A stretch of 64,000 nucleotides of DNA, taken from the NCBI GenBank assembly GCA_963664295.1, contig OY760935.1, positions 640,001 to 704,000 of the forward strand, given 5' to 3'. How positions within the stretch are numbered: position 1 is the first letter of the stretch; every line of letters begins with the position of its first letter. The position numbers and the translations under genes were made by a program. Positions 1 to 64,000 of this stretch are shown piece after piece. Source of the stretch: Candidatus Altimarinota bacterium (GTDB taxonomy: Bacteria; Patescibacteriota; Gracilibacteria; CAIRYL01; GCA-016699755). Below the pieces are notes generated by a model that had not been told where the DNA came from, did not search any database, and saw only the letters and a list, made by a program, of their open reading frames with translations.

Positions 1-1151
1 TCAAAAGGCTTAATTTTATTTTCATCATATAGAGCCTGAAAAGCAGGCACTAACGCATTTTTTGTAAATAAATTTGCACCAAAAATTTCTACTAATTTTT
101 CGCGAGGCAAAAATGCAGAAAAAAGCGCAAAAACAAAGGCACATTTTGGACAATTTCCACACCAATTTCCTTCAAAATCTTTATCACTCTGGCGAAAATT
201 TCTATTACAACTAGTAAAATCCTGAAAAAATTGCTTATTTTCCACAAAAATCTGCACTATTTTTGGCTCAGAATACGGACGAAGCAAAGAAAAATAATTC
301 AACAAAGGACAATTGCAATTTTTTATATATTCTCTGATTTCTTTTTCTGCCTCCAAACTTTTTGACCATTGATGATTTATTTCCATGCCTAAAAACTCAG
401 TATTACCAAAATTTGCAGAATTCTCATTGGCAGTAATTATATCTTTTGCACCAACAAAAAGACCTGCCAAAGTTGCAGAAAAAGCTAAAATAAGCGAAAA
501 AGGAACATGACCATTATAAAATTTACCTGTTTTATTTAATTCAAAAAGTTGCGGATCAAGTTGGCGCTTAATTATTATTGGTTTTTTAGCTAATTTCTCC
601 GCTTGTTTAAGAGAATATTCATTATTGCCTAAAATTAAAGGAGTAAAATCAATTTTATTTTTTTGCATTAAAATTCCTGCAGTAAGGGAATCCTTACCAC
701 CGCCTAAGCAAAGTAAGTTCAAGCCTTTTTCTGGCTTACGATCACGCGGATCAATAAAAGATTCTGCACAAGTTTTATTTTCAAAATTAATTAAATCGCG
801 AAAATCAATTTTGTTTTGATAAAAAAACTCGCCCAAGCCTTTTGTGTAAACCTTTTTCCAAAATTCTTTTTGTTCATAAGTCAAACAGCCACTTTTTATA
901 ATTATTTTTGGCGGAACAGTAAGCTTATAATAACTAAGCCCCAAGGCAAGATGAAGAGTAAAAAGAGCTCTTTTTAATGCTGTTTCTGTTGGTTTTCTTA
1001 ATTCTATATCGTCAGGAAATTGCAAAATTAAATTTTCCTGAAATTCATAACCATTTAATTTATAATTAAAAAATGCTTTATGTTCTTTTTCGTCAAAAGA
1101 AAAGCTCTCCAATATAAACTCTTTGCCTAGTGATTTATTTAGTTTTTCCAT
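1..1151 (-). CDS. murL: MurL-type UDP-MurNAc-L-Ala-L-Glu epimerase (runs off window start; not in ORF track)
   Basis: Manual translation from ATG at 1151: MEKLNKSLGKEF...LGGGKDS...YNGHVPFS...NENSAN...INHQWSKS...FTSCNRNF...WCGNCPKC. These are motifs I recognise from MurL. Confidence 0.8.
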   Translation of the reverse strand, partial: MEKLNKSLGKEFILESFSFDEKEHKAFFNYKLNGYEFQENLILQFPDDIELRKPTETALKRALFTLHLALGLSYYKLTVPPKIIIKSGCLTYEQKEFWKKVYTKGLGEFFYQNKIDFRDLINFENKTCAESFIDPRDRKPEKGLNLLCLGGGKDSLTAGILMQKNKIDFTPLILGNNEYSLKQAEKLAKKPIIIKRQLDPQLFELNKTGKFYNGHVPFSLILAFSATLAGLFVGAKDIITANENSANFGNTEFLGMEINHQWSKSLEAEKEIREYIKNCNCPLLNYFSLLRPYSEPKIVQIFVENKQFFQDFTSCNRNFRQSDKDFEGNWCGNCPKCAFVFALFSAFLPREKLVEIFGANLFTKNALVPAFQALYDENKIKPF

Positions 1152-1164
1152 CTTTATTTTTATT

Positions 1165-1476
1165 TTAACTCCGCCCTGCTTTTTTGGCAATTTTGATAAT
1201 TTCATCAATATCATCATCACTTGCTACTTTATTTTTGATAATTTTCCCGCACTTTAAACATTGATGATGAATTATATAATTATCTGGACCACCATCTATA
1301 TAAAGTGGCTTCATTAAGCCATGACAATCTGAAAGACGATCACCTGGGAAATCCTGATCCACATGCAAAGAATAAAGGCATTTTTTGCAATGATTACGAC
1401 AAGTTTTTTCTGCTGGTGGATTTTTTTCTCCACAATTTTGGCAAATAAAACCTTCGTTTATTACTTTAAAACTCAT
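1165..1476 (-). CDS. RNHCP domain (zinc-binding) protein
   Basis: CQNCG...CRNHCKKCLYSLHVD...PGDR...HQCLKCG. Confidence 0.85.
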   Translation of the reverse strand: MSFKVINEGFICQNCGEKNPPAEKTCRNHCKKCLYSLHVDQDFPGDRLSDCHGLMKPLYIDGGPDNYIIHHQCLKCGKIIKNKVASDDDIDEIIKIAKKAGRS

Positions 1477-1847
1477 GTAATAAATTCAAAACCAGCTTCT
1501 ATTAAAACTTTTTTTACTTTTGTGAAATTTTTTTCTTTTGTAAAAATATAATCTGTATCAAATGTGCTAATTGCAAAAATAGAAATATTGGCTTTTGCAA
1601 GAGGTCTAGCAATACTCTCTAAAATACCAATAAAATTAAAATCTAATTGACCTGAAATAAAAAATCCTTTCCAGTTTTTTTCAATTTCACCTCCAAAATT
1701 AGCCAAATTCTGTGGACAAACTATTGATAGCTCATTTTCTGTACGAGTTATGGAAGTAAGTTCACCATTTTTTAAATCTGGCACTTCTGCATTTGAAGGT
1801 AATTTAATTACTGCATAAACTTCTTTTAGCTCTTTTAGCTTAAGCAT
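1473..1847 (-). CDS. ACT domain-containing protein
   Basis: SITRTENELSIVC and LDFNFIGIL...ISIFAISTFDTDYI. Confidence 0.85.
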   Translation of the reverse strand: MLKLKELKEVYAVIKLPSNAEVPDLKNGELTSITRTENELSIVCPQNLANFGGEIEKNWKGFFISGQLDFNFIGILESIARPLAKANISIFAISTFDTDYIFTKEKNFTKVKKVLIEAGFEFIT

Positions 1848-1850
1848 TGC

Positions 1851-2948
1851 TTAAACATTAAATTTAAAAAGTAAAATATCGCCATCTTGAACTATGTAGT
1901 CTTTGCCAACGCTTTGTACTAGGCCTTTTTCGCGTGCACCTTGCCAGCCATTTGCGGAAATAAAGTTTTCCCAACCTACACAATCTGCCTTAATAAAACC
2001 TTTTTCAAAATCTGTGTGGATTTTGCCTGCAGATTGCGGAGCTGTGCTGTTTATTTCTACTGCCCAAGCACGAGCTTCTTTTTCACCTGCTGTAAAATAT
2101 GAAATTAATCCCAATATTTTATAAGATTCTTGAATAAGTCTTTCTAGTCCACTTTTTTGCAAGCCTATACTTTCTAAAAATTCTTTTCTTTCTTCGCCTA
2201 TGAGCAAGGCTATTTCTGATTCTATTTTTGCAGAAATTGGAATTAATCCCTCTTTTTCGTTTAGGTCTAATGCTTTTCGCGCTTGATCTATATCAAAACT
2301 TGCTACTTCATCTTCTGCAACATTAGCAACATATAAAAATGGCTTACGAGTAATTAAAAATAATTGATTTATTGCTTTTTCTTGTTTTTCATCATCAAAT
2401 TGAACTGTATTTGCCTTTTTTCCATCAGAAAGAACTTGATAAACCTGTTCTATTGCTTCTGCTATTGCGATTTTTTCCTTATCCCCTGTTTTTGTGTCAT
2501 TTTTAGCTTTTTGCAAGGCTTTTTCTGCTGTTTCCAGGTCTTTTAGTACTAGTTCTGTTTCTAAAATTTCTTTATCTCTTTTTGGGTCATGCGAACCCAT
2601 GACATGAGTCACATTTGAATCGCCAAAAAACCTGAGTACTAAACAAATTGCATCAGTTTCGCGAATATGCGCAAGAAACTGATTTCCTAGACCTTCCCCT
2701 TTTGAAGCCCCTTCAACAAGACCAGCAATATCCACAAATTCAACTGTTTCATAAATTGTTTTTTGTGTTTTTACTGTTTCTGCAATTTTATCTAATCTTT
2801 CATCTCGCACTGGCACTTTGCCAACATTAGGATCAATTGTGCAGAAAGGAAAATTTTCCGCTCCTGCTTTTGATGACTCTGTGAGTGCATTAAAAAGTGT
2901 TGATTTGCCTGCATTTGGCAAGCCGACTATTCCTATTTGTAATGACAT
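1851..2948 (-). CDS. ychF: Redox-regulated ATPase YchF
   Basis: GIVGLPNAGKST, FPFCTIDPN, DIAGLVEGASKGEGLGNQFL, C-terminal TGS domain. Confidence 0.97.
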   Translation of the reverse strand: MSLQIGIVGLPNAGKSTLFNALTESSKAGAENFPFCTIDPNVGKVPVRDERLDKIAETVKTQKTIYETVEFVDIAGLVEGASKGEGLGNQFLAHIRETDAICLVLRFFGDSNVTHVMGSHDPKRDKEILETELVLKDLETAEKALQKAKNDTKTGDKEKIAIAEAIEQVYQVLSDGKKANTVQFDDEKQEKAINQLFLITRKPFLYVANVAEDEVASFDIDQARKALDLNEKEGLIPISAKIESEIALLIGEERKEFLESIGLQKSGLERLIQESYKILGLISYFTAGEKEARAWAVEINSTAPQSAGKIHTDFEKGFIKADCVGWENFISANGWQGAREKGLVQSVGKDYIVQDGDILLFKFNV

Positions 2949-2954
2949 GCGAAA

Positions 2955-2983
2955 ATCATACGGATTTATATTCTGCTTTTCAA
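2955..2983 (-). promoter_or_regulatory. sigma70-type promoter of ychF operon, 6 nt from ATG (probably leaderless)
   Basis: Minus strand TTGAAA-17 nt-TATGAT-tttcgc-ATG. Confidence 0.6.
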
Positions 2984-3076
2984 GCCTTTGTCTCTTGTTT
3001 GATAAATAAAACTTTTGACAAAAAATAAAAATTATTATTATATTTTTCTGTTGTTTTTAACTTTTTTAAAAAAATT

Positions 3077-3331
3077 ATGGAAATACTCAAAAAATTCATT
3101 TACTTCAAGGAAATGATAGTTGCCAAATATCTTTTGGTTATACTTCATGCGGTTATTCAAGTGTTTGCTTGTCTTGGCATCTTGGCAACTGCTTTTAGGG
3201 AAAATCTTTTAGCAATTTTCTTAATTCCTATTGCTTTTGTGCTTATTCGTTTTTATTTTGAGCTAATAACAGTTATTTTTTCAATCAATAACAATCTTTC
3301 TGATATTAAAGACGAATTAAGTAAAAAATAA
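3077..3331 (+). CDS. Small two-TM membrane protein (DUF4282-like)
   Basis: F..MI... start, two hydrophobic helices, C-terminal LIRFYFELITVIFSINNNLSDI. Confidence 0.65.
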   Translation: MEILKKFIYFKEMIVAKYLLVILHAVIQVFACLGILATAFRENLLAIFLIPIAFVLIRFYFELITVIFSINNNLSDIKDELSKK

Positions 3332-3332
3332 T

Positions 3333-3842
3333 CTAGATATCAATACTATCCATATCTAGGTCTGAACTTGCTTTTGCAGAACCTTTCCAAATAATACGAA
3401 CTCTACGAAAACCCTCCTCTCCTACAGAATCAGTTGTTAAATCAGAATATTCATCTTTGGCAAGTTCTAAATGAACTAATCTTCTCAAAAAAGGATTTAA
3501 AGGCGGAAGAATTTGTGTGATTTTAGTTGCACGAACAGCTTCTGCCTTTTCTTTTGCCATTTCCATAATTTGTTCCTGCTTTCTAGTTTTAAAACCCTCT
3601 ATGTCTACAACCAAAAAAATAGTTTCATCTGGAAATTTCTTCCAAAGTAAATTTTTTGCAAGATGTTGAAGTGCTTCAAGATTTCGTCCTTGGGCGCCAA
3701 TCAAAAGAGGTGCTTCCTCGCTTTCTATATTAGCTCGCACAATATTACCATCTTCTTCTGTGGTTGTTATTTTGCTATAAGTAAAACCCATTTTGCCTAA
3801 TAATTCTGACAACAAATCTTTTACTTCAACTGTTTTTTCCAT
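3333..3842 (-). CDS. jag: Jag/EloR-like KH + R3H RNA-binding protein (no N-terminal Jag domain)
   Basis: LLIGAQGRNLEALQHL (KH); LPPLNPFLRRLVH...TDSVGE (R3H). Confidence 0.85.
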   Translation of the reverse strand: MEKTVEVKDLLSELLGKMGFTYSKITTTEEDGNIVRANIESEEAPLLIGAQGRNLEALQHLAKNLLWKKFPDETIFLVVDIEGFKTRKQEQIMEMAKEKAEAVRATKITQILPPLNPFLRRLVHLELAKDEYSDLTTDSVGEEGFRRVRIIWKGSAKASSDLDMDSIDI

Positions 3843-3948
3843 AATGATACAAAAATCAGTTTAGATAATTACACAAGTTATTTTTTAATTCAAGCCTTGC
3901 AAGAAAAAAGCGGTTATGGCAAACTTTTATGCGATTAACTTATCAAAA

Positions 3949-5622
3949 ATGATTGGCGCAGAAGTATTACTAGAATGTTTAAAAAAAGAAGGCGTAGAAG
4001 TAATTTTCGGTTATCCGGGAGGCGTTGTCTTGCCTTTTTATGATAAATTAAATCAACAAAAAGACATTCGTCATATACTTGTTCGCCATGAACAAGCTGC
4101 TGCCATGGCTGCAGATGGCTATTCTCGTTGTAGTGATAAAACTGGTGTTTGCTTAGCCACTTCCGGCCCTGGAGCAACAAACTTAGTCACTGGTATTGCC
4201 AATGCTTTCTTGGACTCTATTCCTATGGTGGTTATCACTGGTCAAGTATCTAGTTTTGCTATTGGCACTGATGCTTTTCAGGAGGTTGATATCTTTGGAA
4301 TTTGTACGCCAATTACCAAACAATGTTATCAGGTGCTTGATGCCAATGATTTACCAAGAATTATCAAAGAAGCTTTTCATATAGCCAAAAATGGCAGACC
4401 AGGTCCTGTACTTATTGATATTCCTAAAAATATTTTTGAACAAAAAGTAGAAAATTTTAAATATCCAAAAAAAGTTGATTTACCAGGCTATAAGCCAATT
4501 CGCGAAGGCAATCCAGGTCAAATCGAAAAAGCACATAATTTAATCAAAAAATCCAAAAAACCAGTTGTATTAGCTGGTCATGGAATTGTGCTTGGCAATG
4601 CAGAAAAAGAATTCATCGAATTTGCTGAAAAACTCCAAGCTCCAGTTATTTCCACTCTTTTGGCTATGGATATTCTGCCAAAAAGCCATGATCTTAATTT
4701 TGGAATGCTGGGAATGCATGGCGAGCTTGCTGCTAATCTCGCTGTGCACAATAGCGACTTAGTTATTGGTATTGGTCTTCGTTTTGATGATCGCGTACTT
4801 GGACGGGCAGATGAATTTGCCCCTAATGCTAAAGTTATTCATATTGATATTGATCGTGCAGAAATAGGCAAAAACAGAATTGTTGATGTGCCGATTGTTG
4901 GTGACACCAAGCTTGTTATTCCCGAATTGCTCAAAAATTTTGCAACAAAAGATCATTCCAGCTGGTTAAAGCAATTAAAATCATGGAACGATGAAAAAGA
5001 AACAAAATTAAAAGCAAAAATTAGAGAATATACTCATCTTTCTGCCGGCGATGTTATTAAAAAAATCTCAGATATAACCAAAGGAGAAGCAGTTGTTTCT
5101 GCAGATGTAGGACAAAATCAAATGTGGACTGCCTGCAGATATGAATTTAAAACACCAAAAAATCATATATCCTCAGGAGGTCTTGGCACAATGGGCTTTT
5201 CTGTGCCTTCGGCAATGGGTGCTAAAGTTGCCCGCCCAAAAGACACAGTACTTGCTATTTGCGGAGATGGCGGTTTTCAAATGAACATGCAAGAACTTAT
5301 GACTCTTATACAAGATGATATTCAAGTAAAAATTGTTATCTTAAACAACGGCTTTTTAGGAATGGTTCGTCAATGGCAAGAGTTATTTTATAATAAAAAC
5401 TATTCTTATACTCCTTTAATTGGTCCTGATTTTACAAAATTAGCAGAAAGCTTTGGGGTTAAGGCTTATAAAGCTGAGACCATGGAAGAATTAGAAAAAA
5501 ACTTTAAAGCTTGCTTAAAACACAATGGTCCAACTCTTTTAGAAGTTCGTACAGAAGCAGAAGAAAATGTTTTCCCTATGGTTTCTCCTGGTTCAACTTT
5601 AAAAGAAACAAGAATAAATTAA
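3949..5622 (+). CDS. ilvB: Acetolactate synthase large subunit
   Basis: FGYPGG, RHEQAA, TSGPGATN, GDGGFQMN TPP motif. Start at 3949 (MIGAEV) preferred over 3916, which overlaps the predicted promoter. Confidence 0.95.
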   Translation: MIGAEVLLECLKKEGVEVIFGYPGGVVLPFYDKLNQQKDIRHILVRHEQAAAMAADGYSRCSDKTGVCLATSGPGATNLVTGIANAFLDSIPMVVITGQVSSFAIGTDAFQEVDIFGICTPITKQCYQVLDANDLPRIIKEAFHIAKNGRPGPVLIDIPKNIFEQKVENFKYPKKVDLPGYKPIREGNPGQIEKAHNLIKKSKKPVVLAGHGIVLGNAEKEFIEFAEKLQAPVISTLLAMDILPKSHDLNFGMLGMHGELAANLAVHNSDLVIGIGLRFDDRVLGRADEFAPNAKVIHIDIDRAEIGKNRIVDVPIVGDTKLVIPELLKNFATKDHSSWLKQLKSWNDEKETKLKAKIREYTHLSAGDVIKKISDITKGEAVVSADVGQNQMWTACRYEFKTPKNHISSGGLGTMGFSVPSAMGAKVARPKDTVLAICGDGGFQMNMQELMTLIQDDIQVKIVILNNGFLGMVRQWQELFYNKNYSYTPLIGPDFTKLAESFGVKAYKAETMEELEKNFKACLKHNGPTLLEVRTEAEENVFPMVSPGSTLKETRIN

Positions 5623-5626
5623 AAAT

Positions 5627-6109
5627 ATGAAATCACACATTTTAATATTAAAGGCAATAAATACCTATGGTGTCCTTGGAAAAGTCACCAACCTACTTCG
5701 CAGAAGAAGATTTAATATCGAAGGCTTAACAGCAGGTCATACAGACCAAAAAGGAATATCACACATCACTGTTGCTTTTTCTTCGGAGGATGATTTCAAT
5801 GCAGAACAAGCCAAAAAACAACTTTCCAAAATAGTTGAGGTTATTAGCGTGCGTGATGTACAAGAAAAATCAGTAATCAGAGAAATTGCCTTATTTAAAC
5901 TTCATTGCTCAGAAAAAACCAAGGCTCCAATTTTTGATGCAACAAAATTATTCGAAGGAAAAATTGTAGATAGTAGTAAAAAAACAATAATAGTAGAAAT
6001 AACCGGCACACCAAAAAGAATAGACCAATTCCATGAATTAGTAAGAAATTACGGCGTAAAAGAATTCATAAGATCCAGCGTAATTGCTGTCAAATCTGAT
6101 ATAAATTAA
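5627..6109 (+). CDS. ilvN: Acetolactate synthase small regulatory subunit
   Basis: ACT-type N..GVL..V..L.RRRFNI, KQLSKIVEV; follows ilvB. Confidence 0.9.
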   Translation: MKSHILILKAINTYGVLGKVTNLLRRRRFNIEGLTAGHTDQKGISHITVAFSSEDDFNAEQAKKQLSKIVEVISVRDVQEKSVIREIALFKLHCSEKTKAPIFDATKLFEGKIVDSSKKTIIVEITGTPKRIDQFHELVRNYGVKEFIRSSVIAVKSDIN

Positions 6110-6127
6110 AAATTTAACCATAAAAAA

Positions 6128-7117
6128 ATGTCAAAAATAATCCATGATGCAGATGTAAGCACAAATGTAATAGAAGGAAAAACTATTGCAGTAATCGGCT
6201 ATGGCGCTCAAGGAAGGGCACAAGCAAGAATGATGCACGAATCTGGACTTAATGTTGTTGTTGGTTTGCGTGAAAACGGCCCAAGCTGGCAACAAGCCCA
6301 GGAAGACGGTTTAAAAACAAATCCAATTAGTGAAGCAGTAAAAACAGCGGATATTATTCACATTCTCATCCCAGACGAACATCAGCAAGATGTATATGAA
6401 CAAGAAATCGCACCAAATCTAAAAGAAGACGCTACTCTCAGCTTTTCGCATGGATTTAATATTGTATACAAAAGAATTACTCCACCAGAAGGAGTTGATG
6501 TGATTATGGTTGCACCAAAATGCCCAGGAACAGAAGAATACAAAAGATATTCAGAAGGTTTTGGCGTTCCTGCGCTAGTAGCTGTGGGTCAAGATGCTTC
6601 AGGCCAAGCGCTTAACAAAGCCCTTGAAATGGCAAAAAAAATGTACTTCACAAAAGCTGGCGTCATGCAATGCACTTTTGAAGAAGAAACTTATGAGGAT
6701 CTTTTTGGTGAACAGGCTGTGCTTTGCGGTGGCTTGGCGCAACTTATTAAATATGGCTTTGAAACATTAGTTGAAGCTGGTTATCCACCAGAGTTTGCCT
6801 ATTTTGAGTGCTTACATGAAATGAAGCTTATTGTTGATCTTGTTTACGAAGGAGGTTTTTCAAAAATGAATGAAGTGGTCTCAAATACAGCAGAATATGG
6901 CGGTCACACTAGAGGATCTCGTGTTATTGGACCAGAAGTAAAAGAACGCATGAAAGAAGTCTTAAAAGAAGTTGAAAATGGCACTTTTGCTAAAGAATGG
7001 ATGCATGAAGCACGCGAAAACAAAATGCAAAAACTTTTTGAATATCGCAAAAAAGAAAGCGAACATCCGATTGAGCAAGTGGGTAAAAAAATTAGATCTT
7101 TGTTTGAAATGGATTAA
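6128..7117 (+). CDS. ilvC: Ketol-acid reductoisomerase (class I)
   Basis: IGYGAQG, FSHGFNI, MVAPKCPG, DLFGEQAVLCGG, SNTAEYG. Confidence 0.96.
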   Translation: MSKIIHDADVSTNVIEGKTIAVIGYGAQGRAQARMMHESGLNVVVGLRENGPSWQQAQEDGLKTNPISEAVKTADIIHILIPDEHQQDVYEQEIAPNLKEDATLSFSHGFNIVYKRITPPEGVDVIMVAPKCPGTEEYKRYSEGFGVPALVAVGQDASGQALNKALEMAKKMYFTKAGVMQCTFEEETYEDLFGEQAVLCGGLAQLIKYGFETLVEAGYPPEFAYFECLHEMKLIVDLVYEGGFSKMNEVVSNTAEYGGHTRGSRVIGPEVKERMKEVLKEVENGTFAKEWMHEARENKMQKLFEYRKKESEHPIEQVGKKIRSLFEMD

Positions 7118-7947
7118 GTTGCTTCCGTTGGAGCACTACCAGGAAAAAGAAAATTACTTACTGGTGCATTGTTTCCGCTAGCGCCTCCACCAGCATTAAT
7201 AATCTTGCCAGCAATTCCACTATTTGCCACTCTTGATCCCCAATTTACATAAGAATCAGCAACAGAAGTGCCAATTTTGAGTATATCTGTGCTGGTATCT
7301 TTTGTGAGCTCACCAAATCTACCCCAGCGCTCTTTGACCCAGTTCATAGTGCGATCTGTTTTGGCTTGCTCTGCTACTTTTAATCCTGGTAAACGACCAA
7401 GGGTAAAATTCCACATCTTATTTAAACCAAGTGCATTGCGAGTACCATTAACAACATCAGCCACAGCACCAAAAGCAACTCCTGGAGCTTCGATAGCGCT
7501 TAATGCTGTTGATTTTACCCCATCCAAAGCCAAATCTTTTGCGCTCATGGTAGCATTAAAGGCATTTTTTGTTGCCATCAAAGGAGCGCCAATAGCAACA
7601 TCTTGAATACCACCAACGCCAATAGCCAAACCCGTTTCCGCTGTATCTTTACTAACACCTAAAACCGCCCCTAAGCCTTTACGAGTACCGCTAATAATAC
7701 CATTAAAAGGTGTTTTTCCTAATTGCCATAAGCCATTCGCCAAGCCCAAAGTTGCATCAACAGCAAGACCAGCAGGCAACATAGCAATTGCCAAACCTCT
7801 AGTTCCTGCGTCTAATATTATATTACCATGGGCTGAAGTTAAGAAATCTTTTGCAACACTAGTGACTGGCATTTTTGATAAAGCACCTCCCTCATTAAAA
7901 ATTTTTTGATATTTTGAGCCAGTAAATTGAAATGGTATTTGATGCAT
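7114..7947 (-). CDS. Hypothetical Gly/Ala-rich amphipathic protein
   Basis: 277-aa ORF, last gene of the 17713-7114 minus-strand run; no recognisable domain. Confidence 0.75.
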   Translation of the reverse strand: MHQIPFQFTGSKYQKIFNEGGALSKMPVTSVAKDFLTSAHGNIILDAGTRGLAIAMLPAGLAVDATLGLANGLWQLGKTPFNGIISGTRKGLGAVLGVSKDTAETGLAIGVGGIQDVAIGAPLMATKNAFNATMSAKDLALDGVKSTALSAIEAPGVAFGAVADVVNGTRNALGLNKMWNFTLGRLPGLKVAEQAKTDRTMNWVKERWGRFGELTKDTSTDILKIGTSVADSYVNWGSRVANSGIAGKIINAGGGASGNNAPVSNFLFPGSAPTEAT

Positions 7948-7982
7948 TTTATTTTAATTAAATTTTTTATTTATAAAGTTGT

Positions 7983-10900
7983 TTAGTATTCTGACAGTTT
8001 ACTTCCTAATTTTTCCTTTACCTCTTGTTGGTCCCTGAGAGTATTATTTAATGATAAACGGTTCAAGTTGCCTTTAGATAATTTTTCTGCGACTTCTGAA
8101 CTTATGGAAGTAAGTCCGTATAAATGCAAATGACCCAAGTTGCCTTTAGCTAATTTTTCTGCGACTTCTGGAGTTATGGAAGTAAGTCCTTTTAAATACA
8201 AATAATTAAAGTTGCCATTAGCTAATTTTTCTGCGACATCTGGAGTTATGGAAGTAAGTCTGTCTAAAGACAAAAAAGTCAAGTTGTTATTAGCTAATTT
8301 TTCTGCGACTTCTGGAGTTATGGAAGTAAGTCCGTCTAAATGCAAAGAAGCCGAATTGTTATTAGCTAATTTTTCTGCGACTTCTGGAGTTATGGAAGTA
8401 AGTCCGTCTAAAAACAAAGAAGTCAAGTTGTTATTAGCTAATTTTTCTGCGACTTCTGGAGTTATGGAAGTAAGTCCGTCTAAATACAAACGACCCAAGT
8501 TGCCATTAGCTAATTTTTCTGCGACATCTGGAGTTATGGAAGTAAGTCCGTTTAAATACAAATAATTAAAGTTGCCATTAGCTAATTTTTCTGCGACATC
8601 TGGAGTTATGGAAGTAAGTCCGTCTAAAGACAAAAAAGTCAAGTTGTTATTAGCTAATTTTTCTGCAACTTCTGGAGTTATTGAAGTAAGTCTGTTTAAA
8701 TGCAAAGAAGTCAAGTTGTTATTAGCTAATTTTTCTGCAACTTCTGGAGCTATGGAAGTCAGTCCGCTTAAATGCAAAGAAGTCAAGTTGTTATTAGCTA
8801 ATTTTTCTGCAACTTCTGGAGTTATTGAAGTAAGTCCGTTTAAATACAAAGAAGTCGAATTGCCATTAGCTAATTTTTCTGCAACTTCTGGAGTTATGGA
8901 AGTAAGTCTGTTTAAATACAAATAATTCAAGTTGCCTTTAGCTAATTTTTCTGCAACTTCTGGAGTTATTGAAGTAAGTCCGTTTAAATACAAAGAAGTC
9001 GAATTGCCATTAGCTAATTTTTCTGCAACTTCTGGAGTTAGGCTTTTTAAAGCTTGAATATCACTATATGAAAAATTACCCTCTAATATTTTTTGATATA
9101 ATTGTAATTGTTCTTGTTCATCTTCACTAGAAGCTTCTTCTGCTTCCGCAGGCATTTCATCTCCTATATCATCAAGTAAATCATCTATTGCTTCATTTTC
9201 TGTATCTGATAATCCTGTTAAAACATCACCTACTTCTTCTTCCGTGATCTCAGCATCTTCTTCTAGGCCTAGTTCTAAATCCTCTTCGTTTGCGCTTTCT
9301 GGTGCATCATCAATTTGCGATGCATCAATCACCTCTTCAGAAGCAGAATCATCAACCTCTGACCATTCTGCATCTACCACCTCATCAGAAGGGCTTGTTT
9401 GTAATGATGACTGCTGTTGCTGTGAATCTGCCTCTTCTTGAGCTGGTTCTGAACCTAATTCAGAACCTAAGCCTAGATCGTCAGCATCTTCTTCTGCCAT
9501 TGCCTGTATATCTAGCTCTGCTTTTTTTTCGTTTGCGCTTTCTGGTGCATCATCAATTTGCGGTGCATCAATCACCTCTTCAGAAGCAGAATCATCAACC
9601 TCTGACCATTCTGCATCTACCACCTCATCAGAAGGGCTTGTTTGTAATGATGACTGCTGTTGCTGTGAATCTGCCTCTTCTTGAGCTGGTTCTGAACCTA
9701 ATTCAGAACCTAAGCCTAGATCGTCAGCATCTTCTTCTGATTCTTGTTCTGCTACTTCTGCTTCTGTTTCTAGGTCTAAACCTAGATCGTCAGTGTCTTG
9801 TTCTGATTCTTGTTCTGCTACTTCTGCTTCTGTTTCTAGGTCTAAGCCTAGATCGTCAGCATCTTCTTCTGATTCTTGTTCTGCTACTTCTGCTTTTTTG
9901 TTGATCACAGCAGTCTCTGTTGCATTATCTAGGCCTATTATTTCACCTTCAAATTTAGCCAAAGCTAAAATAGCTGCATCATCACTTACTGATAAGCCTG
10001 AAAACATTATTGATCCAACTGTAGATTGTGCCAACTCTTTTATTGCGTTAGGAGTTATGACTTGAAGGTCATTCAAAATTAAAACATATCCATTATACTT
10101 TGCTAGTTCTTTTGCTTCTTCAGACTCTAATTTAGCCAAGCCCTCAATTTTCAAAGTGTAACCATTAAAACTTGCTAGCGCAATAGCTATCTCAGGACTC
10201 AATTGATTAAAACAATTTACAAAACAAAGTTCACTTACAACAGCCTTGCATAACTCCTTCATTACAAGTGGGCTAATATGTGTAAGACTTTTAAACTGAA
10301 GTCGATTTTTTATAAAACCTCCTAATATTTTTGCTTCATCAAGTTCTAACCTACGAAGTTTATCAAAATCAATATTTCTAAAACCTGAGAATTTAATCTT
10401 GTGAGCAATATCTACAGTAAGCTCTTCTATGTTTTCTATGTCATCTTTATTAAAATCACCGCTTAATATTCTTTGCTTTATTTGTTCTTGTTCATCTAAA
10501 CTTTCATTTGCTTCTTGATCTACACTATTCAGCAAGTTATCTAAATTATCTTGACTTAATGCTCCCTCTTCATCGAGTTCTCTCGACGCTCCTATATCTG
10601 TATCTAAGTCTAAGCTTGGTGCTAGTTCTTGTGGGCTTGGTTCTGACTCTGGGGCAGACTGTGGCTGTGACTGTGGCTGTGGTTCTGGCTCTGGGGCAGA
10701 CTGTGGCTGTTGCTGTGGTTCTGGCTCTGAGGCAGACTGTGGCTGTTGCTGTGGTTCTGGCTCTGGGGCAGACTGTGGCTGTTGCTGTGGTTCTGATCTT
10801 GTTGCATTAGCTCTTCTTTGATTTGATACATCCTCTACTTCTACAAAATTAGCCACTTCTTCAAAAAATCCAAGTGTTTTCTTTGGCAAATCTCCACCAG

Positions 10901-13412
10901 GATCATTATCCTTCCCTCTTCCAAACTGAAACCATTCACCCAAAGTCTCTATTATTGGACCTAAAACTTTTCCCGTTCCAGATGCAATATATTTAGCGCC
11001 AATATTAATTGGGCTAATACCTTTTTTCAAGCTTTTGTCTACTTTCTTTATTTTCTCTGCAATTTTATTATTAATATTAGCTGCATAAGGATTACCTTGT
11101 TTTTTGCTAAAAGGATAATGTTTGTCAATAGCAGCTCTTCTAGTTTTTTCTCCAATTTTTTCCAATAATTCAACTCTCTTGCCCTCTGCTTCTTCTCCAT
11201 AAATTTTTTCCAAAATATCATCAAGATTATCAGCATTAACTTGCTCTTTAAATTTCTCAAATACAGCTTTTTTGCCATAATGCTCAATTTTTTTTCTTTT
11301 CGCAATTGGCAATTCATTAACCATTCCCTCAAGATTGGTTAAAATCGTATCTTCTTCAAGACCTAATGCGTCTTGCATTATTGTTAAAATACTTTCTGAG
11401 TCTAATTTTTTAAACTCAACTTTGGACGGAATATCCATTTCTTCTGGTTTAACCGGCTTGCCATCGCTCGTTTTGCCAGCATAAAAAAGTTTCTTAAAAT
11501 TAAGTTCATTGTTGCCTAAATTGCTTATAGCAATTTGATACAATAATTCTTTTATTTCTGGTAAATCCAAGCTTTCTTTCAGTAGCGCAAGCGCATAAAA
11601 ATGCTCCTTGTAATCAATTGCTTCGCTCAATTTAGATAATTTTTCAGGAGTTTCAAAAATATCTTCCATTAAATTGCTCATAAAAGCATCACCACTTATA
11701 AGTTCTTTGCTGATTTTTTTATCATTCATCCAAAAAGGCTTCCCATTCGGTTGCCTTGCTTCAAACTTGCTATAGTCTTGTCTACCTACTCCTTCTGCTT
11801 CCAAGTCATCAGCAGCTTCCATAAGCATCACAAACGCCTCTGATTTTGTATAATTTCTTCTCCAAAGCTTAGTAATATTTACAAAATCTGCCACCTCATA
11901 AGCTCCTCGACCAAAATTAGCGAAAATACTATCTCTAGAATTTTCAATTATATTATCAATAGCGCCTGTGCCACTAAAAACCTCTTTGTCGCTTTTTACA
12001 GAGGTAATATTTCTTACAAGAGAATTTAAAACACCCTTTCTAAGATCATCCCTGGTTCCTGTTCTTAAATCACCAAAATACGAAGCATTACGACCTTGTA
12101 CTCCTATTTTTTTAAGCATATTTGGTAAATTTCCATTACCAACACCTGGCAAATTTCTAGTCAAGTGATTTACTGCCATTTTTCTGTCTTCCTCGTCTTC
12201 GTTACTAAGAGAAGCTCTAACTATCCAGTCAATAATCACATCTAATCTTCTTTGGATTTCTATTGGTGGATATTTTTCTAAATTATTTCTGGTTCTATTT
12301 ACTGCTTCTTGTTGTTGCAGATTTGTTTCTTCTTCGTCCCCTTGTGATAATCTCTCTTTTTTTGATGTTAATTTTTCTATTGTTTCAGCTTTGTCAGCAT
12401 TTGCAAGACCGAGCTCATTTGGAAACAGTTTTTTAATTTCTGCTTTTTCTTGATCACTAAATTTTTTAGAAGCAAGTATGCGAACTGCATCATTTCCCTC
12501 AAAACTCGCTAACTTATCTGTTAATTTTGTAAGCTTATTTGCTTCTTTTAATTTTTCTTTAATTTGCTTTTTGTCACCTTTTACTTGCGGAATACTTCCA
12601 AATCTTTCAGTTTCAAACAAAGTATCTAATTCTTTTTTATTAAAAAAACTATTATTTGTAGAACCTCTTCTGTGTGCACCTCTTAATGCATTTGTTGTTG
12701 CAAAAACACCAGCAAATGCCCATGGTCCTAGAGCATAAGCAGGAAGCGCTGCCACAACAGCACCAAGAGCCAAACCTCCCACAGCAGTTGTTATAGCGTT
12801 ATCAGCTGCTATCTTCCAAGGCTCTTTAATCTTTGCTTGACGATATCCTTCATAAGAATTATATACAAGCGGTGTTGCCATAAGCACAGACTTACTAAAA
12901 ACAACAGAACCAAGACCTTTGAAAAAAGCAGCAAAAGCTGACATACCCTCTTTGCTTGCTTCATTGATTACATCTTGCACCCCTGTTTCACCTAATGTTT
13001 CCTGAAGATATTGTTCCATTTCTGGAGGTAATTCAAACTCATCAGCTTGCTCTTGAGCCAAGGCCGAAGAAGACAAAGCAGTTGCTGTTGTCACTGTTGC
13101 CAGTCCAGTTGCACCTCCATATTTAATAACCTTGCTAATTTTTTGCGCCAAACTAGTTTCTTCTGGTTCCAAAACTGGATTTTTATTTTTATCATCACCC
13201 AATACATCAGCCATTTTTTCCCTATTATCAGCCATAGGAGTCACAACTCCCTCAGCTAAAGTAAAAGTTTTTTCAAGCTCTGCTTTTGTAATTTGCCCTG
13301 CTTGTTCTATTTGTTCTGGTGTCAGATTTTTTGCATCCAACCCAGCTCCCTCTTGAGCTTCTTGTAAAGGATCTGCTGTATTTTTGCCATCACTTCTGTT
13401 TATTGATGTCAT
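7983..13412 (-). CDS. Giant hypothetical protein: N-terminal hydrophobic segments, acidic repeat linkers, two leucine-rich-repeat regions
   Basis: 1809-aa ORF; 24-aa LxxLxLxGLTSITPEVAEKLAxxN repeats at C-terminus. Confidence 0.85.
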   Translation of the reverse strand: MTSINRSDGKNTADPLQEAQEGAGLDAKNLTPEQIEQAGQITKAELEKTFTLAEGVVTPMADNREKMADVLGDDKNKNPVLEPEETSLAQKISKVIKYGGATGLATVTTATALSSSALAQEQADEFELPPEMEQYLQETLGETGVQDVINEASKEGMSAFAAFFKGLGSVVFSKSVLMATPLVYNSYEGYRQAKIKEPWKIAADNAITTAVGGLALGAVVAALPAYALGPWAFAGVFATTNALRGAHRRGSTNNSFFNKKELDTLFETERFGSIPQVKGDKKQIKEKLKEANKLTKLTDKLASFEGNDAVRILASKKFSDQEKAEIKKLFPNELGLANADKAETIEKLTSKKERLSQGDEEETNLQQQEAVNRTRNNLEKYPPIEIQRRLDVIIDWIVRASLSNEDEEDRKMAVNHLTRNLPGVGNGNLPNMLKKIGVQGRNASYFGDLRTGTRDDLRKGVLNSLVRNITSVKSDKEVFSGTGAIDNIIENSRDSIFANFGRGAYEVADFVNITKLWRRNYTKSEAFVMLMEAADDLEAEGVGRQDYSKFEARQPNGKPFWMNDKKISKELISGDAFMSNLMEDIFETPEKLSKLSEAIDYKEHFYALALLKESLDLPEIKELLYQIAISNLGNNELNFKKLFYAGKTSDGKPVKPEEMDIPSKVEFKKLDSESILTIMQDALGLEEDTILTNLEGMVNELPIAKRKKIEHYGKKAVFEKFKEQVNADNLDDILEKIYGEEAEGKRVELLEKIGEKTRRAAIDKHYPFSKKQGNPYAANINNKIAEKIKKVDKSLKKGISPINIGAKYIASGTGKVLGPIIETLGEWFQFGRGKDNDPGGDLPKKTLGFFEEVANFVEVEDVSNQRRANATRSEPQQQPQSAPEPEPQQQPQSASEPEPQQQPQSAPEPEPQPQSQPQSAPESEPSPQELAPSLDLDTDIGASRELDEEGALSQDNLDNLLNSVDQEANESLDEQEQIKQRILSGDFNKDDIENIEELTVDIAHKIKFSGFRNIDFDKLRRLELDEAKILGGFIKNRLQFKSLTHISPLVMKELCKAVVSELCFVNCFNQLSPEIAIALASFNGYTLKIEGLAKLESEEAKELAKYNGYVLILNDLQVITPNAIKELAQSTVGSIMFSGLSVSDDAAILALAKFEGEIIGLDNATETAVINKKAEVAEQESEEDADDLGLDLETEAEVAEQESEQDTDDLGLDLETEAEVAEQESEEDADDLGLGSELGSEPAQEEADSQQQQSSLQTSPSDEVVDAEWSEVDDSASEEVIDAPQIDDAPESANEKKAELDIQAMAEEDADDLGLGSELGSEPAQEEADSQQQQSSLQTSPSDEVVDAEWSEVDDSASEEVIDASQIDDAPESANEEDLELGLEEDAEITEEEVGDVLTGLSDTENEAIDDLLDDIGDEMPAEAEEASSEDEQEQLQLYQKILEGNFSYSDIQALKSLTPEVAEKLANGNSTSLYLNGLTSITPEVAEKLAKGNLNYLYLNRLTSITPEVAEKLANGNSTSLYLNGLTSITPEVAEKLANNNLTSLHLSGLTSIAPEVAEKLANNNLTSLHLNRLTSITPEVAEKLANNNLTFLSLDGLTSITPDVAEKLANGNFNYLYLNGLTSITPDVAEKLANGNLGRLYLDGLTSITPEVAEKLANNNLTSLFLDGLTSITPEVAEKLANNNSASLHLDGLTSITPEVAEKLANNNLTFLSLDRLTSITPDVAEKLANGNFNYLYLKGLTSITPEVAEKLAKGNLGHLHLYGLTSISSEVAEKLSKGNLNRLSLNNTLRDQQEVKEKLGSKLSEY
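8045..9040 (-). repeat. Tandem array of about 14 x 72-bp units encoding 24-aa leucine-rich repeats
   Basis: gctaatttttctgc recurs every 72 bp from 8149 to 9013, with a variant at 8077. Confidence 0.95.
9285..9739 (-). repeat. Near-perfect ~210-bp direct duplication (243-bp period) in acidic linker
   Basis: cgtttgcgctttctggtgcatcatc at 9287 and 9530; peptide EEDADDLGLGSELGSEPAQEE...DDAPESANE occurs twice. Confidence 0.92.
9712..9895 (-). repeat. 3 x 66-bp tandem repeat (AEVAEQESEEDADDLGLDLETE)
   Basis: cctagatcgtcag at 9715, 9781, 9847. Confidence 0.9.
10640..10795 (-). repeat. About 4 x 36-bp tandem repeat (EPQQQPQSAPEP linker)
   Basis: gcagactgtggctgt units in DNA and repeated peptide. 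Confidence 0.9.
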
Positions 13413-13465
13413 TTTTTGTTTTTAATTTTTGTTTTTATTGCTATTTTTTGTTTTTATTTACTAGG

Positions 13466-16400
13466 TTACCTCGAGAGAATATTGGCAAGCACGAATTCTA
13501 ACCAATTTTTCATGCCACTTTTTGTGTATTGACCGCCCACACCTTGAGATGGATTTTGCAATATAAGATTTTTAAATATTACTTTAAATTTTTCTGAATT
13601 ATCCTGCATCAATATTTGTCCTTTCTTCGGATCAACAGATTTAAATGATTTACCCTGAACTAAATTTGCATGGGCTTTTTTGAAAACCTCATCTCCCAAT
13701 TTATCAACCATTTCCACTGTCCATGGAATTTTTTTGTTTCCATTTTTTTCTAAAGACTTTTGAATTTGATCAAAACTGATTATTACTTCTGGCAATCTTG
13801 ATCCTTTTTTAATATTAAAATCATTCAATTTAGCACCTTCGAGCAATGTATTTCCATCTTTAAAAAATTTATCAACATTATCACCAACAAATGGAATAAG
13901 GGAACCAGTATCACCAGCAAAAGAATTTAGCCTTTGAAAAAGATCAACACCTTTTCTTTCCCCAGCAGTAAGTTTATCAGCCCCATAGTCAAGCAACTTG
14001 TCCACACCAAGAAGATTAACCAAAAACAATCTACATATTTCACCTTGTGTAATAGAATCTTTTGCAAGATCAGTATCTTCTCCAACTGCTTTTCGAATCT
14101 CTGTAATCAAAGTATTAAAACTCTTCGCAGTAGAGCTATTTGCAGTAGTAGGATCAAAAAGATATTCCAATGCCAAATCCAAATCACCTGGACGAACAAA
14201 TCCATAAGCCTCTTGCACTTGTTTATGAATTCCTGCATCTTTTACCGCTTGTTTTAGGGCATCTGCGCTACTAATTGTCACCTCTTTTTCAGGATTCTTC
14301 ATGCTACTCAACATATTGACATAGCCCCCAACCACATTGAATGAAAAATGCCTAAGCAAAGTCAATGCTTCTGGCAATTTTTCTGCACTAAATTCCAAAG
14401 CCCAACCAGCAGTCTCAAAAGGCAACTTAGCTGTTTTAAGAATAAGCCCGTCTGTTCCAGGCGTACCCATAAGCAATCTATAGGTCTTGCTTCCTTGTGC
14501 TATTTCTATGTATTCTTTTCCTTTTTCTATTCCTGTATCAACTATGTTCCAGCCCTTGTTTGCCATATCTTTCACAAATGGTATTGCATCTTCTTTGAAA
14601 AATTTTTTCAAAAGAGCAATAACCACAGGCAATTTTTCTTTTCCACTTCTAGCAACATCTTTAAGATAAGGCACTGCTGTAGCCCAAGCTTCGCCAAATT
14701 TTTGTGTGACAAAATCGGTAATATCTCTGTTTTTCTCAAGACTACGATTAAAGTCTTGTTTGTCAATTGCTAATGCCAACAAATTACCAAAAGTAACCTT
14801 TTCTTTTGCCTTTCTGTTAAACAAATTACTATTGCTCATCATTTTTTCTGCTACTTTTATACCCTCTTCAACACTAGGTTTTTTGTATTTTGACCTCTCC
14901 ATAGAAAGATCTTTAAAATACAACTCCAAAAGACCAAGAGAAATCATAGCAAGATCAGCCTGCTTACTTTCTGTTGTTGAGCCTGGCAAATCTTCAATAA
15001 AAATCTTCAATTCATCAGGCATGCCATTCATTATAACCTCACCCGCATTATCCACTTGAATTTCTGATGCTCTTGTTTTTTTATGCCAATCCAAAAGCTT
15101 GTGCATTTCAATATCATTCATTGCCTTCATCAATCTTGGACTTTGTTTTGATTCCAATGCTTTCTGTTGCCATGCTGTTGGATTTAGTTCTTCTTTTTTC
15201 CAATCAAGTTTATCTAGATAAATCTGAAAAATTGCTCCTTCTTGTCCTTTTTCCTCACTAAACAAGCCAATTTCCTCAAAAATATCATAGCCATTATATT
15301 CTTTAATAAACTCACGCAACAAAACTCCACCAAAAATATACTTACCATATTCTCCTAATTTACCACCACCAAAAGCAACTTTGTAAATTCCATACAAAAT
15401 TCCAACTGCAGTAGTCATTTTCAATGGGTCGCCAGAAGTCACCATATCCATCCAAGTATCAAAACCTCTTTCCATAAAATCCGGATCCAATCCGCTTTGT
15501 TCTGCATTATAATAATCAGAAAGAGTTTTTTGATAATTATCCATTCTGCTTAATAATTCACCCTGCAAAAGCTTCAAAAGCTCAGTATTTTCAATCAAAG
15601 CACCACTAGCCTGGCTTGTATTTTTTGCTTCTGGGTTAATTTTTCTTTGCATTACATCATTATGCATAACCAAAAACTTCTCTAGCATACTTGAGTTCAC
15701 CTCCTCTTCATTAAACTTTCCTTTTTCATCAAACCATAAATGAGGATCAATAATGTTTGCCTGACCATTGCCCTCCTGCCCAAAATAAAGACGGATAAAT
15801 TTTTCTCTTGTTGCGCGCAAATCCACTCCTGTTTTTTTCTCAAAAGCCTCTAGTTGCAAATTTCTTAATCTTTCTGTTAATTTTTTTGTTTCAATTTTCT
15901 TAAACTTTGCCAAAGCTTCACTTAATCCCGCTAAGCCAGAGCTAGTAGGCTCACTACTGCTAAGGCCTTTTGCAACTTGACTATATAACAAGTTTGAATT
16001 AGTGTTTAAACTTGTAATCATATTGCCAAGCTCAACATAGCCATAAAAACAAGCAAACAACAAAAACTCCTTCACTTTTGGATCAGCAGGCTCTGGAATA
16101 CCTGAATCCAGCCATAATTTTCTTTCAATATCATCAAATCTCTTCCTTAACTCTTTGCGCTCAAGTGCTTTTTCAAAAATATTCCAATAGCTACCACCCT
16201 TATCAAGAGGTTTTGACTCTGGAGATCTTCCTTGAAATGTCTTTTGCCATTTTAGATTTTCTTTGAGCCCATCTATTTCTTCTTTTAGTTGATCAACTTC
16301 TCTTTTGTCGAGTTCATATTCAAGAACTGATTTTAAATACTCCTTTCTTAATTTATCCAATTGAGTTGCATCAGGTGATGTCTTATTTTTTTCTTTATTA

Positions 16401-17713
16401 TAAGCGTCTTTTGCTTTTGCCATTTCTTGTCCTTTTGCTTTTAGTTGAGCTTCTTTTGGACTTAATTCTTCTTCTTTTTCCTGAATTTGAGTTTCTAATG
16501 TAGAGATATCCACTAGGTCAAAAATAGGATTAGAATGATAAGCTTCCAGTCTCCCATAAAATTCATCCTCTTTTTTAATTATTTCTTGAGCCAATGCTTT
16601 ATTTGGATTTGCTCTATATTTTCTTCGCAAGGTTCTTAGGTCAATTTCTTGTTGGCTTAATCTAGCATTTACCAAAGCAAAATTGTTGTCCTCCGAAACA
16701 CGATCCTCACACAATCCATCAAAAAGACGCATATCACACTGCATCATTCTTCTTTTGTATCTCTCCGCCACATCAGCATTGGTTTCTTTGGCACTAGGGT
16801 ACACAATAGCAATAAAACTACCTGAGTCTATTTTTCTCGCTTTTTCACCAGCTGGCAAAGAGGCATAATATTCATAAATTGCTTTATTAACAAGCATTCT
16901 TACCTCCCATTCTCGTAGCTTAGATAGTTTTCTTTTTTCTTTCTTTAGCCTTTCCTCTAAGCCACTCTTCTCTGTTCCACTTGCAGTTGAAACTTGCTCT
17001 TTTAATTTTTCCACCTCTATTTGCTTCAAAATAACAGCTCCAAGTACATTTTTTGCTGCCAAAACAGCAGCTTGATATTCTCTTTGTAATCTTTCTAGCT
17101 CTTTTTGCTTACTCACATTTTCTCTAGCTTTTGATAATAATCTATCTAATTTTTCTTTAATTGCTATTAATTCTTTTTTAGTTTTTTCTATGTTTTCATT
17201 TTTTATTAAATCAGGGAGCACTAAGTTTACTTTTTCGTATATATTTAACAAAAATGAAGATATCAGATTTGTCTTATTACTAAGATTAAACTTTACATCT
17301 GTATTGCTATCCAACAATTTATTAATGATGTTTAATTCTGCTTGCGTAAACCCAAAATCTTGAAAACTTGCCTTTTCTTGTGCAAGTTCAAGTTTTAATT
17401 TTGTAATCTCTTCTTCTTTTCCGCTTGCTTTCAAGTTAAAATATTCTTTTATTTGCTCATTTTCTTCCACCATGCTCTCATCCCAAACAGTAATCTTACC
17501 AGCAAGTTGCAAATATTCATCCGGATCACTATTTCTAATGTCATCAAGACTTTCTAAAAACCCATCAAAAATTTCATTACTATCAAATCTTTCTGCACCA
17601 AAACTAGGTCTTTCAGGTGTTCCCAAAAAAACTGGCAAATTGCACAAAAAAAACTTTTTCAACTTGTTATTTTCAGGTTTCTGCCAATGAAAATTACTAT
17701 TTTCAAATTTCAA
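13466..17713 (-). CDS. Giant hypothetical coiled-coil protein with an internal hydrophobic hairpin
   Basis: 1415-aa ORF (TTG start, start uncertain); E/K/L heptads; TTAVGILYGIYKVAFGGG...YIFGGVLL. Confidence 0.85.
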   Translation of the reverse strand: MKFENSNFHWQKPENNKLKKFFLCNLPVFLGTPERPSFGAERFDSNEIFDGFLESLDDIRNSDPDEYLQLAGKITVWDESMVEENEQIKEYFNLKASGKEEEITKLKLELAQEKASFQDFGFTQAELNIINKLLDSNTDVKFNLSNKTNLISSFLLNIYEKVNLVLPDLIKNENIEKTKKELIAIKEKLDRLLSKARENVSKQKELERLQREYQAAVLAAKNVLGAVILKQIEVEKLKEQVSTASGTEKSGLEERLKKEKRKLSKLREWEVRMLVNKAIYEYYASLPAGEKARKIDSGSFIAIVYPSAKETNADVAERYKRRMMQCDMRLFDGLCEDRVSEDNNFALVNARLSQQEIDLRTLRRKYRANPNKALAQEIIKKEDEFYGRLEAYHSNPIFDLVDISTLETQIQEKEEELSPKEAQLKAKGQEMAKAKDAYNKEKNKTSPDATQLDKLRKEYLKSVLEYELDKREVDQLKEEIDGLKENLKWQKTFQGRSPESKPLDKGGSYWNIFEKALERKELRKRFDDIERKLWLDSGIPEPADPKVKEFLLFACFYGYVELGNMITSLNTNSNLLYSQVAKGLSSSEPTSSGLAGLSEALAKFKKIETKKLTERLRNLQLEAFEKKTGVDLRATREKFIRLYFGQEGNGQANIIDPHLWFDEKGKFNEEEVNSSMLEKFLVMHNDVMQRKINPEAKNTSQASGALIENTELLKLLQGELLSRMDNYQKTLSDYYNAEQSGLDPDFMERGFDTWMDMVTSGDPLKMTTAVGILYGIYKVAFGGGKLGEYGKYIFGGVLLREFIKEYNGYDIFEEIGLFSEEKGQEGAIFQIYLDKLDWKKEELNPTAWQQKALESKQSPRLMKAMNDIEMHKLLDWHKKTRASEIQVDNAGEVIMNGMPDELKIFIEDLPGSTTESKQADLAMISLGLLELYFKDLSMERSKYKKPSVEEGIKVAEKMMSNSNLFNRKAKEKVTFGNLLALAIDKQDFNRSLEKNRDITDFVTQKFGEAWATAVPYLKDVARSGKEKLPVVIALLKKFFKEDAIPFVKDMANKGWNIVDTGIEKGKEYIEIAQGSKTYRLLMGTPGTDGLILKTAKLPFETAGWALEFSAEKLPEALTLLRHFSFNVVGGYVNMLSSMKNPEKEVTISSADALKQAVKDAGIHKQVQEAYGFVRPGDLDLALEYLFDPTTANSSTAKSFNTLITEIRKAVGEDTDLAKDSITQGEICRLFLVNLLGVDKLLDYGADKLTAGERKGVDLFQRLNSFAGDTGSLIPFVGDNVDKFFKDGNTLLEGAKLNDFNIKKGSRLPEVIISFDQIQKSLEKNGNKKIPWTVEMVDKLGDEVFKKAHANLVQGKSFKSVDPKKGQILMQDNSEKFKVIFKNLILQNPSQGVGGQYTKSGMKNWLEFVLANILSR

Positions 17714-17743
17714 GTTTTTATTTTTATTTCAGAAAATCATATT

Positions 17744-17772
17744 ATTATCTCATAAATAAGCCTTTTTTTCAA
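17744..17772 (-). promoter_or_regulatory. sigma70-type promoter of the giant-protein operon
   Basis: TTGAAA-17 nt (ending TGA)-GATAAT; near-identical copy at 25224-25252. Confidence 0.6.
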
Positions 17773-17837
17773 GAAAAACCTCCTTGACGAAGCAAGGGAA
17801 AAACATAAACAAAAAACAGCCTATTTTTGTCTTATCT

Positions 17838-18614
17838 CGTCATTGCGAATCTAAAAAAAAGGATCGTCATTGTGGGCTTTTTGGGTTGTCATTGTGGACT
17901 TTTTGGATTGTCATTGCGGACTTTTTGGGGTGTCATTGCGAGGAACCTGCCTCTTTTTTTGTCATTATCGGACTTGATCCGATAATCCAGAGAATCATGT
18001 CATTGCGGACTTGATCCGCAATCTCCTTGTCCATGTGCCCAACTCCTATCTTGTCATTGCGGGCTGTTTAGGGTGGTGTCATTGCGGACTTGATCCGCAA
18101 TCTCGGGAGGCAGGAGGTCTCATTGTGAACATAAAACACACCCTTACTGTCATTCTGAGCGGAATGAAATGGAGCGAAGAATCTCCTTGTCCATGCGCTC
18201 AAGTCCTGCCTTAGGTAATTCAACAGTAATGACAACGGGAGATCCTTCGCTTCGCCTAAAGGCTCGCTCAGGATGACATACTATTTCTGTCATTCTGAGC
18301 GAAAAACACTCCCTTTTTGTCATTCTGAGCGGAATGAAATGGAGCGAAGAATCTCCTTGTCCATGCGCTCAAAATCTATCTTGTCATTGCGGACTTTTTG
18401 GGGTGTCATTGCGAGGAACCTGCCTCTTTTTTTGTCATTATCGGACTTGATCCGATAATCCAGAGAATCATGTCATTGCGGACTTGATCCGCAATCTCCT
18501 TGTCCATGCGCTCAAGTCCTGCCTTAGGTAATTCAACAGTAATGACAACGGGAGATCCTTCGCTTCGCCTAAAGGCTCGCTCAGGATGACAGAGTAAAGG
18601 GGCTCAGAATGACA
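17838..18614 (+). repeat. Mosaic array of TGTC-tagged palindromic REP-like elements (locus 1)
   Basis: About 16 GTCATT-headed units and 5 inverted ATGAC tails; hairpins ATTGCGGA-cttga-TCCGCAAT and ATTATCGGA-cttga-TCCGATAAT; internal ~125-bp and ~100-bp direct repeats. Confidence 0.9.
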
Positions 18615-18696
18615 AAAAAGAACTTAAAACAAAAAAATAAAAACAATTAAAAAAAATTCATTGCCCTATATAAAGCCAAATAATCAACATTAAAAA

Positions 18697-18732
18697 TGTA
18701 TTACTGTATTAGTGTACCGGTACAGTAATACA
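18697..18732 (-). repeat. Short palindrome TGTATTACTGTA..TACAGTAATACA; possible terminator of nrnA
   Basis: 12-bp perfect arms about 10 bp after the stop codon, followed by T5 on the minus strand; same arms at 50459-50486. Confidence 0.7.
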
Positions 18733-18741
18733 AAAATAAAA

Positions 18742-20328
18742 TTAATTATCTTTTTTCTGTTGCTTTGGCCTATTAACAGAATTTTTATTAACAGATTTAT
18801 TAACTTTTTTATTCAAATTTTTTGCACGAGGCTTATTTCTATTAACAGATTTTTTATTATTTTTTTTAATTACCACCTTGTTATTTTTAGGCTTATTTAC
18901 TGACTTTGCCTGTTTTTTAGATGATTTTTCACTCTCTTTTTCCAAAGAAAAATTCTCAACTGCTTTTTTTGCATTAGCCAAAATCTCATCAGGACTTACT
19001 TCTTCTTTTTTTTCTTTTTTTGACTTACTTAAGCCATTATTTAAATCAACTGACTTTTTCTGCTCTGCCTTTTGATCAAAATCCAAAACAACTTCTTGTT
19101 TAATATCGCCCTTTCTCTCATTTTTAACTGAAAAATCCGGTTTTTGCCTATCTTCTGGCTCAATCCCTAATCTTCTTGCTTGATAATCTTGAATTTTACT
19201 AACAACATCATTAGTTATGGCTTTAAAATCTGCACTTTTTTTAGGTATTTTAAAGCCGGCAGCTTGCCTATGTCCTCCTCCACCAAACATCTCTGCAATT
19301 TCCACTGCATCAATGGCATTAGAGGTTGTTCGCAAGCTACCGGCTACTATCTCATCTTCTCTTTCTTTAATTAAAAGTACAACTTCTGCTCCTGGAGCAG
19401 AAGAAAGAAGGTCGTCTAATATGCCTGCAAGCTCATCAGAAGTGGCTTTTGACTCCTGCAAATCCTGCAAAGAAACCGTAGACCAAACAAAACGATGAAC
19501 TGGATCATTTTTTATCTTTGAAAGCACCTTGCCCCAAAGTTTTAAAGTAGTTAAATTCTTAGTTTTAAATAATTTTCTAATAATTTCTTGTTGCCTTGCT
19601 CCATATTCAATTAAATCCGCCGCAATTTCAAAACTTTTTGGTGTTGTATTTGGATTTTGAAAACTACCTGTGTCTGTAATTATTCCTGTTAATAACAAAG
19701 TTGCAATATTTTCGTCCATTAACTGAACACCAAATTCTTGCTCCAAAGTTTCAATCAAAGAAAATATTACCTCTGTTGTTGAAGCAGACTTAGGATCAAT
19801 TAAGTTAATTGTGCCATAATTAGTGTTGGAAACATGATGATCTATATTGACTATTGTTGACTCTGAAAACATTTCTGTATTATTTGCATAAACCTTACCT
19901 AATTGCGATACATCAGCAGCATCAAGAGTAATAATTACAGAAAAAGCATTTTTACTTTTATCAAAAGTAATGTCTTTTTTTGCAAACTCTCCTTCTGATG
20001 GGGTCACTAAAATATTTAAAATATTACCTTTTTTATTCCAGCGTAATTTATCAACATTTGCGTTTGTACAATCTAATGAAATAACCAAGTCAGTTGGAAA
20101 ACCATATTTTTGAATAAATTTTTCATAACTTGGCAAAAAGGAAAAAACCTCAGGCAAAGGATCTGTGCTTGCTATTGTCACATCTTCTTTTCCTAGTTTT
20201 TTTAATATCAAATAAAAAGCCAATGTTGAAGAAATCGCATCTCCATCAGGTTTTACATGAGTAGTTAAAAGAATTTTTCCTTTCTTTTTTAATAATTGTG
20301 CGACTTGTTCCTTTGGTGAAAGTTCCAT
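18742..20328 (-). CDS. nrnA: DHH/DHHA1 phosphoesterase (NrnA-like) with basic low-complexity C-tail
   Basis: THVKPDGDA, NIDHH, TDTGSF, GGGGH motifs; start taken at MELSPKEQ (20328). Confidence 0.85.
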   Translation of the reverse strand: MELSPKEQVAQLLKKKGKILLTTHVKPDGDAISSTLAFYLILKKLGKEDVTIASTDPLPEVFSFLPSYEKFIQKYGFPTDLVISLDCTNANVDKLRWNKKGNILNILVTPSEGEFAKKDITFDKSKNAFSVIITLDAADVSQLGKVYANNTEMFSESTIVNIDHHVSNTNYGTINLIDPKSASTTEVIFSLIETLEQEFGVQLMDENIATLLLTGIITDTGSFQNPNTTPKSFEIAADLIEYGARQQEIIRKLFKTKNLTTLKLWGKVLSKIKNDPVHRFVWSTVSLQDLQESKATSDELAGILDDLLSSAPGAEVVLLIKEREDEIVAGSLRTTSNAIDAVEIAEMFGGGGHRQAAGFKIPKKSADFKAITNDVVSKIQDYQARRLGIEPEDRQKPDFSVKNERKGDIKQEVVLDFDQKAEQKKSVDLNNGLSKSKKEKKEEVSPDEILANAKKAVENFSLEKESEKSSKKQAKSVNKPKNNKVVIKKNNKKSVNRNKPRAKNLNKKVNKSVNKNSVNRPKQQKKDN

Positions 20329-20378
20329 TTTTCGGTTAAAATATTTTTGAACTAAGTGTTCATTATATTTTACAATCA

Positions 20379-22436
20379 ATGAGAAGATTTGTCAAGAGCA
20401 ATATTTTTATTGCTTCCGGCGCATTATTATTAGGTTTTTGCTTCATCACTCTCTGGATTTATCTTTTAATTCCAATAAACAAAGAACTAATTGAGCCAAA
20501 TGAAAGTATAATAATTTTTGATCAAAATAAGCAAAAATTATATGAAATTTTGCAAAAAAACCAAGAAAAAAGCCAATATATAGAATATGAACAAATTTCT
20601 TCTTATTTTATTAAAGCAATTGTTGCTACAGAAGATAAAAGATTTTATAAACACAATGGAGTGGATTATTTAGGTGTCTCACGAGCAATAAAAGACAATA
20701 TTTTAATTGGCAGAGTTGTTTCCGGCGCATCTACAATAAGCCAACAATTGGCCAGAAATATTTTAAAAAACAAAAATCGTGGATTAAAAACAAAAATCGA
20801 AGAAACTCTTTTTGCTATGCGACTAGAAAAACAATTTTCAAAAGAAAAAATCCTGGAATTATATGCTAATAAAGTTTCTTTTGGTGGAGTATTGATTGGA
20901 ATAGAGAGTGCAAGTTGGGCTATTTTTGATAAACCCGCTTCTAATCTTGACCTTGCTGAGGCAAGTTTTTTAGCTGGTATCCCTAAATCCCCTACTAAAT
21001 ATTCTCCTTTTGACAACTTCAAAGAAACAAAAAAAAGGCAGGAGTTTGTTCTAAAAAGAATGTTAGAAGAAAACTTAATCAATCAAGTTCAATATAATGA
21101 TGCAATAAACGAAGAATTAAAAATCAACAAAGAACAAAATCCAATTAAAACACCTCATTTTGTTTTTTATTTACTAAACGAAAAACAAGAAGAGTTTGAG
21201 AAAGCAAAAAAAGAAAATAATAAAATTTACACAACTATTAACGCTGGCCTACAAGAGCAAGTGGAAGACATAATAAATAGCCACCTAGAGCTTATTGGCA
21301 AACAACATAACATTAGCAATTCTGCTGTTTTGGTTTTTGAAGCAAAAACTGGAAAAATTCTCGTAATGGCAGGAAGTAAAGATTATTTTGATGATAATAT
21401 AGATGGCAATGTTAATGTTTTATTGGCAAAAAGACAGGTTGGCTCAACATTAAAACCATTTTTATATTTATTAGCTTTTATGGAGCTTGGCTGGAATGAA
21501 AAAACCACTATTCTTGATGAACCTGTGGCTTTTGAGACCAGCGTTGCTTTGCCATGGGAACCAAAAAATTATGATCTTGATTATCGCGGTGAAGTGAGTG
21601 TCCGTGAGGCATTAGCTCAAAGCTTAAACATACCTGCAACAAAAACATTAAATGAAGTTGGTACAAATAAGTTTCTAGTTTTTCTACAAAAATTAGGAAT
21701 GTTTACTGTTAATAAAAATGAGGACTATGGCTTATCTGTTGCTTTAGGCACTCCAGATATTAGACCAATTGACTTAGCCTATGCTTATGGACTTTTGGCG
21801 CGCGAAGGAAAAAACTTTGAATTTCAAGTAATCGAGAATGAAAATATTTTTCAGGGTGAGCAAATTTTGCCCAAAAATAAGGTCTTGGAAATCACAGATA
21901 TATTAAGTGACAATCAGGCAAGAATTGATGCTTTTGGTGAAAATTCTGTTCTAGATTTTGATTATTCTGTTGCTGTAAAAACCGGCACAACTCGTAATTT
22001 TCGAGATAATTACTGTATTGGATATACTTCTGAAGTAGTGGTTTTAGTTTGGGTTGGTAATTCTGATGGTTCTAATATGCGCAATGTTTCTGGTATTACT
22101 GGCGCTGGCCCTTTGTTTCACAAAATTATGAACTTAGTTATGGAAAATTATGAAAAGAAAAATTTTCCTGAATTTCAAGAAAATGAAAATGAAACAAGTA
22201 TCAATAATAATTTAAGAATTCTTAGTCCATTAAATGGCTCTATTTATCAAATATCTGACCAAGAATTAGAGAATCAAAAAATAAAACTGGAAGCAAATGA
22301 AAAATGTAATTGGTATGTTAATAATAAAAAAATTGGCACAGGTAAAAAATTGCTTTGGCTACCAAAAAAAGGCACTTGGGACATCAAAGCAAAAAATGGC
22401 ACAAATGAAACTAGTATAAGAATTTATGTAATGTAA
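20379..22436 (+). CDS. pbpC: Bifunctional penicillin-binding protein (PBP1C-like)
   Basis: EDKRFYKHNGVD and GASTISQQL (transglycosylase); STLK, SLN, KTG (transpeptidase); short C-terminal beta domain. Confidence 0.8.
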   Translation: MRRFVKSNIFIASGALLLGFCFITLWIYLLIPINKELIEPNESIIIFDQNKQKLYEILQKNQEKSQYIEYEQISSYFIKAIVATEDKRFYKHNGVDYLGVSRAIKDNILIGRVVSGASTISQQLARNILKNKNRGLKTKIEETLFAMRLEKQFSKEKILELYANKVSFGGVLIGIESASWAIFDKPASNLDLAEASFLAGIPKSPTKYSPFDNFKETKKRQEFVLKRMLEENLINQVQYNDAINEELKINKEQNPIKTPHFVFYLLNEKQEEFEKAKKENNKIYTTINAGLQEQVEDIINSHLELIGKQHNISNSAVLVFEAKTGKILVMAGSKDYFDDNIDGNVNVLLAKRQVGSTLKPFLYLLAFMELGWNEKTTILDEPVAFETSVALPWEPKNYDLDYRGEVSVREALAQSLNIPATKTLNEVGTNKFLVFLQKLGMFTVNKNEDYGLSVALGTPDIRPIDLAYAYGLLAREGKNFEFQVIENENIFQGEQILPKNKVLEITDILSDNQARIDAFGENSVLDFDYSVAVKTGTTRNFRDNYCIGYTSEVVVLVWVGNSDGSNMRNVSGITGAGPLFHKIMNLVMENYEKKNFPEFQENENETSINNNLRILSPLNGSIYQISDQELENQKIKLEANEKCNWYVNNKKIGTGKKLLWLPKKGTWDIKAKNGTNETSIRIYVM

Positions 22437-22472
22437 AATATCACCTTTTTGTTGCTATTGTTTTTTTGAGGG

Positions 22473-22935
22473 TGTCATTGTGGGCTTTTTGAGGGTGTCA
22501 TTGCGGACTTTTTGAGGATGTCATTACGGACTTTTTGAGGATGTCATTACGGACTTGATCCACAATCTCGGCAGGTGTCATTCTGAGCGCAAAACACACC
22601 CTTGCTGTCATTCTGAGCGAAATGAAATGGAGCGAAGAATCTCCTTGTCCATTTGCTCAAGTCCTGCCTTAGGTAATTCAATAGTAATGACTACAGGAGA
22701 TCCTGAATCGAGTTCAGGATGACATACTATTTTTGTCATTCTGAGCGTAATGAAATGGAGCGAAGAATCTCCTTGTCCATTTGCTCAAGTCCTGCCTTAG
22801 GTAATTCAACAGTAATGACACAGGAGATCCTTCGCTTCGCCTAAAGGCTCGCTCAGGATGACAGAAAAAGTAAGAGAGAGGGAGAATGACAGAAGAAAGG
22901 GGCTCAAGATAACAGAGTAAAGGAACTCAAAATAA
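22473..22935 (+). repeat. Mosaic array of TGTC-tagged REP-like elements (locus 2)
   Basis: 4 x 23-bp TGTCATT(G/A)(C/T)GG... tandem heads, two inverted doublets with the same spacer as locus 1, decaying tails. Confidence 0.9.
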
Positions 22936-22940
22936 CGAAA

Positions 22941-23378
22941 TTAACTATCTTTCTTTTCCTGTTTCAGGCTTTCCCTAATCGCATCAGCTTGCTCTTTTTC
23001 TACATCACCTTGTATAGATTCCGCCTTTTGATCAAAATCCTCATTAGCCTCTTTAATTTTTTCTGTTGTTTTTTGCTCCTCTTCTGCAAGAAATTTTGGA
23101 TATTTTTCACTAATTTCTTCTGTCTTTGTTTGTAATTTTTGCTCTGCCTGCCTAAGACTATCCTGCAAATGAATTAATTTTTCCTCTTTTTCTTCAATTT
23201 GCTCAGAAACATAAATATCTTCAGATTCTATGAGTGCTTGTATTGCCATTAAAAATTCTTCTGGATATGGCTCACCTTGCTCAAAAAAACTTAATAAAAG
23301 ATTTTTACCTTCATCATTGAGGATACGAGAATTCTCTACTAACCATTTTGCCTTTTCTATGTCTGCTTGTGTGTACAT
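22941..23378 (-). CDS. Small acidic helical hypothetical protein
   Basis: 145-aa ORF directly downstream of the 604-aa gene; resembles 56786-57178. Confidence 0.75.
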   Translation of the reverse strand: MYTQADIEKAKWLVENSRILNDEGKNLLLSFFEQGEPYPEEFLMAIQALIESEDIYVSEQIEEKEEKLIHLQDSLRQAEQKLQTKTEEISEKYPKFLAEEEQKTTEKIKEANEDFDQKAESIQGDVEKEQADAIRESLKQEKKDS

Positions 23379-23392
23379 TTTTTTATTTATTT

Positions 23393-25207
23393 TTATGAAG
23401 CTTTTTTATCTATTTTATTTTTAGAAAAATCTATTCCTGCTTCTTTTGTCCAAGGATCACCCTCTTTTAATTCTTCAGCTTGACTTGAGTTTGCAAGGTC
23501 GCACACAACTTCATCATCATTAGCCTTAAAAAATATCAAAACTTCATCAGAATTATCTTTTTCTGTAATAGAAATTATTTCTCCAAAAACTAAATCATTT
23601 TCAAAGCTTTCTCCGTAATTATCTTTATTAAACTCTTTTATTTGATTAGAAAGTCTTTTGTCTCTAAATTTATCGCTACTATTAAAAGTATTAATAATTT
23701 CTTTTGCGTCTTCTAATAGTTCTGAGTCTTCCGATGCCTCAGTTGTTTCAGCTTCAGTATTTTTTGCAGTTTCTTCTTTTTCTGTTTCTGATTTTGCAGT
23801 TTCTGTTTTTTCTGCTTGTTCACCTTTTTCCTCTTTTTTGTCTTTCACCTCCTCTCCATCTGTCATAACTGTATAGCTAGTTATTCCTCTCATTGGAGCC
23901 CTATTCGAACCACTATAAATTATCCCTGTATTTAAATCAAAAATAATTTTTTTACCATTAGCCACAAGCTCCATTTTTTTACCTAATACTTTGGTGACTG
24001 TTAATTTCTTACCAGGAATAGTAAATCCCAAAAGGTTATTGTTCTTTTTTGTTATTCTTATAATTGACCCTTCTTTAATTTTGCCATTTAAAAGCTTAGC
24101 AAACATTTCATTTGCTCTTGCCATGTTTATTTTTGCTTTTTCTTTACCTTCTGCGCGATCTCTAAATATTTTTTGCATATCGCTTATTTCTGCCATTTTT
24201 CCTCCCATGCTTTTTAGATGTTTCACTAAACTTTGCATGTCTTTTTTGTATGGATTATCTGGTGGCAACCCATTTATTAAAGTAAGAATTTCATTTGGGT
24301 TTTCGCCTTTTTCTTTTGCCTTTTTAGGATTGAGATAATTATTTATTAAATCCTGCACCTTTGCCTTACTCATACCAAGATTTTCTGAAATAAATTCAGC
24401 TGTTTGATTAGGTTTTTTCTGTAGTTCAGATATTCTTGAACCCTCTCCCTCTATATTAGCTATTTTTTGTTTTGTTTTTTCTCGTGCTTGTTCTAGGCTG
24501 GCTATTGTTTTTTCTAGTCTTCCTATTCCCCAGTGACCTTTTCTTTTTTCAATGCGTAAATATTTATCACCAAAATCATCCACCTTACCAGCTATTGTCC
24601 CTAATTTTTCTTTAACAAAAGCATTAAATTGAAAATCAAAAAATTTCACTTCTCTAAGGTCTTTCATCATTGCTTCATGTTTTTTTAGTTGCTCTAAGGT
24701 GCTATTTGCTTCGTTTATTGCTGATTCTATATTATCTAAACGAAGCTTTAAATCTCTTAATAATTTTACTGATTTTTCACCCACAAAGCCTATTCTGTTT
24801 TCAAAGTCACCAATGGTTCTATCTATAAATCCAAGTCTTTTTTGATTTAAACTGTCTATTTCTGAAGTTGATCTAGTTTCTAAGTTTGCTGATTTTCCAG
24901 CTAATCTCATTCCCCCTTTTACTGCCAAGCCTGTAGCAATACCAGTGCCCAACCCAAGAGTTTTTATGCCAACTGGCGTAGCAGCAACAGACATAGCTCC
25001 ACTCATTTTATCATAAGCACCTGCCCTAATCCTCTCTAAAGCAGCCTTATTCATATTGTTCATTTCTGCTTCAGTAAGCATTGAAACAACTTTATCTCCT
25101 TGTGATGTTTCTACTGCTTCCTGCCCTTCATTTGCCTTATTTAAATAAATATTTTTGCCAAAAAAACTATAATTTCTGCCAAATTGATTATTTTTATTAA
25201 TTTTCAT
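23393..25207 (-). CDS. Hypothetical protein with Gly-rich hydrophobic segment and coiled coils
   Basis: 604-aa ORF; GIKTLGLGTGIATGLAVKGG; acidic linker near C-terminus. Confidence 0.8.
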   Translation of the reverse strand: MKINKNNQFGRNYSFFGKNIYLNKANEGQEAVETSQGDKVVSMLTEAEMNNMNKAALERIRAGAYDKMSGAMSVAATPVGIKTLGLGTGIATGLAVKGGMRLAGKSANLETRSTSEIDSLNQKRLGFIDRTIGDFENRIGFVGEKSVKLLRDLKLRLDNIESAINEANSTLEQLKKHEAMMKDLREVKFFDFQFNAFVKEKLGTIAGKVDDFGDKYLRIEKRKGHWGIGRLEKTIASLEQAREKTKQKIANIEGEGSRISELQKKPNQTAEFISENLGMSKAKVQDLINNYLNPKKAKEKGENPNEILTLINGLPPDNPYKKDMQSLVKHLKSMGGKMAEISDMQKIFRDRAEGKEKAKINMARANEMFAKLLNGKIKEGSIIRITKKNNNLLGFTIPGKKLTVTKVLGKKMELVANGKKIIFDLNTGIIYSGSNRAPMRGITSYTVMTDGEEVKDKKEEKGEQAEKTETAKSETEKEETAKNTEAETTEASEDSELLEDAKEIINTFNSSDKFRDKRLSNQIKEFNKDNYGESFENDLVFGEIISITEKDNSDEVLIFFKANDDEVVCDLANSSQAEELKEGDPWTKEAGIDFSKNKIDKKAS

Positions 25208-25223
25208 TTTATTTTTTCATATT

Positions 25224-25252
25224 ATTTTATCATTAAAAGCAATTTTTTTCAA
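25224..25252 (-). promoter_or_regulatory. sigma70-type promoter with extended -10
   Basis: TTGAAA-17 nt (ending TGA)-TAAAAT. Confidence 0.6.
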
Positions 25253-25312
25253 GTTTTCCTTTGCTTTTGAGGCAATTTTCTGGCAAAATTTTCTGGCATA
25301 TTTTTAAAATCA

Positions 25313-26590
25313 ATGAAAGTCACAGTAAAAAAACTCCCTAATTCAGAATTTGAATTAACTATTGAAGTATCAGAAAAAACGCTTGAGCAAAGCAAAAAAG
25401 AAGTAATGAAAGGACTTGCTCAGAAAAAAATAGATGGATTTCGCGCAGGTCATGTGCCAGAAAATGTTTTAATTAAACACTACGGCGAAAACATGATTAA
25501 AGCCGAAGCAATGGAAAGAGCAATTAACGACACTTTTTTAAAGGCAATTCAAAAAGAAAAAATTCAAGCTTTGGAAATGCCTCGTATTGAAATAAAAAAG
25601 CATGATCCACTTGTTTATGTAGCTACTGTAGCTGTTTTACCTGAAGTAGAAGTGCCAGCACTAAAAGAAATACCAGTGCCAAAAGCAAAAACAATTAAGG
25701 TTGAAAAAAAAGAAATTGAAGAAAGCAAAAAAATGCTTCAAAACCGCATGGCGGAATTAAAAAAACAAGAAAGAAAGGCAAAAAAAGGCGATTTAGTAGA
25801 AATTGATTTTGAAGGATTTGATGAAAAAGGCGTTTCTCTGGAGGGCACAAAAAGCAAACATCACCCTGTTGAAATCGGTACAAATGCTTTTATTCCTGGT
25901 TTTGAGGAAGAAATAATTGGACTAAAAGCCGATGATGAAAAAGAATTTGATATTACTTTCCCAAAAGACTACCACAAAAAAAGTTTTCAAAACAAAAAAG
26001 TAAAATTTAAAATCAAAGTTCACGATGTTTTTGAAAAAATAGTTCCTGATTTTGACGAAAAACTAATTGAAAAATTAACAGGACAAAAAAAGAAAGTCGC
26101 GGACATGGAAAAAGAAATCGAAGAATCATTAAAAGAAAAATATACTCAAGATGACAAAAAACGAAGAGAAAATGAATTTTTGGAAACATTAGGTAAAAAA
26201 GTCAAAATTGAAGTACCGAAAGTACTTATCGATAAAGAGTTGGACGGAATTATGAATAATCTTCGTCAAAATGCGCAAAAAGCACGCGTCACTTGGGAGC
26301 AATATTTAGCAAGTTTGAAAAAAACAGAAGAAGAAATGAGAAAAGAATTAAGCACAAAAGCAAAAGAAAATGTTTGTATTCGCTTGGCTTTTCAAAAACT
26401 AATTGAACAAAACAAGCCGAAAATAAATGAAAAAGACGTGGAAATGAAAATCAAACAAGTTTTGATGACTATTCCTGCTGACCAGAAAAAAGAAGCTGAA
26501 AAATATTTCAGTAAAGGAGGAAATGGTTGGCAAGAAATAGCTGGCGAACTTGCTGTTGATAGATTTTTCGAAGATTTATTTAAAAATTAA
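25313..26590 (+). CDS. tig: Trigger factor
   Basis: DGFRAGHVP ribosome-binding loop; FKBP domain FIPGFEE...FPKDYH. Confidence 0.95.
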   Translation: MKVTVKKLPNSEFELTIEVSEKTLEQSKKEVMKGLAQKKIDGFRAGHVPENVLIKHYGENMIKAEAMERAINDTFLKAIQKEKIQALEMPRIEIKKHDPLVYVATVAVLPEVEVPALKEIPVPKAKTIKVEKKEIEESKKMLQNRMAELKKQERKAKKGDLVEIDFEGFDEKGVSLEGTKSKHHPVEIGTNAFIPGFEEEIIGLKADDEKEFDITFPKDYHKKSFQNKKVKFKIKVHDVFEKIVPDFDEKLIEKLTGQKKKVADMEKEIEESLKEKYTQDDKKRRENEFLETLGKKVKIEVPKVLIDKELDGIMNNLRQNAQKARVTWEQYLASLKKTEEEMRKELSTKAKENVCIRLAFQKLIEQNKPKINEKDVEMKIKQVLMTIPADQKKEAEKYFSKGGNGWQEIAGELAVDRFFEDLFKN

Positions 26591-28731
26591 TCTTCTCTTT
26601 TAACACTTACAACGCCATCTACACTTTCAATCCTATCCATGAGAATAGTGATCATTTCAAAGTTATTCACAACTGCTTTTAAATATATCTGAGCAGAAAT
26701 TGGTGAAATACGCTCCAAAAAACCAAAGCTTTTTAAGCTAACTCCTGATTTTACAAAAATATCTACAATATCACGCAGAAGCCCAACTCTGTCTGTGTTT
26801 GTGTTAACAATAAAGGTCACTAAAGCGCTTTTGTCTGATGCCCAACGAGCATCAACCATTCTGGCATGATCAAGGTTTTTTATTGTTTTACAATCAGTCT
26901 TATGCACCGTCACGTGTCCACCTCTAGTAATAAAACCAATAATTCTGTCCCCTTCTTTTGGAGCGCAACATTTTGGCATTTTTACAGGTATTTTTTTCTC
27001 TCCACTGACTAAAATTTCTCCTACTTCTCCTGTTTCAGAAATTATTTTTGTTTTATATGTTTTATTTGCTGGTTTTTTTGACAAGTCTTTTTTTCCTAAT
27101 AAATTTTTAACTATTTTTGAAGCACTTAAAGAGCCATTGCCAATTCTTTCTAAAATTTCCTCTCTTTCTTTAAGAGTTCTTTTTTTGTTGTTTATATTTT
27201 TTAAAGCTTGTAAGTGTGGATCAAGCTCCTCTAAACCAAATCTTACTAATTGTTTGTTTAAAAGCTCTCTGCCTTCTCTGACTATTTTTTCTCTATTTTG
27301 AGACTTTAAATAATTTCTAATTTTATTGCGAGCACTAGTGGTTTTCACAAAAGAAATCCAATTTTGATGTGGGTTTGAATCACGAGAAGTGACAATTTCT
27401 ACAACATTACCGTTTTCAAGCTGATAATCCAATGGCACAATCTTGCCATTTACTTTGGCAATTTTTATGCGCATACCAACATCACTATGCACAGCAAAAG
27501 CAAAATCAACTGGCGTAGCGCCTTGTGGTAAATCTTTCACATCACCATTTGGAGTTAATACAAAAATCCTGTCAGAAAAAGTATCTATTTGGATATTTTG
27601 AAAAAACTCTTTATTACTTTTGATTTTATTTTCAATATCAGCCAAGTGCTTTACCCATACGCCTGGTTTAAGCGGTGTTCTACTTCCGTCTTTATAATGC
27701 CAATGAGCAGCCACACCATATTCTGCCTCCTCTTGCATTTTTGGGGTTCTAATTTGAATTTCAATAGGCACAGACTTTGTTTTAATACCAGAAAGACCAA
27801 TTACAGTAGTATGAAGAGATTTATAGCCATTTGGCTTAGGCACTGCTATATAATCTTTAAATCTTTTTGATAAAGGAGTCCAATATTGATGAATACGACC
27901 TAAAACCACATAACAATCTTTTATTGTTGGCACAACAACTCTAAGGGCAAAAATATCATAAAGACTGTCTATGCTTTCGCTATTCTTGCGTTGCATCTTT
28001 TTGTAAATACTATAGTAGTGTTTTACTCTGCCATTTATTTCTCCTAACACATCATCTTCTTCAAGAGCTTTTTTAAGCTCTTTTTTAGCGTTTTTTAAAA
28101 TACGGGTTCGATATGGCTCATGTTTACGCATTTGCTGAGCAATATCTGTGTATTTATCTGGATAAAGATAAAAAAATGATAAATCTTCTAAGGGGCCTTT
28201 GAGGGCATAGATACCCAATCTTGCAGCTATTGGCGCATAAATTGTTAAAGTTTCCTCTGCAATTCTTTCCTGTTTGTCTTTGCGTAAAAAATGCAATGAC
28301 TGCATATTGTGCAATCTATCAACCAACTTAATTAAAACAACTCTTATGTCTTTTGCCATTGCCAAAAACATTTTTCTCAAACTACCAATTTGCCTATCTT
28401 TTCCATAAGCTCGCACATGAGAAAGTTTTTCCATGCCATCTACCAAATTAGCTACTGTTTTACCGAATTTTTTTTCAATATCTTTTGGTGTTAAATCGCA
28501 TTCTTCAGTGACATCATGAAGCAAAGCTGCTATCAAAGCATCTTCATCTGGCAAAAAATCTAATAAAAGATTAGCTATAGTAAGTGGGTGATAAATATAA
28601 TCTTCACCTGAAGCCCTTTTTTGCCCTTTATGCTGTTCTTTTGCAAACACAAAAGCTTCCTTAACCCTTTTTTTGTCTAAATCAGGGATAAATGTGTCCG
28701 CTTTTTTTAAAAGTTGATCAACAGAAAGCAT
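26587..28731 (-). CDS. rel: Bifunctional (p)ppGpp synthetase/hydrolase (long RSH)
   Basis: LLHD hydrolase motif, DRLHNM, YKSLHT, EIQIRT, TGS and C-terminal ACT. Confidence 0.95.
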   Translation of the reverse strand: MLSVDQLLKKADTFIPDLDKKRVKEAFVFAKEQHKGQKRASGEDYIYHPLTIANLLLDFLPDEDALIAALLHDVTEECDLTPKDIEKKFGKTVANLVDGMEKLSHVRAYGKDRQIGSLRKMFLAMAKDIRVVLIKLVDRLHNMQSLHFLRKDKQERIAEETLTIYAPIAARLGIYALKGPLEDLSFFYLYPDKYTDIAQQMRKHEPYRTRILKNAKKELKKALEEDDVLGEINGRVKHYYSIYKKMQRKNSESIDSLYDIFALRVVVPTIKDCYVVLGRIHQYWTPLSKRFKDYIAVPKPNGYKSLHTTVIGLSGIKTKSVPIEIQIRTPKMQEEAEYGVAAHWHYKDGSRTPLKPGVWVKHLADIENKIKSNKEFFQNIQIDTFSDRIFVLTPNGDVKDLPQGATPVDFAFAVHSDVGMRIKIAKVNGKIVPLDYQLENGNVVEIVTSRDSNPHQNWISFVKTTSARNKIRNYLKSQNREKIVREGRELLNKQLVRFGLEELDPHLQALKNINNKKRTLKEREEILERIGNGSLSASKIVKNLLGKKDLSKKPANKTYKTKIISETGEVGEILVSGEKKIPVKMPKCCAPKEGDRIIGFITRGGHVTVHKTDCKTIKNLDHARMVDARWASDKSALVTFIVNTNTDRVGLLRDIVDIFVKSGVSLKSFGFLERISPISAQIYLKAVVNNFEMITILMDRIESVDGVVSVKRED

Positions 28732-28761
28732 AAATTATTAAAATTAAGCCTTAAAACAAGC

Positions 28762-29721
28762 CTATTTTCTTTTTATTCTTATTAAACTGGATAAAGGCAA
28801 AACTTCAACTCCTTTTTTCTCATATTCATCAAGAATGTGGTTCATGCCCAAGGAATCAGCAGCCATATGTGAACAAACAATTACATTTAAATGATGTTTT
28901 TCTGCTTCTTTTTTGTTATCTTCAGAAATATGCATTTTAATTATTGTCCCCACTCCTGCCTGAGCAAGTCGTTCAAACATTTTCTTGCTTCCACTAGTGC
29001 CACCTGTCATGCCTGTTGCAGCAATTTTTCCTGGCTTTGAGTTTTTATTGCCCACAAAAATCTCCGGCGGATTACCTCTACGAGCAGATTCTTCAAACTC
29101 AGGAATTTTATAAATAGCATCAAGTACATGACCTAGAGTTTTAAATTGTTTTGAACAAACATGTTTATTCATATAGGCATAAGCACAGTTATCAGCAGGA
29201 GTATGAATATTAAAATAAGGAATACCAAGTATTTCTGCTGTTCTTTCTTCACGAAAAGCATTGATAGAATGTAAAGATCGATCTATTTCTGCCATACGAG
29301 GAGCTAAAAGCTTTTCTGCTACATTTGGCGCAACACCTAATTCTTCAAAAATATCTTCTTGCAAACGCATAACACCTGTTAATCCGAGCAATGCTCTGCC
29401 TTCTGGGTGATGTGCCATAACTGCGTCTATTTTTTGTCCACTTTTATTAAGCTCATTTACTAACAATAATTCTGGTGTTTCTATGTCAATTCCCACTGCA
29501 ATTTTTTTAATTTTTGCTTTTGGATCACCAAATAAAACACGAGAGTCAGAAAAAGGGTGCTTAAATCTTTCTTTATCAAAGTATTTTTGCTTTTGTTTAT
29601 CTAGTTTTTTATATGCTTTTTCCTGCTCTTTTAGGAATTCTTTTATGTCGTCTTTTTTACGGGGATCGTTTTTAAGCCCCATAGCAATAGCTAAATCAAA
29701 AATTTCTTGTAATGTTTGCAT
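28762..29721 (-). CDS. NIF3/NGG1-interacting-factor-like metal-binding protein
   Basis: GIDI, AHHPEG, IHTPADN, MH, H..ADSLGMN. Confidence 0.8.
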   Translation of the reverse strand: MQTLQEIFDLAIAMGLKNDPRKKDDIKEFLKEQEKAYKKLDKQKQKYFDKERFKHPFSDSRVLFGDPKAKIKKIAVGIDIETPELLLVNELNKSGQKIDAVMAHHPEGRALLGLTGVMRLQEDIFEELGVAPNVAEKLLAPRMAEIDRSLHSINAFREERTAEILGIPYFNIHTPADNCAYAYMNKHVCSKQFKTLGHVLDAIYKIPEFEESARRGNPPEIFVGNKNSKPGKIAATGMTGGTSGSKKMFERLAQAGVGTIIKMHISEDNKKEAEKHHLNVIVCSHMAADSLGMNHILDEYEKKGVEVLPLSSLIRIKRK

Positions 29722-29822
29722 AAATCTATAAATAAAAGCTTTTTTATTTTCTCATCAAACTTTGAAAATTACAATTATTTGTGTAATAATGCTCAATGTT
29801 TTTGACATTTTGAATTTTTGCA

Positions 29823-31016
29823 ATGAAAACACTAAAAAAACTAACAGCCCTACTAGGCTCACTTGCCTTATTTATGGGCATGAGTGCTGATGCACTCGCG
29901 ATCTCTCGCATACCACAGGCTATGCAACAAACAAACCAAATTATTGAAGAAAGATCCGTTGAATTTCAAGGATCAAAAAACACAACTGAACCTTCTAGTG
30001 AAACAGAAATGGAAAGCATGGAGCTTCAAAGGCAATATTGGGAAGAACTTTTTGCTTTTGAGCAAAAAGCCGACGAAGAAAAAGGTCAATTCTTAATGGA
30101 GCTTGATGTTGACATTAAAGCTGAAGATTTTGAGGCAGTAATAGATCTTCAACTAAAAGCTATTGTTGATGTTGTTAAACAAAAACTAGAAGAAAAACTT
30201 TCTGGCTCTGTTTACTTCAATGACAAGTCACCTTACCTTGATGAACCAGAAGATGGAAAAATTCAAGGAAACGTCACTATTCGTGTAATAGAAGATGATT
30301 TTTATCTTTTATTAGAAGACTTTATTACTGAAGGTAGCGCTGAGGAAGAAATGATGATTTTTGATCTTCTTTGTGGCAATTGGGTTCACTTTGACGCCAC
30401 AGAAGCTCTTGGTGAAAATTTCTGGAGTCAATCAGGCGATATCAACGCTTCTGACTTAAACGCTGGCTCTGTTAAAGACATTGAACAAGTCTTTGCAGAA
30501 GTTTTAATGCAAGAGGCAAATTTATCAGAAATAGAAGCATATAAAGTAGCAAGTCAATTTTCTTTGCAAAAACTATTTTATATATCTAAACACAAATCTA
30601 GCGACGGACAATTGGTTTATAACTTAGAGCTAAGAAAAGACAGGGTAAAAAGAGCATTTTTAAGCACTGGACAAATTATTGACGAACCTCTTGATAAAGA
30701 GGATGTTGCTGAATTGGAAGAATTTTTAGACAAAATAGAATTAAAACTTAGCTTTTATGCTAATGAAGAAAAAAATACTTTTGAAGCTATGAGAATAGTT
30801 TTCTCAATGGAAGATATTGAAGATATAGACAGTGTTTATGTTAAATTTTCTATTGATGTTCTTGATTGGGACGATGATACAAAAATCAGAGCACCTGAAA
30901 ACTACGAAGATTTAGAAGATTTCTTTATGATGCTAGAGCCAGAATATGAAGAATTTGAATACGAAGAATATGAAGAAGCAGAAGTTTTAGATAGTCCTGA
31001 AGCAGTAATCGAATAA
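29823..31016 (+). CDS. Secreted acidic hypothetical protein
   Basis: Sec signal peptide MKTLKKLTALLGSLALFMGMSADALA; 397 aa. Confidence 0.8.
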   Translation: MKTLKKLTALLGSLALFMGMSADALAISRIPQAMQQTNQIIEERSVEFQGSKNTTEPSSETEMESMELQRQYWEELFAFEQKADEEKGQFLMELDVDIKAEDFEAVIDLQLKAIVDVVKQKLEEKLSGSVYFNDKSPYLDEPEDGKIQGNVTIRVIEDDFYLLLEDFITEGSAEEEMMIFDLLCGNWVHFDATEALGENFWSQSGDINASDLNAGSVKDIEQVFAEVLMQEANLSEIEAYKVASQFSLQKLFYISKHKSSDGQLVYNLELRKDRVKRAFLSTGQIIDEPLDKEDVAELEEFLDKIELKLSFYANEEKNTFEAMRIVFSMEDIEDIDSVYVKFSIDVLDWDDDTKIRAPENYEDLEDFFMMLEPEYEEFEYEEYEEAEVLDSPEAVIE

Positions 31017-31040
31017 ATCAATACAGCTTAAATAGACTTA

Positions 31041-31070
31041 AAAAACCCGCTAAATAATTAGCGGGTTTTT
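31041..31070. terminator. Bidirectional intrinsic terminator
   Basis: AAAAACCCGCTAA-ataa-TTAGCGGGTTTTT between convergent genes. Confidence 0.85.
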
Positions 31071-31084
31071 ATTTTTTTAAATAA

Positions 31085-31696
31085 CTAATCAATATCTTCA
31101 CTATTATTAAAATCCAATTCCATTTGTTGATTTGCAGGGCTATCTTTAAACTCTTTTTTTCCGAATTCCACAAGAAGACTATGAACATAAAAATCAGGTA
31201 AATCATCGGGAATACAAGAGCCTGGCAATTCTTTAATATTTTTTAATAATTCTGTCTCAAAAATAAATAAAAATGTTGTTAAATCAATAATTGGGCTCAT
31301 TACTTCTGCATTATCACGACCAAAAATACCAATTATCCTAAAACATTCTGATAATGCATCTTGCACTAAACTTTTAAACCTGGAAATAACCTCATTTAAT
31401 GCATTTTTGGATTTCTCTTGATTAAGTTCTCCATTTTGCCAATCATTTTTTAATAATTTTATAATATTCATCATTTTAGCTCCTTCGTTATCAAACTCGC
31501 TTTTTATATAACTTAAATAAGAAAGAACCTGTTCAGTTGCTTCCTTTTCTTGCTCTTTAGGATCAACTATTTTTAAAACTTTACCTTTTGTTTCCATAGC
31601 TCTTGATGGAGCAAGGGGATTTTTTTTATCCAAAAAGGGAGTTATTTGATGAGCAAATAATTTTTTTTCTGGGCCTTTAGGGGAGTTTGGGTTCAT
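31085..31696 (-). CDS. Hypothetical protein
   Basis: 203-aa ORF ending at the terminator. Confidence 0.7.
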   Translation of the reverse strand: MNPNSPKGPEKKLFAHQITPFLDKKNPLAPSRAMETKGKVLKIVDPKEQEKEATEQVLSYLSYIKSEFDNEGAKMMNIIKLLKNDWQNGELNQEKSKNALNEVISRFKSLVQDALSECFRIIGIFGRDNAEVMSPIIDLTTFLFIFETELLKNIKELPGSCIPDDLPDFYVHSLLVEFGKKEFKDSPANQQMELDFNNSEDID

Positions 31697-31757
31697 TTGA
31701 GAGAAAAGCTTTTGAAAACCTTTTTTATTTTAAAAGGTGCTTATTTCTACATCATTT

Positions 31758-32471
31758 TTATAAATTTGTCAATAGTTTTTCTATTTCTTTTTTGTCCAAT
31801 TTTTTAAATTCACCTATTTTTATATTAAGTTCATCTAGTTTTAATGAGCCGATTTGCACTCTTTGTAAGCTTTTTACTTGCGAACCAACTTTGCGCACTA
31901 TTCTACGAATTTGTCTATTTTTTCCTTCTTTCAAAGTTATATAAAACTTGGTAGCAGAAATTTTTTTTATTTTTGTGGGCAAAGTTTTAGAGCCAAAAAG
32001 ATTAACTCCTTCACGCAATTTATCTAAAGCACCTTTTACTAGAGGTTTATTTAGCTCAACTAAATATACTTTTTTATGCTCAAAACTGGGATGAGTAAGT
32101 TGATAAGCTAAGTCACCATCATTAGTAAGCAATATTAAACCTGTTGTTTCTTTGTCTAGCCTGCCAACAGGATAAACTCGCTCTGGCACATCTAATAAAT
32201 CAATTACTATTTTTCTCTCTACTTTTGTTTTATGAGTTGAACAAACATAAGCCAATGGCTTATTTAAAGCATATACCACTTTTTTTTGCTCTCTTTCTTG
32301 AATTGCTTTTTCCGAAACTTCCACCTTGTCTTTTTCTGGATCTATTTTTACCCCCTGCTCTGTTATTGTTTTTCCATTCACCTTCACAGCACCCTGATCC
32401 ATAAGCTTTTCTGCTTCTCTGCGAGAACATACACCTTGATCAGCCAAATATTTATTTAATCTTATCTGCAC
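31758..32471 (-). CDS. rRNA pseudouridine synthase (RsuA/RluB family, S4 domain)
   Basis: RLNKYLA...SRREAE, PVGRLDKETTGL, EGKNRQIRR. Confidence 0.93.
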   Translation of the reverse strand: MQIRLNKYLADQGVCSRREAEKLMDQGAVKVNGKTITEQGVKIDPEKDKVEVSEKAIQEREQKKVVYALNKPLAYVCSTHKTKVERKIVIDLLDVPERVYPVGRLDKETTGLILLTNDGDLAYQLTHPSFEHKKVYLVELNKPLVKGALDKLREGVNLFGSKTLPTKIKKISATKFYITLKEGKNRQIRRIVRKVGSQVKSLQRVQIGSLKLDELNIKIGEFKKLDKKEIEKLLTNL

Positions 32472-32549
32472 ATAGTTATTATAACAAAAAAATTATTTGC
32501 CATTTAAAAAAAAGCATGACACAATTTTTTCATCTTTTTTTAAAAAAAC

Positions 32550-32750
32550 ATGGCTGACAACGACAATAAAGTACAAGTTAACCAAGATCTTTGCATTGGC
32601 TGTGGCATGTGCGCATCAATATCTCCAGATATTTTTGCAATTAATCACGAAATCGGCAAAGCTGAGGTTAAAGATGACATGGAAAATGCTTGCGATCAAG
32701 CCACTCAAGCAAAAGATATGTGTCCTGTTGGCGCTATATCTTGTGAATAA
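32550..32750 (+). CDS. Single-cluster [4Fe-4S] ferredoxin
   Basis: CIGCGMC...CPVGAI. Confidence 0.9.
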   Translation: MADNDNKVQVNQDLCIGCGMCASISPDIFAINHEIGKAEVKDDMENACDQATQAKDMCPVGAISCE

Positions 32751-32769
32751 ATAATTTTTATATTTAAAA

Positions 32770-32997
32770 ATGATAACTAAAGAAATGAAAATTTCTACGA
32801 TAGTGACGCGCTATCCGGAAAGTATTGATATTTTTTTCGATTTTGGAATGGGCTGTGTTGGTTGCCCTTCTGCGGCTTTTGAAAGCGTAGAAGATGGCGC
32901 AAAAAAACACGGTCTTAACGAAGACGAGCTAGAAGACCTTTTGGATCAACTAAACGAAGTTGCAGAAACAGAAGAGGTTGCAAATGAGGAAGAATAA
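32770..32997 (+). CDS. DUF1858 / hybrid-cluster-associated redox disulfide protein
   Basis: ITKEMKI...YPE...GMGCVGCP.A.FES...HG. Confidence 0.85.
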   Translation: MITKEMKISTIVTRYPESIDIFFDFGMGCVGCPSAAFESVEDGAKKHGLNEDELEDLLDQLNEVAETEEVANEEE

Positions 32998-33408
32998 CTA
33001 ACTTAATTCTTTTAAAAATAAAATTTCTAAAGGCTCTTTTGGCATAATCAATGAACCACATTCTTGATATCCCAATTTTTTATAAAAAAATTGAGCCTCT
33101 TCATTAGATAAAGATGAAGTCATTATTAGTTTGTAATCTTTTTTTCGCATTTCATTTTCCCAAAAATCAAGTATTTGCTTGCCAATTCCTTGATTTCTAA
33201 AGCTTTTTTGTGCGTACAATAAATTAACAAAAGGAATATTATCCCAAAAATATCCCCACCGAAGCCAAGCAATAATTCTATCTTCTTTTTTTACAACAAT
33301 AATTTCTTTGTTTTTAATTTTTTGCTCAAGCATTGCACTTGAAATATGCTTATCTTCTTTGAAGATATTTTTGTCTTTTAATTCAAGATATTGAATATTT
33401 AAACTCAT
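32998..33408 (-). CDS. GNAT family N-acetyltransferase
   Basis: FRNQGIGK acetyl-CoA motif, N..AQFFYKKLGY. Confidence 0.88.
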   Translation of the reverse strand: MSLNIQYLELKDKNIFKEDKHISSAMLEQKIKNKEIIVVKKEDRIIAWLRWGYFWDNIPFVNLLYAQKSFRNQGIGKQILDFWENEMRKKDYKLIMTSSLSNEEAQFFYKKLGYQECGSLIMPKEPLEILFLKELS

Positions 33409-35717
33409 AGAGTTTTAATCTTTTTCTCTGTTTTAAATCCTTGAAGAATATCCCCTTCTTCTACTTTTATCTTACCTTCAAACTGAATACCACATTCTTG
33501 GTTTTCTTCTATTTTATCTACTTTTTTCTCAAAATGCTGAATAATAGAAGCAGTACCCTCACCCACTTTTTCATTATTTCTAAGTACAACTATTTTTTGA
33601 CCTTTTTCTATAAAACCCTTATTAACTTTACAACCAACAATAAGCACTTTTCCTTTTGACCAAAAAATCTTCTTTGCTTCTGCTTCTCCTGTCAATATTT
33701 CTTCATATTCTGGCTCAAGCAAGCCCTCTAAAATCTTTTTCACTGTTTCTGTAAGTTCAAAAATAATATCAAAATTTTGAACCTCGGTTTTTTCTTGCTC
33801 TGCTATTCGTTTTACCCTTGGCGAAGTGCGAACATTAAAGCTCACAACAATTCCTTGGCTTGCTGCTGCCATCAAAACATCACTTTCTGTCACAGCGCCA
33901 ACACCAGCATGAATTACTTTTACTGCTACTTCATCATTTTTGATTTTTTCCAACTCCTGACGAACAGCCTCAAGAGAACCATCACTATCTGCCTTAAGAA
34001 CAACTTTCAAAAAATTCATCTTGCCCATTTTAAGTTGTTCCATAATTTCACCAACTCCCATACCAGCACCAGATTTATCACCTTCCAGATCTGAAATTTC
34101 TTCTAATTTTTGCTTAACTATTTTATTTGAAGCAAAAACTTGCAATATTTCACCAGCTGGCACGCTTTCTGAAAGACCGGCAATTTGCACAGCATCAGAA
34201 GGACCTGCTTTTTTTATTTTTTTACCCTCATCAGTAAGCATGGATTTAATCTTTCCACCTACTTTTCCAACAATAAAATTATCAGCAATTTTTAAAGTAC
34301 CTGTATTTATTAAAATAGTAGCAACTGGACCTAATGATTCATCTAAATGAGACTCTATTACAGTGCCAACTGCTAATCTTTTTGGATTTGCTTTTAACTC
34401 AAGCATTTCAGAAACAAGTACAATCATATCTAAAAGCGTGTCTATGCCCTCACCAGTAAGACCAGAAACAGGCACTGTGACGGTGCTTCCTCCCCAATCT
34501 TCTGGAGTGAGATCATGAGAAGATAATTCTCCTTTTACCTTATCTATATTTGCACTTGGACGGTCAATTTTATTGATAGCAACTATTATAGTTGATCCTG
34601 CCTCACGAGCATGATTAATAGCCTCGATTGTTTGTGGTTTTACTCCTTCGTCTGCTGCAACAACCAAAATAGCAATATCTGCTGTTTTTGCACCTCTGGC
34701 ACGCATGGCAGTAAAAGCTTCATGCCCAGGAGTGTCTAAAAAAGTAATTATCTTACCTTTTTTTGTTATTTGATGAGCACCAATTCTCTGTGTAATGCCC
34801 CCTGCTTCACTTTCAGCAACTTTTGTTTTATGAATTGCATCTAATATTTTAGTTTTACCGTGATCAACATGACCCATAACAGCAACAACTGGTGGTCTTT
34901 CTGTTAAGTTTTCTTTTTCATCTGCGAGCAATTTATCTAAATCTTTAGCAAATAAATCCTTAGAACTAGCGGTAGTTTGCTCTTTTTTAACCTTCACCTC
35001 AAGCTCATCAGCAACAATAGCGCAAGTGTCAAAATCAATTGTGTTGTTTATTGTTGCCATTACGCCATTTTTAATCAATATTGCTACTATTTTTGATGGA
35101 CTAACGCCAATTTTTTCAGAAAATTCTTTCACAATAATTTTTTCTGGCAATTCTACTGTGCCTTCTTTCTTTTTTAACTCTGGCGTCTTTGATTTTGCTT
35201 TTTGAAAAACTTTTTGTTCAAGCTTTTCCGCTTCTATTTCTTCTTTGGATTTTCTTTTTTTCTGCTCTACTTTTGACTTTGTTTGTGCTTTTTTAGCTTC
35301 TTCAGGTGATATTTCTATTTTTCTAAAAATAGCTCTTTTTGGCTTATCTTCTTCTTTTTCGCTTTCTTTTTCTTCTTTTTTCTTTGCTTTAATTTTCTTT
35401 TCTTCTTTGCTTTGTTGGCTATCTTCTCTGGATTGCTTGGCAATTCTACTCATTCTTTCTAAGGCGCTTTCTTCTTTTTGTTCCTCTGCCTCCTCTTCTT
35501 GAACCTCCTCTACTTCCTCCTCAAAACTAATTAATGGTGCAATTTTTTTGCCCAATTTGCGAGCAACAAAGCGCACAATACCATTAGCAATGCTTTCTGG
35601 AAATTCACGCTCCGAAGGGCGAACGCCAAAATTAACCTCACTAAGATATTTTCTAAGTTCTTGTGTGCTTATGCCTAAATGTTGTGCAACTGTTATTGCG
35701 CGTATCTTTTTATTCAC
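33405..35717 (-). CDS. infB: Translation initiation factor IF-2
   Basis: [28 protein letters not shown]; GTG start. Confidence 0.97.
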
Positions 35718-35805
35718 CTATTTAGGATGCCATTAAATAAAAGCTAAGGCAAGTCAAAAGCTTAAACACTTCACATTTTCTAAAAAAAATGAGAAAATAT
35801 TAAAG

Positions 35806-36507
35806 ATGAAATACAAAAAAATACTTTTAAAGATATCTGGCGAAACTTTTTCTGAAAATAATTCAAATATTAGTAAGAATCGTTTAGAACAATTTACAGA
35901 AGAATTAAAAGAATTATTAGAGCTTGGTGTAGAAATCGGTCTAGTTATTGGTGGAGGAAATTTTTGGCGCAAACGTGATTTTGGCGAACTTGAGCTTGAG
36001 CCTACAAAATCAGATGAAATTGGCATGATGGCAACAATAATGAATGGACTTATTTTTTCCGCTTACCTAAAAACAAAAAATATTCCTGTTAAGGTTTTTT
36101 CTGCCAAACTTGCTCCAGGATTTGCAGAAAACTACAACGAAGAAGAAGCAAAAAAAGCATTAAAAAAAGGCAAAATAACAATCTTAACCGGAGGCACAGG
36201 TAATCCATTTTTTACCACTGACTCCGCTGTAGTTTTAAGAGCACTAGAACTAGGTTCTGATGTTATATTCAAAGGCACAAAAGTAGATGGTGTTTTTGAC
36301 TCTGACCCAGAAACAAATCCTTCTGCCAAAAAATTCGAAAAAATATCTTACGAAGAAGCAATAGAAAAAAACCTTAAAGTAATGGATCAAACTGCTTTTT
36401 CTTTAGCTTTAAACAAAAGACTTCCTTTGCTAGTTTTTAATATCTTTGAAAAAGGAGCACTCAAAAAGGCAGTAAATGGAGAAAAAATCGGCACCCTTGT
36501 AATTTAA
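35806..36507 (+). CDS. pyrH: UMP kinase
   Basis: LLKISGE, GGGNFWR, GNPFFTTDS. Confidence 0.95.
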   Translation: MKYKKILLKISGETFSENNSNISKNRLEQFTEELKELLELGVEIGLVIGGGNFWRKRDFGELELEPTKSDEIGMMATIMNGLIFSAYLKTKNIPVKVFSAKLAPGFAENYNEEEAKKALKKGKITILTGGTGNPFFTTDSAVVLRALELGSDVIFKGTKVDGVFDSDPETNPSAKKFEKISYEEAIEKNLKVMDQTAFSLALNKRLPLLVFNIFEKGALKKAVNGEKIGTLVI

Positions 36508-36548
36508 AATTTTTTCTGGCAATATTTTTTGCGATCTTTGTTTTTCTT

Positions 36549-37106
36549 ATGCCAGAACATACTTTGCAGGAGGCAAAAGACCGCTTCCAAAAGGCTCTTG
36601 ATTTTCTAAAAAAAGAATATTCCACGCTTCATACGGGCAGGGCAGACTCTCGCCTTGTTGAAGATGTTTCTATAGACGCTTATGGCTCAACTCAGCCCTT
36701 AAAGCATCTAGCTAATATCTCTATTGATGCACAAACAATAATGATCTCACCATGGGACAAATCCATGCTTCAAGTAATTGAAAAATCTTTAGAAAATAAT
36801 TCAAAAATTAGCTTTAGTATGCAAAATGATGGCACTGTTATTCGTCTTAATGTGCCACCTCTAACAGAGGAAAGCAGAAAAGAAATTGCAAAAACAGTTC
36901 ATTCAATGGCGGAAAACGCTCGCATATCTGTACGCAATGCTCGTCACGATCTTCACTCTGTTTTAAAAAAGAAAAAAGACGATAAAGAAGTTTCTGAAGA
37001 TGAATTTTTCAGAACAGAAAAAGAGCTACAAGAAAAAGTTGATGAAACAAATAAAAAAATCGACGAACTAGCAAAAAATAAAGAATCAGAAATTATGACA
37101 ATTTAA
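36549..37106 (+). CDS. frr: Ribosome recycling factor
   Basis: TGRA, PPLTEE.R, RNARH; follows pyrH. Confidence 0.95.
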   Translation: MPEHTLQEAKDRFQKALDFLKKEYSTLHTGRADSRLVEDVSIDAYGSTQPLKHLANISIDAQTIMISPWDKSMLQVIEKSLENNSKISFSMQNDGTVIRLNVPPLTEESRKEIAKTVHSMAENARISVRNARHDLHSVLKKKKDDKEVSEDEFFRTEKELQEKVDETNKKIDELAKNKESEIMTI

Positions 37107-37115
37107 AAACAATAA

Positions 37116-38300
37116 ATGACTATTTTATTATCTATCCTAGCCTTTTTAATTATTTTTTCTGCGCTCGTACTTGTTCATGAGTTTGGACATTATATTGCAG
37201 CGCGCAAAAGCGGAGTATATGTAAAAGAGTTTGGCTTTGGATTACCACCAAGACTGTGGGGCAAGGAAACAAGTCGCTGGGTGACCTATAAAGATAAAAG
37301 TGGTAAAAAAATCCGCAGAAAAGAAAAAATGATCTGGTCGTTAAACTGGATACCTTTTGGTGGTTTTGTGAGAATGTTAGGAGAAGATGACACCAGTAAA
37401 GAGATAAAAAACGATCCTCGTGCTTTTTTTAATAGACCTTTAGGCTCAAGAATATTGATTGTTGTTGCTGGGGTTTTGATGAATTTTTTAATGGCTTGGG
37501 TTTTGCTAACCATTGCTTTTTCTATTGGCGCACAACCATTACTAATCAATGAAAAAGAAGCCAAAAACTACCTAGAAACAGGCGTAATGGAAAGATCTAA
37601 TGGTGTTGTTTTGGAAAGCATAACACCAGAAATCAAAGAAAAAGCAGAATTGGAAGCAGGCGATATAATTCTTAGCATAAACAATAAAGAAGTTAATAGC
37701 CCAAAAGAAATAACAAGCCTATTAGAAACAGCAAATCTAACAAATGATGCAATTGAATTAAAAATAAAAAGAATATCTGAAGAAGAAGATTTACTATTTA
37801 CTACAAACATAGCTATTGGCTCAGGTGAAAAATTAGGAACACTATACCCTATCCCTCCAATAGAAAAAGTAAACAACTTAAAATTACCTGTTCATAAAGC
37901 AGGTTTTTATTCTTTAGTAAAAATAGGTAAATTTTCTGTTTTAACTGTTGAAGCTTTTGGTAAAACAATAGGAAAAATTATCAGAACCGCTTCTCCTCCA
38001 GATAATGTTTCTGGCCCTGTGGGCATTGCTCGTTTAACACACCAATTTGTTCAACTTGGAGACATAATGACTTTAATTCTGTTTACTGCCATGATTTCTA
38101 TTTCTCTTGCTGTTTTAAATATTATGCCTTTGCCTGCTTTAGATGGTGGTCGTTTAATGTTTTTACTTTTTGAGTTATTCACAGGCAAAAAACCAAGTGT
38201 AAAATGGGAAGCCATGATTCACGGCATAGGATTTGCCTTGCTATTGGCGCTTATTGCAGTGGTGACTTACTCAGATATTTTGAAAATTTTTAACAAATAG
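37116..38300 (+). CDS. rseP: RIP metalloprotease RseP (M50, PDZ)
   Basis: HEFGH, IPFGGFV, NIMPLPALDGG. Confidence 0.92.
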   Translation: MTILLSILAFLIIFSALVLVHEFGHYIAARKSGVYVKEFGFGLPPRLWGKETSRWVTYKDKSGKKIRRKEKMIWSLNWIPFGGFVRMLGEDDTSKEIKNDPRAFFNRPLGSRILIVVAGVLMNFLMAWVLLTIAFSIGAQPLLINEKEAKNYLETGVMERSNGVVLESITPEIKEKAELEAGDIILSINNKEVNSPKEITSLLETANLTNDAIELKIKRISEEEDLLFTTNIAIGSGEKLGTLYPIPPIEKVNNLKLPVHKAGFYSLVKIGKFSVLTVEAFGKTIGKIIRTASPPDNVSGPVGIARLTHQFVQLGDIMTLILFTAMISISLAVLNIMPLPALDGGRLMFLLFELFTGKKPSVKWEAMIHGIGFALLLALIAVVTYSDILKIFNK

Positions 38301-38808
38301 AATTTTTTATTCTTTGTTCTGCGTTAATTTTTTCTAAAATTTGCAAAACTGTAGGTAACACTAACTCATCTATTTTTTCATTATTTTTTATTTTTGTGCG
38401 CACTATAGTAGCAGAAATATTTAATCTTTGCTCAAGGTCGCAAATTTTTATGTCTTTTTCGTATTTTTCAAATAAATCTTTTACTATTTTTGATCCTGTA
38501 TAAACTGTATTAAAAGGTGGCAAAAAAGACTTCACATGCTTTGTCCATAAAGTAAAATTATTAATATCACGAATTGAGGTAATAAAATATTTATCACGAG
38601 GAATACCAGCTTCTTCCAAGGCAGACCAAATCATTAAAAATCTTTCCCCTGCTGTAAAAGGATTATTTTCTTCATAGGCATCTTCTGCGCTACCAATAGC
38701 AATTAAAATTGTATCTGGATTTTCTTTTTCTAATATTTGTTTTATTGCATCAAGATGACCCAAATGAAATGGTTGAAATCTGCCAATATAAAGCACTGTC
38801 TTTTTCAT
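38290..38808 (-). CDS. nadM: Nicotinamide-nucleotide adenylyltransferase, NadM type
   Basis: GRFQPFHLGH, IGSA, NPFTAGER, ISATIVR. Confidence 0.85.
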   Translation of the reverse strand: MKKTVLYIGRFQPFHLGHLDAIKQILEKENPDTILIAIGSAEDAYEENNPFTAGERFLMIWSALEEAGIPRDKYFITSIRDINNFTLWTKHVKSFLPPFNTVYTGSKIVKDLFEKYEKDIKICDLEQRLNISATIVRTKIKNNEKIDELVLPTVLQILEKINAEQRIKNSIC

Positions 38809-38908
38809 CTATTTTAATTTTACATATTTTTTAATATTTTTAAAAATACTCCCCTAGTAAAAAATCAAAATATAAGGTAAAAATATAAGGTCTTATTTTT
38901 AATATTCA

Positions 38909-39964
38909 ATGTCTAGCTACGAAGAATCAGGCGTAAACATAGCCCTCGGTGATTCAGCCTCAAGAACAGCTTTTTTGTATGCAGCAAAAACATTTGGCGT
39001 ACGCCAAGGTCTCATAGGCGAACCATTAGCAGAAGAAGGCGGTTTTACAGGCTTACTTAATTTTGGCAATTTCTATCTTGCCATGAATGCCGATGGCGTG
39101 GGCACAAAAATAGAATTAGCTAGAAAATTACAATATTTTGACGGCCTTGGCTATGATCTTTTGGCTATGGTGGCTGATGATGGAATTTGCATGGGCGCAG
39201 AAACAGTAGCAATAACTAACACTTTTGATACTGACAAAGTTCGTCCTGATGAAATTGAAAAAATGATGAAAAGCTTGTCAAAAGCTTGTATTGAGCAAGA
39301 AGTTGTTATTGCTGGCGGAGAAATTGCAGAAATGAACACACTCTGCAATGGCACAATGTGGAACGCAACTTCAATTGGCGTAGTTAAAAAAGACAAAATT
39401 ATTAACGGAGATAAAATTGAAATTGGCGATGCCGTTATTTCGCTTTATGAAGAGGGTTTGCGCTCTAATGGCTTTTCTCTTGTGCGCAAAATAATAAAAG
39501 AAAAAAACTTGGGACAAGAAATGGAAAAACTTGTCCTCACTCCATCAACAATATATATGCGTGCTGTGCTTTCAGCTTTACATGGTGCTTTTGATCAAGA
39601 TAAAAAAGTAGATCTACACGGACTTTGCCATGTCACTGGCGGAGGCATTGCTGGTAATTTACGGAGAATACTCAAGAAAAAAGGCTTAGGAGCAAGGCTT
39701 GATGACATTTTTAAACCTTCAGATTGGGTCAAAGAACTACAAACTGAAGGAGAAGTTGCTGACAAAGAGGCTTATTCTGTCTGGAATATGGGCAATGGTA
39801 TGCTGATTGTAATTAATCCAAAAGATGCAGATAAGGCCATATCTGAACTTAAAAAAGTAGGAATAAAAGCAAAAATAGTAGGAAAAATAAGCAAAAATCC
39901 ACAAATAATTGTGCGTAATCACGGAGCACAAAAACGAGAAAGAAATTTAATTTTTGACGAATAA
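38909..39964 (+). CDS. purM: Phosphoribosylformylglycinamidine cyclo-ligase (AIR synthetase)
   Basis: YEESGVNI, DGVGTK, GGEIAEM, RSNG, HVTGGG, NMGNG. Confidence 0.88.
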   Translation: MSSYEESGVNIALGDSASRTAFLYAAKTFGVRQGLIGEPLAEEGGFTGLLNFGNFYLAMNADGVGTKIELARKLQYFDGLGYDLLAMVADDGICMGAETVAITNTFDTDKVRPDEIEKMMKSLSKACIEQEVVIAGGEIAEMNTLCNGTMWNATSIGVVKKDKIINGDKIEIGDAVISLYEEGLRSNGFSLVRKIIKEKNLGQEMEKLVLTPSTIYMRAVLSALHGAFDQDKKVDLHGLCHVTGGGIAGNLRRILKKKGLGARLDDIFKPSDWVKELQTEGEVADKEAYSVWNMGNGMLIVINPKDADKAISELKKVGIKAKIVGKISKNPQIIVRNHGAQKRERNLIFDE

Positions 39965-39991
39965 TTTTATATTTTAAAAAACTCCCAAAAC

Positions 39992-41077
39992 ATGATTGAA
40001 AATTTCGAAACCCTATTTAAGTGGTCTCAAACAGATTTTCTTTCCCCTAAAAAAATTGACGACCTGAGAAACTTTTTTGGTAATCTTGAAATTGCCTGGG
40101 AAAAAGGCGATGAAAAATCATTCAAAAAAGCAGGAATAAATCCAAATAGCGTAGATGGGTTTTTTCAGCGCAAAACAAAATTAAATATTGAAAAACTTTG
40201 GCAAAAATACCAAAAAATCGGTGCAAAAATGATGTTTATTGAGGACGAAAATTACCCTCAACAATTAAAAGAAATAGACGCACCACCTATTTTTTTGTTT
40301 TATAAAGGTGAAATAAAAGAACAAGATAATTTTGCCTTTGCTGTGGTTGGGTCACGGGTTTATTCTGCCTATGGCAAAGAAGCCACACTAAAAATAGTGC
40401 CTGATATTGCCAAAGCTGGTTTCACTATTGTTTCCGGGCTTGCCAGAGGAATAGACACACTAGCACATAAAGAAGCTTTGCGTATGGAGGGTCGCACACT
40501 GGCCATTTTAGGCTCAGGAATAGATAATATCTGGCCTAGTGAAAATCGTAGCTTGGCTGAAAAAATTATTGATGGACAAGGTGCGGTTATTTCTGAATTT
40601 CCTCTTGGTACTGCGCCAATTGGCTATAACTTTCCTCGCAGAAACAGAATTATTTCCGGTCTTTCCAAGGGAGTTTTAGTAATCGAGGGCAAGAAAAAAT
40701 CCGGCTCACTCATCACAGCACATATTGCGCTTAATCAAGGCCGAGAGGTTTTTTCTCTGCCAGGCAATGGCTTTTCTGCCCTTTCCGAAGGCCCAAACAC
40801 GCTAATTAAAAAAGGTGAAGCAAAACTAGTCACTTGCGTAGAAGATATTTTGGAAGAATTTAATCTTGATTTAAAAACTGAAAAAAAAGATTTACGCGTA
40901 CCAAAAAATGAAAAAGAAAAATCTCTTTTAGATATTCTGGGTGATAATCCAAAAATGTTTGATGAAATTGTAGCAGAAAGCGAGCTTGGCTCTGCAGAGA
41001 TTTCTTCCTTGCTTACTATTTTAGAAATAAAAGGCTATGCCCAAAATTTAGGCATGGGGCAATGGGTGAGAATATAA
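39992..41077 (+). CDS. dprA: DNA-processing protein DprA
   Basis: VVGSR, VSGLARGID, FPRRNRIISG, SGSLITA. Confidence 0.95.
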   Translation: MIENFETLFKWSQTDFLSPKKIDDLRNFFGNLEIAWEKGDEKSFKKAGINPNSVDGFFQRKTKLNIEKLWQKYQKIGAKMMFIEDENYPQQLKEIDAPPIFLFYKGEIKEQDNFAFAVVGSRVYSAYGKEATLKIVPDIAKAGFTIVSGLARGIDTLAHKEALRMEGRTLAILGSGIDNIWPSENRSLAEKIIDGQGAVISEFPLGTAPIGYNFPRRNRIISGLSKGVLVIEGKKKSGSLITAHIALNQGREVFSLPGNGFSALSEGPNTLIKKGEAKLVTCVEDILEEFNLDLKTEKKDLRVPKNEKEKSLLDILGDNPKMFDEIVAESELGSAEISSLLTILEIKGYAQNLGMGQWVRI

Positions 41078-41078
41078 A

Positions 41079-42830
41079 TCACCTCACAACAGTCGCCTTA
41101 AAAGGGTTTCTGTCTGAATAATTACCGGAAACATCATGCAAATCAGGAATAATTACTTGATAATATTCCCCTTTTTGATTTGTAATACCTGATAATGTCA
41201 AAATCACTGCCAAATCTTTTATTTCTACATTTTCAACTTTAATTTGTTCATTTACCCTATTTTCTTTGTCTAAATCAATTACTCGAATAACCGAAGAAGC
41301 AAGTGAAGGTGCTATTTTTTCTGAAAATCTCAGCTCAAGATGAGTATCGTCATTAAATTCTGCCCATTGCAAAATAGGTGAAAACCTGTCTGGACGACGA
41401 AAAACAGAAATTTTTCTATCAATAGGCAAGGCAAAATCACAAGTAAGCACATTTTCAGTATCACGCAAATTATCGCAACCATAAGCATCAAAGCTAGTAT
41501 CATTTGCTCCACGAAAAACAAGACTATATTGTTCACTTAAAACTCCTGGCTGTTTTACAAAAATAAAATCAAATTGCTGATCAAAATTAATTTTATGTGG
41601 CAAATTAAATTCATAAGTAAAAATTTTACTCTCTCCAGGTTCAAGTTCAAAAAAATGACCAAACTCAGTGCGATTTTCCAAATCTTCTTTTGTAATTGCG
41701 GTTTCAAAGTCACCAGAACTAGCACTAATTTTCGCTCCTTTTGGTCGTAATATTCTTAAATAAGCCTGATAATGATCAGATTGCAGATTATATGTGCCCT
41801 CGTGTGCTATGCGAATTGTTAATTGTTCAGTCAAATTGCCATCTTCATCAAGATAAAACGAGCTCCAATAATTACGTTTCATAAAACGATCTGCTTTTCG
41901 GCCTCCTATATTGGCAATATTGATAGAAAAAAAGTCCTGCTCCGGCAAAGCGCCAGTCCAGCCATGCTCTGTGAAATCTTTTTGCAAACTCTTGTCATGG
42001 AAAAACACTAAAAAATGCTTTTCGTTTCCCATTTGCGCCAAAAGTTCAAAAAGATTATCCCAGCGAGAAGGAGTTGAAAAAATCTTAGCAACTAACTGAT
42101 CTGCTAAAGGTCCAAAAAAGTTTTTTCTATTTTGCCATTCTTCTTCATTGTGCAGATCGAAATCTTTGCTGTTTTTTTGTAAGGTTTGGAAAAAATTCTC
42201 ACTATTAAGAACTTTTCCGTCGATTTCAAAAGGACCAAAAAGGTCAATAAGCTGAGCGATTGTGTGAATATCTACAGCAAAAATTGCATCAAATTCTGTG
42301 CCAAAAAATCGCGGATCATTGCGCAAAAACAACTCTGCCTGCTTTGCATTCTCGACAAAATCAGGCGAAAAACCAGAATCATGAAAAACCCAACCTCTAT
42401 ATTTTTCATCCTGGGAAAAGATTTTTTCAATTGGTTCTGGTGCTGTAACTATTTCTGTTGGTGGTTCAACAGAAATAGAGTCATAAACAACCACTTCTTT
42501 GCCCCCAAAGCTAACTTTAATCACAGCAAAAGAAGTAATAAAACCACCTGTTGGCCTTAGTTCGTTTTCATTTTGCAAAAGAACTAAATAAGTTTTTTCT
42601 CCAAAAAAACCAACCAAAGAAGGTAAATCATCTGCCAAAAAAGCAAAAGGTCCAAGAATAATTCTGGTAATCCAAAAGAAAATTATAAAAATCAACACTA
42701 AAATACTAGTAATTATTTTATGTCTCCAAATAAATCTACCTATTGCTTTCCAAAAATTTTTAAACTTTTGCCAAAAAGTTTTTTTTAGAAAAATATTTTT
42801 TGATTGAAATTCGCTTTTTTGTTTGTTCAT
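41079..42830 (-). CDS. DUF4012-like membrane-anchored protein
   Basis: N-terminal TM then YLVLLQNENELRPTGGFI; C-terminal Ig-like segment. Confidence 0.75.
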   Translation of the reverse strand: MNKQKSEFQSKNIFLKKTFWQKFKNFWKAIGRFIWRHKIITSILVLIFIIFFWITRIILGPFAFLADDLPSLVGFFGEKTYLVLLQNENELRPTGGFITSFAVIKVSFGGKEVVVYDSISVEPPTEIVTAPEPIEKIFSQDEKYRGWVFHDSGFSPDFVENAKQAELFLRNDPRFFGTEFDAIFAVDIHTIAQLIDLFGPFEIDGKVLNSENFFQTLQKNSKDFDLHNEEEWQNRKNFFGPLADQLVAKIFSTPSRWDNLFELLAQMGNEKHFLVFFHDKSLQKDFTEHGWTGALPEQDFFSINIANIGGRKADRFMKRNYWSSFYLDEDGNLTEQLTIRIAHEGTYNLQSDHYQAYLRILRPKGAKISASSGDFETAITKEDLENRTEFGHFFELEPGESKIFTYEFNLPHKINFDQQFDFIFVKQPGVLSEQYSLVFRGANDTSFDAYGCDNLRDTENVLTCDFALPIDRKISVFRRPDRFSPILQWAEFNDDTHLELRFSEKIAPSLASSVIRVIDLDKENRVNEQIKVENVEIKDLAVILTLSGITNQKGEYYQVIIPDLHDVSGNYSDRNPFKATVVR

Positions 42831-43750
42831 TGGTTTGTGAAAGTTAGCCAGTGAAGATATTTTTCATCTTCACCATGAACAATATTCATAAATTTTTCTC
42901 TTAACATTGAAGTTATTTTCCCTTCTTTGCCATCTGCGATTTTATTGTCATCAAGCTCAGAAATAGCAGAAATTTCCGCTGCAGTACCAGTAAAAAACAA
43001 TTCATCAGCAGAATAAGCCTCTTCTAGAGTGATTGATTTTTCTGTAATTTCAATACCTTCATTTTTAGCAAGCTCAAAAATAGAAGCACGAGTAATGCCT
43101 TTTAAAATTTTACCCAAAGGTGGGGTGTATATTTTTCCGTCTTTTACCATAAAGAAATTTTCCCCTGGACCCTCGGCAATATTACCTTCAAAGTCAAGCA
43201 AAAGCGCTTCATGGTAACCTTTTTTATGCACCTCTAAGCTTGCCAAAATTGAATTAACATAATGACCGGCAATTTTTGCATCTGCTACTGTGCTTTGTGG
43301 ATGAATACGAATGTATTTCGAAGTTTTTACTCGTAATTGTTCATCACCAAGATATTTACCCCAAGGCCAACAAGCAATAGCAACATCAACAGGCGCACCA
43401 GTTGGATTTAGTCCCATTTTTCCAGCTCCATAAAAAGCAACCGGACGAATATAGCCATCAGAAACATTATTTTTATTTATCAAATCAATTTGCGCTTTAT
43501 TTAATTCATCTTTTTCATAAGGCAAATCCATTGCCAAGGCACTGGCAGAATAAAAAAATCTATCTGTGTGCTCTTTTAGTCTAAATATAGCTGGACCCTT
43601 TTTTGTATCATAAAAACGCACTCCTTCAAAAAGCCCACTACCATAGTGCAAGCCATGACTTAAAATATGCACTTGAGCATCTTCCCAAGCCACAAATTCA
43701 CCATTAACCCAAATATAATCTGTGGTATCCATTGTCCAGTTTATCTTCAT
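42827..43750 (-). CDS. ilvE: Branched-chain amino acid aminotransferase
   Basis: LHYGSGLFEG, YIRP, AKIAGHY.NS, EGPGEN, GITR, GTAAE. Confidence 0.95.
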   Translation of the reverse strand: MKINWTMDTTDYIWVNGEFVAWEDAQVHILSHGLHYGSGLFEGVRFYDTKKGPAIFRLKEHTDRFFYSASALAMDLPYEKDELNKAQIDLINKNNVSDGYIRPVAFYGAGKMGLNPTGAPVDVAIACWPWGKYLGDEQLRVKTSKYIRIHPQSTVADAKIAGHYVNSILASLEVHKKGYHEALLLDFEGNIAEGPGENFFMVKDGKIYTPPLGKILKGITRASIFELAKNEGIEITEKSITLEEAYSADELFFTGTAAEISAISELDDNKIADGKEGKITSMLREKFMNIVHGEDEKYLHWLTFTNQ

Positions 43751-43815
43751 TTTACTTTTAAAAATTCCTGTTTATTTTTTCATATAGCAAAATTTTGAGC
43801 AAGGTTTTTCAGCTT

Positions 43816-45222
43816 CTAAAAGCCCATTTCTTTACGCAAATAATTAATACTACGCCAAAACGCAGGGTCTGTTTTCTTTTTGGCTTCCACTCGCTTAATA
43901 GAATTCATTACGCTTGTGTGGTCTCTGCCACCAAAAAAATCTCCTATTTTTTTGAGCGGTAATTTTAAATATTTTTTACAAAAAAACATGGCAACCTGTC
44001 GAGGAACAAGAAACTCTCTTGCTCTACTTGAGCCAATAACCTCCCTCTTGGTGACAGAATAATGACTTGCAACATGCTCAACCAAATCATTCATATCACG
44101 AGAATAGGCTGGTAATTCCTCTGGATGATCAGAGTTTATGCGCATATCTTTATTTACTCTACCAATAATTTCAGAAACTGATTTTTTAGTTGGATAATCA
44201 CCTTCTATGTCTATTTTTGCTACTATTTGCGTTAAAATTCCTTCCATTTCGCGAATGGAATGATGAATATTTTCAGAAATAAAGCTCAAAATATCCATAT
44301 CTAAAACAACACCAAGCTCCTGGGCTTTTTGTTGTAAAATAGCCACCCTGGTTTCAAAAGCAGGTAAATATAAATCAGCAATCATGCCCATTGAAAAGCG
44401 CGAAACCAGCCTTTTTGACATATCTTTTAATTCTGATGGGGGTTTATCGGAAGAAAGTATAATTTGTTTACCGGCATCAAAAAGATCATTAAAAAGATGA
44501 AAAAAAGCCTCCTCTGTGCGCTCTTTACCAGCTATAAACTGAATATCATCAATAATAAAAACATCTGCTTTGCGCCATTTATCACGAAAACGATCTCCTT
44601 TTTGATTACGAATCATTTCAATAAATTCTGCGAAAAAATTCTCCGCAGAAACAAAAGCAACAGCTTTGCTCGGATTAGATCGTAAGATCTCATTGCCTAT
44701 CCCTTGCAAAAGATGAGTTTTTCCTAAGCCAACTCCACCATATATAAAAAGTGGGTTATATTTTCTGCCTGGTGCTTGTGCAACTGCTTCAGCAGCTGCA
44801 TGAGCAAGGCGATTTTCCGGACCAACAACATAGTTTTGCAAAGTAAAACGAGGGTTCAACATTCTTGAAAGAATACTGCCTCTTATTTTAACTTCAGAAA
44901 CTTTTGGCAATTTTCTGGTCTTTTTTTCTTGTGGAAATACAGTTAATAAATCCAAAACCCTAGGATCTTCCTTGTTTTCCAGTCTTCCATCAACCAAAAA
45001 TTCAACCTTACGCACTTCCGGTCGATATCCTTGAGCTACTTTGACAATTTTTGTGCGAGAATTTTTTTCATGCCAATTCACAAAAATCTGTCTTGGTAAA
45101 CCAACAACCATAGTTTGTCCGTTAATATCAATAACACAACTACCCTGAAACCAAGTAATTAAATGAGGACGAGAAATGTCATCCGAAAGCCCGACTAAAA
45201 CTTTTTTCCAAAGTTCTTTCAT
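43816..45222 (-). CDS. dnaA: Chromosomal replication initiator DnaA (or paralog)
   Basis: YNPLFIYGGVGLGKTHL, IDDIQF, domain IV GGRDHTSV. Confidence 0.92.
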   Translation of the reverse strand: MKELWKKVLVGLSDDISRPHLITWFQGSCVIDINGQTMVVGLPRQIFVNWHEKNSRTKIVKVAQGYRPEVRKVEFLVDGRLENKEDPRVLDLLTVFPQEKKTRKLPKVSEVKIRGSILSRMLNPRFTLQNYVVGPENRLAHAAAEAVAQAPGRKYNPLFIYGGVGLGKTHLLQGIGNEILRSNPSKAVAFVSAENFFAEFIEMIRNQKGDRFRDKWRKADVFIIDDIQFIAGKERTEEAFFHLFNDLFDAGKQIILSSDKPPSELKDMSKRLVSRFSMGMIADLYLPAFETRVAILQQKAQELGVVLDMDILSFISENIHHSIREMEGILTQIVAKIDIEGDYPTKKSVSEIIGRVNKDMRINSDHPEELPAYSRDMNDLVEHVASHYSVTKREVIGSSRAREFLVPRQVAMFFCKKYLKLPLKKIGDFFGGRDHTSVMNSIKRVEAKKKTDPAFWRSINYLRKEMGF

Positions 45223-46136
45223 AAAATATCGTCGCAGGATTTTTTAAGATACAAAAAAACAGAGTTTGAAGCAATAGCTCCCTCTGCAACCGCAGTTGCC
45301 ACCTGATGAAAATGATTAGAACCATCACTCACATCGCCAGCAGAAAAAACACCAGGAACAGTTGTTTCCATGCCTTTATCAACTTTGATAAATCCATCTT
45401 TATCTATCTCCGCTCCTAATTCTTTGGCAAGTGCATTTTCCGGCTCAAAACCAACTAAAACAAAAACTCCATCTACTTTTAAGTCATTACCAGTGCTTAA
45501 TTTTACTCCTTCTAATTTTTCTTCTCCTAAAAATTCTTCCACCTCTGTTTCATATAAAAACTCAACATTTTTATAAGTTTTTAATTTCTCAAGCCAAAAA
45601 GCTTCACAGCGAGTAAAGTTCTTGCGAATAATCATATAAACCTTTTCGCAAATCTCGCCAAGAAAAATAGCCGCAGTAATAGCAGAGTCACCTCCACCAA
45701 CAATAGCCACTGTTTTGTCTTTGAAGAAAAAACCATCACAAGTGGCACAATAGCTCACTCCTCTGCCAAAAAAACGCTTTTCCGAAGGCAATCCAAGCTT
45801 TCTATGCTTTGAGCCAGTAGCAATAATTACAGATTTTGCCTCATATTTTTCTGAGCTCATTGTTTCAAGCTTAAAAACATCACCTTCTTTTTTAATACTA
45901 GTCACCATATCGGTTTTCATTGGTACATCATAACTTTCTGCGTGTTCTTTGAATTTTTTTGCCAATTCATTGCCACGAATTTTTTCAAATCCAAGATAAT
46001 TTTCAATTTCATATGCCATAGAACAAGTGCCCCCAGCATGAGCGCCAATCATCATTGTGTCTATTTTTGAGCGAGCAGCATAAACAGCAGAGCTAAAGCC
46101 TGCTGCGCCTGTACCTACAATTACTAAATCGTGCAT
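45219..46136 (-). CDS. trxB: Thioredoxin reductase
   Basis: GTGAAG, GVSYCATCDG, VGGGDSA, SAGDV. Confidence 0.9.
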   Translation of the reverse strand: MHDLVIVGTGAAGFSSAVYAARSKIDTMMIGAHAGGTCSMAYEIENYLGFEKIRGNELAKKFKEHAESYDVPMKTDMVTSIKKEGDVFKLETMSSEKYEAKSVIIATGSKHRKLGLPSEKRFFGRGVSYCATCDGFFFKDKTVAIVGGGDSAITAAIFLGEICEKVYMIIRKNFTRCEAFWLEKLKTYKNVEFLYETEVEEFLGEEKLEGVKLSTGNDLKVDGVFVLVGFEPENALAKELGAEIDKDGFIKVDKGMETTVPGVFSAGDVSDGSNHFHQVATAVAEGAIASNSVFLYLKKSCDDIL

Positions 46137-46211
46137 AAACTAAAAAAATGCAGGATTTATTCTGCACTTTTTTCGCTCAAATATCAAGAAATTAGCTAAT
46201 AATATATTTGT

Positions 46212-47330
46212 TTAATTTTCCTGCTCCCATGCATTAATAATATTAGCAATACCATCACCTGAAAATACTTCATAAGCTGAACCATCTCCACCGTCTATTA
46301 AAGTCGCTCCATTATTTACTTGAACTTCTGCATTACCTCTATTGGCAACAAATTGTTCACCTCTCTCAGTTGCAACTTGTGCAAGAAAAAGATCTGCCTC
46401 TTCTTGTCCTTTTGCGCCAGAAGCAGAAGCAACAAGAGTATCTACTTCTGTTATATTTAAATCATCACCAACTCCTCCTGATCTAACAAAAGCAAGTAAG
46501 CCACCACGATTAACTTTTCCTCCTGCTTCTTCCATTGCCTGCACAATAGGATACAAATTATTTAAATCTAATTCTGCACCATTTTCAGCAATAATATGCA
46601 TAAGATCATTTTGGCTTAACCCACCATTTAAATTTAACATTGCAAGCATTTGAGCTTGTCCATCCGCTTTTGTATAATGATCTTTTTCCGCCTGCACATA
46701 ATTCTCTGAAGCCTTTTGAGCACTCATTTTTGCAAACTCTAATTCAACCATCGCATTTGACTGATCTTGCCAAGAATACAAAAGACATAAAGCCATAACA
46801 AGCACTAATGCAGTCGCTGTTGATTGTATAGCACCATTTAAGCTTACCTCCTTGCCTAAAGCATCTCTTACTTGACCAACAATATCCTTGCTCTGCTCTA
46901 TAAATTCTTTTGCTTCTGGTGGTAATTTCGCTAATAATTTATCCAACTTACTTCTTTGTAAGCTTTCTGGTAATCCTTTTGCATGATCCTGCATAGATGA
47001 TTCCACTGAAACTAAAGATGATTTTTTTGTTGGCTCTGGTTTTGATTTTTTTGATTTTAAACCCCTAACAACTCCTCCAATAGTTTCTTTAATTTTTGCC
47101 ATTGTACTGTCTTGGACTTTTACAAACTTTGCCCCTGTCTGAGCCTCAGCACAAACACCTTCAGACGAAGGAGAAAATCTCATTTTATTCAAAACAGCCT
47201 CTTGACTAAATGGTGTCCCGTTGGCCTTTTCATATTCTTGCAATCTTTTGCCCCACTCGTCAGCAGTTAAACGCCTATTATCTGGTCTACGCTTAATTTT
47301 TTCACCTCCGTCTTTTATTATGCTTACCAT
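46212..47330 (-). CDS. Hypothetical single-pass membrane protein
   Basis: 372-aa ORF; central TM ATALVLVMALCLLY; basic N-half, acidic C-half. Confidence 0.75.
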   Translation of the reverse strand: MVSIIKDGGEKIKRRPDNRRLTADEWGKRLQEYEKANGTPFSQEAVLNKMRFSPSSEGVCAEAQTGAKFVKVQDSTMAKIKETIGGVVRGLKSKKSKPEPTKKSSLVSVESSMQDHAKGLPESLQRSKLDKLLAKLPPEAKEFIEQSKDIVGQVRDALGKEVSLNGAIQSTATALVLVMALCLLYSWQDQSNAMVELEFAKMSAQKASENYVQAEKDHYTKADGQAQMLAMLNLNGGLSQNDLMHIIAENGAELDLNNLYPIVQAMEEAGGKVNRGGLLAFVRSGGVGDDLNITEVDTLVASASGAKGQEEADLFLAQVATERGEQFVANRGNAEVQVNNGATLIDGGDGSAYEVFSGDGIANIINAWEQEN

Positions 47331-47440
47331 TTTTCAGGGGATTAAATTTTAAAAGATATTTTACAAATGTGTAGATTTGTTTTTATTATAAAATTTTGAT
47401 TTTGTCAAGGGTTTTTATAAATTTTTTAAAAAAATTTTTT

Positions 47441-48046
47441 TTATTCTTCTTCATTAATAGCCTTTGCGTCGCTTTCTATAGCCAAATTTCTTTCTATGGA
47501 ATTTACAGCATCTAAAGTGAGCCTACTTGCAATAAATAATTCTCTTCCATATCCATGCTTTCCATCATCTTGTGCTAATGTTGTTTCTACAATTTCATCT
47601 ATTTCTGGCTTATCACCCGCAAAATCAATACTTGCAACATCATCGTCATCTTTTCCGATTAAATTTAACACCGCATTCACCGTCTTAACTCTTGCCTCCT
47701 CTGGATCTGTATTATTTGCAAGCTTAGGCAAAATCAAACCTTTTGTATTCCTTAGTTCTTTTAAAAATTCTTCTATCTGCATCCTGGTTAAATTTTGCTG
47801 TCCATTAGGTATAATATCAACAACATCATAAGGCTCTTTTGTTTCTTGAGTATTATCTTGAAAATACTTATAACCTTCTTTTGCACCCACAGCAACAAGA
47901 GCAATTAATAATATTATCCTACACTTAATAGCTAACCTTATTGGGATTGTTGCCACACGCAACAGTGTTAATTTTTTTTCTGCTTTTCTTCTTGCCTTTA
48001 GTCTCTCTTGAATAGGTGGCAATCCCCCATAAGTATTCATAAGCAC
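47441..48046 (-). CDS. Hypothetical single-pass membrane protein
   Basis: 201-aa ORF; basic N-terminus then IILLIALVAVGA; start uncertain. Confidence 0.7.
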   Translation of the reverse strand: MLMNTYGGLPPIQERLKARRKAEKKLTLLRVATIPIRLAIKCRIILLIALVAVGAKEGYKYFQDNTQETKEPYDVVDIIPNGQQNLTRMQIEEFLKELRNTKGLILPKLANNTDPEEARVKTVNAVLNLIGKDDDDVASIDFAGDKPEIDEIVETTLAQDDGKHGYGRELFIASRLTLDAVNSIERNLAIESDAKAINEEE

Positions 48047-48091
48047 TTTAAAAAGTACTGCACTTTAACCATTTTTTCTTTTTTTTGCAAG

Positions 48092-49366
48092 TTATTTTTT
48101 TGGCTCAATTCTTTTTAGTCCACCAGCAAAAGGCCAAAGAACTTCAGGTATATCCACTGATCCATCTTTATTTTGAAAATTTTCCAAAATAGCAATTAAA
48201 GGACGAGAAGAAACCGCAGTGCCATTAAGAGTATGCGCTGTTTCGATTGTGCCATCTTTTCTGCGTACACGAATATTAAGTCTCCTAGCCTGAAAATCAG
48301 TACAATTTGAAGTACTTGTTAGCTCTCTATATTGATTTTGACCTGGCAACCAAGCTTCTATGTCATATTTTTTTGCTGCACTTCCTCCAAGGTCACCACC
48401 ACAAATATTTACCACTCTATATGGTATTTTAAGTTGATCCATTATGTGTTTTTCCATGTTCAAAATTTCTTCATGCATTTGCCAGCTATCTTCCGGCTTA
48501 GAAATAATCACCATTTCAATTTTTTCAAACTGATGAACACGCAAAATACCTTTCATATCTTTACCATATGTACCCGCCTCTCTACGAAAACAAGGAGAAT
48601 AACCAGCAAAACGCTTTGGCAATTCATCTTCTTCCAAAATTTCGTCCATATGATAAGCAGTAAGAGGAACTTCTGATGTACCAATCAAAAATAAATCATC
48701 TTCACCAGGATTTACTGTATAAATCTGATTTTTATCTGCTGGAAAAAAGCCAGTACCAAACATAGCTTCCTCACGCACCATAAAAGGAGGAATTGTTGGA
48801 CAAAAACCTTTTTTTTGAATTTCTAAAAAAGCCCAATTCATCAAAGCCATTTGCAAAATAGCTAATTCGTGTTTTAAAAAGAAAAAACGAGAACCAGAAA
48901 CCTTTGCAGAACGCTCAATATCAAGAATACCAAGATTTTCAGCCACTTCCCAGTGTTCTTTTGGTTCAAAATCAAATTGTGGAATATCACCTACTTTTTC
49001 AATTTCTATATTATCTTCCTCTTCTAATCCCTCTGGCACGCTCTCATGCGGAGGATTTGGCAATGTGTACATTATTTCATTATATTTTTCTGTTGTTTCT
49101 TCTATTGCTGTTTCTACTGTTTTTAAGTCAACAGAAACCTGTTTCATTTCAGCAAGCACTTTTTCTTTTTCCTCTCCTTGCAATGAAGGAATTTTTTTTG
49201 ACGCTTCATTTTGTTTATTTCTAAGTTCATCTCTTTTTTGCATTGCTTCTCTGCGTTCTTTGTCCACCTCTAAAAGCGAAGTAATAAGTTCAGGATCAAT
49301 ATGTTTCTTTTTTAAGGTTTTTTGAAAATCTTCAGGATTTTCACGAATCTTTTTGATATCAAGCAT
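48092..49366 (-). CDS. serS: Serine--tRNA ligase
   Basis: MLDIKKIR start (49366), GTSEVP, FRREAG, RVHQFEKIE, SNCTDFQARR, TLNGT. Confidence 0.96.
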   Translation of the reverse strand: MLDIKKIRENPEDFQKTLKKKHIDPELITSLLEVDKERREAMQKRDELRNKQNEASKKIPSLQGEEKEKVLAEMKQVSVDLKTVETAIEETTEKYNEIMYTLPNPPHESVPEGLEEEDNIEIEKVGDIPQFDFEPKEHWEVAENLGILDIERSAKVSGSRFFFLKHELAILQMALMNWAFLEIQKKGFCPTIPPFMVREEAMFGTGFFPADKNQIYTVNPGEDDLFLIGTSEVPLTAYHMDEILEEDELPKRFAGYSPCFRREAGTYGKDMKGILRVHQFEKIEMVIISKPEDSWQMHEEILNMEKHIMDQLKIPYRVVNICGGDLGGSAAKKYDIEAWLPGQNQYRELTSTSNCTDFQARRLNIRVRRKDGTIETAHTLNGTAVSSRPLIAILENFQNKDGSVDIPEVLWPFAGGLKRIEPKK

Positions 49367-49465
49367 GATTTTAAATATAGGTACTTTTAATTTCTCATAA
49401 AAAAAGCCTAATTTCAAATAAATAAAACTTGCTAAAAACCACCTTTTTATGGGAAAATTAAAGTA

Positions 49466-50458
49466 ATGAACAAAGAAATAGAAAAAAAATTAGAACAAAT
49501 CAGAAAAAAAAGAGATTTAAGTATTACTGATCTTTGCTCAATTGACGACTTAAGCAAAAAAGACATTGAGCTTATTTTTGATCTTGCTCAAGAATTTAAA
49601 AAAATAGGCAATAAAAAACTCGATTTATTAAAAAATAAAACCATATTTAACACTTTCTTTGAAAATTCAACTCGCACAAGATCAAGCTTTGAGCTTGCTG
49701 GAAAAACATTGGGTGCAAACACAATCAATATCACAGCAGACACAACCTCGGTCAAAAAAGGAGAAACAATAGTAGATACCGCGCAAACAGTTGATTCTCT
49801 CAATGCTGACGCAATTGTTGTTCGCACTTCTTATGCTGGTATTCCTGCTCAACTAAAAAAACATGTAAACGCTTGCATAGTTAATGCTGGTGAAGGTTGC
49901 CAGGAGCACCCTTCACAAGGCTTATTAGACGGATTTACTATTACTGAGCATTTTGACTCTCTTAAAAATAAAACTGTTTTAGTCATAGGCGACTTGCTCC
50001 ATTCTCGTGTTTTTGGCTCTTTGGGCAGAATTGTGCTCAAACTGGGTGGTAATTTACGAATTTGCGCTCCAGAAACACTAATTCACAAAGATACAAAAAA
50101 AGTTTTCAAAGGAATAAAAATTTTTTCAGATATCAACAAAGCACTTAAGGGAGTTGATGTTGTTTACACTCTTCGTGTACAAACAGAAAGAGGAGCTCAA
50201 GGATATGTTCCAAATTTAAAAGAATTTTCCAAAGCTTTTGGGATAAACGCAGAGCGCTTTGCAATGGCAAATAAAAACGCTATTTTGATGCATCCTGGTC
50301 CTGTTATTCGCAATATTGAAGTTAGCTCAGACCTAGTTGCACACAAAAACTCAAAAATATTAACTCAAGTAAATAATGGCTTAGCTGTTCGCAAAGCTAT
50401 TTTATGGCTGTTAATCGACAGGCGTGATGGAAAAATTAAAAAAATTACCCGAATTTAA
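49466..50458 (+). CDS. pyrB: Aspartate carbamoyltransferase catalytic subunit
   Basis: FFENSTRT, HPSQGLLD, RVQTER, MHPGP. Confidence 0.95.
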   Translation: MNKEIEKKLEQIRKKRDLSITDLCSIDDLSKKDIELIFDLAQEFKKIGNKKLDLLKNKTIFNTFFENSTRTRSSFELAGKTLGANTINITADTTSVKKGETIVDTAQTVDSLNADAIVVRTSYAGIPAQLKKHVNACIVNAGEGCQEHPSQGLLDGFTITEHFDSLKNKTVLVIGDLLHSRVFGSLGRIVLKLGGNLRICAPETLIHKDTKKVFKGIKIFSDINKALKGVDVVYTLRVQTERGAQGYVPNLKEFSKAFGINAERFAMANKNAILMHPGPVIRNIEVSSDLVAHKNSKILTQVNNGLAVRKAILWLLIDRRDGKIKKITRI

Positions 50459-50486
50459 TGTATTACTGTACTAATACAGTAATACA
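50459..50486 (+). repeat. Short palindrome TGTATTACTGTA-ctaa-TACAGTAATACA in the pyrB-pyrC spacer
   Basis: 12-bp perfect arms starting immediately after the pyrB stop; related copy at 18697. Confidence 0.75.
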
Positions 50487-50494
50487 AAAATAAA

Positions 50495-51775
50495 ATGAAA
50501 AAAATAATTATCACTAACGGCAGAGTTATAGACCCAAAAAACAAACTAGATAAAATAGTTGATATTTTAATTGAAAATGGAAAAATTAAAAAAATAGGAA
50601 AAATAAGTGACTCAAAAACAGAAAAAATTAACGCCAAAGGGCTAATTGTTGCCCCAGGGTTTGTAGATATGCATGTGCACTTGCGCGAACCAGGTGGAGA
50701 AGCAAAAGAAACAATAGAAACAGGATTAAAATCAGCCTTAAAAGGAGGTATTACCTCAGTTTTAGCTATGCCAAACACAAACCCTTTAATAGACAGTCCT
50801 GTTTTGGTTAAATATCAACTTAACAAAGCAAAAGAGCTCAATCTTGCCAACCTTTTTGTTTCCGCCAGGATTACAAAAAATGGTTGCTTGTCAGATATGC
50901 GTCAGCTTCAACTTGCTGGTGCCATTGCTTTAACTGATGATGGCGATGATGTAGAAGATGCAGGCCTATTGCGTCATGCTTTTGAGTGGGCAAAAACATT
51001 TGATTTGCCTATTCTAGTGCACGCAGAAATGACCAGTATTTCCGGGAATGGTGCAATGCATGAAGGGGAAATTTCCAGCAAACTTGGATTAACTGGCATT
51101 CCTCGTTCTGCCGAAGATTTAGCTGTTTACAAGAGCATTCTTCTTGCAGAAGAAATTGGTGCAAAGGTTCATATTACCCATGTTTCCACCTTTGGTGCTG
51201 TAGAAGCAATTCGACAAGCAAAAAAAAGAGGAGCAAAAGTGACAGCAGAAGCCACTCCTCATCATTTTTCTCTAACTCACGAAGAATGTTTAAATTGGAA
51301 TACAAATGCAAAAATGTATCCCCCGCTTCGAGAAGAAAAAGACATAAAAGCAGTTCAAAAAGGGCTCAAAGATGGCACAATCGACGCAATAGCCACTGAT
51401 CATGCACCTCATACCGCAATGGACAAACTTGTCCCTTTTGATGAAGCTACTCGTGGCACTGTCGGCTTAGAAACTTCTTTTGCTGTTGGTAATACATATC
51501 TTGTGCGCAATAAAGCGCTCACTCTCAATGAATTAATCTCAAAAATGACCTATAAGCCAGCAAAAATATTAGGAATTAAAAAAGGAACTTTAAATATTGG
51601 TACTGATGCAGATATAGCTATTATTGACCCAAATAAAAAATGGGTAGTTAATCCTGACAATTTTGAATCAAAAGGCAAAAACAGTGCCTTTGCAAACAAA
51701 ACATTATATGGACAAATTGTGCACACACTCGTTAATGGTGAAATTAAATTAAAAAACAAAAAAATAATTCAATAA
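50495..51775 (+). CDS. pyrC: Dihydroorotase (long type)
   Basis: DMHVHLREPG, MPNT, HAE, HITHVST, TDHAPH. Confidence 0.94.
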   Translation: MKKIIITNGRVIDPKNKLDKIVDILIENGKIKKIGKISDSKTEKINAKGLIVAPGFVDMHVHLREPGGEAKETIETGLKSALKGGITSVLAMPNTNPLIDSPVLVKYQLNKAKELNLANLFVSARITKNGCLSDMRQLQLAGAIALTDDGDDVEDAGLLRHAFEWAKTFDLPILVHAEMTSISGNGAMHEGEISSKLGLTGIPRSAEDLAVYKSILLAEEIGAKVHITHVSTFGAVEAIRQAKKRGAKVTAEATPHHFSLTHEECLNWNTNAKMYPPLREEKDIKAVQKGLKDGTIDAIATDHAPHTAMDKLVPFDEATRGTVGLETSFAVGNTYLVRNKALTLNELISKMTYKPAKILGIKKGTLNIGTDADIAIIDPNKKWVVNPDNFESKGKNSAFANKTLYGQIVHTLVNGEIKLKNKKIIQ

Positions 51776-51844
51776 AAGTCTTTGCTTTGCAAAAAAAACA
51801 AAAGCGTGTAAGAATTTACAGGCTTAAATTTTTAATCGAATATT

Positions 51845-53032
51845 ATGTTTCAGAGATTTTTATCTTATTTTATATTTTTCATGACCCTTTGGTTAATTTT
51901 GGGTTTCTTTTTTGGTCCTGACAAACAAGAAGAAACACAAAATAGTAATTTACCAATCACAATATCAACCAAAGACGAATGGGTACACGGTCAATTAGTC
52001 AATTTTACAATTAAAAATAATACAGATCAGGAAATTGTCTTAGGTGAAACACAAAACCCACCAGAAAATATAACTTTTCAAAATACAGATCCTGCCTCAC
52101 AAGATTTTGTAAATATTGATATCAATAGAGAAAAACTGGAAGAGCCCTTGGTTTTGCCAGCAGGTGAAAAAGTCACACTATCTTATACAGACTGGAATAA
52201 TGAACTTTTTGATAAAACAGGAGATTATAAAATTTGTGTTAATCATGATAACGAAAATTATTGCGAAAAATTTACCCTGGAAAATCCTGGCATTCTAAGA
52301 TCACTTTGGAGGGTTGTCTTTTTTAAGCCAATTTTTAATATTTTAATTTTCTTTGTAAAAATCTTCCCTGGACACAGTCTTGCATTAGCAATTTTGGTTT
52401 TAACCCTAATAATCAAACTTTTACTTATTTCTCCAAGTAAAAAATCTCTTGTACAACAACAAAAAATGCAGGCTCTGCAAGATGAGGTGAATGCCGTTCG
52501 TCAAAAATACTCAGGCGACCAACAAAAAACAGCAGAAGCAACTATGGCAATCTGGAAAAAACATAAGGTAAACCCGTTCTCCTCTTTTATGCCTATGTTT
52601 ATCCAGCTTCCTGTGATGATTGCTTTGTTTTATGTTGTTAAGCAAGGTTTAATGCCACATAATGAAATTTATCTTTGGTCTCCATTGCAGGATTTTTCAC
52701 TTGATCTTGTTTCTAAGGATTTATTAGGAATTCTCGATCTTGGCTCACAAAATGTACTCTGGTTAGCCATTGCTGTTGCTTTATTTCAATTCATTTCCAT
52801 GAAGCTAATTATGGTGATGAAGAAAAACGGCAAAAATAACAAAAAAGACACTAAAAAAGAAGAAAGCTCTGAACAAAAACAAGTTCAAAAAGCCGGACAA
52901 ATTATGATGTATATGATGCCTCTTTTAATTGGCTTCTTCTCTTATTCCATGCCTGCTGCAGTTGGTTTTTATTGGGCTATTTCTACTGTGTTTACTATTG
53001 GGCAACAGTATTATTTAAGTAAACACGCCTAA
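51845..53032 (+). CDS. yidC: Membrane protein insertase YidC/Oxa1
   Basis: QQKMQALQ...KY...KHKVNP...IQLPV, GFYWAIS...QQ. Confidence 0.9.
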   Translation: MFQRFLSYFIFFMTLWLILGFFFGPDKQEETQNSNLPITISTKDEWVHGQLVNFTIKNNTDQEIVLGETQNPPENITFQNTDPASQDFVNIDINREKLEEPLVLPAGEKVTLSYTDWNNELFDKTGDYKICVNHDNENYCEKFTLENPGILRSLWRVVFFKPIFNILIFFVKIFPGHSLALAILVLTLIIKLLLISPSKKSLVQQQKMQALQDEVNAVRQKYSGDQQKTAEATMAIWKKHKVNPFSSFMPMFIQLPVMIALFYVVKQGLMPHNEIYLWSPLQDFSLDLVSKDLLGILDLGSQNVLWLAIAVALFQFISMKLIMVMKKNGKNNKKDTKKEESSEQKQVQKAGQIMMYMMPLLIGFFSYSMPAAVGFYWAISTVFTIGQQYYLSKHA

Positions 53033-53087
53033 TAATTAATTTCGCCCTTATTTGGCTTCAAGGGGCAAGTTCATAATCTAATCTGCT

Positions 53088-53196
53088 TGTCATTGCGGAC
53101 TTTTTGGGGTGTCATTGTGATGTCATTGTGGGCTACGAACCGCAATCTCGGGAGGGGGAAAAACACACCCTTACTGTCATTCTGAGCGTAATGACA
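53088..53196 (+). repeat. Degenerate TGTC-tagged REP-like cluster (locus 3)
   Basis: TGTCATTGCGGACTTTTTGGGG, CCGCAATCTCGGGAGG and AAAACACACCCTTACTGTCATTCTGAGCG match locus 1. Confidence 0.85.
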
Positions 53197-53343
53197 AAAC
53201 AAAAGTACTCTCTCAAAATCACAGAGGAAAAACGAACTTGAGATACCAAAAAAAGGGAGTCAGGATAAAAAAATAAAAGTCTCATTCAAAACAAGTCTCA
53301 TCACAAAAACAACAACAAGATCAAACCTCGCAACAAGAAAAAA

Positions 53344-53949
53344 TTAATTATCCACCTTAAGAAAACCACTCAAAAACTCACCAAGAGCCATAAAAATAGA
53401 AACCAAAAACCAGCTAACAGGCAAAGCAAAAAGCAAAATTACAATCATCATTGAACCCCCAATATTAAAAAGTTGCCAAAAAACCAACATTAAAACAAAA
53501 CCAGCAAAAGCAACACCAGCAAATTCAAAAACTGAAACTTCTTTTGCGGAACGCTCCGCCAAAAGAACACTAATCATTGCAGAAAAAATAAAATACAAAC
53601 CAACAACTCCCAAAGAAGCACCACTTTTAATTAAACTAAAAGGTATAATTGCGAAAAAAAGCAAAATTGTGACCAATAAAGTTTCGAATAAAATTTTCTT
53701 ACGATTAAAAAATTTTTCAGGATTAGCAACAGCAAGAAAAAAACTAGCTAATAAATTAGCAGAAATAGCACCAACAAAGGCAATAACTAAAACTGAAAAA
53801 TTAGAAAAAGCATCATTTTCTATACTACCTGAGGCAGGCAATTGCAAAAGAGCAAAAGCTAATAAAAAAATACAAGTGCCCAAAAAACCACCAGCGGTTG
53901 CCGGCATAATGCGAAAAAATATATCTGTTGCGGAAAGGCGATTTTTCAT
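53344..53949 (-). CDS. Multi-pass membrane hypothetical protein
   Basis: About 6 hydrophobic helices in 201 aa. Confidence 0.75.
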   Translation of the reverse strand: MKNRLSATDIFFRIMPATAGGFLGTCIFLLAFALLQLPASGSIENDAFSNFSVLVIAFVGAISANLLASFFLAVANPEKFFNRKKILFETLLVTILLFFAIIPFSLIKSGASLGVVGLYFIFSAMISVLLAERSAKEVSVFEFAGVAFAGFVLMLVFWQLFNIGGSMMIVILLFALPVSWFLVSIFMALGEFLSGFLKVDN

Positions 53950-53966
53950 TATAGTTTTTAACTCCT

Positions 53967-54428
53967 TTATATTATGCCAGATTTTTTATCTTTTTTAAAG
54001 CTGGAAAAAAGCAACAAAAAAGCTCCAATACAAATAAAAAAGTCAGCAAAATTAAAAGAAGGCCAAAAAGAAAAATCAATAAAATCAACAACTTTCCCAA
54101 AAACTACTCTTTCTATTAAATTGGCTATTGCTCCGGCAAAAATCAAAACCCCTGCCCAAAAATTTAATTTATCTAAAGGCAAAGAATAATAAAAATAAAT
54201 TCCCAAACCACCCAAAAGTGCCAAAGATAAAACAATTATTGCCAACTTTGGAAAAGGAATGGAAAAAGCAAGTTGTTCATTATATGATAACTGGAGAGTA
54301 AGAAAATTATCTATTAAAACAACAGGTTTTTGTAAATATTGAACCGCAGAATATTTTGAAACTAAATCAAAAGCCAAAAAAGCTAAAACACCTAAGAAAA
54401 ATCTCATAAAAAAGTAAATCTTATTCAT
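53967..54428 (-). CDS. lspA: Lipoprotein signal peptidase II
   Basis: D..SK, N..LAFS, GAIANLIER, VVDFI, FNFAD. Confidence 0.9.
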   Translation of the reverse strand: MNKIYFFMRFFLGVLAFLAFDLVSKYSAVQYLQKPVVLIDNFLTLQLSYNEQLAFSIPFPKLAIIVLSLALLGGLGIYFYYSLPLDKLNFWAGVLIFAGAIANLIERVVFGKVVDFIDFSFWPSFNFADFFICIGAFLLLFSSFKKDKKSGII

Positions 54429-54519
54429 ATAATATAAAAAGTATTGATAAATAATGATAGTTTGCTCTTGACATTTATATAAAATATAGTAAAGTTAATA
54501 TCCTTTATCCCTTTAATCA

Positions 54520-55830
54520 ATGAAAGTAACTGTAATTGGCACGGGCTATGTTGGCTTGGTTTCTGGCGCTTGTTTCGCAGAAAAAGGCGCTGATGTTGTT
54601 TGTGTTGATATTGATGAAAACAAGGTAAACAATCTTAAAAAAGGAATTATTCCAATCTATGAGCCTGGGCTTGAAGAAATTGTGAAAAAAAATATTGCCA
54701 GAGGAATGCTAAGTTTTTCTACAAATATTAAAGAAGGTGTGCAACATGGAAAAATTATTTTTTCTGCTGTAGGAACTCCACCAGACAAAGACCATAAAGC
54801 AGACCTAAGCGCAGTAAAGGCAGTTGCCAAAAGCTTTGGTGAAGTTATTGAAGAGCCAAAAATTTTTGTGAATAAATCTACTGTGCCTGTTGGCACTGCA
54901 AAAATTTGCGAAGAAATTATCAATCAAGAAATTGCAAAAAGAGAAAAAAATATTGAATTTAGAGTTGTTTCTAATCCTGAGTTTTTGCGAGAAGGAGTAG
55001 CAGTAAGCGACACACTCTATCCAGAAAGAATTATAGTTGGCACAGAAGATGAACAAATAAAAGCCATTATGAAAAAATTTTATGCACCTTTTGTGTCTGA
55101 GGAAAGACCACTTATTTTTACAAGTGTAAAAAGTGCAGAAATTATCAAGTATGCTTCTAATTCATTTTTAGCTACTAAAATTTCTTTTATTAACGAAGTT
55201 GCAAATTTTTGCGAAAAAAGTGGAGGCAATATAGACCAGGTTGCTTACGGAATGGGCTTTGATAGTAGAATTGGCAAAAAATACCTTCAAGCTGGCATTG
55301 GCTATGGTGGATCTTGTTTACCAAAAGACGTAAAAGCGCTTTTAATGACTGGCAAAAAACATGATTATGATTTTAAAATTCTCTCTGCAGTAGAACAAGT
55401 AAACAAAGAACAAAAACTAAAACCATATCAAATAGCCAAAAAAGAATTTGGCGACTTAAAAGGAAAAAATATTGCCATACTTGGCCTTGCTTTTAAACCA
55501 GACACAGACGATATGCGCGAAGCACCTGCTATTGATGTTGTTAATGCACTTGTTGCTGATGGCGCTTTGGTGCGTGTTTTTGACCCAATTGCCCAAGAAA
55601 ATGCAAAAAAAGATTTGCCTCAAAAAATAGTTTTTACAAAAAACATCAAAGAAGCAGTAGAAAACGCTGATGCTGTTCTTTTTCTAACTGAATGGGGTGA
55701 TTTTTACAATCTCGATCTAGTAGAACTGAAAAATATTTTAAAAGGAGATATAATTATTGATGGAAGAAATATATTTAACCCCGAAGAAGTAAAAAAAATA
55801 GGTTTTAAATATTTTAGCATTGGTAGGTAA
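54520..55830 (+). CDS. ugd: UDP-glucose 6-dehydrogenase
   Basis: GTGYVG, KSTVP, NPEFLREG, GYGGSCLPKD, FKPDTDDMRE. Confidence 0.93.
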   Translation: MKVTVIGTGYVGLVSGACFAEKGADVVCVDIDENKVNNLKKGIIPIYEPGLEEIVKKNIARGMLSFSTNIKEGVQHGKIIFSAVGTPPDKDHKADLSAVKAVAKSFGEVIEEPKIFVNKSTVPVGTAKICEEIINQEIAKREKNIEFRVVSNPEFLREGVAVSDTLYPERIIVGTEDEQIKAIMKKFYAPFVSEERPLIFTSVKSAEIIKYASNSFLATKISFINEVANFCEKSGGNIDQVAYGMGFDSRIGKKYLQAGIGYGGSCLPKDVKALLMTGKKHDYDFKILSAVEQVNKEQKLKPYQIAKKEFGDLKGKNIAILGLAFKPDTDDMREAPAIDVVNALVADGALVRVFDPIAQENAKKDLPQKIVFTKNIKEAVENADAVLFLTEWGDFYNLDLVELKNILKGDIIIDGRNIFNPEEVKKIGFKYFSIGR

Positions 55831-56789
55831 TGAAAATTCTTGTCACAGGTGTTGCAGGATTTATAGGCTCACACACAGCAAAAAAACTTCTCCAAAAAGG
55901 TGATGAAGTTGTTGGTTTGGATAATTTTAATGATTATTACAATCCAAAAATAAAAGAAAAAAATGCACAAGAACTAAGTGAATTTAAAAACTTTAAGTTA
56001 ATTCGAGGTGATATTTTGGATTATGGGCTTTTAGAAAAACTTTTTGAACAAGAAAAATTTGATAAAGTTTGTCACCTAGCAGCAAGGGCAGGCGTACGTC
56101 CAAGCATTGAAGATCCTTTTTTGTATGAAGAGGTTAATGTACGTGGCACTCTTAATCTGCTTGAGCTTTCCCGCCAACATAATATTAAAAACTTTGTTTT
56201 TGCTTCTTCATCTTCTGTATATGGTGAAAGCAAAACAATCCCCTTTTCCGAGGAACAAAAATTGGACAACCCTATTTCGCCTTATGCGGCCACAAAAAAA
56301 TCCAACGAAAATTTTGCCTATACTTATAGCAATTTATATAATCTCCCTTGCGTTGGCTTGAGATATTTTACTGTTTATGGACCTTCCGGTAGGCCAGATA
56401 TGGCACCTTTTTTGTTTACTAAATGGATTTATGAAGGCAAACCTTTGAAAAGATTTGGTGATGGCTCCACAGCAAGAGATTATACTTTTGTTGATGATAT
56501 TGCTAATGGCACTATTTCTGCCCTTGATTTTAAAACTAACTTTGAAATTTTTAACCTTGGCAATGGGTCACCTGTAAAATTAAATGACTTCATTGCTATT
56601 ATTGAAAAAAAACTTGGCAAAAAAGCAATAATTCAAGAAGCACCAATGCAAGCTGGTGATGTGCCTATTACTTATGCTGATACAAGCAAAGCAAAAAAAT
56701 TACTTAACTTTGAGGCAAAGGTCAGTATTGAACAAGGAATAGATATTTTTGCAGATTGGTTTAAAAAAAATTACAATCTTTTTAATTAA
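55830..56789 (+). CDS. NAD-dependent epimerase (UDP-glucuronate 4-epimerase-like)
   Basis: TGVAGFIG, HLAARAGVR, SSSSVYG, YAATK, GRPDMA. Confidence 0.88.
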   Translation: MKILVTGVAGFIGSHTAKKLLQKGDEVVGLDNFNDYYNPKIKEKNAQELSEFKNFKLIRGDILDYGLLEKLFEQEKFDKVCHLAARAGVRPSIEDPFLYEEVNVRGTLNLLELSRQHNIKNFVFASSSSVYGESKTIPFSEEQKLDNPISPYAATKKSNENFAYTYSNLYNLPCVGLRYFTVYGPSGRPDMAPFLFTKWIYEGKPLKRFGDGSTARDYTFVDDIANGTISALDFKTNFEIFNLGNGSPVKLNDFIAIIEKKLGKKAIIQEAPMQAGDVPITYADTSKAKKLLNFEAKVSIEQGIDIFADWFKKNYNLFN

Positions 56790-57178
56790 AGATCTTCTAG
56801 CTCACTCAAAAGATTTTCTGCTTCTTCCTGAACTTCTTCTTGGTGTTCTGCTTCTGCCTGCTTTCTTTCTTGGCGTTTTTTTTGCCTTTCTTCTTCGGCT
56901 TTTTTTAAATCTTCTTCACTAATCTCTGGAGCTTCATCTGTATTTTGGTCATATTTTTTATCAATTTCTTTAATTTTTTTCTGTTCACTGGTAAGAATGT
57001 CTCTTAATTCTGCAACTTGATCATCAGACATAACAGGTAAAACAGAAAACCAATATTTCCGCTCATCATCGTCCATGGAAATACTTTTTAAAATCATATC
57101 CACCAGATCAGGATATTTTTCTTTTACCTCTTCTGGTATTTCTATTGTTGTGCCTGAATTTTGATTTGCGTCTGTCAT
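56786..57178 (-). CDS. Small acidic helical hypothetical protein
   Basis: 130-aa ORF; ILKSISMDDDERKYWFSVLPVM; coiled-coil C-half. Confidence 0.8.
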   Translation of the reverse strand: MTDANQNSGTTIEIPEEVKEKYPDLVDMILKSISMDDDERKYWFSVLPVMSDDQVAELRDILTSEQKKIKEIDKKYDQNTDEAPEISEEDLKKAEEERQKKRQERKQAEAEHQEEVQEEAENLLSELEDL

Positions 57179-57221
57179 ATGCTTTTATTTCTTTATATTA
57201 TCTCAAAAAATTACCAAAAAA

Positions 57222-58091
57222 TCAAACTGCCTTTTTCCAAATTTTCACATTCCTTTTAATTAAAAAAGCGTGAGAAAGAAACAAAAATCCAGCCATCAAT
57301 ATTGGAACAACCAAAAAAGTCAAAGAATGGCCAAAAACCTCAATTTCTATCAAAAGATTAAAAACTGTATGCAGAATTATTGCCATTAAAAGCGCCTCTG
57401 CTACTAACTCTCTTTTTTCATGACCTTCTGGAGAAGGTTCGCCTTTAAGAATGTGCTGAAAAATAATATGAAACCTAATTGTTTCCCAAAATTTATGGAA
57501 AACTTTCTTAACAGAAACAGTATGATGAGGGGTAATTTTCATAGACAAAAAGGCATAACCCCAAAAAAGACCAAAAACACCGGAAAAAATAGTGTGTCCC
57601 ATCATAGTGCCAAAACTTCTAAAAGCAAAAATTGGCCAAAAAGATTGGCTGATGCCATTTGTTATTAAAGCTTCAAAAAAATAAAAAATATTCTCCATAA
57701 AAGCAAAACCAAGCGCAGCAGAAACAGAATAAATAACTCCATCTACTATTTGATTAAACTCTATTTTTAAGCGACTACCTAGCTCTAAAACTGCTATGTG
57801 TTTTAATCCTTCCTCCAAAACCGCCAACAAAAAAGTTGCTACCACAACAGAAATATAAAAAGTTTTGCCTGCAAAAGTATTCCAAAATTCCATTAAATTT
57901 GGCGAATGATTAAGCACATGACCAATTCCCAAGATTGGCAAAATAGCCAAACAGCCATAAATAAAACTGCGTGCAATCATTTTTTTTGGTTCTGGCTCTT
58001 TTGAGTCTTTTTTGTACCACAAAACAAGCCACAATAAAGCTGGCGCAAGAGCAAAGAAAAAAGCCAAAAAATGAATTAAATAATCTTTCAT
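57222..58091 (-). CDS. prsW: PrsW family intramembrane metalloprotease
   Basis: EPEP, EEGLK, GFAFMEN, H..FSG, LHTVFN. Confidence 0.88.
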   Translation of the reverse strand: MKDYLIHFLAFFFALAPALLWLVLWYKKDSKEPEPKKMIARSFIYGCLAILPILGIGHVLNHSPNLMEFWNTFAGKTFYISVVVATFLLAVLEEGLKHIAVLELGSRLKIEFNQIVDGVIYSVSAALGFAFMENIFYFFEALITNGISQSFWPIFAFRSFGTMMGHTIFSGVFGLFWGYAFLSMKITPHHTVSVKKVFHKFWETIRFHIIFQHILKGEPSPEGHEKRELVAEALLMAIILHTVFNLLIEIEVFGHSLTFLVVPILMAGFLFLSHAFLIKRNVKIWKKAV

Positions 58092-58142
58092 CTTATTATG
58101 ATAGCATTTTTCGCTTAATAAAGCGAGAAAAAGCCTATAATT

Positions 58143-59621
58143 TTATTTAGTTTTGTAGATATTTTTAATTTTAAAAGCTTTTTTTCTAATTAAAAAATAA
58201 ACACCAATTAGGGCTACAATAAGAGCAATTATGATAAAATAAATTTCCAAGTCAGTTGGATAAACCATAATTTCTATTATTCTTTCTCTGCTTTCGTCTT
58301 TTATGTCTGTGACTTTTAAAATAATCTTATTTTTACCTATTTTTCTGAGTTTCTGCTCAAAAATTGCTTCTGTTTTTACTTCATCACCTGGAAATTGCCA
58401 TAAAAACTCTAATTCTCCTCCCTCTGGGTCACGTGAGCCACCAGCATTAAAAGAAATAATATCATTTTTTTGCACCGAAGTATCAGAAATAAGTAACATA
58501 ATTTCTGGCCCTTTGTTTTTATCGTTTGGATCAGCATTATCACCTAGCCCATCATTATCTGAATCTTGTGATTCGTTTTTATCAAGAGGAAAAGCATCTT
58601 CGCCGTCTATTACGCCGTCTTTATCTGTGTCTTGTTTGAGTGGGTTTGTGCCTATTGCCAATTCTTTTTCATCTTCCAATTTATCATTATCGTCGTCTTT
58701 GTCTGCGTTATCCCCTATGCCGTCTTTGTCTTTGTCTTCCCATTCTGTTGCATCAAGCGGAAAAACATCTTTTTTGTCTTTAATCCCATCATTATCGTCA
58801 TCATCATCTTCATTGTTATCTATTCCATCTCCATCTGTATCAAAGCCTTTTTTGTTATCTAAAGGAAAATCATCTTCACTGTCTATTATTCCATCTTCAT
58901 CTGTGTCTGCCTTTAGAGGATCTGTGCCTTTTAATTTTTCTCCTTCATCAGAAACACCATCATTATCATCGTCTTGATCTTCGTTATTGCCTATTCCATC
59001 GTTATCTGAGTCTTCTGTTTCATTGGGATTATTTGGAAAAGCATCGATGAGGTCAGGAACCGTATCATTATCGTCATCTTCGTCTTTGTTGTCACCTTCT
59101 CCGTCATTATCAGAATCCTGCCATTCCGCAGGATTTAATGGAAATTTGTCTTCACCATCATTCACACCATCACCATCATCGTCATTATCTTTGCGGTTAG
59201 GCACGCCATCAGCATCTGTGTCTAAATCCACATAATAATTTATTATTATTTTATTATTAATTGTGTTGTCCCCTACTTCTTCCCAAGGAATTATTTTTAC
59301 TGCCAACGTGTGTTCACCCTCCACGCTTGGCATAAAATCAACAAAAACATCACCACTGGAATTACCAAGAGCAGTAATAGACTGATCACCGCCAACAAAA
59401 ACTCCTTCTGTTTCATCAAAAACCTTAACAACACCTTTAAGTGGCTCACTAGAGCTATTATTTACTTTTACAAAAATTCTTAAATTTTGACCCAAAATAG
59501 GATCAATTGGAGAAAAAGTAATAGATTGTGTGCTCACACTTAAATCAGCAGAGCAAAAACAAGTTCCAACTAAAAAAAATAGGAAAAAAGAAATTATTTT
59601 AAAAATTTTTTGTTTATACAT
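58143..59621 (-). CDS. Surface protein: CARDB/Ig-like + thrombospondin type-3 repeats + PKD + C-terminal anchor
   Basis: Signal peptide; repeated D.D.DG..D..D.FP.D; F.A..S.DP.G..L.F.W.F; terminal TM with basic tail. Confidence 0.85.
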   Translation of the reverse strand: MYKQKIFKIISFFLFFLVGTCFCSADLSVSTQSITFSPIDPILGQNLRIFVKVNNSSSEPLKGVVKVFDETEGVFVGGDQSITALGNSSGDVFVDFMPSVEGEHTLAVKIIPWEEVGDNTINNKIIINYYVDLDTDADGVPNRKDNDDDGDGVNDGEDKFPLNPAEWQDSDNDGEGDNKDEDDDNDTVPDLIDAFPNNPNETEDSDNDGIGNNEDQDDDNDGVSDEGEKLKGTDPLKADTDEDGIIDSEDDFPLDNKKGFDTDGDGIDNNEDDDDDNDGIKDKKDVFPLDATEWEDKDKDGIGDNADKDDDNDKLEDEKELAIGTNPLKQDTDKDGVIDGEDAFPLDKNESQDSDNDGLGDNADPNDKNKGPEIMLLISDTSVQKNDIISFNAGGSRDPEGGELEFLWQFPGDEVKTEAIFEQKLRKIGKNKIILKVTDIKDESRERIIEIMVYPTDLEIYFIIIALIVALIGVYFLIRKKAFKIKNIYKTK

Positions 59622-59627
59622 ACCTAA

Positions 59628-59659
59628 AATTTGCCAAAATAAAGCTCTAATGTCAAAAT
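59628..59659. promoter_or_regulatory. Overlapping divergent sigma70-type promoters
   Basis: Plus: TTGCCA-17-CAAAAT-7 nt-ATG(59667); minus: TTGACA-17-CAAATT-6 nt-ATG(59621). Confidence 0.55.
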
Positions 59660-59666
59660 TAAAACA

Positions 59667-60557
59667 ATGGATAAATTAAATAAATTTAAAAAAATCAAAG
59701 CAGGAATTTTTTCAATTCTTACTGCCTTATTTCTAGCTTGTTTTAAGATTGTGGTTTTTGCTCTTTCTGGCTCTGTGGCTATTTTAGCTAGTGCACTTGA
59801 TTCTGTTTTGGATATGTTTGTTTCTACTATCAACCTTGTTGCCATTCGTGAAGCAGAAAAACCACCCGACAAAGACCACTCTTATGGTCATGGCAAAATT
59901 GAAGCTGTGGCTGGATTTTTTCAATCTATTTTGATTTTTGGCTCTGGTGTTTATCTTTTTTATGAATCTTTTTTGCTTCTAATCAATCCTCAGCCAATAG
60001 TTCATTCTTCTTACGGAATTTTAGTAATGATTGTTGCTATTTTTGCTACCTATTTTCTTTCTAGATATCTCCATAAAACAGCAAAAGAAACTAATTCACT
60101 TGTTCTTCATTCAGACAGGCTTCATTTCATTACTGATCTTTGGCGTGATTTAGCTGTTATTATTTCTTTAGTAATTATTTATTTTTTTAATTTCTACAGA
60201 CTAGACAGTATTATTGGCTTAATGATTTCTTTTTATATTGCTATTTCTTCTTTAAAAATTTTTAAAGAATCTTTTGATATTCTCACAGACCGAGAGCTTA
60301 ATAGTATTTTTCGACAAACAATTATTCAAGAAATCAACAATTTTTATCCAGAAATTAAAAGTTTTCATGGGCTCAAAACCAGAAAATCTGGTAATGAAAA
60401 ATTTGTGGACTTTGATTTGGTTTTTAATGAGGATATTTCACTCAAAAAAGCTCATGAAATAGCAGAAAAACTAACTCAAAAAATAAAAAATAAAATAGAT
60501 AACATCAAAGTAATGATCCACTTTGACACTTATGACGACAGCAAAAAAGATGATTAA
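59667..60557 (+). CDS. Cation diffusion facilitator (FieF-like)
   Basis: SALDSVLD, PPD.DHSYGHGKIE, H..TD, LKKAHEIA. Confidence 0.9.
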   Translation: MDKLNKFKKIKAGIFSILTALFLACFKIVVFALSGSVAILASALDSVLDMFVSTINLVAIREAEKPPDKDHSYGHGKIEAVAGFFQSILIFGSGVYLFYESFLLLINPQPIVHSSYGILVMIVAIFATYFLSRYLHKTAKETNSLVLHSDRLHFITDLWRDLAVIISLVIIYFFNFYRLDSIIGLMISFYIAISSLKIFKESFDILTDRELNSIFRQTIIQEINNFYPEIKSFHGLKTRKSGNEKFVDFDLVFNEDISLKKAHEIAEKLTQKIKNKIDNIKVMIHFDTYDDSKKDD

Positions 60558-61738
60558 CTAAAGGCTTTTTTGATTTTTTCCATAGCTTTTTCGCAAGTTT
60601 CTTCATCAGGAACAAGTGCAAAACGCACGTATCTACTGCCAGGATTTATACCATCAATGGTACTAGAAATCCACTCTCCAGGAGTGACAATAACGCCAAT
60701 TTCCGGAGCAAGAAGAGCTTTTGCAAAATCCACAGAATTTTCATAATTATCTGGTATTTTCTGCCAAAAATAAAAAGTGCTTTCTGGCGAACAATCTTTC
60801 CAGCCAATAGAAGAAAAGGTGTCTTTTAAAATTTTTCTTCTATTTCTATATTTTTCACGCATTTCTGCTACATGATTTTCGTCTTCGAGTGCGGATATTC
60901 CTGCATCTTGAACAAAAGTTGGTGTACCAGAATCCACATTAGTTTTTACTTTTTTAAAAGCAGTAATAATATCTGCATTACCAGCAACCCAGCCAACTCT
61001 GTAGCAAGTCATATTTGATCTTTTGGAAAGAGAATGAAAAGTCACAACAGGGTCATTTTTTTCACAATATTCCAAAATAGAATGTGGCTTATCTTCTTCA
61101 TTAAAATAAATCTCTGTATAACACTCATCGCTAGCAATAATCACATCGTATTTTTTGCCAAATTCAATTGCTTTTCTAAAAAATTCTTCAGTAGCCTGCA
61201 CTCCGCAAGGATTAGAAGGATAATTAATCCACATTATTTTCGCTCTTTTTGCTGTTTCTTCTGGTATTGAATCAATATCCATTAAAAAATTATTTTCTTC
61301 CAAAAGAGGTAAAAAATAATTTTCTCCACCAGCAAACAAAGTCCCTCTTTCATAAGGCGGATAGCCAGGGTTAGGACTAATCACTACGTCACCTTCGTTA
61401 AGATAAGCTAATGGAAAATGAAAAACAGCTTCTTTTGAACCAATACTTGAAGTTATTTCTGTTTCTGGATTAAGCTCAACTCCAAAACGATTTTTTGTCC
61501 AATTAGCAATGGTTTGCAAAAATTTCTTATCACCAGCATAAGACGGATAACCAGCAGACTTGCGATCATCTACTGCTTTTTTGCAAGCAGAGCGAATAAT
61601 CTCCGGAGTAGGATCAATAGGATCACCAACACCAAAGTCAATTGGCTCAATTCCTTGTTCTTTTAATTTTTGCACCTTCTGATTAACTTCATCAAAAGCA
61701 TAAAAACCAAGACTGTTTAGCTTTGAGGATACTTCCAT
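60554..61738 (-). CDS. Class I/II PLP aminotransferase, LL-diaminopimelate aminotransferase-like
   Basis: FGVGDP, GSKEA, NYPSNP, DECY, SLSKRSNMT..RVG, NVDSG. Confidence 0.8.
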   Translation of the reverse strand: MEVSSKLNSLGFYAFDEVNQKVQKLKEQGIEPIDFGVGDPIDPTPEIIRSACKKAVDDRKSAGYPSYAGDKKFLQTIANWTKNRFGVELNPETEITSSIGSKEAVFHFPLAYLNEGDVVISPNPGYPPYERGTLFAGGENYFLPLLEENNFLMDIDSIPEETAKRAKIMWINYPSNPCGVQATEEFFRKAIEFGKKYDVIIASDECYTEIYFNEEDKPHSILEYCEKNDPVVTFHSLSKRSNMTCYRVGWVAGNADIITAFKKVKTNVDSGTPTFVQDAGISALEDENHVAEMREKYRNRRKILKDTFSSIGWKDCSPESTFYFWQKIPDNYENSVDFAKALLAPEIGVIVTPGEWISSTIDGINPGSRYVRFALVPDEETCEKAMEKIKKAFS

Positions 61739-61755
61739 TTTACTGTAATAAAAAT

Positions 61756-63648
61756 TTAAAGACCCCAGAATTTTACAATCAAAAGAGTGCTAATTACAAC
61801 CAATATTATACTCAAAGGAGCACCAACTTTGAAAAAATCTTTAAATTTATAATTACCAGCACTAAAAATCATTGCATTTGTCTGATAGCCCACAGGGGTT
61901 AAAAAAGTCATCGAAGAAGCAAAAATAACCGCAAGAACAAAAGAAAAGGGATTTAGTTCTAACTTTTCTGCAACAGAAAGAGCAATAGGAATAAGCAAAA
62001 TAACCGAAGCATTATTGGAAATAATTGAGGTTAAAAAGAGAGTAAAAAGAGAAAAAATACCCAAAATAAAAATAGGTGGTAAAAAATTAGCTAAAAATAA
62101 AATAATTTTTGCCACTTCTTCTGCGGCGCCACTCTTTTCAAGAGCAATTCCCAAGGGTATAACACCAGCTAAAACAAAAATAATATTCCAATTAACATTG
62201 GTACGAAAGCTTTTAAAATCAAGACAATTAGCAAAAATCATCAACAAAACGCCAGTTAGCGAAGAAACCATAATTGGCATAATTCTTAAGGCAGAAACAA
62301 TAACAACACCAATAACAATAGCCATTGCTGTCCACATTTTTTCAGTATTAAATTCTTTTTCTACAGTTTCTAAAACAACAAAATCATTGGAATTTTGTAT
62401 CTCTGTCAAAGTTTGCTTATTTGTTTTTATTAAAATAATTTCTCCTGTTTTAAGGGGCATATTACTAAGCCTTTTTTCACTCACGTCATCTCTTTGTATG
62501 CCTACCACTGTTGCATTAAATTTTTTCCAAAAATTTATTGCTGAAAGTGATTTTTGGTGAAACATAGTTGAAGATCTAACAACTACTTTGACTATTTGAC
62601 CTGTGCCAGCAGGAAAGCGCTTTTTTGTTTCATCAAAATCAAGAAGAAGTTTAATTCCATCTTTGCTGTTTTTATCTAAATCAAATATTCTTTGTTCATC
62701 AGCTTTGATTAAGACAATATCTCCCTCTTCTAAGGGCATATTTTCACAATCTTTCACAAAAGAATTATCACCTCTAATTAACTTTATTACTTTAAGTTCA
62801 TTTTTTTCTAAAAAACCTGATTTTTTTAAGCTTTTTTTAATCAATTTTGATCCTTTTTCAATAATAATTTCTGCTAAAAAATCATTTTCAATTTCATTTT
62901 CTTCATTATTTTTTTCTGCTCCGCTATAAGGCAACAAAAACCTGCCAAAAAACACAAAAAAGGCAATAGTTGCCAAAAGCATGATTATACCTAAGTTAGT
63001 AAACTCAAACATTTCTATTGCCGGAAAGCCAGAGCTTTCCAAGATGCTACTTGCCAAAATATTAGTTGAATTACCAATCAAGGTTAATGTGCCACCAGAC
63101 ATAGCAACAAAAGAAAGTGGTATCAACAAGCGACCTGATGGAATTTTTGATCTTTTTGCAAGATCTAAGACCATAGGCAACATAATAGCCACCAAAGCGG
63201 TATTGTTTACAAATGCAGACATGGGCCCAACTATCATAGAAATAGCCAAAATCTGTTTTAGCTCGTTATTGCCTGCAAAAGAAAAAATATGTCGACCAAG
63301 AATATGAATTATGCCTGTTTTTTGGATACCAGCAGACAAAATAAACATAGCCATAACTGTTATTGTGGCTGAATTGGAAAATCCAGAAACACCCTCTGTT
63401 GGAGTCACTATATTAAAAATCATCAAAACCACCATAATCAAAAAAGCTGTCAACTCGATTGGCAGTTTTTCAGTTGTAAATAAGTACAAAGCACCAACAA
63501 TAATTACAAAAACACGAAAAATATCGCCACAATTGATTAAGGTAAAAAGCAACAAAGCAATCCCTATGGTTATTAAAACTAATCTTATTTCTTTTTTGTG
63601 CTTTGAGGGCTTTTTAATTATAGAAGCCAACGATGTCATGAATGACAT
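61756..63648 (-). CDS. SLC13/DASS family permease with TrkA-C domains
   Basis: SAFVNNT, GGTLTLIG, ISNNA, TPVGYQTN; central soluble RCK-C region. Confidence 0.9.
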   Translation of the reverse strand: MSFMTSLASIIKKPSKHKKEIRLVLITIGIALLLFTLINCGDIFRVFVIIVGALYLFTTEKLPIELTAFLIMVVLMIFNIVTPTEGVSGFSNSATITVMAMFILSAGIQKTGIIHILGRHIFSFAGNNELKQILAISMIVGPMSAFVNNTALVAIMLPMVLDLAKRSKIPSGRLLIPLSFVAMSGGTLTLIGNSTNILASSILESSGFPAIEMFEFTNLGIIMLLATIAFFVFFGRFLLPYSGAEKNNEENEIENDFLAEIIIEKGSKLIKKSLKKSGFLEKNELKVIKLIRGDNSFVKDCENMPLEEGDIVLIKADEQRIFDLDKNSKDGIKLLLDFDETKKRFPAGTGQIVKVVVRSSTMFHQKSLSAINFWKKFNATVVGIQRDDVSEKRLSNMPLKTGEIILIKTNKQTLTEIQNSNDFVVLETVEKEFNTEKMWTAMAIVIGVVIVSALRIMPIMVSSLTGVLLMIFANCLDFKSFRTNVNWNIIFVLAGVIPLGIALEKSGAAEEVAKIILFLANFLPPIFILGIFSLFTLFLTSIISNNASVILLIPIALSVAEKLELNPFSFVLAVIFASSMTFLTPVGYQTNAMIFSAGNYKFKDFFKVGAPLSIILVVISTLLIVKFWGL

Positions 63649-63769
63649 ATTCTTTGGATAAATTCCTCAAGCTATTTTCTCATAATCAAAAACAAAAGCA
63701 ACTAAGCTGACTTGCTAATAATTGAGATTTTTGGCAAAAAATGTTAAAATTAAATAAATTAAAAAACAA

Positions 63770-64000
63770 ATGATAGAAAAATTAACAGAAGTACAAGAGA
63801 CTGTTTTCTCGTCTTCAAGCGAATCAATAGGTCAAATAGTTTATCTTTGGCCAACTGTCCTAGCTGCAATTGGCGTTCTGGTTTTAGGCTGGCTTCTGTC
63901 ATATTTGGTAGGTAAATTTTTTGTTAAATTAGGCGAAAAAGCTCGTTTAAATTATGTTTTGGACAAAATTGGTTTTAGTAATTTATTAAAAAAAGCAAAA
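63770..64000 (+). CDS. Membrane protein, 5' part only (TM-helix/CmpX-like mechanosensitive channel family possible)
   Basis: Manual translation MIEKLTEV...WPTVLAAIGVLVLGWLLS...LDKIGF, open to window end. Confidence 0.6.
   Translation, partial: MIEKLTEVQETVFSSSSESIGQIVYLWPTVLAAIGVLVLGWLLSYLVGKFFVKLGEKARLNYVLDKIGFSNLLKKAK

Follow-up and report, generated by a model that had tools for sequence, protein, structure and literature searches.

Organization of the three-gene locus

The window analyzed here, a stretch of 64,000 nucleotides from a genome of the class Gracilibacteria, ultra-small bacteria that depend on a host, contains three genes on the minus strand, as are all features described below: A (13466..17713; 1415 amino acids, with a TTG start), B (7983..13412; 1809 amino acids) and C (7114..7947; 277 amino acids, Gly/Ala-rich and net basic). 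The three open reading frames were confirmed, and the coordinates bear out the common orientation, sizes and gaps given in a preliminary description of this DNA: 53 bp separate A from B and 35 bp separate B from C. C overlaps the stop of a convergent ilvC gene by 4 bases. The genes had also been placed behind one promoter. A sigma-70-like candidate with a TG extension (17744..17772) does precede A by 30 bp, as a match to the consensus only; however, promoter-like sites in the region number 40 as against 34.5 +/- 6.1 in shuffled sequences, which is not above chance, and a single promoter for the three genes is therefore unproven. In sequencing runs X1 and X3, which represent one sample that is possibly the source, a contig spanning 10766-17772 shows zero differences. 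A further run (X4; 2-5x depth) covers parts of A and none of B, which does not count as evidence, and a search for RNA runs containing the locus listed none.

Domain architectures of the A, B and C proteins

The A protein combines a variable helical N-terminal arm, a conserved hydrophobic hairpin and a conserved helical core. Among homologues the arm ranges from about 110 to more than 1,000 residues, and comparison with a close strain recovers 15 non-synonymous and 7 synonymous changes in the arm versus 6 and 10, respectively, in the core (raw counts from 38 of the 40 differences). The hairpin (15293..15427; residues ~763-807) consists of two moderately hydrophobic arms of 13-15 residues each around a Gly/Lys loop; it is kept in all 24 aligned cores, with profile hydropathy peaks of 1.6 and 0.9, and is modelled as two helices. 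The surrounding core (14324..15556; residues 720-1130) includes an all-helical domain (~817-985) that is modelled confidently. A model of residues 640-1415 (776 residues; pLDDT 65) yielded no Foldseek match at E<=0.001 (best VIA Z 6.8), which does not in itself demonstrate a new fold, and the best score of an atlas search with the core (0.78) is at most a lead. The internal hydrophobic stretches of the preliminary description all exist, with Kyte-Doolittle 19-mer means of 1.9 in B and 1.8 in C; that in the A protein of this genome remains below 1.3 but falls in the conserved hairpin. Of the long coiled coils also described, a crude heptad test recovers one run in A (residues 170-223) and none in B of this genome, with more in homologues.

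The B protein comprises a conserved N-terminal membrane module, a helical module (B2) and a genome-specific tail. Behind an acidic extension it carries an internal segment resembling a signal peptide (13056..13142; residues 91-119), in which basic and hydrophobic residues and an A-x-A were recognized by eye; the segment is present in some B-like proteins and was not seen in others. The earlier statement that a classical N-terminal Sec signal is lacking holds for A and C and has to be qualified for B. The membrane module proper (B1; 12678..12935) contains two or three helices of moderate hydrophobicity with a basic stretch after them, and in leave-one-out homology searches it ranked first in 4 of 6 cases (E 1.6e-8 for the window). 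The soluble, helical B2 module (11778..12230) ranked first in 5 of 5, with only E 0.02 for the window, and four genomes encode B2-like regions as separate soluble proteins with neither signal nor the N-terminal tag considered below. A structure model of residues 85-571 (pLDDT 38) was unusable. The possibility of B being a divergent VirB2 pilin was rejected, as the B1 segments gave no PF18895 match at E<=1, two control pilins did match, and the hhalign probability was 0.1%.

The tail of B is built from a Pro/Gln/Glu tandem linker confined to this genome (10638..10795; 36-bp unit, 4.2 copies), a first, degenerate LRR-like block (9918..10445; residues ~990-1165) recognized by reading the sequence and by similarity to LRR paralogues, a duplicated acidic linker (9285..9895; a 243-bp unit in 1.9 copies and a 66-bp unit in 2.8) and a C-terminal array of 24-residue LRRs (8063..9040; 72-bp unit, 13.6 copies). 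Acidic linkers and terminal LRRs had both been reported, and both are upheld: D and E make up 38% of residues 1175-1440, and the array matches solved LRR proteins at E 1e-10, although no Pfam LRR model passes its cut-off. The LRR module recurs in other proteins of this genome, its look-alikes are mostly from Planctomycetota, and the array is a mobile module. Neither the LRR tail nor the acidic linkers were seen in any other B homologue examined. They are local add-ons, and the long receptor-tipped stalk proposed earlier is unsupported as a conserved part. Further, in several genomes B looks like an ordinary protein of the cell's own membrane; if so, the LRR tail could face the cytoplasm. The third protein, C, stands out by its composition, with 27% Gly and Ala, above 99.8% of the open reading frames of this genome.

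In searches of Pfam, NCBIfam and PHROGs, none of the three proteins had a match above cut-off, no match was found in PDB, Pfam or NCBIfam for these proteins or for 24 A cores, and no similarity links the three proteins to each other. PARP and TonB hits below threshold were discounted because they fall on the Pro-rich linker of B, and regulator hits because they lie far below cut-off. The preliminary description recognized no known family, and none emerged from the family libraries or the fold search of the A model; no characterized cytoplasmic family was matched.

A conserved single-copy cassette of the class Gracilibacteria

The genes are nevertheless not the orphans they had been taken for, since homologues exist across the class. 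By profile search, 74 of the 401 Gracilibacteria genomes carry a single copy of the A core, among them 18 of the 20 genomes of its own order and 28 of the 31 of family f12. These tallies are lower bounds, for the first A profile missed one genome (G008) that does carry A. Outside the class, across 401 genomes of the phylum, there was one marginal match (E 8.9e-4) to a different part of the profile. Source records of A homologues name Ca. Gracilibacteria and Peribacteraceae, and no description of the A family or the tag was found in the main text of the open-licence literature. With A as founder, the homologues make up an unnamed family of Gracilibacteria with one copy per genome.

Within its order, 11 of 15 loci have A, a hydrophobic B and a basic, Gly/Ala-rich C in succession, with unrelated flanking genes. 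Exceptions include genus g11, with a RuvB-like gene after A in place of B and C (G014 and G018), and another genome (G067), in which a convergent gene takes this position. Synteny across relatives had been suggested as a check on the preliminary description, and the linkage is kept in most of them. Between clades, B and C agree in position and make-up only: the best hhalign probability was 6%. Genome searches with the single proteins overlooked C in every case (0 of 40) and B in all but one (1 of 40), and a search for related loci gave no match. Among the loci compared, the cassette does not consistently include an ATPase or chaperone gene. A, B and C form a conserved single-copy cassette of the class Gracilibacteria.

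An N-terminal tag shared by A, C and unrelated proteins

A short motif, approximately E-x-R-h-h-F (with h a hydrophobic residue), occurs at residues 6-30 of both A and C and of unrelated proteins scattered over the genomes, where it leads into a polar sequence rich in Pro. In the A protein of this genome it is degenerate (17627..17644; residues 24-29), aligning with the tag of the homologues but scoring 10.6 with a first position-specific matrix and 5.2 with a second; it is weak here and strong in most homologues. C carries a variant (7897..7920; residues 10-17) that two further C proteins and one A protein share at the same position, i.e., four distinct proteins have it, always at residue 10-11, and it occurs nowhere else in 1.15 million residues. 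This variant is hence common to the non-homologous A and C.

In DNA of three relatives that was not used for training, scores of at least 15 within the first 45 residues occurred three times each in G002 and G008 and not at all in G010, and at no internal position in any of them: 6 in 65,559 N-terminal positions versus 0 in 486,003 internal ones (p ~3e-6, calculated by hand). Of 13 library A proteins that had no part in the training, 8 score at least 8 and 5 fall below, compared with 42 of 2,609 background open reading frames that reach this score. Genome-wide enrichment at N-termini is slight in this genome, a simple regular expression shows none here, and a short HMM of the tag, an insensitive method, found no match even in genomes known to hold it. 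Most tagged proteins contain no recognizable domain, and tagged proteins differ strongly from genome to genome; two large ones that seemed alike were shown by BLAST (E 4.1) not to be. On these sequence patterns, the tag likely marks A, C and the scattered proteins for an undescribed export route.

Cell-wall enzymes and candidate export machinery

Clues to the site of action come from peptidoglycan hydrolases. The A homologue of one relative (G010) contains a lytic transglycosylase (SLT) domain (E 2.9e-15), as does a tagged 460-residue protein of another (G002; E 1.5e-10), both without a Sec signal, and SLT or VanY genes adjoin A in three further genomes (G011, G216, G168). The homologue of the tagged SLT protein in the present genome and the VanY neighbors of A have no tag, and the tag is therefore not required for such enzymes. 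The SLT domain in an A homologue, the adjoining hydrolases and the shared tag together favor export and action on the cell wall.

In this genome a VirB4/TraG-like ATPase is encoded 12 kb away from the cassette, and there are 18 matches to the T4SS pilin above cut-off and six PilB/PilT-type ATPases. TatC has no match (11 of 14 control genomes do), nor does the FlhA/SctV export gate (PF00771; 4 of 14 controls), although the genome is 100% complete. A and C were thus rejected as Tat substrates, given the missing TatC and a tag leading into polar, Pro-rich sequence rather than a hydrophobic region. Ordinary giant surface proteins of this genome start, as judged by eye, with clear signal peptides.

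Comparison with known systems

Among the most similar systems described is the type III translocon (SctE/SctB/SctA, e.g., YopB/YopD/LcrV; PMC9993115), with its major and minor hydrophobic proteins that look co-transcribed and its N-terminal non-Sec signal common to dispersed cargo, here putative. The A hairpin, in the large subunit, likewise has the intermediate hydrophobicity that is reported for injectisome translocon proteins (PMC9993115). However, there is no sequence or profile similarity, no match to an export gate in this genome and no consistent TPR class II chaperone in the cassette, and the tag, unlike the translocon signal, follows a definite sequence pattern. Additionally, A has about three times the length of SctE.

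Known type IV secretion signals are mostly C-terminal. The Patescibacteria T4SS, present in this genome with its VirB4-like ATPase and many pilins, is nevertheless the leading candidate exporter. Two studies describe its substrates as unknown, propose protein export and report VirB6 homologues to be absent in Gracilibacteria (PMC12102498, PMC10633639). A, B and C are not recognizable VirB components, B has no T4SS_pilin match, and the cassette does not consistently adjoin virB4. The ClyA-family tripartite alpha-pore-forming toxins (Hbl, Nhe, AhlABC) are likewise encoded in three-gene operons of helical proteins with a hydrophobic hairpin, but these are proteins of ~40 kDa, whereas A, B and C are not paralogues, are far from this size and match no Pfam family; with the whole 776-residue A model (pLDDT 65) as query, the ClyA fold was not among the listed matches.

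Functional interpretation

The best reading of the sequence data, which we hold tentatively and at somewhat less than an even chance, is a translocon-like module exported independently of Sec, with tagged cargo, in which export, binding and co-transcription are all putative. Conservation, linkage, the hairpin, the tag with its position and the wall-enzyme domains of some tagged proteins are observations, and the steps that follow are a model. The tag, in a polar N-terminus devoid of a hydrophobic core, would be recognized by an exporter other than Sec; the most plausible candidates, each encoded in this genome, are the type IV secretion machinery of Patescibacteria and an ATPase of the type IV pilus/type II-like kind. 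A would span the gap to the host through its variable helical arm and insert the short hairpin into a membrane, the lytic transglycosylase in the arm of one relative opening the host peptidoglycan. The basic, Gly/Ala-rich C may join A in that membrane as a minor pore partner, B would be a membrane-embedded partner, probably on the parasite side, with lineage-specific add-ons such as the LRRs here, and other tagged proteins may be cargo destined for the surface or the inside of the host. On this reading, with the same somewhat less than even odds, the cassette would form the part of an undescribed contact secretion route that breaches the host envelope, and the tag would be the likely export address of A, C and variable cargo. 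The translocator or host-penetration role suggested in the preliminary description gains from the export and cell-wall evidence and meets no contrary result in the family searches or the synteny, leaving aside its receptor-tipped stalk.

It is fairly unlikely that the cassette instead remodels the parasite's own membrane, with the arm and hairpin of A acting in the manner of a dynamin paddle or a PspA-type scaffold and pulling a contact tube or vesicle out of it, to which the tag would dock proteins instead of to a secretion machine. The shortness of the hairpin arms, a single-copy, near-core distribution typical of structural genes, and the membrane helices and occasional signal-like segment of B would all suit such a role; however, the A cores match no GTPase or other family, and SLT domains inside A and in another tagged protein need access to peptidoglycan. 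Unlikely, too, is a surface stalk for adhesion and wall loosening, in which A is tethered in the parasite membrane by its hairpin and digests the host wall locally, with neither pore nor cargo. Arms so variable in length, with mostly non-synonymous changes, are what such a stalk would predict, and a study of Vampirococcus proposes giant surface proteins as attachment factors (PMC8080830). Yet A and C lack the Sec signal that ordinary giant surface proteins here possess by eye, and a stalk leaves C and the tag on small unrelated proteins unexplained. This alternative is close to the stalk of the preliminary description.

An internal polar or division scaffold of the cytoplasm and inner membrane, with the tag used for docking inside the cell and the SLT fusions for remodelling the parasite's own wall, is distinctly improbable. 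While the untagged, separate B2-like proteins of four genomes and the basic residues after the last hydrophobic helix of B, which fit a cytoplasmic tail, agree with it, wall enzymes would have to cross the membrane with no Sec signal and no TatC found, and tagged proteins vary strongly between genomes, unlike housekeeping scaffolds. Least probable by far is a domesticated phage ejection module kept as a host-entry device and resembling T7 gp14/gp15/gp16, the internal virion proteins of the phage ejectosome: the small Gly/Ala-rich, medium and large co-oriented helical proteins and the SLT domain near the N-terminus of the large G010 protein, which matches phrog_342 via that domain alone, recall it, but A, B and C of the window and the conserved core have no PHROG match, and the cassette is chromosomal and single-copy, with no capsid, tail or other phage genes in its flanks. 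As to structural likeness to gp15/gp16, the PDB fold search with the A model gave no match.

Implications for the biology of Gracilibacteria

In its boldest form, which is doubtful, the preferred translocon-like reading would mean that much of the class Gracilibacteria injects proteins through a system that has no relation to the translocons known so far, with A-B-C as the host-membrane pore and E-x-R-h-h-F as the substrate signal. If true, the tag would provide a sequence rule for listing effectors delivered to bacterial hosts. How epibiotic Patescibacteria pass the host envelope, and what cargo they secrete, are described as very little known in a 2024 review (PMC11665869), and for this question the cassette is a conserved candidate apparatus and the tag a short signal that can be scored. 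Should the pore model fail, a near-core, single-copy family of giant proteins with no known fold and a portable tag would be new handles on the unannotated proteome of these bacteria.

Genes and setting of the cassette

Three co-oriented minus-strand ORFs are present as claimed in the window, namely A (13466-17713, 1415 aa), B (7983-13412, 1809 aa) and C (7114-7947, 277 aa), separated by gaps of 53 and 35 bp. The ilvBNC operon, which runs convergently, borders them on one side and a DHH-family gene on the other, in a complete, single-contig genome of 1.215 Mb. The preliminary description placed them behind one promoter: a promoter-like site indeed lies upstream of A, but such sites do not exceed chance in this region. 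A REP-like palindromic repeat cluster also lies upstream of A (17866-18600), and genome-wide three of its short motifs are found 21-55 times, spread over 13-25 five-kb bins; in loci L010 and L012 a RAYT-like transposase gene, recognized by eye, is directly upstream of A. CPR bacteria usually lack amino-acid synthesis; the ilvB-ilvN-ilvC branched-chain amino-acid operon (3916-7117) belongs to a CPR genome, with further biosynthetic-looking genes (dap, lysA) just beyond the window edge.

A single-copy family restricted to the class

Nothing in Pfam or NCBIfam exceeded the cut-off for A, B or C, in agreement with the claim that none belongs to a known family; A, however, is not the orphan it was taken for, but a class-restricted single-copy family. 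As sole query, A recovers homologues in 6 of 40 relatives, and a search of 1.84 billion representatives with a 7-row profile yields 33 clusters at E<=0.001, of which four are weak, repeat-like matches; the source names of two homologues are Ca. Gracilibacteria and Ca. Peribacteraceae. A 24-row core profile matches exactly one place per genome in 74 of 401 Gracilibacteria genomes, with the training rows counted among the 74: 18/20 in the window's own order and, by family, 28/31 in f12, 18/64 in f9, 7/16 in f27 (weak), 2/4 in f8 and 1/12 in f18. Several large class families, e.g., f10 (43), f13 (64) and f23 (31), have none, and in a set of 401 genomes of the phylum a single marginal match falls outside the class. 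Two homologues are apparently split into two ORFs (L212:6741-10667 in G147; L213:5533-10001 in G067), the profile match in the former genome running across one TGA stop.

All 24 aligned cores keep the order amphipathic helix, hydrophobic hairpin (a Gly/Lys loop between two short hydrophobic arms) and helical domain. The AlphaFold model of A (mean pLDDT 65, pTM 0.45) is confident for about residues 817-985, and fold searches with this model returned no match. The N-terminal arm varies in length and sequence, is coiled-coil-rich in several homologues and, in the A of genome G010, contains a lytic transglycosylase domain (E 2.9e-15).

Linkage and divergence of B and C

The synteny check bears out the linkage: in 11 of 15 own-order loci examined (G000, the window's genome; G001-G008, G010, G015), A precedes one or two hydrophobic B-like genes and then a C-like gene that is basic and Gly/Ala-rich. 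Two loci are truncated by contig ends (G011, G012), and two of genus g11 (G014, G018) have a RuvB-like gene in place of B and C. The flanks vary between genomes, except that six family members have an MgtC/DUF4010 gene in convergent orientation. Family f9 has three A-B-C loci, one cut locus and one with neither B nor C after A; of 11 f12 loci, seven have a C-like gene after A, either immediately or with membrane-protein genes in between, and the other four stop at a contig end or close to it. In leave-one-out tests against 1,890 proteins, the profile placed the held-out protein at rank one in 4/6 cases for the membrane module of B (B1), 5/5 for its soluble helical module (B2) and 6/6 for C, with E values for the window's own proteins of 1.6e-8, 0.02 and 0.074, respectively. 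From clade to clade, the B-like genes share position and composition, as do the C-like genes, but profile comparison did not reveal homology.

As originally noted, B ends in LRRs (13.6 units), which match solved LRR proteins; most of their look-alikes in the Atlas come from Planctomycetota, and further G000 proteins carry the module as well. Every other B in the loci read lacks both LRRs and the acidic repeats, which are therefore local additions. An internal signal-like segment is seen by eye in the window's B and several B-like proteins and is absent from four others. Another N-terminal pattern, loosely defined as acidic residues and then R-E-K/R-hydrophobic, is seen in B (residues 60-75), in B-like proteins and in other proteins lacking a signal, among them many untagged orphans (e.g., G000:C1:258259-259506).

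Immediately before A, f12 loci repeatedly have a small acidic helical protein (about 110 aa) and a tagged family of 510-590 aa (L054, L058, L059, L061; also L053 and L216), and f9 has a comparable small acidic gene in the vicinity of A; this small neighbor might be a chaperone. In G008, two divergent genes judged T4SS-pilin-like by eye lie just upstream of A (L145:11103-11965).

A portable N-terminal tag

The strongest new result is a portable tag, read from homologue N-termini as about [FL]-x-E-x-R-h-h-[FYW], after which the sequence is polar and Pro-rich. As a regular expression it matches 22 of 242 locus ORFs at residues 11-25 and none past residue 50, a circular count given that the expression was made from the same sequences. 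The independent test used a matrix trained solely on relatives' cassette loci (including three G002 and two G010 cassette proteins) on 800 kb of G002 outside training, 776 kb of G008 and 400 kb of G010: scores of at least 15 occur within the first 45 residues three, three and zero times, respectively, and never at 486,003 internal positions of the same DNA. Of the 13 library A proteins that were not used for training, 8 score at least 8, one of the eight being close to training sequences, versus 42 of 2,609 background ORFs. Strong tags also occur on A or its neighbors at new loci in G097, G147 and G014. The variant on the window's C, otherwise found only in two C proteins and one A, is always at residue 10-11; thus, the tag moves between non-homologous proteins.

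In G000 the tag has drifted: its A reaches 10.6 with one matrix and 5.2 with another, the top match is a 1522-aa orphan and the second-best is probably a false positive. Most tagged proteins have no match in family searches. A tagged SLT protein adjoins a VanY gene in G002, and its G000 homologue is untagged; a PG-binding and LRR protein of G000 has a tag-like start by eye. Five G000 orphans that lack a signal peptide and whose N-termini carry the tag or a tag-like sequence are candidate cargo (G000:C1:823839-828407, 459853-464883, 768349-769392, 382221-385436, 329493-332780), one with PG_binding_1 and LRRs, one with LRRs and one with tandem repeats. Of two G008 proteins (L132:12822-18095 and L149:2178-4349; tag scores 12.4 and 19.1), one shows by eye an HExxH metalloprotease-like motif and the other a stretch reminiscent of pre-toxin TG domains, both without a Pfam match.

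Export and possible function

We infer that a peptidoglycan enzyme lacking a signal peptide must exit the cell by another route. G000 encodes a VirB4-like ATPase (633424-635427), 18 pilin matches over cut-off, six PilB/PilT-type ATPases and one FtsK; neither TatC nor FlhA/SctV was found in it. Wall-enzyme genes near A (SLT, DUF5715, VanY; L030:203-2974, L010:17115-20000, L049:9023-10096) have twin-arginine-like hydrophobic N-terminal segments, although a search of G000 found no TatC. The Patescibacteria T4SS has no known substrates and is proposed to export protein (PMC10633639), and VirB6 is reported missing in Gracilibacteria (PMC12102498); injectisome translocon proteins are described as being of intermediate hydrophobicity, by which they escape insertion into the membrane of their own cell (PMC9993115), a description that fits C and the hairpin of A.

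The signal-less wall enzyme, the secretion genes and this hydrophobicity tentatively favor a translocon-like module with tagged cargo. If B sits in the parasite's own membrane, its LRR tail would lie inside the cell, given the basic stretch that follows the last hydrophobic helix. That the cassette remodels the parasite's own membrane is distinctly less probable than the translocon-like reading. Marginally less probable again is an anchored wall-loosening stalk, and an internal scaffold is improbable. A domesticated phage ejection module is very unlikely. Identity with a recognizable phage module, VirB pilins, Tat substrates or a ClyA-type set of paralogous components was rejected. In its action the cassette may resemble a type III translocon, but the export gate and the homology expected of one were not found.

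No description of the A family, cassette or tag was found in open-licence full text; A may figure as an unnamed cluster in supplementary tables of CPR protein families. Lytic transglycosylases in general have been put forward as weapons of CPR bacteria against the host envelope (PMC11665869, PMC8080830, PMC11452946). The cassette is real, conserved and, within the literature searched, undescribed, and its putative function, as reasoned here, would be that of a pore with injection of tagged cargo.
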